Positions 1-26,446 of a stretch of DNA of 26,446 nt are shown here, piece by piece. The stretch covers positions 1 to 26,446 of the forward strand of contig CAMBAQ010000001.1 in assembly GCA_945863785.1 (NCBI GenBank), read 5' to 3'. Every line of letters starts with the position of its first letter. Position 1 is the stretch's first letter. The position numbers and the translations under genes are program-made. Source of the stretch: Chthoniobacter flavus. GTDB lineage: Bacteria; Verrucomicrobiota; Verrucomicrobiia; Chthoniobacterales; Terrimicrobiaceae. Under the pieces are notes generated by a model. That model was given only the letters and a program-made list of their open reading frames with translations. It made no database searches and had not been told where the DNA came from.

Positions 1-1035
1 GTTCTGCCAGATACTGGTGGGGTAGCCTTTACTGCTTCTTTGCTCACCGGTGTTGGTAATGTTACGAATAGTAACAAGATGGGGCTATGGGTTACGCAAT
101 CAAGTGGATCGGTTCGATTGGCAGCCCGCATCGGTGGTAATCCAACTCCTACACTCTCGTCTCTTTCTATTTTCAATGCTGAGACGGGACTCAATGGTCA
201 AGGGCGGCATTACAATAGCGGGGGTAACTTGATTGTTACGGCGGGATTCACAACTGGGGCGAGTGGGATTTACAAAATCCAAACATCAAACTTAACCCTA
301 TCGCCAATTGTAACGACAACATCGACGGTTCCAGGAATTTCTGGTGCCACAGTCAGCGCGTTCGGAAACCCTGTATTAAACAACAATAATAGTCTTGCAG
401 TCAGCGCTACCGTGACTGGCACGGGATTTTCCAACAGTAACAACCAAGGTATTTGGCTAATCAATGGCAATGGAACTGGCTCGCTTCGAGTGCGTAAGGG
501 TCAAGTCAATACGGATGGAACGATCTTTGCGGAAATTGGAGCTCCTGCTTTAAATAATAATGGCGAAATCGCATTTATAGGCGCTCTTAAGACCGCTACG
601 GGTAACGTCACGAAAGCGGACGCAATCCGGATCTGGAAGATCGCAGCCAATGGCACGATTCAACTTGTTGCGAAAGCGAGTGGGTCTGCACCAGACTTAA
701 CTGGTGCTGTATTTCAAACGTTTACCCAGTTGGCCTATCCAGACGATAGTGGTGTGATATTTGTAGCTACGCTTACCGTTGGCACGGGTGGTATTACGAC
801 CGGAAATAATAAGGGTATTTGGGCTGTCAATGCTCTCGGAGCAACGGAGCTTCTCATCCGAACAGGTGATTCACTGAAAGTCAATGGAGCCATCAAAACC
901 ATCGCGGATCTCCTGATATTCACAAGTTCCGCAGATATATCTGGTGCTACCCGGCAGGTCACAACAGCAGGTGACCTTGTTTATAAGGTGAGATTTACAG
1001 ACGGCACCGTTGGTTTGTTGGAGTCGGTGCAATAG
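1..1035 (+). CDS. NxxGxxAF tandem-repeat (choice-of-anchor/DUF7453-like) extracellular beta-rich protein, 5'-truncated by the window
   Basis: Frame 1 is open from base 1 (VLPDTGGVAFTASLL...). It contains NNNGEIAF and NNNNSLAV motifs and recurring N-x-GIW/GLW units (NKMGLW, NNQGIW, NNKGIW). It is Gly/Thr/Asn-rich, ends at TAG 1033-1035 and has no PEP-CTERM tail. Confidence 0.75.
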   Translation, partial: VLPDTGGVAFTASLLTGVGNVTNSNKMGLWVTQSSGSVRLAARIGGNPTPTLSSLSIFNAETGLNGQGRHYNSGGNLIVTAGFTTGASGIYKIQTSNLTLSPIVTTTSTVPGISGATVSAFGNPVLNNNNSLAVSATVTGTGFSNSNNQGIWLINGNGTGSLRVRKGQVNTDGTIFAEIGAPALNNNGEIAFIGALKTATGNVTKADAIRIWKIAANGTIQLVAKASGSAPDLTGAVFQTFTQLAYPDDSGVIFVATLTVGTGGITTGNNKGIWAVNALGATELLIRTGDSLKVNGAIKTIADLLIFTSSADISGATRQVTTAGDLVYKVRFTDGTVGLLESVQ

Positions 1036-1065
1036 AATTCGTTGGTGCCCTCGGCCGTAAAATGA

Positions 1066-1878
1066 TCAAGACTTTTGCTTGATCGCTTGGGAAATAGGTG
1101 TCACGAAAGCGGCGATTTCGGCGTTAAGATTCGGATGAGCGCCAAATTCTCCGATGCGGCGGACGATGGCGCTGCCTACGACGACGGCCTCACATTCCTT
1201 GGCAACTTCCGCAGCTTGTTCGGGAGTGGAAATCCCGAATCCGACGGCGATGGGGAGGTTGGTGTGGGATTTTATTTCGCGTACCTGAGAACTGATGCTA
1301 GTCGCGAGGCTGGTTTGCTCGCCGGTGACGCCTTCGCGGGAGACGTAGTAAATAAAGCCCTCTGCTGATTTGGCGATCAGTTCCATGCGATCTGGCGGTG
1401 TTGTAGGGGCGATGAGGCGAATAGCTAGCAGGCTATGCGATTTCATAAGCTCGGCATTCCGTGCGGCTTCATCTGGGGGGAGATCGAGGATCAGAACGCC
1501 ATCCGCGCCGGCGGCGGAGGCATCTGCGTGGAACTTGTCGAAGCCATAGACATAAACCGGGTTCAAATAAGTGAAAAGAACGATGGGGATCTGCGAGGTA
1601 GTGCGGATTTTTTTAACCGCATCAAGCACTCCCCCTACGCTGGCGCCGGCGGCGAGAGCGCGACTGGAAGCGGCTTGGATCGTTGCCCCATCCGCAAGGG
1701 GATCAGAAAATGGGATCCCAAGCTCGATGATGTCCACGCCCGACTTTTCGAGCGTTGAGACGAGTGATACTGTCGCATCGAGGGTCGGATCGCCTGCTGT
1801 GATATAGGCGATGAATCCGCATTGGTTGGCGGAGCGGAGGGATTGAAACTTGGTCTCGATACGATTGGGCGTGCTCAT
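1066..1878 (-). CDS. trpA: tryptophan synthase alpha subunit
   Basis: Motifs [17 protein letters not shown] (catalytic Glu/Asp), [15 protein letters not shown] and VVGSA are present. I chose the ATG at 1878 (MSTPNR), which overlaps the mnmG stop as ATGA. Confidence 0.97.
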
Positions 1879-3755
1879 GTTGTTGAAATGTTTTCGTTGC
1901 CTCGGGTGATCCAAATGCCAAGTAGGGCGACATCGGCTGGGGTGACTCCGCTGATGCGGGCCGCTTGACCGAGGGTCTCAGGGCGGATGGAGGTGAGTTT
2001 TTGAACGGCTTCGGTGCGAAGGCCGTTGATCTTGGAGTAGTCCAGCCAATCTGGGATGGCCTTGTTCTCGTGTCTAGCCGAGCGGGCGATTTGCTCTTCT
2101 TGGCGTGTTAGGTAGCCAGCGTATTTCAGATCGGTTTCGATTTGCTCCCAAACGGGGATTGGAAATTGAGAGAGGATTTCGGAGGGAACGGATTGCCATG
2201 TGTTTTCAGGGCGCTTGAGCCAACGCTCAAGTGGGATGGCATCCACTTTGAACTCTTTCAGTCGGGCCTTGAGTGACGTGAATTGGGCGTGCTTCTCACG
2301 GAAGCGGGATGTGCGCTCGGGATCGGCAAGACCGAGTTCGATGGCTTTGCCCGTGAGGCGGAGATCTGCGTTGTCCTGCCTCAGGAGGAGGCGGTATTCG
2401 GCCCGGCTCGTGAACATGCGGTAGGGCTCAGGGGTCCCACGAGTCACGAGGTCGTCCAGCATAACGCCGATGTAGCCTTCATGGCGGGCAACAGTGAGCG
2501 GGGGTCGGTTGAGGTACTTCAGTGCGGCATTGGCGCCAGCCACCAAGCCCTGTGCGGCAGCCTCTTCGTAGCCCGAAGTGCCGTTGATTTGTCCTGCAAA
2601 ATAAAGCCCAGGCATACGCTTCGTCTCCAGTGTGGTGTGAAGTTGCGTGGGCGGGCAGTAATCGTATTCCACCGCATAGCCGGGACGCAAAATCTCGGCA
2701 TTTTCAAGACCGGGAACACTTCGGATGAAGGCGTATTGAACATCAAACGGGAGGCTTGTGGAAACGCCGTTGACGTAGATTTCATCACTGTGGCGGCCTT
2801 CGGGTTCCAAGAAAAGCTGGTGTTGGTTTTTCTCTGCAAACTTGACCACTTTGTCCTCAATGCTTGGGCAGTATCGTGGGCCTACGCCTTCAATGACACC
2901 GGAGTAGAGTGGAGATTTATGGAGGTTGGAACGAATGATCTCGTGGGTGGCTGGAGTCGTGTAGGTGATCCAGCAGGGGATCTGGCGAGTGTGAAAAGCC
3001 CCGTCGCGCCATTCGTTGAGGGTAAAAATGTCATCTTCGCCACGACGGATTGTGTCCGCCATGTAGCTGAAGAGCGGAGCGGGCTCGTCGCCGTGCTGGG
3101 CTTCACATTTCGAGAAATCAATGCTCTTTGCTAAGAGTCGGCATGGTGTGCCAGTCTTGAATCGAGCGACTTCAAAACCGAGATCCCGTAAGCAGTCGCT
3201 GAAAGTAGATACCGTATCTCCAAGGCGTCCGCCGGCTTGATTGCGAAGTCCCACATGGAGGAGTCCGCGCATGAAGGTGCCTGTGGTGACGACGACGGAG
3301 CGGGTGTTGAAGCGAAGTCCTAAGTTTGTCTCCAGTCCATCGACGCCGTTGTCGCCGGTGATGAGGTTGGTCACGTTAGCCTGCTTCACATCGAGGTGAG
3401 GTTGGCGTTCCAAGAGCACCTTCATCCGGAACTGGTAGGCTTTTTTATCGCATTGAGCGCGGGGCGCTCGGACGCTCGGGCCTTTTGTGGCATTGAGCAT
3501 GCGAAACTGGATGCCGGTGGCGTCGGTATTGAGAGCCATCGCTCCGCCCAGCGCGTCGATTTCACGAACCATGTGCCCTTTGGCGAGTCCACCTATCGCG
3601 GGATTACAGGACATCTGGCCAACGGTATCCGCGTTCTGAGTGAGGAGAAGCGTCTGGCAACCGAGGCGGGCTGCCGCCAAGGCGGCTTCAATGCCAGCGT
3701 GGCCAGCCCCAATCACGACAACGTCGTAGTTTTTTGGATAAACGAAGTCGCTCAA
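1875..3755 (-). CDS. mnmG: tRNA uridine-5-carboxymethylaminomethyl modification enzyme MnmG (GidA)
   Basis: Motifs VIGAGHAG (FAD binding), [20 protein letters not shown] and [17 protein letters not shown] are present. 626 aa, TTG start. Confidence 0.98.
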
Positions 3756-3756
3756 G

Positions 3757-4293
3757 TTACTCGGTCGCGATGCCGTGTTCGGTCAGTTTCTTTTGGAGGG
3801 CGGCAGGATCCAGCTTGAAGCTATTTTTAAGAATGATGTCACCGGCAACGAAGTTGTCGAAGGTCCCGCGGATCGCGGTATTCTCACCAGTTACAACGAG
3901 TGAGCTGGTCCGGAGGATGTTTCCGCTCCAGTCGCGGTGATATAGTGTGGCGCGCGAATCATCACTCGAAACGCCCACAGTGGCGGAGACAATATCGTCC
4001 GAATCGAAATAGGCCTTCACGTCGGGTGTTGGGCGGTTGTGGAGCTGCAAGTAAACCGTGAGTGGATCGCCTTCGGTGTCATCGGACTGAGTGACTTTGC
4101 CAACGCGTCCATACACGCAGACGCGCATGCCATTGTATTTTTGAAAAGCACTATCGGCAGAGTTGGCAAAATCATTCACGATTTGTTCGAGTGTGACAAA
4201 GCCGTCCGGGGGCAGGGTAGGCAGCGGAGTTTGGCATAATGCCGCACAGATCGTAGCAAGCAGCAGCGCAATCGAGGTTTTTGCTATATTCAT
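3757..4293 (-). CDS. exported OB-fold (tRNA_anti-like) hypothetical protein
   Basis: Signal-peptide-like N-terminus ([21 protein letters not shown]). The segments '[21 protein letters not shown]' and 'IRGTFDNF' resemble tRNA_anti-like OB folds. Its stop lies 1 nt from the mnmG start. Confidence 0.6.
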
Positions 4294-4475
4294 AACGTTG
4301 CCGATCATGGATCAAGCACGGCGCATGCTCAACGAAAAAGCCATCTACTTTCCGTTTCGCGGTGGATTAAAAAAACCAGAGCTCCTCAATAGCCATTATT
4401 GCCTCAAGAAGTCATCGGCGAGGAACCTCCGCTTCCACGGCCTAGAAGCATCAAGACCATCGGATGAAGATAGGA

Positions 4476-6059
4476 CTATTGTTTTTTGCGGATTTTTCGA
4501 AGTGGGTGCTCGTCGAGGACATTAGCCCGAATGCCGTCGAACTTCGTTGGATCGTAGAGTTGAATGCCCACATAGTAGTAAATGGGGCAGACGGGGATGG
4601 CTTTTTTTACAAGTAGATCCTCGGCCTCCCGCAGGATTTTAAAGCGGCGTGAGGGATTGAGTTCCCGTGAGGCGGCGGCGACGAGGGCATCGTAGCTCGG
4701 TGCGCTCCATCCCGTGCGGTTGTTGCCGCCACCAGTGAGGAACATATCTAGGAAAGTGTTGGGGTCTGCGTAGTCGCCGACCCAACTGGAACGGGCGATG
4801 TCGTAGTCGAGAAGCGAGAGCGAATTCAGATAAACTTTCCACTCCTGTCGAACGAGGTTCACATTCACGCCGAGCGAGTCGCGCCACATGTTTTGGAGTT
4901 CCACGGCGATCGCTTCATTGAGTTCGCTCTTACTATAAAGGTAGTTCACATTAGGAAATCCCTTTCCAGCCGGAAATCCCGCCTCGGCAAGTAATCGGGC
5001 TGCTTGTACGGGATCAAATGTCAAACCGTCCGTGCCGTTGTAGCCAGGTATTCCTGGTGGAACAAAGCCGTTTGCTGGGAGTTCACCCGCTCGTGTGATT
5101 TTATTTACGATGCGATTTTTATCCATGGCCAGAGAGAAGGCCCGGCGCACGCGTTCGTCCTTGAAGGGGCCGCGCTCGCAATTGTAGCGCAGGAAGTAGA
5201 TTCCTAAAAATGGGGCGGCATGGAAGTCCGGGCGTTTTTTTAAATCCTCCAGCAAGGCTGGTGGAGCGAGGCCCTTGTCCATCATCAGATCCGCAAGGCC
5301 GCTGGAGTAAAAATTAAACGCCACATTGGCATCTGAGATCGGCAGTACGTCGATGGTTTCGAGTGCTACGTTCGCGGAGTCCCAGTAGTGGGTGTTTTTG
5401 CGAAGACGGATTTTGTCATTAATGCGCCAACTTTCCAGCGTGTAGGCTCCATTGGAAATGATCTTTCCGGGTTTGACCCAATCGTCCCCCGCGCGCTTGA
5501 TCAGATCGACGGGAAGAGGGTGCAGCGTCGGAAAAGCGCAGAGTTGGAGGAAGTAGCTTGTGGGATTTTCGAGTTCCACAACGAGCGTCCGTTCATCGAC
5601 AGCGCGAACGCCCACTTGCGAGAAATCGGCAAGTTTTCCTTCCGAAAAGGATTGAGCGTTTTTGATCGGATAGAGTTGATAATTGTACTGAGATCCGGTT
5701 TCGGGCGTGAGGGTGTGACGCCAAGATTCCACGAAATCGTGGGCAGTGAGAGGCGATCCATCGCTCCACTTGGCATTGGCCCGAATGTGAAACGTGTAGG
5801 TTTTTCCATCGGGAGAAATTTTCCATTTTTCGGCGACTCCGGGTGAAGGTTGGCCGTTTTCGTCGTAAGCGCAAAGGCCCTCAAAAAGGGCGTTGACGAT
5901 GCGACCCTCGGGTTGACCTGTGATAATCGCAGGGTCGAGTGTTTCGGGTTCGGCTCCGTTCAGGAAAACCAAGTCGGCGCGACGATCTGCATTTCCGCAG
6001 CCGACGAGAAGCAGAGTTAAAAATGCCATGCAAATCCCGAGGGATACCCGTAAAGTCAT
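4476..6059 (-). CDS. oppA: peptide ABC transporter substrate-binding lipoprotein (OppA family)
   Basis: Lipobox LVGC, GAEPETLDP, AEKWKISPDGKTYTFHIR.AKWSDG, SNGAY, and W.GDY.DP.TFL motifs. Confidence 0.93.
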   Translation of the reverse strand: MTLRVSLGICMAFLTLLLVGCGNADRRADLVFLNGAEPETLDPAIITGQPEGRIVNALFEGLCAYDENGQPSPGVAEKWKISPDGKTYTFHIRANAKWSDGSPLTAHDFVESWRHTLTPETGSQYNYQLYPIKNAQSFSEGKLADFSQVGVRAVDERTLVVELENPTSYFLQLCAFPTLHPLPVDLIKRAGDDWVKPGKIISNGAYTLESWRINDKIRLRKNTHYWDSANVALETIDVLPISDANVAFNFYSSGLADLMMDKGLAPPALLEDLKKRPDFHAAPFLGIYFLRYNCERGPFKDERVRRAFSLAMDKNRIVNKITRAGELPANGFVPPGIPGYNGTDGLTFDPVQAARLLAEAGFPAGKGFPNVNYLYSKSELNEAIAVELQNMWRDSLGVNVNLVRQEWKVYLNSLSLLDYDIARSSWVGDYADPNTFLDMFLTGGGNNRTGWSAPSYDALVAAASRELNPSRRFKILREAEDLLVKKAIPVCPIYYYVGIQLYDPTKFDGIRANVLDEHPLRKIRKKQ

Positions 6060-6086
6060 TTTGCCATGAAACCGATATTCCCGCTG

Positions 6087-6113
6087 TCTGCAATGCAGAT
6101 CGCCTCCGAGGCG
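6087..6113. promoter_or_regulatory. two adjacent 13-bp interrupted palindromes in the oppA/DUF983 divergent intergenic region
   Basis: TCTGCA-A-TGCAGA (6087-6099) and CGCCTC-C-GAGGCG (6101-6113) are read directly from the sequence. A regulatory role is inferred only. Confidence 0.3.
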
Positions 6114-6163
6114 GCTTGCCGTGACTTGTTTTGCATCGATAGGTATGTGGCACTTTACATTCT

Positions 6164-6667
6164 ATGAACCACGATTTTCGCCGCGCTCTCCAGTATTTCT
6201 TACGTGCTTGTCTCTTGAAGTGCCCGGAGTGCGGAACGAAGCCGATTTTCATGCCGATCCATCGCATCCGTCGGCTGCGGGATTACTTCACGCCGCTCGA
6301 TGGGTGTCCGCGTTGTGGGTATGCCTATGAGCGTGAGTTGGGCTATTTTTTGCTGTCGATCTGGGCGATCAATTACGGTGGCGGTAGTCTCCTCGGTATT
6401 TCCATCTATTGTTATCTGGAGTATTTCTACCATCTGACACTGCCCATTTTGTTGCTCAGTGTGATCTCGCCGGTCGTGCTTTTCAACTTCCTCTTCGCTC
6501 GCCATTCCAAGGCGTTTTTCATCGCACTGGATCATTATTTTGATCCGCATGTCAAAGATGGTGAGGGTGGAGGGAATGGTGGTAGCAATACTAAGGAACC
6601 TCCAGCGCCTGCCACGCCTGTTGCTCCACAGGGGGCGCCGACGCCAGAGCCTGGCGTGCTTGTTTGA
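6164..6667 (+). CDS. DUF983-family membrane protein
   Basis: Two CxxC pairs (CPECG, CPRCG) followed by YERELGYF and two hydrophobic helices, ending in a Gly/Pro-rich tail. Confidence 0.8.
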   Translation: MNHDFRRALQYFLRACLLKCPECGTKPIFMPIHRIRRLRDYFTPLDGCPRCGYAYERELGYFLLSIWAINYGGGSLLGISIYCYLEYFYHLTLPILLLSVISPVVLFNFLFARHSKAFFIALDHYFDPHVKDGEGGGNGGSNTKEPPAPATPVAPQGAPTPEPGVLV

Positions 6668-7518
6668 TGCAAACCCACATCCTTAAACTTCACTGTCCTG
6701 ATGCCGTTGGCCTTCTGGCGCGAATCACTGGATTCATTGCAGCCTCAGGCGGGAATCTGCTCGAAGTGAGTCAATATACCGATCCGCTTTCAAAGTGGTT
6801 TTTCAGCCGTCTTGTCTTCACTGGAGGGAAAATGGACTCGTACCCCTCGCTGTTCCGCTCGGAGTTTGAGTCCATCGCAACAGAGATGGGCGCCGAGTGG
6901 TCTTTGCGCCCCAGCGATCGCCCGATGAATGCCGTTCTATTGACAAGCCGACAAGATCATTGCTTGGCCGATCTCCTCTGGCGCTGGCGTTCTGGAGAAT
7001 TGAATATTTCGATTCCGAAGGTGATCTCCAACCATGGCGAGTGCCGGGGGATCGTTGAGCGCGAGGGATTGGTTTTTGAGGAGATGGATTTCGATGGCGA
7101 CAAGCCCGCCGCTTTCGAGCAACTCGCCGCCCACTTACGGGATTGCCAGGCTGAGTTGATTGTTCTCGCACGCTTCATGCAAATTCTGCCCGATTGGCTT
7201 TGTAACGAGTTTGAAGGTCGCATTATCAATATCCACCATTCGTTTCTGCCAGCCTTCGTGGGAGCGAACCCCTATCGCCGTGCCTTTGAGCGTGGAGTGA
7301 AGCTGATCGGAGCGACCTGCCACTACGCCACATCCGAATTGGATCAGGGGCCGATCATTGAGCAGGAGGTTGCGCGCGTGGAACATTATCACGTTCCAGA
7401 TGATCTGGTACGGATGGGGCGTGACTGCGAAAAACTCGCTCTTGCCCGAGGTGTCCGTTTTCATGTCGAAGACAGGGTGCTTGTTCACGGAACCCGCGCC
7501 ATTGTCTTTCGCGACTGA
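6667..7518 (+). CDS. purU: formyltetrahydrofolate deformylase
   Basis: N-terminal ACT-like CPDAVGLLA segment, then HCLADLLWRW, LARFMQIL and INIHHSFLPAFVGANPY..A..RGVKLIGATCHY. TGATG overlap with the DUF983 stop. Confidence 0.96.
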   Translation: MQTHILKLHCPDAVGLLARITGFIAASGGNLLEVSQYTDPLSKWFFSRLVFTGGKMDSYPSLFRSEFESIATEMGAEWSLRPSDRPMNAVLLTSRQDHCLADLLWRWRSGELNISIPKVISNHGECRGIVEREGLVFEEMDFDGDKPAAFEQLAAHLRDCQAELIVLARFMQILPDWLCNEFEGRIINIHHSFLPAFVGANPYRRAFERGVKLIGATCHYATSELDQGPIIEQEVARVEHYHVPDDLVRMGRDCEKLALARGVRFHVEDRVLVHGTRAIVFRD

Positions 7519-7536
7519 GATCTCACGCGAATAACT

Positions 7537-8451
7537 TCAGGCCATTGGCATCATGCTGGAGACTGCAATCTCTCGACGGGGATCGCTCAATCGCCTCATG
7601 CTCACGCTCACGCTTATGCTTTGAGTGCCTGAGCCTTTGAATGTGCCACGCACAGGTGCGGCATCCGAGAAATCCCTGCCTACGGAAACGGTGATGTGGC
7701 GCTCGCCGCACCATTGCTTGTTTGTGGGGTCTAGGGCCACCCAGCGGAGGCCTGGGAGCATGACTTCGACCCAAGCATGCGTGGCGAGGGATCCGACAAG
7801 ATTTCCCTCCGTGCCATTGGCTTTGGGCAAGTCGGATTCAATGTAGCCGCAAACATATCTGCCAGGGAGCCCCGCGGCGCGAAGAACGCTGAGCATGATG
7901 TGAGCGAAGTCCTGGCAAACGCCTTCTCTTTTTTTCCAAATACTGGCCAGAGGCGTTGAGTTTTGGGTCACTCCGGATTTGTAAGTGAAATGTTCGTTTA
8001 CTGCTTCGTTCAAATCCTGCAAAGCGACTCGTATGGGGCTGGAACTTTTAAAAATCTTTTTTGCCCACGATACAGCTGGTCCGCTAGTCGGTACCGCTGC
8101 CGTTGGCTGCAAATAATCGAAAATATCCGTCATCGCAGATCCTAGAATCTGCCTTGCCTCTGCCACATTGAGCTGCAAAGCCTCGAGGGCCAGGTTTCGA
8201 GGCTTTGTGCGCACAGTCATGCGGTTCGTCACCTTGAGTTGTTCGTGACGAAGCGTCATGGAATAAAATGTCGTCGGATTTCCGAAGTAATCCCTGTAAT
8301 CGGACATTTTGGCCTCTGGATGAAAGTCGATGCGGTGGGATAGGACTTCCTGATCCTCGCGTTCGGGGGGGGTGAGTCGCGCTTCGAGGTAAGCCTCGCT
8401 CACCGGCACGCTGTAGCGGTAGTCCGTAGTATGAACGACTTCAAAAAGCAT
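7537..8451 (-). CDS. transglutaminase-like protein (Bact_transglu_N + core)
   Basis: N-terminal H.T.Y.YS..V and DYFGN motifs, with an intact Cys-His-Asp triad: GVCQDFAH, HAWVEV, DPTN, and also GRDFSDAAP. Confidence 0.92.
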   Translation of the reverse strand: MLFEVVHTTDYRYSVPVSEAYLEARLTPPEREDQEVLSHRIDFHPEAKMSDYRDYFGNPTTFYSMTLRHEQLKVTNRMTVRTKPRNLALEALQLNVAEARQILGSAMTDIFDYLQPTAAVPTSGPAVSWAKKIFKSSSPIRVALQDLNEAVNEHFTYKSGVTQNSTPLASIWKKREGVCQDFAHIMLSVLRAAGLPGRYVCGYIESDLPKANGTEGNLVGSLATHAWVEVMLPGLRWVALDPTNKQWCGERHITVSVGRDFSDAAPVRGTFKGSGTQSISVSVSMRRLSDPRREIAVSSMMPMA

Positions 8452-8565
8452 TTCTTAGGCTTCCTTACAGAAACGGTTTGGTTTGCCAAATTGACTGCTG
8501 ATCCCTCTTGCCATGGGGCCAACTTTTCCGGATGAGCAGGTTGGGTCAAGCGCAATTCCGTATCG

Positions 8566-8997
8566 TCATTGAAGGCGGCGGATTTTTTCCCTCAGTGAAT
8601 TGTTGGCCCGCTCGATCTCACCGAGAAGTTGGGTGGCCGAGATCGAGTCGCATCCGAATGACTCCGACGTTGTGCGTTCCATGCGGTCGTTGGTAGCGAC
8701 GGTGACTTGAAAGTCTGCGCCGTACTTGGCTGCTAGGCGTTCAATGATCGCGTCCGCCGTCTGTCCCTCGCGGGAGTAAAAAACAGCGATGCCGTGTGGC
8801 GATCCTTCACTGGAGGCCTTGGGGCCCTTGCCATCAAAAACAACGGCGACAGTCCAATCTGTGGCGTCTTGAAGACCCGTGAGAAGGCGAATGAGCCCAT
8901 CCCGTGCATTGGCCGTATTGTGTCTGTGCTGATTCGCTAGATCCGGCCACGCAAAAATCATGCTGTGCCCATCCACGATGAGGATCTTTTGTTTCAT
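8566..8997 (-). CDS. YacP/Rae1-like NYN-domain ribonuclease
   Basis: Motifs LIVDGHSM, VVFDG, TADAIIERL and VATND. The ATG at 8997 is preferred over the ORF-track start at 9069. Confidence 0.85.
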   Translation of the reverse strand: MKQKILIVDGHSMIFAWPDLANQHRHNTANARDGLIRLLTGLQDATDWTVAVVFDGKGPKASSEGSPHGIAVFYSREGQTADAIIERLAAKYGADFQVTVATNDRMERTTSESFGCDSISATQLLGEIERANNSLREKIRRLQ

Positions 8998-9013
8998 TGA
9001 ACCCGATCGGATT

Positions 9014-11092
9014 TTACTTCGAGTCAGGGAGGATCTGTCCGCTGAGGCGTTGGATGCCTTCCTTTGCAAGCTGGCTTGCGGGGTATTTTTTTCGGGCCTT
9101 CAGATACCAAGCCAGAGAGGATCCGGGTTGGCCTTTTTTCTCTAAATCACCCGCTTGGTTGAGGGATTGCACAAATTCCGATGCTTGGGTGGTGAGGTCC
9201 GCCCGGAGTTGGTTGAGCTCAGAATCATCTGGAAATTCCTTTTGTGCAACTTGTACGCTTTCCCAAGCTCCTGCAGGATCCCCTCTTTGGGAGATTTCTC
9301 GGGCCTTGATAATGGCGCCTTCGACCGTCGCCATTTGCTGAAGGACATCAGTGAGTTCCTTTTGTTTTTCCGGATATAGCGCAGAGGCGGCAATGAATCG
9401 CATCTTATCGTTGTAAATCTGGCGGTAGTTTTTCTGGCTTTTGAGGCGGTCAAAGTCATTCATGGCCTGTTGCTGGATGTCCGTTTGATTGGAGATAGTG
9501 GTTCCCACCTCTGCGAGCGCGGGATTTCTGGGCCAGATTTGGGCGGCCTCACGGAGCTCTTTTTCCATCGCGGATTTGTCACCGGATATCGCTGCAGTGC
9601 GTGCTTTGGCGAGGTGCATGCTACTGATGCTTTTGGCGGTTTCGATTTTGGCGAGGGGTTTGCTTGGGTCGAAATCCTTCGCGAGACCTTCGATTTCATG
9701 TACCAATTTCTCGGCGCGTGTGAGGTCATTGACTTCAAGTGCAGCGAGAAGTTCATTGCTTTTCTGGGTGTAATCCAATGCCCTCCGTTTATCATCCCGG
9801 GAAAGAAGGCGAACGCTGGGCATAAATTCCCCTAATGCGAAGGTTTCTTGCAAACGCTCCGTGGCGCTTTGTAATTCGCCTTGTTCCAGCAGGAATTTGT
9901 AGGCCTCTACACCTTCATTCACATCGCGAATCGCTTCATTTGCGAGTGCGTCTATCTGGCTGAGCGAGCTAATGAGTTTGCTCATGCTTTGAGCGGCGGA
10001 AGCGGCTCCGCCCGCTAGGCTTTCAATGCCGAGATTCTCTAATCCCATCTTCATGCCTTTTGCCGAAAAAGAGTTGCCTGTACGTTGGGGAGCATTGCCG
10101 TTGTAAACATTGACATTCGTGCCCTTTTCTCCCGCACCAGCTCCGCCTCCGGCATTATTTTCCATCACCCCCTCAGAAGCGGATACTTGGGGATTAAATT
10201 CGGCGCTGAACTTGGCCTGTCCCGCATCTTTGTTTGTGGGGAGGGAGTTGACCATCTTTTTGTATAAGTCGATCGAGTTGTCGCCGTCCGAGTAAATAGC
10301 TCTGTAAAATCGGTTGGCGATAATCACATGCTCAAATCGGCGAGTAGCAAGGAACTGCATCATGAGAGCTTGAAAGTGCCCTTTGGTGCTCATTTCCGTG
10401 AGACCGATCCGTATTTTGTTATTTTCAATTGTCTGACCGACTTCGGACAATTTCCGTTTTGCAGATGCCATCCGTGCATCTCGCTCGATCCGCTGATTTT
10501 CTTTTTGTACGTCGGAATCTTTTTGGTTGGGGTTTGTGAGGGAGGAGTTTTTGGCCGCCATCTGAGTGTTCCATTCTGCTGTGGAGCGCTCTTTTTCAAG
10601 GAGGACATTTTCGCGTTTGAGCTTTTCATTAGTGGCTACGCTGGTGTTTGACGCGTAGATGGCATCTGAGAGTGTGCGGCAGAGATTGGCATCTTCTTTG
10701 TACTCAGAAGCCTTTTTGAGGAGAGCAAATGCGGCATCTTGGTTTTGTTTCGTAGCCTTACCCGGAGAAATGAGGTCGAGTATCCGGTCAATGGTTTGCC
10801 GGTAGGTACGATCGGACTCGGAGGTGGCTGCTGACGTATTGAGAAATTTTTCAAACCTAGCCCGGAAAATGCGATTGTTATTTATGTTCCAAAGCTTGCC
10901 ATCGTAGCTCATGACTTCGCTGCCGGGATCGAAGGCGGGAACGTCGCGGCCAATGAAGCCCTCGTTCGCCTGGGGTGGTCTGGCTCCCCCAGTGGCCGCT
11001 TGGGAGTCACCCGCGCCCGGAGGTACGCCTTGTGAAAAAGCGGTTAAGAAACCCAAGAAACAGGCCGCCGGAATGATAAGAATTTTTTTCAT
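9014..11092 (-). CDS. large exported alpha-helical/coiled-coil hypothetical protein with TPR-like C-terminus
   Basis: 692-aa ORF with a signal peptide (MKKILIIPAACFLGFLTAFSQ), Glu/Lys/Ala/Gln-rich helical composition and TPR-like helix pairs (AWESVQVAQKEFP, LAWYLKARKKYP). Confidence 0.75.
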   Translation of the reverse strand: MKKILIIPAACFLGFLTAFSQGVPPGAGDSQAATGGARPPQANEGFIGRDVPAFDPGSEVMSYDGKLWNINNNRIFRARFEKFLNTSAATSESDRTYRQTIDRILDLISPGKATKQNQDAAFALLKKASEYKEDANLCRTLSDAIYASNTSVATNEKLKRENVLLEKERSTAEWNTQMAAKNSSLTNPNQKDSDVQKENQRIERDARMASAKRKLSEVGQTIENNKIRIGLTEMSTKGHFQALMMQFLATRRFEHVIIANRFYRAIYSDGDNSIDLYKKMVNSLPTNKDAGQAKFSAEFNPQVSASEGVMENNAGGGAGAGEKGTNVNVYNGNAPQRTGNSFSAKGMKMGLENLGIESLAGGAASAAQSMSKLISSLSQIDALANEAIRDVNEGVEAYKFLLEQGELQSATERLQETFALGEFMPSVRLLSRDDKRRALDYTQKSNELLAALEVNDLTRAEKLVHEIEGLAKDFDPSKPLAKIETAKSISSMHLAKARTAAISGDKSAMEKELREAAQIWPRNPALAEVGTTISNQTDIQQQAMNDFDRLKSQKNYRQIYNDKMRFIAASALYPEKQKELTDVLQQMATVEGAIIKAREISQRGDPAGAWESVQVAQKEFPDDSELNQLRADLTTQASEFVQSLNQAGDLEKKGQPGSSLAWYLKARKKYPASQLAKEGIQRLSGQILPDSK

Positions 11093-11481
11093 GATTTGCT
11101 GACCTTTTTGGTGCGGAGGATGCCCTTCTCATCGACTTCGACGACGAAAATGAGGTTTTGTTCCTTCTGGATATTCATCGAGCTGAACTCGGGGGTTACC
11201 AGAAGGGGGAGTTCCTCGTTATCGACAGTGATCGCGATGAGTCTTCCGGAATTCGGCGACCAAGCGAGAGACTCCGCCACAGTGCCTTTCAGCTTGTAAG
11301 TATTTCCGCGCAGACTATTGGCGTTTTCAAGATACGAAGAGGCATCCAGAAGAGGGATGGTCCGGTATGGGTCGGTCTCCTTGGAATTGAAAAACTGAGA
11401 ACCAATAAAAGCCACTACGGCAAGGCCTATGATCGCGATAAGCCATTTCGGCTGGGGGGAGGATTTCTTTTTGCGAGCCAT
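11089..11481 (-). CDS. membrane-anchored small beta-barrel (OB-fold-like) hypothetical protein
   Basis: Basic N-terminus, one transmembrane segment, then a beta-rich domain (LRGNTYKLKGTV). ATGA overlap with the downstream gene. Confidence 0.7.
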   Translation of the reverse strand: MARKKKSSPQPKWLIAIIGLAVVAFIGSQFFNSKETDPYRTIPLLDASSYLENANSLRGNTYKLKGTVAESLAWSPNSGRLIAITVDNEELPLLVTPEFSSMNIQKEQNLIFVVEVDEKGILRTKKVSKS

Positions 11482-11573
11482 GCCCCCTTGTAGTTCTATC
11501 CCCGCCCGAATTCAAGAAACTCCGCAGACTTGCGAAAGATCCGAGAACGGTGCAGTTTGATGCTCTCCTTTTT

Positions 11574-12566
11574 ATGTCGAACACCACTTTGCAACTCATC
11601 GTGCAACCCGATGAAGGTCCGGCGCCTGTAGTCGAACTGATTCGCCAAGCCAAGCGCACGCTTCTTCTCAAGCAGTTTACTTTTACCCATCCCGATATTC
11701 TTCAGGCCGTCGGGGATGCGCGGAAGTCCGGTGTGCGAGTTCGAGTGATGTTGAATTCCAAGCGCTCTGGGGGCAGTCGGGCCAATGATGACACCATGGA
11801 ATGGCTCAAAAAAAATGATGTCGAAGTCAAGTGGGCCAGCCCGAGATTTTACGTCACCCATGAGAAGTCCCTCGTTGTTGATGATCAACTCGCTCTCGTG
11901 GCGACATTCAATTTGTGTGAAAAGTATTTTACACTCACGAGGGATTACGGGGTTGTGACCCGCGATCCGGCGAAAATCCAGCAGATCACAGAGTGCTTTG
12001 AAGCCGATTGGCGCGAGGATGATTGGGCGCCCACCGCAAATGCCGGCCTGCTCTGGAGCAACAAACGCTCCCGTGAGGAAATGGCGTATTTTATTGATTC
12101 CGCCAAGCACACGCTTCACATCCAGCATCCGAAATTTGTTGATGCCACCCTGCTTGACCGCATCGCAAGTGCGGCGGCAAATGGGGTGAAGGTGCGAGTC
12201 CTGTGTGGAGGCAAACATGGAATCAGCGACTGCGACATTCTCGACACCTTTTCCTCCCTGCGTGTGATTAGCCGAGCAGGAGCTAAGGTGCATAAACAAA
12301 AAAATCTTCGCCTTCACGCCAAGCTCATCATCGCCGACAAGGAGCGGGCCTTGGTGGGTTCTATGAATATCGACCGCTCCGCCTTCGATCTCCGCCGGGA
12401 ACTCGGCGTGGTGGTCGAGGATCGCGTCATAGTCGCCCATCTTGACAAGGTGTTTGAAGAGGATTGGGAGTCATCCCATCGCTACGAAATCCCCGATCCG
12501 TTGGATCCTTCGCTCCATTCCGAAGAGACTGATTTCGCGCATGATCCCGACCTCCACCACGAGTAG
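11574..12566 (+). CDS. phospholipase D superfamily protein (two HKD motifs)
   Basis: HEKSLVVD and HAKLIIAD...GSMN motifs. No signal peptide or transmembrane segment. ATG at 11574. Confidence 0.9.
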   Translation: MSNTTLQLIVQPDEGPAPVVELIRQAKRTLLLKQFTFTHPDILQAVGDARKSGVRVRVMLNSKRSGGSRANDDTMEWLKKNDVEVKWASPRFYVTHEKSLVVDDQLALVATFNLCEKYFTLTRDYGVVTRDPAKIQQITECFEADWREDDWAPTANAGLLWSNKRSREEMAYFIDSAKHTLHIQHPKFVDATLLDRIASAAANGVKVRVLCGGKHGISDCDILDTFSSLRVISRAGAKVHKQKNLRLHAKLIIADKERALVGSMNIDRSAFDLRRELGVVVEDRVIVAHLDKVFEEDWESSHRYEIPDPLDPSLHSEETDFAHDPDLHHE

Positions 12567-13110
12567 CGTTCCCGAGCCGAGCCTTGCCGAGTTGGCTTGG
12601 ACGTTCAATCACATCGCCCTTGCGTCCTTTGGTGGGGGGCTTTCGGCTTGGTCACGAGAGGTTGTTGTGGTCGAAAAAAAGTGGATGAGCGATGAGGAAT
12701 TTCTCAGCGCCCTCACAATGTGTCGCATTCTTCCCGGGGCGAATCAGATCAATATGGCCGTTTTTGTCGGCTCGAAATTCCGTGGAATGGCTGGTGCTTG
12801 CGCGGCCTGTTTTGGCCTCACCTTTATGCCGGTGGTGATCGTGCTGGCGATGAGTGTGGCTTACTTCAAATTCAACGACGTTCCAGCGATGCAAAATACC
12901 CTCAAGGGTGCCGCTGCAGGAGCTGTTGCGCTGACTTTTTCCATGGCGATTAAAACGGGTCGCAAGTGCCTCACGGGAGTCATTCCAGCGTTGCTCTTGG
13001 TGGCGACCTTTGTGATGAACGGGGTTCTGCACTGGCCGCTCTTTGGGGTGCTTGCCATCGTGGCTCCGCCAGCGCTCTTGTGGGCGTGGCCGAAGGGGGC
13101 GAGGACATGA
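12541..13110 (+). CDS. chrA: short-chain chromate (CHR) transporter, first half
   Basis: SFGGG, W....EF, LPGAN and V..G motifs in a hydrophobic protein. The start at 12541 (26-nt overlap with the PLD gene) is uncertain. Confidence 0.88.
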   Translation: MIPTSTTSSVPEPSLAELAWTFNHIALASFGGGLSAWSREVVVVEKKWMSDEEFLSALTMCRILPGANQINMAVFVGSKFRGMAGACAACFGLTFMPVVIVLAMSVAYFKFNDVPAMQNTLKGAAAGAVALTFSMAIKTGRKCLTGVIPALLLVATFVMNGVLHWPLFGVLAIVAPPALLWAWPKGART

Positions 13111-13640
13111 AAGACGAGGGGCTGAATCTCATTCACATCCTGCTTCTTTTTAGTTCACTTTCGTTGCTTTCCATCGGCGGGGGAAACACGGTCATTCCCG
13201 AGATGCAGCACAAATCGGTGGGTGCCTACGGGTGGCTCACCGACAAGCAGTTCGCGGATGTCTTTGCCATATCCCAAGCTGCTCCAGGGCCGAGTGTGCT
13301 GCTAGTCACGATCATCGGCTACAAGGCGGCAGGGCTTCTCGGGGCACTGCTGGCCACGGTGGCCATGATCTTACCTGCCGCTGCGCTCGTTTTTCTTGTG
13401 AGTCGCATGTGGAATCGCGCTGCAGACTCCCCGCTGCGCCATGCCATTGAGCGGGGTTTTGCTCCTCTGACGGTCGGTCTCGTTCTTGCCAGCGGATATG
13501 TGATGAGCCATGCTGCAGATCATGATTGGCGGGCTTACATTCTCACCGGCGTATGCACTGTGATCTGCACTTCCACAAAAACAAATCCCCTCTTTGTCGT
13601 CGGCGGGGCCTCGCTTGTCGGATGGTTGGGCTGGATTTAG
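13107..13640 (+). CDS. chrA: short-chain chromate (CHR) transporter, second half
   Basis: SIGGGNTVIPEM, WLTDKQFAD and ISQAAPGP motifs. ATGA overlap with the first half. Confidence 0.9.
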   Translation: MKDEGLNLIHILLLFSSLSLLSIGGGNTVIPEMQHKSVGAYGWLTDKQFADVFAISQAAPGPSVLLVTIIGYKAAGLLGALLATVAMILPAAALVFLVSRMWNRAADSPLRHAIERGFAPLTVGLVLASGYVMSHAADHDWRAYILTGVCTVICTSTKTNPLFVVGGASLVGWLGWI

Positions 13641-13653
13641 GAATGACGTCGAT

Positions 13654-14616
13654 ATGCTGAATTTCCTCATTCGCCGTTTATTGATCAGCGTGGTGCTCCT
13701 GTTTTTCTTTAGCCTCGTTTCGTTTTTCATGGTCACGATGTCTCCTGGGAGTCCTTACCCTTGGGGGGAGCTGAATCCCAAGATCACGCCGCAGGTGAAG
13801 GAGATGTTCAGCAAAAAGTTACACCTCGACCGTCCCCACTACGAGCAATACTGGCTGAATATGCGCGACCTTTTCACGGGTCGCCTGAGAAGCATCAAAG
13901 ACGACCGTCCCGTGATGAGCCGGATCTTCGACCGCTTGCCCGCGACAGTGCTTCTGAATGTTGCCGCGATTACGCTCTCGCTCACTTTCGGCCTTGTGAT
14001 CGGTGTCTTTTGTTCGAGGTATGCCGGACGCGCGCCGGATAGCGTGATTTCGTTCGGGGTCTTCGTTTTTATTGCCGTTCCCACATTCTGGATCGCCAAT
14101 CTGGCCGTGATCGGACTTGTGAAATTCACGGCGGTTCCGGTGCTCGGCACTCAATCGTATGGCATTGCATTTCCGAATATGGCCTCGATGTGGCTGGATC
14201 AAATCTGGCACGTCATGCTCCCAGCGACGATCCTCTCGTTGGGTGGCATTGCGGTGCAATCCCGCTACATTCGGGCCAGTATGCTGGAGACGCTCCGTGA
14301 GGGGTACATCCGAACAGCGCGGGCGAAGGGGCTCGATGAAGGTACGATTTTTTACAAGCATGCCCTCCGCAACTCCATTCGGCCACTCATTACGGGCATC
14401 GGGGGACTTCTTCCGGCTCTGATCGGGGGATCCGTGATCGTGGAGACGATCTTTGCGTATCCCGGCATGGGCCGCCTTGGATATGAAGCGGTGCTGGAGC
14501 GGGATTACCCGATGCTAGTGGCGCTGAACTTCATTGTTGCCGCCTTGGTTCTCGTCGGCAACCTTGCTTCAGACTTCCTCTACGCTGTTGTGGATCCTCG
14601 CGTGAGGTTAGAGTAG
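13654..14616 (+). CDS. oppB: peptide ABC transporter permease (OppB/DppB family)
   Basis: MLNFLIRRLL start, LDRP..EQY, RLPAT..L, the EAA motif YIRTARAKGL, KHALRNS, ETIFAYPGMG and VVDPRVR. Confidence 0.93.
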   Translation: MLNFLIRRLLISVVLLFFFSLVSFFMVTMSPGSPYPWGELNPKITPQVKEMFSKKLHLDRPHYEQYWLNMRDLFTGRLRSIKDDRPVMSRIFDRLPATVLLNVAAITLSLTFGLVIGVFCSRYAGRAPDSVISFGVFVFIAVPTFWIANLAVIGLVKFTAVPVLGTQSYGIAFPNMASMWLDQIWHVMLPATILSLGGIAVQSRYIRASMLETLREGYIRTARAKGLDEGTIFYKHALRNSIRPLITGIGGLLPALIGGSVIVETIFAYPGMGRLGYEAVLERDYPMLVALNFIVAALVLVGNLASDFLYAVVDPRVRLE

Positions 14617-14626
14617 CGGCAGAGTT

Positions 14627-15091
14627 TTACTCGCTGCTAGGTTCCTCTTTTTCGGGATTTTGAAGGCGTTCGAGGAGAGGGCGCATATCTTCGACTTCAT
14701 CCCAGACCACATGGCTCACATAGATCGGGGCCTTTTGAAGGGCTGCCATCGCCATGCAATCGCTGGAGCGGGCATCGATTTCCATAATCTTGTGCTGATG
14801 CAGTTCGTTTTCGGCCGAGATGATGAGGCGACCAAAATAGACGCCGTTTTTGAAATCATTAATGACAACGCGCTCGACCTTGCCACCCAGCGCGGTGAGG
14901 ACATTCGAGAGGAGGTCGTGAGTGAGGGGGCGTTCTTTTTCGGCCCCGCTGAGGTAAATGCTGAGTGCCGACCCGATCGTCTGGTCGATGTAAATCGTAA
15001 AGACTTTTTCCTCATTGCCGAGGAAAACAGCCGTCCCAGCATTGGTCGGAATGAGCGCTCGAATCTGCACTGGTATCACGGACTTCTTCAC
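14627..15091 (-). CDS. bifunctional nuclease (DUF151/BFN) family protein
   Basis: ERPLTHDL, V.RVVI.D...GVYFGRL and IDARSSD motifs. GTG start. Confidence 0.9.
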   Translation of the reverse strand: MKKSVIPVQIRALIPTNAGTAVFLGNEEKVFTIYIDQTIGSALSIYLSGAEKERPLTHDLLSNVLTALGGKVERVVINDFKNGVYFGRLIISAENELHQHKIMEIDARSSDCMAMAALQKAPIYVSHVVWDEVEDMRPLLERLQNPEKEEPSSE

Positions 15092-15139
15092 GGGCTCAAA
15101 CTACCACCACATTACGTATGCGCAAGAGGGTTGAAAAAA

Positions 15140-15553
15140 TTACAGATTCTTCCTGAGGCGCGGTATCACCATGATCGCCACAGCACCGGCGAAGAGCAAA
15201 ATATCGCGCCCGATGGCCAGAAGCATTTTCGCGGCGGAGGGAGCCATGTCCTCGCGAAAGCATCCACAACTCACGATGTAACCATTCCATAGAGCCCAAC
15301 TCAGCACAGCGATAAAAACGAGACATAGGCCGGCTATCATGGCCGCGCCAGCTTCATAGATTCGTGGTGCCAATACGAGCACCCCGGCTAGGATTTCCAT
15401 CCACGCCAACCCGATGGCAAGTGGCCCAGTCCACATCGAGTCGATGAAAGTGAATGGCAGGAGCGCTATGGCAAAGGCTTGGCTGGCGCTGGCCTTGATG
15501 ATGCCTGCGTAGAGGAAGGTGATCCCGAGGATAAGCCGAAGCGCCAGTGTCAT
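15140..15553 (-). CDS. MauE/DoxX-family redox-associated membrane protein
   Basis: LRLILG..FLYAGIIK, L.WMEILAG and SCGCF motifs with four hydrophobic helices. The ATG at 15553 overlaps the folP stop. Confidence 0.85.
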   Translation of the reverse strand: MTLALRLILGITFLYAGIIKASASQAFAIALLPFTFIDSMWTGPLAIGLAWMEILAGVLVLAPRIYEAGAAMIAGLCLVFIAVLSWALWNGYIVSCGCFREDMAPSAAKMLLAIGRDILLFAGAVAIMVIPRLRKNL

Positions 15554-16491
15554 TGCAGTGTTCCTACCGCGCGAACGGCAAACCAAGCGGCGCTTACATT
15601 GTGAATGCGAAAAATCGAGGCACCACGGAGGCACCCGGCTACGATACAGGCGATCGTACCCGCATCGCGTTCTTGTGGTCTTTCGATGCCCAGCACGCGG
15701 CCGATCACGCTCTTTCGAGAAACTGGCAGAAGGATGGGAAAACCAAGCGCCATGAGTTTTTCGAGTTCGCGGTAAATTCGAAGATTATCGGGGGCCTGTT
15801 TCGCGAAATCGATGCCCGGATCTAAAATGAGGTGTTCTCTGCTGACTCCGGCACGGATGGCGATCTCCGTTTTTTCCTTAAAAAAAGCGAGTAATTCGCT
15901 CATCACATCCGGGTAGGTGATATGTTTGTGGGCGATTTTTGGCTCTCCCTTGGAGTGCATGATGAGCAGGGCAGCGCCTATGGAAGAGCAGTGGAGGGCA
16001 TTTGTCTCATCTGGGAGGGCGCTCATGTCGTTCAAAATATCAAACCCTGCGGCCAATGCGCCAGACACCACGTTTGGTCGCCAAGTATTCAATGATACGA
16101 GCGGAGGAAATACCTGAGAATCCGTGCGGGGGCGGGCCGAGCTCATCGCTTTGGAAAAGTTTTCGAGAAACGGTCGCACGCGTGCCAACTCCTCCTTCTC
16201 TGAGATAGGCGGGCGATTTGTTCGCGCGCTCTCCCCGCCCACGTCGATGATGTCGGCTCCCTCAGCGACCATCTCAACGGCGCGGGCTAGGGCCCAATCC
16301 GCGTCGAGTCGGCCATCACCAGCGAACGAATCGTCGTTGATATTCAAAATTCCCATCAGAAGCGGGTTGCCAGAGAGTGGAATCTGGCGATCGCGGCAAT
16401 GAAGCTCCTGAGCGGTATTCCGGATGTTCTCCTTGTATCGAGAGGCATACTTCTCCAGCTTGGTCTCGTATTTAGAGTGTATGGGTTTCAT
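15550..16491 (-). CDS. folP: dihydropteroate synthase-like (pterin-binding) protein with divergent active-site loops
   Basis: MGILN..DSF, GADIIDVGGES, ILND, LDPG, VSRKS and R.H motifs. Start at ATG 16491; the next in-frame ATG is at MGILN. Confidence 0.85.
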   Translation of the reverse strand: MKPIHSKYETKLEKYASRYKENIRNTAQELHCRDRQIPLSGNPLLMGILNINDDSFAGDGRLDADWALARAVEMVAEGADIIDVGGESARTNRPPISEKEELARVRPFLENFSKAMSSARPRTDSQVFPPLVSLNTWRPNVVSGALAAGFDILNDMSALPDETNALHCSSIGAALLIMHSKGEPKIAHKHITYPDVMSELLAFFKEKTEIAIRAGVSREHLILDPGIDFAKQAPDNLRIYRELEKLMALGFPILLPVSRKSVIGRVLGIERPQERDAGTIACIVAGCLRGASIFRIHNVSAAWFAVRAVGTLQ

Positions 16492-17524
16492 TGAGACTGT
16501 TTTTGAAAAATTAAGGAAGCATCCCAAGCGGATTGTTTTCGCCGATGGTGAACTGCCCCGTGTGATACGGGCAGCGGAGATTTTTTACCAGCGGCAACTC
16601 GGTGTGCCGATCCTTCTTGGCCGTCGAGAGGTCATCAGACAAATTGCTGACGAGGAAAAAATCAGTCTCGACCATGTCGGAATCATTAATCCCGAAACCT
16701 CGAGCGAGCTTCCGCTTTTCTGTCAACGCCTCGAGCGGCTCGAGCGCTACCGTAATACCGGCAACAAGGATAGTCATGAGGTGATGGTGAAGCCAAACTA
16801 CTTCGCTGCCATGATGCTCCAATATGGGCTGGCGGATGCGCTTGTCGGGGGAGCCAATGCAGCGGGCGGCACGCTTTTGAGGCCGATGCTGCAACTGGTG
16901 AAGCCGTTGCCATTTACTGATGTGGTGGCGTCCTGCACGATCGTGGAGTTTACTTCGAGGTCGTTCGGAGATGACGGCGTGGTTTTCTTTGCGGATACGG
17001 GCATCGTTCCCGATCCGACGATGGCGCAGTTGGCTTCCATCGGAGTCCAGGCCGGCCTTCTTGCGCGTCAGGTTTTTGGGAGGCGTCCTCGAGTGGCCAT
17101 GCTGAGTTTCTCGACGAAGGGAAGTGCGCGAACGCCATCCACCGAGAAGGTAGCTGGAGCTGTGACTCTTGCCCGCCACATTGCGGAACAAGTTGGAGCC
17201 GACATGTCGATCGACGGTGAGATGCAGGCCGACGCGGCTCTCGATCCGGTTTTTGCTCAAATGAAAATGCCTGAGAGCCATGTCGCCGGAAAAGCGAATG
17301 TCCTCATTTTTCCTGATTTGAATAGTGGCAACATCTCGGTGAAATTCGTTCAGCTCTTTTCTGAGTGCCAAACCTACGGTCAGATTTTGATGGGATTCAC
17401 TCGACCTGCCGTTGACATCCCGATGGGAGTTTCTTCGGATAATATGGCGGCGATGGCTGCTATCGTGGGTCTGCAGGCGGTTGAGTATCGCAAACTTTAT
17501 CCGCCACCAGATACGGCGGATTGA
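16481..17524 (+). CDS. phosphate acetyltransferase (PTA_PTB)-fold protein, probably catalytically degenerate
   Basis: KRIVFADGE.PRV.RAA, AMLSFSTKGSA, DGEMQADAA and GKANVLIFPDLNSGNI motifs. The canonical DLSRG motif reads DIPMG. Confidence 0.88.
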   Translation: MGFIETVFEKLRKHPKRIVFADGELPRVIRAAEIFYQRQLGVPILLGRREVIRQIADEEKISLDHVGIINPETSSELPLFCQRLERLERYRNTGNKDSHEVMVKPNYFAAMMLQYGLADALVGGANAAGGTLLRPMLQLVKPLPFTDVVASCTIVEFTSRSFGDDGVVFFADTGIVPDPTMAQLASIGVQAGLLARQVFGRRPRVAMLSFSTKGSARTPSTEKVAGAVTLARHIAEQVGADMSIDGEMQADAALDPVFAQMKMPESHVAGKANVLIFPDLNSGNISVKFVQLFSECQTYGQILMGFTRPAVDIPMGVSSDNMAAMAAIVGLQAVEYRKLYPPPDTAD

Positions 17525-17528
17525 TTCT

Positions 17529-18647
17529 GTGAATACCACAACGCCGCGTATTTTCATCGCCGCCACAGAGCAGGACGCCGGCAAGACTACGGCATCGCTG
17601 GGGCTATATTCTGCTCTTCGTGGTCGCTTCCCTGAGATCGGCTACATCAAGCCTGTCGGCCAGCGGTTCACTGAAGTGGACGGCCATCGCATCGATGATG
17701 ACAGCCTTCTCATCCAGTCCACATTTGACACTCGGATTCCGATTGAGGACATGAGCCCTATCGCGGTCGAGCCGGACTTCACTCGCCGCTATATCAAAGA
17801 AGCCAACCACGAAGCCCTCGTCAAAAGAATCCGGCATTCCTTCGATCGTTCCAGTTGGGAAAAAGACTTCACCATCATCGAGGGGAGCGGTCATGCGGGA
17901 GTGGGGTCTGTATTTGACCTCTCGAATGCCACTGTCGCGCGCCTGCTTGGCAGCAAGGTTCTTCTCGTCTCTCCTGGTGGTATCGGTCGACCGATCGACG
18001 AAGTGGCGCTCAATAAGGCCCTCTTTGATCGCGAAGGTGTCGAGGTTGTCGGTGTCGTGATGAATAAGGTGCGTGTCGATAAGATGGACTACGTGGCCGA
18101 TTTTGCGCGCCGAGGTTTCGAGCGATTGGGCTTGGAATTGTTGGGGGTGGTGCCGATGCAAAAAATGCTTTCTGAGCCATCTTTAGAGCAGATTGCGGCG
18201 ACCATTTCGGGGGAATTCCTTTGCAATCGCGAGCTCGCGCGCAATCTGGCCGCCAATGTCGTCATTGGCGCGGTGAGCTCGGCTAATCTGTTGCGCAATA
18301 TCACGCATGGAACGCTCCTAGTGGTGCCCGGCGACCGCGAGGATATCGTCCTAGCGGCCATATCCCAAGAGGGTTTGCATGAACCGGGGCTTCTTTCTGG
18401 GCTAGTTCTTTCGGATGGGCTCAAGCCTCACCCGCAGCTGATCTCGATGCTCAGCGCGACGAGTCTGCCGGTCGTCTATTCGAAGATGGAATCCTATGCC
18501 ATCGCTCAAAAAATCCATTCACTGACGATCAAAATCGAACCAAGGGACCTCGACAAGATTCAGAACATCCAAGAGCTCATTGCCCGCCACCTCGACATCC
18601 CGCGGTTGCTCGAAAAAATCGGTCAACCTCGGGAATTCAGTGTGTGA
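17529..18647 (+). CDS. BioD-like P-loop (AAA_26) plus DRTGG-domain protein, resembling the N-terminal region of long Pta
   Basis: IFIAATEQDAGKTT, YIKPVGQ, IEGSGHAGVGS, GVVMNKV and PGDREDI motifs. GTG at 17529, 4 nt after the pta-like stop. Confidence 0.88.
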   Translation: MNTTTPRIFIAATEQDAGKTTASLGLYSALRGRFPEIGYIKPVGQRFTEVDGHRIDDDSLLIQSTFDTRIPIEDMSPIAVEPDFTRRYIKEANHEALVKRIRHSFDRSSWEKDFTIIEGSGHAGVGSVFDLSNATVARLLGSKVLLVSPGGIGRPIDEVALNKALFDREGVEVVGVVMNKVRVDKMDYVADFARRGFERLGLELLGVVPMQKMLSEPSLEQIAATISGEFLCNRELARNLAANVVIGAVSSANLLRNITHGTLLVVPGDREDIVLAAISQEGLHEPGLLSGLVLSDGLKPHPQLISMLSATSLPVVYSKMESYAIAQKIHSLTIKIEPRDLDKIQNIQELIARHLDIPRLLEKIGQPREFSV

Positions 18648-19812
18648 GCCTTTGCTTCATCGTCTCGATCTCCCGAATCGCTTGTTCCGTCGATTCGGCC
18701 ATAACGCAGACGTGCCCCATTTTTCTTCCCGGACGAGCTTCGCTCTTTCCATAGAGGTGGAGCTTGGCGCGAGGGTTTTCGAGGACAACGTTCCAATCAG
18801 GCTCTCCATTATTCCAGAGATCGCCGAGGAGATTCCACATCACTACGGGGCTCATCAGATCAGGTGAACCCAGCGGTAGACCGCAAACAGCGCGGAGTTG
18901 TTGCTCGAACTGGCTCGTCATGCAGGCGTCAAAGGTGAAGTGACCGGAATTGTGGGGGCGGGGAGCGAGTTCGTTAACGACGAGTTGATTGTCGTCGGTG
19001 AGAAAAAACTCCACGGCTAGCAAGCCAACGACATCCAGTGCCTCTGTGATTTGCGTGGCGAGGCGGGTTGCGGATTCAAGGACGTCATCCGGAAAGCGCG
19101 CTGGAACGATCGAGAGATCCAAGATGTGGTGCGAGTGTTGGTTTTCTGAGACAGGGAAGGCCACCGTTTTTCCATCGGCGCTGCGGGCGCATACGACGGA
19201 GAGTTCGGCGCGAAAGGAGATCCATTTTTCCAGCACACCCCTTGGTGCCCCGAAACGGTTCCAGACTTCGGTGGCATCAGCTTCGGATTCCAGTTTGATC
19301 TGCCCCTTGCCGTCATAGCCGAAATCCGCCGTCTTGAGCACCGAAGGGGTTCCGATTTCTTGGAGCGCCTCGGCGAGGCTGGCGGCGGAATCCACCACGC
19401 GAAATGGCGCACAGGGAAAGCCATGGGAGTGCAGGAATGTCTTCTCGCGTTCCCGGTTCTGGCAAATGTGGAGGACTTCGCCGCGCGGATGCACGGGCCG
19501 CATCTCAGAAACGGTCTCAATTGCCGAACGCGGGATGTTCTCAAATTCGAAAGAAACCACATCCACTCCAGTGGCGAATTTTTTCAATGCATCGGCGTCC
19601 GTGTAGGGGGCGTTGACCTCGAGATCGCAGATTTGTCCTGCTGGGCAATCGGGTTGGGGTTCGTAAGCATGAACGCTGTAGCCCATGCGGCGCGCGGCGA
19701 TGGCGAGCATTCGGCCGAGTTGGCCTCCTCCAAGAATACCTACGACTCCCCCTGGGAAGATGGATTTCGATTCCGTCTGGGATTTTTTCTCAGTAGTTTG
19801 ATTGTCCATCAT
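18637..19812 (-). CDS. purK: N5-carboxyaminoimidazole ribonucleotide synthase
   Basis: GILGGGQLGRML, FEFENI, GYDGKGQ, NELAPRPHNSGH, SQFEQQLRA and RKMGHV motifs. The stop overlaps the DRTGG gene tail-to-tail by 11 nt. Confidence 0.97.
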   Translation of the reverse strand: MMDNQTTEKKSQTESKSIFPGGVVGILGGGQLGRMLAIAARRMGYSVHAYEPQPDCPAGQICDLEVNAPYTDADALKKFATGVDVVSFEFENIPRSAIETVSEMRPVHPRGEVLHICQNREREKTFLHSHGFPCAPFRVVDSAASLAEALQEIGTPSVLKTADFGYDGKGQIKLESEADATEVWNRFGAPRGVLEKWISFRAELSVVCARSADGKTVAFPVSENQHSHHILDLSIVPARFPDDVLESATRLATQITEALDVVGLLAVEFFLTDDNQLVVNELAPRPHNSGHFTFDACMTSQFEQQLRAVCGLPLGSPDLMSPVVMWNLLGDLWNNGEPDWNVVLENPRAKLHLYGKSEARPGRKMGHVCVMAESTEQAIREIETMKQRLTH

Positions 19813-21691
19813 GGCCGAACGACTGGTTTACATTTTTGCATTGTTGACTGTGGGTTTGATCCGTTGCCTGCCGCTTTCTGTGTGTTTTTTGCTCGGGCAA
19901 GCGATCGGAGCATTAATGTGGCTTATCCTGCCCGGCTACCGGCGGCTCGCAAGGGAAAATCTGACGATTGCTTTTGCTGACGAGATGTCGGAAGGGGAAA
20001 TCCGGCAATTGACTTTCCGGCATTTCACGACTCTCGGCGCCAATGCCGTTTGTGCCTTCAAGGTGCCCTCGCTCTCTCAGCGCCAGATCCTAGGCATTGT
20101 CCGCATCGAGAATCTGGATCTGATTCGGCAAAATATCGCAAACGGTCGGCCTGTGGTGTTAGCGATCAATCACATTGGAAATTGGGAACTGTACGCCCAA
20201 CTTGTTTTCCAGATACCTGAAGCCCGCTTCGGCACGGTGTATCAAGCCCTTCACAACAAGCTTGTCGATGATCTCGTGAACCGCGACCGCCGCCGCCTCG
20301 GTTTACTGACCTTTGATCGTAAGAAGGGATTTCAGGATGCACTCATGTTGCTTCGCGAGCCGGGCGGGGTGGGTGTACTAGTGGATCAGCACGCAGGAAA
20401 TAGCGGAGTTTGGACGCCGTTTTTTAATCGTCTTTGTTCGACCTCGCCGCTTGCAGCGACTCTCGCCATGCGCACCGATGCAGCAGTGATACCAGTTGCG
20501 ATTTATACTGATGGGTTCGCCCGTTGGAGGGTTGTGATGAGCGAAGAAATTCCGTGGGATGCGGATAAATCCGAACAGCTCACTCTCGACATCAATCAGG
20601 CCCTTGAGAAGCAGGTCCGTACTTCCCCGGCGGATTGGTTTTGGGTCCATAATCGCTGGAAGACACCGTTGCCGAATTTTCTCATCAATGGCGCCAAGCG
20701 CGGCATCTACCTTCCCGGTGGTGCGGCTTCGGTGAGTCCATTCTGCGTTGTCGTCCGCTCCCCGAATTGGTTGGGCGACGCAGTGATGAGCGTGGATGCC
20801 GTAAGGGCATTTAAATACGGTCGCCCCGACGCGCACCTCGCCGTGCTGACCCCTGCCAAGTTAGCCGGGTTTTGGCGCAGGGTGGGGGGCGTGGACGAAG
20901 TGATCGAAATCGAAAAAGACGAGTCCGTCTTCTCCGTTGCCCGCCGCCTGCGGGGACGTTTTCATGTGGCGGTTCTTTTTCCGAATTCCTTGCGGTCCGC
21001 TTTGGAAGTCTGGTTAGCAGGGATCCCTCGGCGTGTGGGATTCAAGGGGCATTACCGTCATTGGCTTCTAGATCAAATCATCCCCGCCGGGAAGCGGCCT
21101 CCAGCGAATCAGCCAGTGCATCAGGCCGACGTCTATTGGCGTATTGCCGCACGTTGCGGAGCCGAGGAGCGGCCTCCTGTCAATCCCCTTTGGAAGCCGA
21201 ACCGGAAGGAACGGGTGATCGGCATTTGCCCCGGCGCGGAATACGGATCCGCCAAGCGCTGGCCGGCTGATCAATTCCGCCAACTCATCCTCCAACTGAA
21301 CGAGACAATGGATTGCCAGTGGGTAATCGTCGGCACTTCCGCAGACACGCCTGTTGCAAAAAAAATTGCATTTGGCATTCCGAACATCACCGATCTGACA
21401 GGCAAAACCTCTCTCGAGGATCTCATGGATCTTTTGGAGCGAATCTCGGTTCTAGTCACGAATGATACGGGCACGATGCATCTCGCAGATTTTATTGGGA
21501 CTCCGCTGGTCTCGATTTTCGGATCTACGGAACCGACATTCACTGGCCCGCGTGGCCCGCGCAGCGTGGTGATCCGGCAGAAGGTCGAATGCAGTCCCTG
21601 CTTTCTTCGCGAGTGCCCCATCGATTTTCGATGCATGGAGGAAATCCCTATGGGAAAAGTGATCCAAGCGGTTAAATCCTCCTTCAAATAG
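19811..21691 (+). CDS. fusion of lipid A late acyltransferase (LpxL/HtrB-like) and GT9 heptosyltransferase (WaaF/RfaF-like)
   Basis: The N-terminal half has HIGNWE, LVDQHAG and WFWVHNRWK. The C-terminal half has RSPNWLGDAVM, CPGAEYGSAKRWP and NDTGTMHLA. There is no stop between them. Confidence 0.92.
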   Translation: MAERLVYIFALLTVGLIRCLPLSVCFLLGQAIGALMWLILPGYRRLARENLTIAFADEMSEGEIRQLTFRHFTTLGANAVCAFKVPSLSQRQILGIVRIENLDLIRQNIANGRPVVLAINHIGNWELYAQLVFQIPEARFGTVYQALHNKLVDDLVNRDRRRLGLLTFDRKKGFQDALMLLREPGGVGVLVDQHAGNSGVWTPFFNRLCSTSPLAATLAMRTDAAVIPVAIYTDGFARWRVVMSEEIPWDADKSEQLTLDINQALEKQVRTSPADWFWVHNRWKTPLPNFLINGAKRGIYLPGGAASVSPFCVVVRSPNWLGDAVMSVDAVRAFKYGRPDAHLAVLTPAKLAGFWRRVGGVDEVIEIEKDESVFSVARRLRGRFHVAVLFPNSLRSALEVWLAGIPRRVGFKGHYRHWLLDQIIPAGKRPPANQPVHQADVYWRIAARCGAEERPPVNPLWKPNRKERVIGICPGAEYGSAKRWPADQFRQLILQLNETMDCQWVIVGTSADTPVAKKIAFGIPNITDLTGKTSLEDLMDLLERISVLVTNDTGTMHLADFIGTPLVSIFGSTEPTFTGPRGPRSVVIRQKVECSPCFLRECPIDFRCMEEIPMGKVIQAVKSSFK

Positions 21692-21762
21692 TCGGCGCTA
21701 AAAACCGTCCTTAAGCATCCATTACAAAAAACCAATACCATCTCCTTAAGTTAACTTGATGT

Positions 21763-21945
21763 CTAAATCCTCGCAGTAGCGGTTGTTTTAAACTGCAACA
21801 ATGGGCGACCACTAAGCGAAAGGACCGCTTGAGCTTCATCCTAAAATCGTTGAAAGCCAGAGAGTAGAGCTTTTCTAAGATTTTCTATCGATTCAAACAG
21901 CCCATTCGCGAAACCTTCCGTGTCCTTGATGACATCCCAGAGTTG
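21763..21945 (-). pseudogene. decayed C-terminal fragment of an IS630-family-like transposase
   Basis: The minus frame reads KQLWDVIKDTEGFANGLFESIENLRKALLSGFQRF*DEAQAVLSLSGRPLLQ. This resembles the IS630/DDE_3 C-terminus (LW..IK....N..F.S...L...L...FW), with TAG at 21841-21843 where Trp (TGG) would be expected. Recognised by pattern only. Confidence 0.55.
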
Positions 21946-21972
21946 TTTACTGATCTGCGCTCGACGCATCTC

Positions 21973-22677
21973 TTATTCGAATGGCAACCGTGGGGCGGCG
22001 GTGAACTTGATTGTGCCGTCGGCCTCGTAGAAGGCGACGATTCCGCTTTGGAATGAGCTGTTGTATTTCAGGGGTACGCGGATTTGTTGGCTGCCGATGA
22101 TGGCGGTGGTTTCGATGGTTTCGGGCAAGCTATACCAAGTGTGATGTGACATCGGGGCGATTTCGAGGAATTCACTCGCATTGATGGATACGCGAAGGAT
22201 TTGCTGGATGACGCCATTCACGATGGTGAGGGTGTTGGGCTTTTCGTCGTCAGCGAGTTCGTGGTCGAAGTTGAGGATGGCAGCTTGGAGTTCTTGTTTT
22301 TTTCCATTCGGATCCCGTTGCCATACGAAATCCCCAAGAAGAACGACGGTTGATGCTGTGTTGGGGGCTTTGTTGAGTTCCTTTTCAAAAAAGGCCTTGG
22401 GATCAGTGGAGGCGTTTTTTTGGATTCGCAGTTTCCAGGAGGTGAATGGGAAGTCACCGCCGGAAATCTTGGAGCCTTGGGAAACTTTTTCGTATTTGTG
22501 AAAGTCTTTTATATCGAGATCGAGGCTGGGCACGCTCGTGGCGTTGATGAACTGCACCGAGGAATGCGGGGGAGGGGGAGGTTCATTCGCTGGATTTGGA
22601 GATTCCTCGGCTCCGGCGGTTGTGTGGCAAAGCCCCAATAGGGATAAGAGAACGGCGAAGATAAGGGGTGTTTTCAC
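21973..22677 (-). CDS. exported hypothetical protein (possibly DUF4397-like beta-sandwich repeats), last gene of the pilin cassette
   Basis: GTG at 22677, 1 nt after the upstream stop. Signal peptide followed by a Pro-rich linker and two related segments (VQFINATS and LTIVNGVI). Confidence 0.6.
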   Translation of the reverse strand: MKTPLIFAVLLSLLGLCHTTAGAEESPNPANEPPPPPHSSVQFINATSVPSLDLDIKDFHKYEKVSQGSKISGGDFPFTSWKLRIQKNASTDPKAFFEKELNKAPNTASTVVLLGDFVWQRDPNGKKQELQAAILNFDHELADDEKPNTLTIVNGVIQQILRVSINASEFLEIAPMSHHTWYSLPETIETTAIIGSQQIRVPLKYNSSFQSGIVAFYEADGTIKFTAAPRLPFE

Positions 22678-22678
22678 A

Positions 22679-25420
22679 TCAGGGTTTCTTGGAGTGTTCT
22701 TGGATGGCGCGGGTTCGATATTCCACCGCACCGTTGTTGTTTGTGTGAGGATAGGAATCTAAAACGACGTTCACTTCATGAATGGATTCCGAGAGCACTT
22801 TTCCCGTCGAGCCGATGGCCTGCCCGATCGCTATCACCTTGAAATTGCGGGATTGGGTATCGACCAACTCGAGTAAGGACGAAAGCAACTGCTCGCGTCC
22901 GGCATCGTTGATAGTCGCGATATTGGTAGAGGGATTGCTCCCAAGCGTGGGGCTGAAGTTTGTTGGGTTGAGTAGTTGGGGGGTGATTTTGTGAAGGTCG
23001 CTGAGATTATAATAAGGCCGGTTCGAAATCACGAGATTCGCGAGTTGGGTGGCGGCATTTGTGGTGAAGGAGGAGTTTGTAAAAGCGCGGTCGGCATTTT
23101 GCGAAAGATGATAAAACAGGGCCGTTAAAACCTCTTTCGGGGCGGTGTTGATATTGATCTTGGGGGCACGGGTCGGGATCCCATGGGCGTTTGTTTCAGC
23201 GACCGTAAATAAGTCGACGAGATGGAGGGCCCGGAATCCCGGGGAGTTCCAATTGGGCGCGGGTTTTTCTGATCCCGAGGAAGTGCTGTCATTTCTCGGG
23301 TAATCAAACTCTGGGATACCCATGCGTAACGTGCGTCCGCCGCCTGAGGCATACCACGAGTCGCTCCCAAACGTACTAAAACCAACGTCATTGAGCTGGG
23401 CGGGATCGTAGATATTACCAAGCTCGCCGATGGATTCCATTTTTGCATTTCGCAAATAAAATGGGGCATTTGTGCTTTCGGCGACCGAATAGGAGGAGGG
23501 TGCGGATGTGGGATCGGCGAGAGTGAGATCAATGCTGGAGCCTTCCAGTGGACTGGCGCGCACGATATCTCGGGAGGAAAACGTTTTGGCGTAGTCCTGC
23601 GAACTTTCATTGGTAAAGCTGTTTCTTCCATTCCATCGGACCTCGCTATTTGTTGAGGCAGGAGCTTCCCAATCATAGGGCGAAATCGCGTTCTGGCGGG
23701 GATCTCCGACGGCGCGGTAGCCTTTCGGTGCTGCAAAAAAGCCGTATGAGGGATAGTTGATGGCGAAGCGATTGGATCCGCCTAAGTTGATCCTTGTTTC
23801 AATAGTTCTTCCCATGGCGCTTTTTGGCAGGCCTTGATTGTTGGTAAAGAAGTTGGTTGCCAGATTCGCGGTGCGATCAAAGATCACGCCATTCCAACGC
23901 GCGTCAAACCGAGAGTGATGTTCGAAGAAGGCGTTGTCGCTGGCTGTTTGCTCGAGATAGGGACGATTACCGACAAGAGCGCTGCCCTTGAGGGTCGATA
24001 TAACGGTATTGGTGACCGTGGCTGTTTTGAACACCTTCATTTCGTTCGGGCGAAGGTTGGTGATGGCGATCGTGCCGGCATTGGGCAAAATCGGTCCGCC
24101 GAGACCTGGCATTTTGATAGGTCGGTAAGTGGTGAGTTCGATCGAGAGATTCCCGCTGATATTCGTCTGATAGGGGTTCCATAGCTGAACAAAAACCGTT
24201 TGCGTGATTTTGTTTGTCCAAGCTGTTCCGGATCCGGTTTCGCTGATCCAGTTGTATTTCTCGGCGATGCAAGTGAGGAGAGGAGCGAGTTCCTTGCCTG
24301 CTGGTTCGCCCAAGGGCGAGGCGTCGGAGAGGACGGTCACATCGGTGTCGGAGTCGATGTAATCGATGATCGATGCGGATATGCGTTCCAAGTAGCGGAA
24401 ATAACTCCCGCCAAGTCCATTTGACATCGCGATATCCCGGGTGCCGAAATTGGGCAGGTTGGTGTTGATGATTTGAGCCATGTTGGAAGCACGAAGTTCT
24501 GAAGTGGCTCCGAATGTGATGTTGGTGGCGCAGTTGTTGATGTTCCATTTTGGGATGTGGGCTTGAGCATAGTTGGAAAATGTGCCGTTGCTATTTGTGT
24601 AGCCGATGGGAATGAAGTCTTGGCTTGGTCCGGTCACATAAGTGTAGAGGTGTTTTTTGGATTCATAATCCGCTCGGTTGGTAAAAATCTGAGCGACGTT
24701 TTCGAGGTAGGGCTCTTTGTTTGTCGCTGACGCAAATGACAGCGCCGAGTTCGTGGTGAGAAGGTTTGTGTTTCCGGGGATTGCGATGGGAACGAGGCTG
24801 GGGGTGTTCGACCAACCGGCGCGATTGGTATTGGTGGACCAGCCGTGTTGAGCCAGATTCAACTTGGACTGCTCATCAACAACAAAAAAGGCGACGCGGG
24901 AATTTGTTTCACCCGTTGCATTCGTAAAGTAAATCCAGGGGGCATTGAAGTTGGTGGGACCGGAATTCGCTAGGATGCGGTAGGTGCCAATCAGTTTGTT
25001 GGCATTGACGGCATTGTTTGTGGTGGTCGCTTGAGCGAGGTAGTTGGCGAGGGCCGATGTCGAGGACGAACGGGTGCCTAGATAGTTTGTGAGATCGCCA
25101 GAAACCAGCGGCAACACATTCGATGGCGAATTGTTGCTGCCTGTTTGGATGTAGAAGATCGGGCTCAGTGAGGGGCTTATATTTGTGGACAAAACCAAAA
25201 ATCCGGCATGGCTTCCGATCGCTTCCGACATGGCTTGGGCGACCATGTTCGCGCCCGCTTCCGCTGCCAAATCGGCCTTGAACTTGTTCTTAAGGCTCCG
25301 TGAGACGGCGCGTTCCATAGTCATGGTTTGCAAAAAGGCCACAGTAATCGTGCAGAGGACAACGAGAACAAAAAGCGTGGTTACCAAGGCCGAGCCCTTT
25401 TTGTAATGGTTTTGCAACAT
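22679..25420 (-). CDS. Verru_Chthon cassette protein A-like large PilX/GspK-type minor pseudopilin
   Basis: Class III signal KKG|SALVTTLFVLVVL lacking Glu5, followed by A.LAAEAG, DEQSKLNL, IIDYIDSD and KININTAPKEVL, in a 913-aa protein. Confidence 0.8.
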   Translation of the reverse strand: MLQNHYKKGSALVTTLFVLVVLCTITVAFLQTMTMERAVSRSLKNKFKADLAAEAGANMVAQAMSEAIGSHAGFLVLSTNISPSLSPIFYIQTGSNNSPSNVLPLVSGDLTNYLGTRSSSTSALANYLAQATTTNNAVNANKLIGTYRILANSGPTNFNAPWIYFTNATGETNSRVAFFVVDEQSKLNLAQHGWSTNTNRAGWSNTPSLVPIAIPGNTNLLTTNSALSFASATNKEPYLENVAQIFTNRADYESKKHLYTYVTGPSQDFIPIGYTNSNGTFSNYAQAHIPKWNINNCATNITFGATSELRASNMAQIINTNLPNFGTRDIAMSNGLGGSYFRYLERISASIIDYIDSDTDVTVLSDASPLGEPAGKELAPLLTCIAEKYNWISETGSGTAWTNKITQTVFVQLWNPYQTNISGNLSIELTTYRPIKMPGLGGPILPNAGTIAITNLRPNEMKVFKTATVTNTVISTLKGSALVGNRPYLEQTASDNAFFEHHSRFDARWNGVIFDRTANLATNFFTNNQGLPKSAMGRTIETRINLGGSNRFAINYPSYGFFAAPKGYRAVGDPRQNAISPYDWEAPASTNSEVRWNGRNSFTNESSQDYAKTFSSRDIVRASPLEGSSIDLTLADPTSAPSSYSVAESTNAPFYLRNAKMESIGELGNIYDPAQLNDVGFSTFGSDSWYASGGGRTLRMGIPEFDYPRNDSTSSGSEKPAPNWNSPGFRALHLVDLFTVAETNAHGIPTRAPKININTAPKEVLTALFYHLSQNADRAFTNSSFTTNAATQLANLVISNRPYYNLSDLHKITPQLLNPTNFSPTLGSNPSTNIATINDAGREQLLSSLLELVDTQSRNFKVIAIGQAIGSTGKVLSESIHEVNVVLDSYPHTNNNGAVEYRTRAIQEHSKKP

Positions 25421-25421
25421 C

Positions 25422-26446
25422 CTAGGGGTGATTAATTTTCACTCTTGTGGTGAAGGTTTTCGTGTTTTTGAGATAGTCCGAGGTATTGGTCTCTCCTCGG
25501 AGCGTGTCCCAAGCAGCCTGATCGATACGGGCCTTGAAGCGGAGGGAACGCTCGTTATTGAGGCCGACGATCTTCAATTCCATGAGGTCGGGGGTAGGAG
25601 TGCTGGAGGAGTATGTCCAGTTCGTAAATCCATTGGTGCTGCTGGTGAGCGGGGTGACCTGAAAATCTAAGATGTTGCGGGCAAGAATCTCGCAGTTGGT
25701 GTTGGTGGGGGTGACGTCAGAGAAGGGGGCGTTTTTCAGGAGATGGGTGAAGGTCTCATTACTTTCGATAAAGTAGCGGTAGAGGTTGTAACTTTGGCGT
25801 CCATGATTTCCCGCAACGGGGCCCTTATTTCCATAAGCAAGAAAGTACGCTACGGCACAAAGCTCGCTTTTGTTGTTCGTGTTCTGCGCGGTCGCGGGGA
25901 GAGTGGTGAGAAATCCGATCTGGCTATTCGGGCGGGTCGAGGCATCGCTGCCGGGGAGGTTGGTAAGAAAGTAGGCGGAGTTTGTGGAGGGGAGGAGGTT
26001 TCGAAGGTCAGCGGAAACAACTTGCACCGCTGCTCGGGCTTCGCGGTACGCCTCGGCGCGGTTTTCTGCTGTCCGCCAGAGTGTCGTAGATCCATGAACG
26101 ATATTCAAAAGAACAACCAAAAGGATCGAAAGCAAGGAAATCGCAACGAGGATTTCCAAGAGGGAAAAGGCTTTTTTGACAGGATGGACAGGATTTTCAG
26201 GATTTCCAAGACGGGAGGATTTGGGGCGATAGGATTTGTGTTTTCTTTTTACCTGTAAGGATGCGGCGCCAAAGTTGAGGATTAGACCGATTTCCATCCC
26301 AGTGGATTGAAGATAGTTTACAAGTTGTGCTTCATGGGTGGGATGTATTTCCTGAGTGGCCTTAAGTTCGAGAATAACGGAGTTATCCACGATCACATCG
26401 GCAACAAAGTCGCCGACTTGTTCTCCTTCGTAGTAGACCGGGATGC
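25422..26446 (-). CDS. in-frame fusion: GxxExxY (PD-(D/E)XK-like) domain + repeat linker + Verru_Chthon cassette protein C-like prepilin; 5'-truncated by the window
   Basis: The frame is open to the window edge (IPVYYEGEQVGDFVADVIVDNSVILELKA...AQLVNYL..TG..IGLILNFG), then runs through NPENPVHPVKKA|FSLLEILVAISLLSILL...REARAA..V.ADL with no stop. Confidence 0.85.
   Translation of the reverse strand, partial: IPVYYEGEQVGDFVADVIVDNSVILELKATQEIHPTHEAQLVNYLQSTGMEIGLILNFGAASLQVKRKHKSYRPKSSRLGNPENPVHPVKKAFSLLEILVAISLLSILLVVLLNIVHGSTTLWRTAENRAEAYREARAAVQVVSADLRNLLPSTNSAYFLTNLPGSDASTRPNSQIGFLTTLPATAQNTNNKSELCAVAYFLAYGNKGPVAGNHGRQSYNLYRYFIESNETFTHLLKNAPFSDVTPTNTNCEILARNILDFQVTPLTSSTNGFTNWTYSSSTPTPDLMELKIVGLNNERSLRFKARIDQAAWDTLRGETNTSDYLKNTKTFTTRVKINHP
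26178..26236 (+). repeat. 9-nt CAGGAT-core tandem repeat between the GxxExxY and prepilin regions
   Basis: GACAGGATG-GACAGGATT-TTCAGGATT (26178-26204), plus degenerate GGGAGGATT (26213-26221) and GATAGGATT (26228-26236). The three tandem units encode NPENPVHPV on the coding strand. Confidence 0.85.

What the first reader, a model, noticed from the sequence alone, without database searches (positions are those of the whole stretch)
25422..26446. GxxExxY nuclease-like domain serving as the leader of a type IV prepilin
Seen in sequence: one minus-strand frame runs from a GxxExxY-family domain (about 26240 to beyond 26446) through a basic, repeat-encoded linker into a class III prepilin site, KKA|FSLLE (Phe at 26168). 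There is no ATG, GTG or TTG in frame between the domain end and the cleavage site. The nearest is an ATG at 26297, inside the nuclease-like domain. Established knowledge: prepilin peptidase cleaves on the cytoplasmic side, and prepilin leaders are normally short. Inference: either the nuclease-like domain is made as a very large leader and released into the cytoplasm by prepilin peptidase (pilus-assembly-coupled release), or a small repeat-flanked GxxExxY cassette inserted at the pilin start without killing it because the leader is cut off anyway.
Basis: partly seen in the sequence, partly recalled or inferred. Interest (0 to 1): 0.85.

Follow-up and report, generated by a model that had tools for sequence, protein, structure and literature searches.

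The report
Nuclease cassette fused as prepilin leader
A small repeat-flanked selfish gene encoding a GxxExxY nuclease-like protein sits where a pilus-subunit gene's start should be, so the subunit can apparently only be made as a 390-residue fusion whose 142-residue front half is predicted to be clipped off by prepilin peptidase; the arrangement is conserved in over a hundred lake and soil Verrucomicrobia lineages.

Summary
The minus-strand frame 26444..25422 is open. It joins the C-terminal 68 residues of a GxxExxY/PF13366 domain, through a basic linker encoded by 9-nt ATCCTG word repeats, to KKA|FSLLE (Phe codon 26168-26166). No ATG, GTG, TTG or near-cognate codon lies in between.

The window is a whole MAG contig. 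The next contig overlaps it by 149 nt and supplies the missing start (ATG, GYLESVY motif) and the left repeat arm. The full ORF is 390 aa.

Independent metagenome contigs confirm the junction, with no indels. More than 110 protein clusters (42-98% identity) show the same fused architecture. Both halves are under purifying selection (dN/dS about 0.1-0.2). Position -1 is A or G, +1 is F and +5 is E in 112 of 112 fused proteins.

In one clade the nuclease motif and the arms have decayed (dN/dS 0.5-1.0), yet the frame stays open.

Close relatives carry another GxxExxY type at the same site, with its own stop codon and a pilin start inside the arm.

Best reading: an IVS-like hairpin cassette replaced the pilin's 5' end, and the pilin is made as a fusion and freed by PilD, which the genome encodes. 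Cleavage is inferred, not shown. The scan has noted similar fusions on other DNA; I found no paper describing them.

The parts
26241..26446 (-). C-terminal 68 residues (full-ORF residues 51-118) of the GxxExxY / PD-(D/E)XK-like domain. Residues 1-50, including the ATG and the GYLESVY motif, lie on the next contig (L002:150-297, minus strand).
   Evidence: TIGR04256 77.3 bits and PF13366 71.6 bits. The C2 part scores 115.7 bits. The full-length orthologue L009 scores 140 bits. D66, E76 and K78 are invariant or nearly invariant in 59 fused proteins. dN/dS is 0.08-0.15.
26172..26240 (-). Basic linker (KHKSYRPKSSRLGNPENPVHPVKK). The model predicts it to be disordered. It is encoded by the cassette's 3' arm.
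   Evidence: 8 K/R against 1 D/E. pLDDT is below 50 for residues 124-142 of the model. Synonymous divergence is much lower than in the flanks (dS 0-0.26 against 0.4-0.7). It contains no canonical or near-cognate start codon.
26177..26212 (-). 3' arm of the cassette. It consists of GTCTTGGAAATCCTGAAAATCCTGTC plus CATCCTGTCA, with ATCCTG words at a 9-nt period, and runs into an A6 run (26177-26172). It pairs with the 5' arm on the next contig (L002:318-343).
   Evidence: The predicted duplex is -51.8 kcal/mol with 26 contiguous pairs, z = -8.5 against shuffles. The long-range stem appears in the minimum-free-energy fold of the 520-nt region. Arm words differ by cassette lineage: CAGGAT/ATCCTG in type 1, CAGAAT/ATTCTG in type 2. 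Metagenome unitigs break at 26172-26205 because the repeat is shared with other loci.
26166..26171 (-). Predicted prepilin peptidase site: Ala(-1) | Phe(+1) of KKA|FSLLE.
   Evidence: N_methyl and TIGR02532 matches. In 112 fused homologues, position -1 is A in 105 and G in 7, +1 is F in 112 and +5 is E in 112.
25422..26168 (-). Mature GspJ-like minor (pseudo)pilin: 248 residues plus the stop codon at 25424-25422.
   Evidence: The model shows a long N-terminal helix (145-198) followed by a beta domain, mean pLDDT 85.7. The best solved-structure match is the EpsI-EpsJ complex 2ret (E 1e-3, TM 0.5-0.61 by target length). dN/dS is 0.11-0.2. The TIGR02599 match covers only the first 58 profile positions.
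22679..25420 (-). Downstream 913-residue GspK/PilX-like large minor pilin of the same operon. Its start lies 2 nt after the stop of the fused gene.
   Evidence: PilX_N and T2SSK matches, and NF037980 GspK at 31.9 bits, all below their cut-offs. The same gene order holds in related loci.

Best explanation
**What it is.** A small IVS-like hairpin cassette sits between the second and third genes of a four-gene minor-pilin operon (H-, I-, J- and K-like). The cassette is one GxxExxY PD-(D/E)XK nuclease-like gene of about 0.43 kb, held between two complementary arrays of 9-nt ATCCTG words. It has replaced everything from the stop of the upstream gene to codon -1 of the J-like prepilin.

**How the fusion arises.** In this cassette lineage ('type 1') the nuclease gene has no stop codon. 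Its 3' arm is read in frame as a basic, disordered linker.

**Shown.**
- The only way to translate the pilin is from the nuclease ATG, giving a 390-residue protein.
- Both halves are under purifying selection.

**Inferred.**
- The pilin's hydrophobic helix inserts with its N-terminus inside the cell, because the linker is strongly basic.
- The genome's PilD-type prepilin peptidase cuts after Ala142 on the cytoplasmic face.
- The 248-residue pseudopilin is freed for assembly, and a 142-residue nuclease-plus-linker fragment stays in the cytoplasm.

**Evolutionary reading.**
- The cassette is tolerated at this position because prepilin leaders are discarded.
- Once it supplies the start codon, host selection for the pilin keeps its reading frame open, even where the nuclease itself decays.
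For: **Real, contiguous ORF.**
- The contigs join by an exact 149-nt overlap, and the end sequence occurs only in C1 and C2.
- The joined 390-aa ORF is 98% identical to single gene calls elsewhere.
- Independent metagenomes hold the junction, with no indels.

**No internal start.** In the window clade there is no conserved canonical start between the domain's NFG motif and Phe+1. The window itself has not even a near-cognate codon there.

**Conservation.**
- 289 homologues were found. 112 of the 120 listed are full-length fusions of 373-424 aa at 42-98% identity, and most carry PF13366, with or without PF07963.
- 13 same-genus or same-order genome loci are fused in frame.

**Selection.**
- dN/dS is 0.08-0.15 for the domain and 0.11-0.2 for the pilin, with similar dS in both halves.
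- Position -1 is A or G, +1 is F and +5 is E in 112 of 112.

**Frame kept open without domain function.** In the degenerate clade the GxxExxY motif is lost and K78 is N in some members. Domain dN/dS is 0.46-0.98. The leader has 65 variable sites out of 420, spread evenly over codon positions. There is still no stop or indel; P(no stop) is about 0.05 under neutrality for four sequences.

**Cassette nature.**
- The arm duplex is -51.8 kcal/mol, z = -8.5.
- Arm words covary with cassette type.
- On the domain tree, all 46 type-1 rows are fused. On the pilin tree, the fused state changes at least 5-6 times among 26 loci.
- Type-2 cassettes at the same site have their own stop, and the pilin starts at a TTG or GTG inside the 3' arm.
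- An uninvaded locus (L026) has its own ATG and a 30-aa leader.

**Machinery and structure.**
- PilD (A24_N_bact plus Peptidase_A24, 367 aa) is present on contig C173.
- The model shows two folded domains joined by a disordered linker. Fold matches are EpsJ for the pilin half and Cas4, Hjc and exonucleases for the front half.
Against: - Cleavage of a class III signal peptide behind a 142-residue folded domain has not been shown for any system I could find. Known leaders are short; a 26-residue archaellin leader is called unusually long (PMC12448462).
- No proteomic or ribosome-profiling data were available.
- RNA contigs cover both halves but do not bridge the junction, and DNA carry-over in those libraries is not excluded.
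- A folded N-terminal domain could hinder membrane targeting or PilD access.
- Position -1 is Ala rather than the canonical Gly, although the two neighbouring prepilins of this operon also have Ala.
- The function of the arms is open. The duplex is not stronger on the sense strand.
- Nuclease activity of GxxExxY proteins, and any role in mobility, are assumptions.
Confidence: 0.62

Rival explanations
1. Adaptive coupling: the nuclease domain is a host-recruited module. Its release into the cytoplasm is deliberately tied to prepilin processing or pilus assembly, for example one nuclease per pseudopilin, for DNA uptake or defence.
For: The domain is under purifying selection in most fused lineages (dN/dS 0.08-0.15). 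Its catalytic-type residues E27, D66, E76 and K78 are conserved. The type-1 lineage is old, with identity down to about 42%.
Against: - The same site holds unfused GxxExxY genes of another type, ORF6N genes, or nothing, in pilins that are 57-87% identical or nearly identical.
- A whole clade lets the domain decay while keeping the pilin.
- The domain comes with inverted arms like stand-alone copies elsewhere.
- Purifying selection on the domain is equally expected for a selfish element.
Confidence: 0.1
2. The fusion protein is made but not cleaved. The J-like pilin stays tethered to a cytoplasmic nuclease domain, acting as a membrane anchor for it or as an assembly-incompetent regulator.
For: No prepilin peptidase is known to accept such a long folded leader. 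The basic linker plus a transmembrane helix would give a stable type II membrane protein.
Against: - Phe+1 and Glu+5 are invariant and -1 is always A or G in 112 fused proteins. That conservation is expected only if the N-terminus is exposed and used in filament packing.
- The pilin body evolves under the same constraint as unfused orthologues, and fused and unfused alleles interchange freely on the pilin tree.
Confidence: 0.12
3. The pilin is translated separately, by non-canonical initiation, by re-initiation, or after RNA processing at the hairpin. The open frame across the junction would then be incidental.
For: - Some fused lineages have in-frame ATC or CTG codons 7-8 codons before Phe+1.
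- The arms could form an RNase III-type stem that separates the transcripts, as in rRNA intervening sequences.
Against: - The window clade has no canonical or near-cognate codon in the 36 codons before Phe+1.
- An incidental frame would be open in about a third of lineages or fewer. Yet all 46 type-1 rows and all the type-1 loci examined are open and in frame.
- The degenerate clade keeps 140 near-neutrally evolving codons free of stops and indels.
- A transcript cut at the stem would start without any start codon.
Confidence: 0.08
4. Assembly or binning artefact: a repeat-mediated chimeric join of an unrelated GxxExxY gene to the pilin gene.
For: The contig ends inside the domain. The repeat at 26172-26205 is shared with other loci and fragments unitigs.
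Against: - An independent contig in run X2 covers 26136-26338 with 0 differences. Run X1 contigs cover 25400-26208 and 26179-26417.
- Dozens of independent assemblies give the same 385-390-aa gene on contigs of up to 24-298 kb.
- Orthologous loci in other species genomes are contiguous.
Confidence: 0.02

Closest known systems
ORF-bearing intervening sequences (IVS) of 23S rRNA genes, such as the Coxiella burnetii helix-45 IVS with its S23p ORF (PMC4990558)
   Same: A small element of about 0.4-0.5 kb consisting of one short ORF held in the loop of a long stem made by complementary flanks. It is regarded as a selfish element. The GxxExxY and four-helix-bundle families are the typical small cargo genes of such repeat-flanked cassettes (own knowledge plus earlier notes of this scan; only the architecture was tested here).
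   Different: Here the host is a protein-coding operon, not rRNA. The cargo is GxxExxY (PF13366), not PF05635. The 3' arm is translated as part of a host protein. Excision by RNase III is neither needed nor shown.
Rickettsia palindromic elements and other MITE-like repeats that insert in frame into protein genes
   Same: A palindromic, repeat-armed mobile sequence that is tolerated inside an ORF and is translated as extra residues in a permissive part of the host protein.
   Different: Those elements carry no gene, are 100-150 bp long, and add a short internal peptide. This one carries a complete, selected 118-residue domain and also supplies the host gene's start codon.
Class III (prepilin) signal peptides and 'modular pilins' (pilins with an extra domain grafted on; own knowledge, for example Streptococcus sanguinis PilB and PilC)
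   Same: A G/A|F-x-x-x-E site followed by a hydrophobic helix, a cognate PilD in the genome, and an extra folded module attached to a pilin.
   Different: Known leaders are about 5-30 residues (a 26-residue one is called unusually long; PMC12448462). Known modules sit at the C-terminal side and stay on the pilin. Here the module lies before the cleavage site and would be discarded into the cytoplasm.
GspJ/EpsJ-type minor pseudopilins in GspH-I-J-K operons, and the Verru_Chthon cassette proteins (TIGR02596-02600)
   Same: A four-gene order of three prepilin-like genes plus a large GspK/PilX-like gene. The pilin half has its best fold match to EpsJ (2ret). Its N-terminal 58 positions match TIGR02599.
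   Different: All matches to the curated Verru_Chthon and Gsp models are below their cut-offs. No secretion or pilus ATPase, platform or secretin gene lies in the window or in the adjacent 1.6 kb of the next contig.

Membership tests
GxxExxY protein (TIGR04256 / PF13366 PDDEXK_3) | HMM score above the curated cut-off | tested here: met
   The window fragment scores 77.3 bits (cut-off 35) and 71.6 bits (cut-off 22). The part on C2 scores 115.7 bits. The full-length orthologue L009 scores 140 bits.
GxxExxY protein (TIGR04256 / PF13366 PDDEXK_3) | GxxExxY motif and PD-(D/E)XK-type acidic and lysine residues | tested here: met
   GYLESVY lies at residues 24-30, on contig C2. E27, D66 and E76 are invariant and K78 nearly invariant in 59 fused proteins.
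GxxExxY protein (TIGR04256 / PF13366 PDDEXK_3) | PD-(D/E)XK alpha/beta fold; nuclease activity | tested here: inconclusive
   The model is confident for residues 1-120. Foldseek matches Cas4 SSO0001, Hjc, MGME1 and alkaline exonuclease only at E 3.5e-3 to 0.2. Activity cannot be tested with these tools.
Prepilin / class III signal peptide protein (PF07963, TIGR02532) | N-methylation motif HMM above the cut-off; -1 G/A, +1 F, +5 E, then a hydrophobic helix | tested here: met
   PF07963 scores 24.1 bits against 21.2, and TIGR02532 scores 21.4 against 16.3. The site reads KKA|FSLLEILVAISLLSILLVVLL. The three positions are conserved in 112 of 112.
Prepilin / class III signal peptide protein (PF07963, TIGR02532) | Short N-terminal leader (about 5-30 residues) directly after the start codon | tested here: not met
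   The leader is 142 residues and contains a folded domain.
Prepilin / class III signal peptide protein (PF07963, TIGR02532) | Cleavage and N-methylation by a cognate prepilin peptidase | not testable with these tools
   A PilD-type gene (PF06750 107.8 bits plus PF01478 59.8 bits) is present on contig C173. Processing itself is not shown.
Verru_Chthon cassette protein C (TIGR02599) | HMM score above the curated cut-off over the whole model | tested here: not met
   46.4 bits (window) and 49.3 bits (L009) against a cut-off of 256.5. Only profile positions 1-59 of 361 match.
GspJ-type minor pseudopilin | GspJ/EpsJ fold and a GspH-I-J-K gene neighbourhood | tested here: inconclusive
   The best PDB match is 2ret (EpsI-EpsJ) at E 1e-3, TM 0.5-0.61 by target length. 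The downstream gene matches GspK (NF037980) at 31.9 bits against a cut-off of 130. The upstream gene matches PilV and TIGR02598 below their cut-offs.
IVS-type hairpin cassette | One small ORF enclosed by long complementary arms | tested here: met
   The arms are L002:318-343 and window 26187-26212. They form 26 contiguous pairs at -51.8 kcal/mol, z = -8.5, and the stem is present in the minimum-free-energy fold. Arms were recovered at all 20 related loci tested, strong (-22 to -61 kcal/mol) at most and weak at some (L015, L028 and the degenerate clade).
IVS-type hairpin cassette | Residence in an rRNA gene and excision from the transcript by RNase III | tested here: not met
   The element lies in a protein operon. 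Excision was not tested. The sense strand is not favoured over the antisense strand.
MITE/RPE-type in-frame intragenic element | A non-autonomous palindromic repeat without a gene, with dispersed copies in the genome | tested here: not met
   The element carries a selected ORF. Only three solitary ATCCTG arrays were found elsewhere in the 1.86-Mb MAG.

The most novel reading that the evidence does not exclude
Class III signal peptides tolerate a folded passenger domain of more than 140 residues ahead of the cleavage site. A family of selfish hairpin cassettes exploits this. By becoming the start and leader of a prepilin gene, the cassette gains a safe harbour in which host selection for the pilin protects its own reading frame. 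Prepilin peptidase then acts as the enzyme that separates parasite protein from host protein after translation.
Probability: 0.5. Interest if true: 0.8.

Novelty: new variant of a known kind. Interest (0 to 1): 0.72.

Why it matters
**Pilus biology.** If the fusion is processed, the accepted limits of prepilin leaders would rise from about 30 residues to a 142-residue folded domain. Prepilin peptidase could then be used, or is naturally used, to release cytoplasmic cargo.

**Mobile-element biology.**
- It shows a concrete way in which a tiny selfish gene can lock itself into a host gene: it supplies the start codon, and the host then cannot lose it or let its frame break.
- The decaying clade is a natural experiment showing the frame being kept for the host's sake.
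- It links the poorly studied GxxExxY family and the rRNA 'intervening sequence' architecture to ordinary protein operons.

**Annotation.** These 390-residue genes are currently named simply 'GxxExxY protein'. That name hides a conserved minor pilin.

Tried and rejected
1. **Strand of the stem.** I asked whether the stem works as sense-strand RNA, which G-U pairs would favour on the mRNA strand. The window looked promising, with 6 G-U pairs. Across 20 loci, however, the antisense duplex is on average stronger (-41 against -35 kcal/mol). The test gave no support.
2. **Other GxxExxY copies.** Other copies in relatives have long open frames of 228-352 aa (the 603- and 904-aa frames fetched gave no hit), which might have been further fusions. 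Those examined are upstream read-through of non-coding DNA. The genes end normally. The fusion is specific to this pilin family.
3. **A single ancient fusion with co-divergence of the halves.** Pairwise identities of the two halves correlate only moderately (r = 0.42). The trees show that the fusion travels with the cassette lineage, while pilin bodies are exchanged.
4. **My first impression that unfused orthologues also lack a start.** This was wrong. They start at a TTG or GTG inside the 3' arm.
5. **Phase variation at the A6 run.** No length variants were seen in four runs.
6. **Literature.** 'GxxExxY' occurs in 3 papers of the library, none on this topic. 'Verru_Chthon cassette' occurs in none. 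No paper on long prepilin leaders was found.
7. **Transcript continuity.** RNA contigs did not bridge the junction, so transcript continuity remains open.
8. **Wider survey.** A search of 1.84 billion representatives with residues 1-175 found 14,633 GxxExxY relatives. Only 5 of the top 150 clusters at 50% identity are fused to a pilin, and all are of this pilin family.
Full report
**1. The observation.**

On the minus strand, one frame is open from the window's last base to a TAG at 25424-25422 (340 aa).
- Its first 68 residues match the C-terminal two thirds of the GxxExxY family: TIGR04256 at 77.3 bits against a cut-off of 35, and PF13366 at 71.6 bits.
- Residues 90-113 match the prepilin N-methylation motif: PF07963 at 24.1 bits against 21.2, and TIGR02532 at 21.4 against 16.3.
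- The site reads KKA|FSLLEILVAISLL, with the Phe codon at 26168-26166.
- Between the domain and the site lies a strongly basic stretch (8 K/R, 1 D/E). It is encoded by ATCCTG words at a 9-nt period (26204-26178) and an A6 run (26177-26172).
- No ATG, GTG or TTG lies in frame between the domain's NFG motif and Phe+1, nor any CTG, ATT, ATC or ATA. The nearest start is the ATG at 26297, codon 100.

**2. Beyond the window.**

The window is the whole of contig C1 of a 223-contig, 72.6%-complete MAG. Contig C2 begins with an exact copy of the last 149 nt of C1. Overlaps of exactly 149 nt join about twenty other contig pairs of this MAG, so this is a property of the assembler. The 60-mer at the end of C1 occurs nowhere else.

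Read on the minus strand, C2 carries, in order:
- a 232-aa prepilin-like gene;
- a 167-aa prepilin-like gene (weak PilV and TIGR02598 matches);
- a 54-nt spacer containing GACAGGATTTTCAGGATTTTTAAGAT;
- an ATG that opens MEKAVLTEK...GPGYLESVY and runs into C1.

The complete ORF is 390 aa. Residues 1-118 are the GxxExxY domain, 119-142 the linker, and 143-390 the mature pilin.

The join and the frame are independently confirmed:
- The ORF is 382/390 identical to single gene calls P0003 and P0010; P0010 lies on a 24.5-kb contig.
- Sixteen DNA runs from lake, freshwater and sediment metagenomes of many studies hold 70-95% of the sequence's words.
- In run X2 a contig covers 26136-26338 with no difference. 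Across four runs no insertion or deletion was seen, including at the A6 run.

An assembly artefact is therefore excluded for practical purposes.

**3. A conserved gene, not a one-off.**

A search with the full-length orthologue of a sister species (L009) returned 289 homologues.
- 112 of the 120 listed are full-length fusions of 373-424 aa at 42-98% identity. They come from NCBI, JGI, ENA and Logan assemblies. Most carry PF13366, with or without PF07963, and are usually named only 'GxxExxY protein'.
- In 61 related genomes, 13 loci carry the in-frame fusion, one of them in another family of the order.
- In all 112 fused proteins, +1 is Phe and +5 is Glu; -1 is Ala (105) or Gly (7).
- dN/dS is 0.08-0.15 for the domain and 0.11-0.2 for the pilin, with similar dS in the two halves.
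- Domain residues E27, D66 and E76 are invariant and K78 nearly so.
- An AlphaFold model (mean pLDDT 85.7) shows a compact alpha/beta domain (1-120), a disordered linker (124-142, pLDDT below 50), a 54-residue helix and a beta domain.
- The best solved-structure matches are EpsJ for the pilin half (2ret, E 1e-3) and Cas4, Hjc, MGME1 and exonucleases for the front half. All are weak.

Because the pilin half is under purifying selection in this frame and has no start of its own, the 390-residue fusion must be the translation product. This step is as good as shown.

**4. The domain belongs to a hairpin cassette.**

- The spacer word array on C2 (L002:318-343) and the linker-coding array (26187-26212) are complementary over 26 contiguous pairs. 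The duplex is -51.8 kcal/mol (z = -8.5 against shuffles), and the long-range stem appears in the minimum-free-energy fold of the 520-nt region.
- The linker has far fewer synonymous changes than its flanks (dS 0-0.26 against 0.4-0.7). This indicates constraint on the nucleotides themselves.
- Arms were recovered at all 20 related loci tested, and the word changes with the gene lineage: CAGGAT/ATCCTG in 'type 1', CAGAAT/ATTCTG in 'type 2'.
- Stand-alone GxxExxY genes elsewhere often read into their own arm (...NPVNPVNPV) before stopping.
- The MAG also has three solitary ATCCTG arrays ending in CTGTCAAAAAA.

The architecture is that of ORF-bearing intervening sequences of 23S rRNA (PMC4990558), transplanted into a protein operon. 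Whether the arms act as RNA or as DNA is open. The duplex is not stronger on the sense strand.

**5. The site is a hot spot, and the fusion is a property of the cassette lineage.**

In the same genus, the junction between the second and third pilin genes holds one of the following:
- type-1 GxxExxY, fused in frame;
- type-2 GxxExxY with its own stop, about 40 nt before a pilin start (TTG or GTG) that lies inside the 3' arm, giving leaders such as MKILSILSKKSSA or MNSVNSVKKA;
- ORF6N genes, with pilin leaders of 45-71 residues;
- nothing, in which case the pilin has its own ATG and a 30-residue leader (L026).

So even in unfused alleles the cassette arm encodes the pilin's start and leader.

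The two trees disagree in an informative way:
- On a tree of the pilin bodies, the fused state changes at least 5-6 times among 26 loci. Starred sets on that tree mix both states: the window, L009 (both fused) and L008 (unfused); L029 (fused) and L030 (unfused); and a five-row set holding L023 (fused) with L022, L019 and L020 (unfused).
- On a tree of the GxxExxY domains, all 46 type-1 rows are fused. Type 2 is unfused except for one lineage (L028), and the tree needs 3 changes in all, so a few independent fusions are likely.

Cassette alleles are therefore exchanged among pilin alleles, and type 1 is a long-lived 'stop-less' lineage. Other GxxExxY copies in these genomes (1-11 per genome) are free-standing. 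In a scan of 1.84 billion representatives, only 5 of the top 150 clusters are fused to a pilin, all of this family.

**6. A natural experiment.**

One fused clade (P0062-P0083, L021, L055-L058) has lost the GxxExxY motif (now ELVTFECFY). It has K78N in some members and has degraded arms (duplex about -24 kcal/mol).
- Its domain dN/dS is 0.46-0.98.
- 65 of 420 leader sites vary, spread evenly over codon positions (24/15/26). Only 21 of 735 sites vary in the pilin part.
- All members are still 385 aa with no stop or indel. For the four DNA sequences alone, P(no stop) is about 0.05 under neutrality.

This is what is expected if the frame is kept only because the pilin needs it.

**7. Mechanism.**

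*Shown:*
- one ORF;
- no internal start;
- selection on both halves;
- a conserved cleavage and packing motif;
- a PilD-type peptidase gene (A24_N_bact plus Peptidase_A24) in the genome.

*Inferred from the established topology of prepilins (cleavage on the cytoplasmic face, positive-inside rule):*
- the helix inserts with the basic linker and the nuclease domain inside the cell;
- PilD cuts after Ala142;
- the pseudopilin joins the H-I-J-K tip complex;
- the 142-residue fragment stays in the cytoplasm.

I put about 0.62 on this whole chain. Rivals are:
- an uncleaved tethered protein, 0.12;
- adaptive coupling of nuclease release, 0.10;
- separate initiation or RNA processing, 0.08;
- artefact, 0.02.

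**8. Comparison and novelty.**

- The front half is a member of TIGR04256/PF13366.
- The pilin half meets the class III motif tests but fails the 'short leader' feature. It is not a member of TIGR02599 by that model's cut-off (46 bits against 256.5).
- The element works like an rRNA IVS or an in-frame palindromic element, but it differs from both: it carries a selected gene and donates the host gene's start.
- I found no paper on this. A 26-residue leader is already called unusually long (PMC12448462).
- Earlier notes of this scan describe similar GxxExxY or four-helix-bundle cassettes fused to prepilins in Patescibacteria and an alphaproteobacterium. The phenomenon therefore recurs on other DNA. 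This case adds a large, well-sampled Verrucomicrobia family, allelic turnover at one site, and the decaying clade.

I rate it a new variant of known kinds, with interest 0.72.

Noticed in passing
Related loci L024:957-1415 and L018:359-1372 (the same junction in same-genus genomes): Instead of a GxxExxY cassette, these alleles carry ORF6N-domain genes (PF10543, 102-104 bits) between the second and third pilin genes. In L018 and L032 the pilin then has a leader of 45-71 residues. In L024 the pilin start lies in an ATTCTG-word array like a type-2 arm.
   Followed up: partly
Own genome, outside the window: C151:322-344, C164:287-319, C175:2318-2360: Solitary arrays of ATCCTG words ending in CTGTC(T)AAAAA lie in intergenic DNA, with no GxxExxY gene and no obvious inverted partner. 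They may be half-remnants or target sites of the cassette family.
   Followed up: partly
Loci L055-L058 (degenerate fused clade): The 420-nt leader part diverges about five times faster than the pilin part, even at synonymous sites (dS 0.07-0.15 against 0.006-0.044). Relaxed selection alone does not explain the synonymous gap. Recombination or a sweep of the pilin part, or local hypermutation, are possibilities.
   Followed up: no
Proteins P0121, P0125, P0128, P0135 and about 25 others: Proteins of 250-295 residues with two GxxExxY domains in tandem are common among the 50%-identity representatives. They suggest read-through between adjacent cassettes or true duplications.
   Followed up: no
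window 21973-22731 (-): A 252-residue ORF with no Pfam match overlaps the end of the 913-residue GspK/PilX-like gene by about 50 nt. It has a hydrophobic N-terminal segment (KTPLIFAVLLSLLGL) and may be a fifth gene of the operon.
   Followed up: no
window 19802-21691 (+): A single 629-residue ORF combines a lipid A acyltransferase domain (PF03279) with a heptosyltransferase domain (PF01075). This is a fusion of two LPS-core enzymes.
   Followed up: no
window 26298-26446 and the ends of about 40 contigs of the MAG: About twenty pairs of contigs overlap by exactly 149 nt (a few by 142-147 nt). The MAG could therefore be scaffolded further simply by chaining these overlaps.
   Followed up: partly
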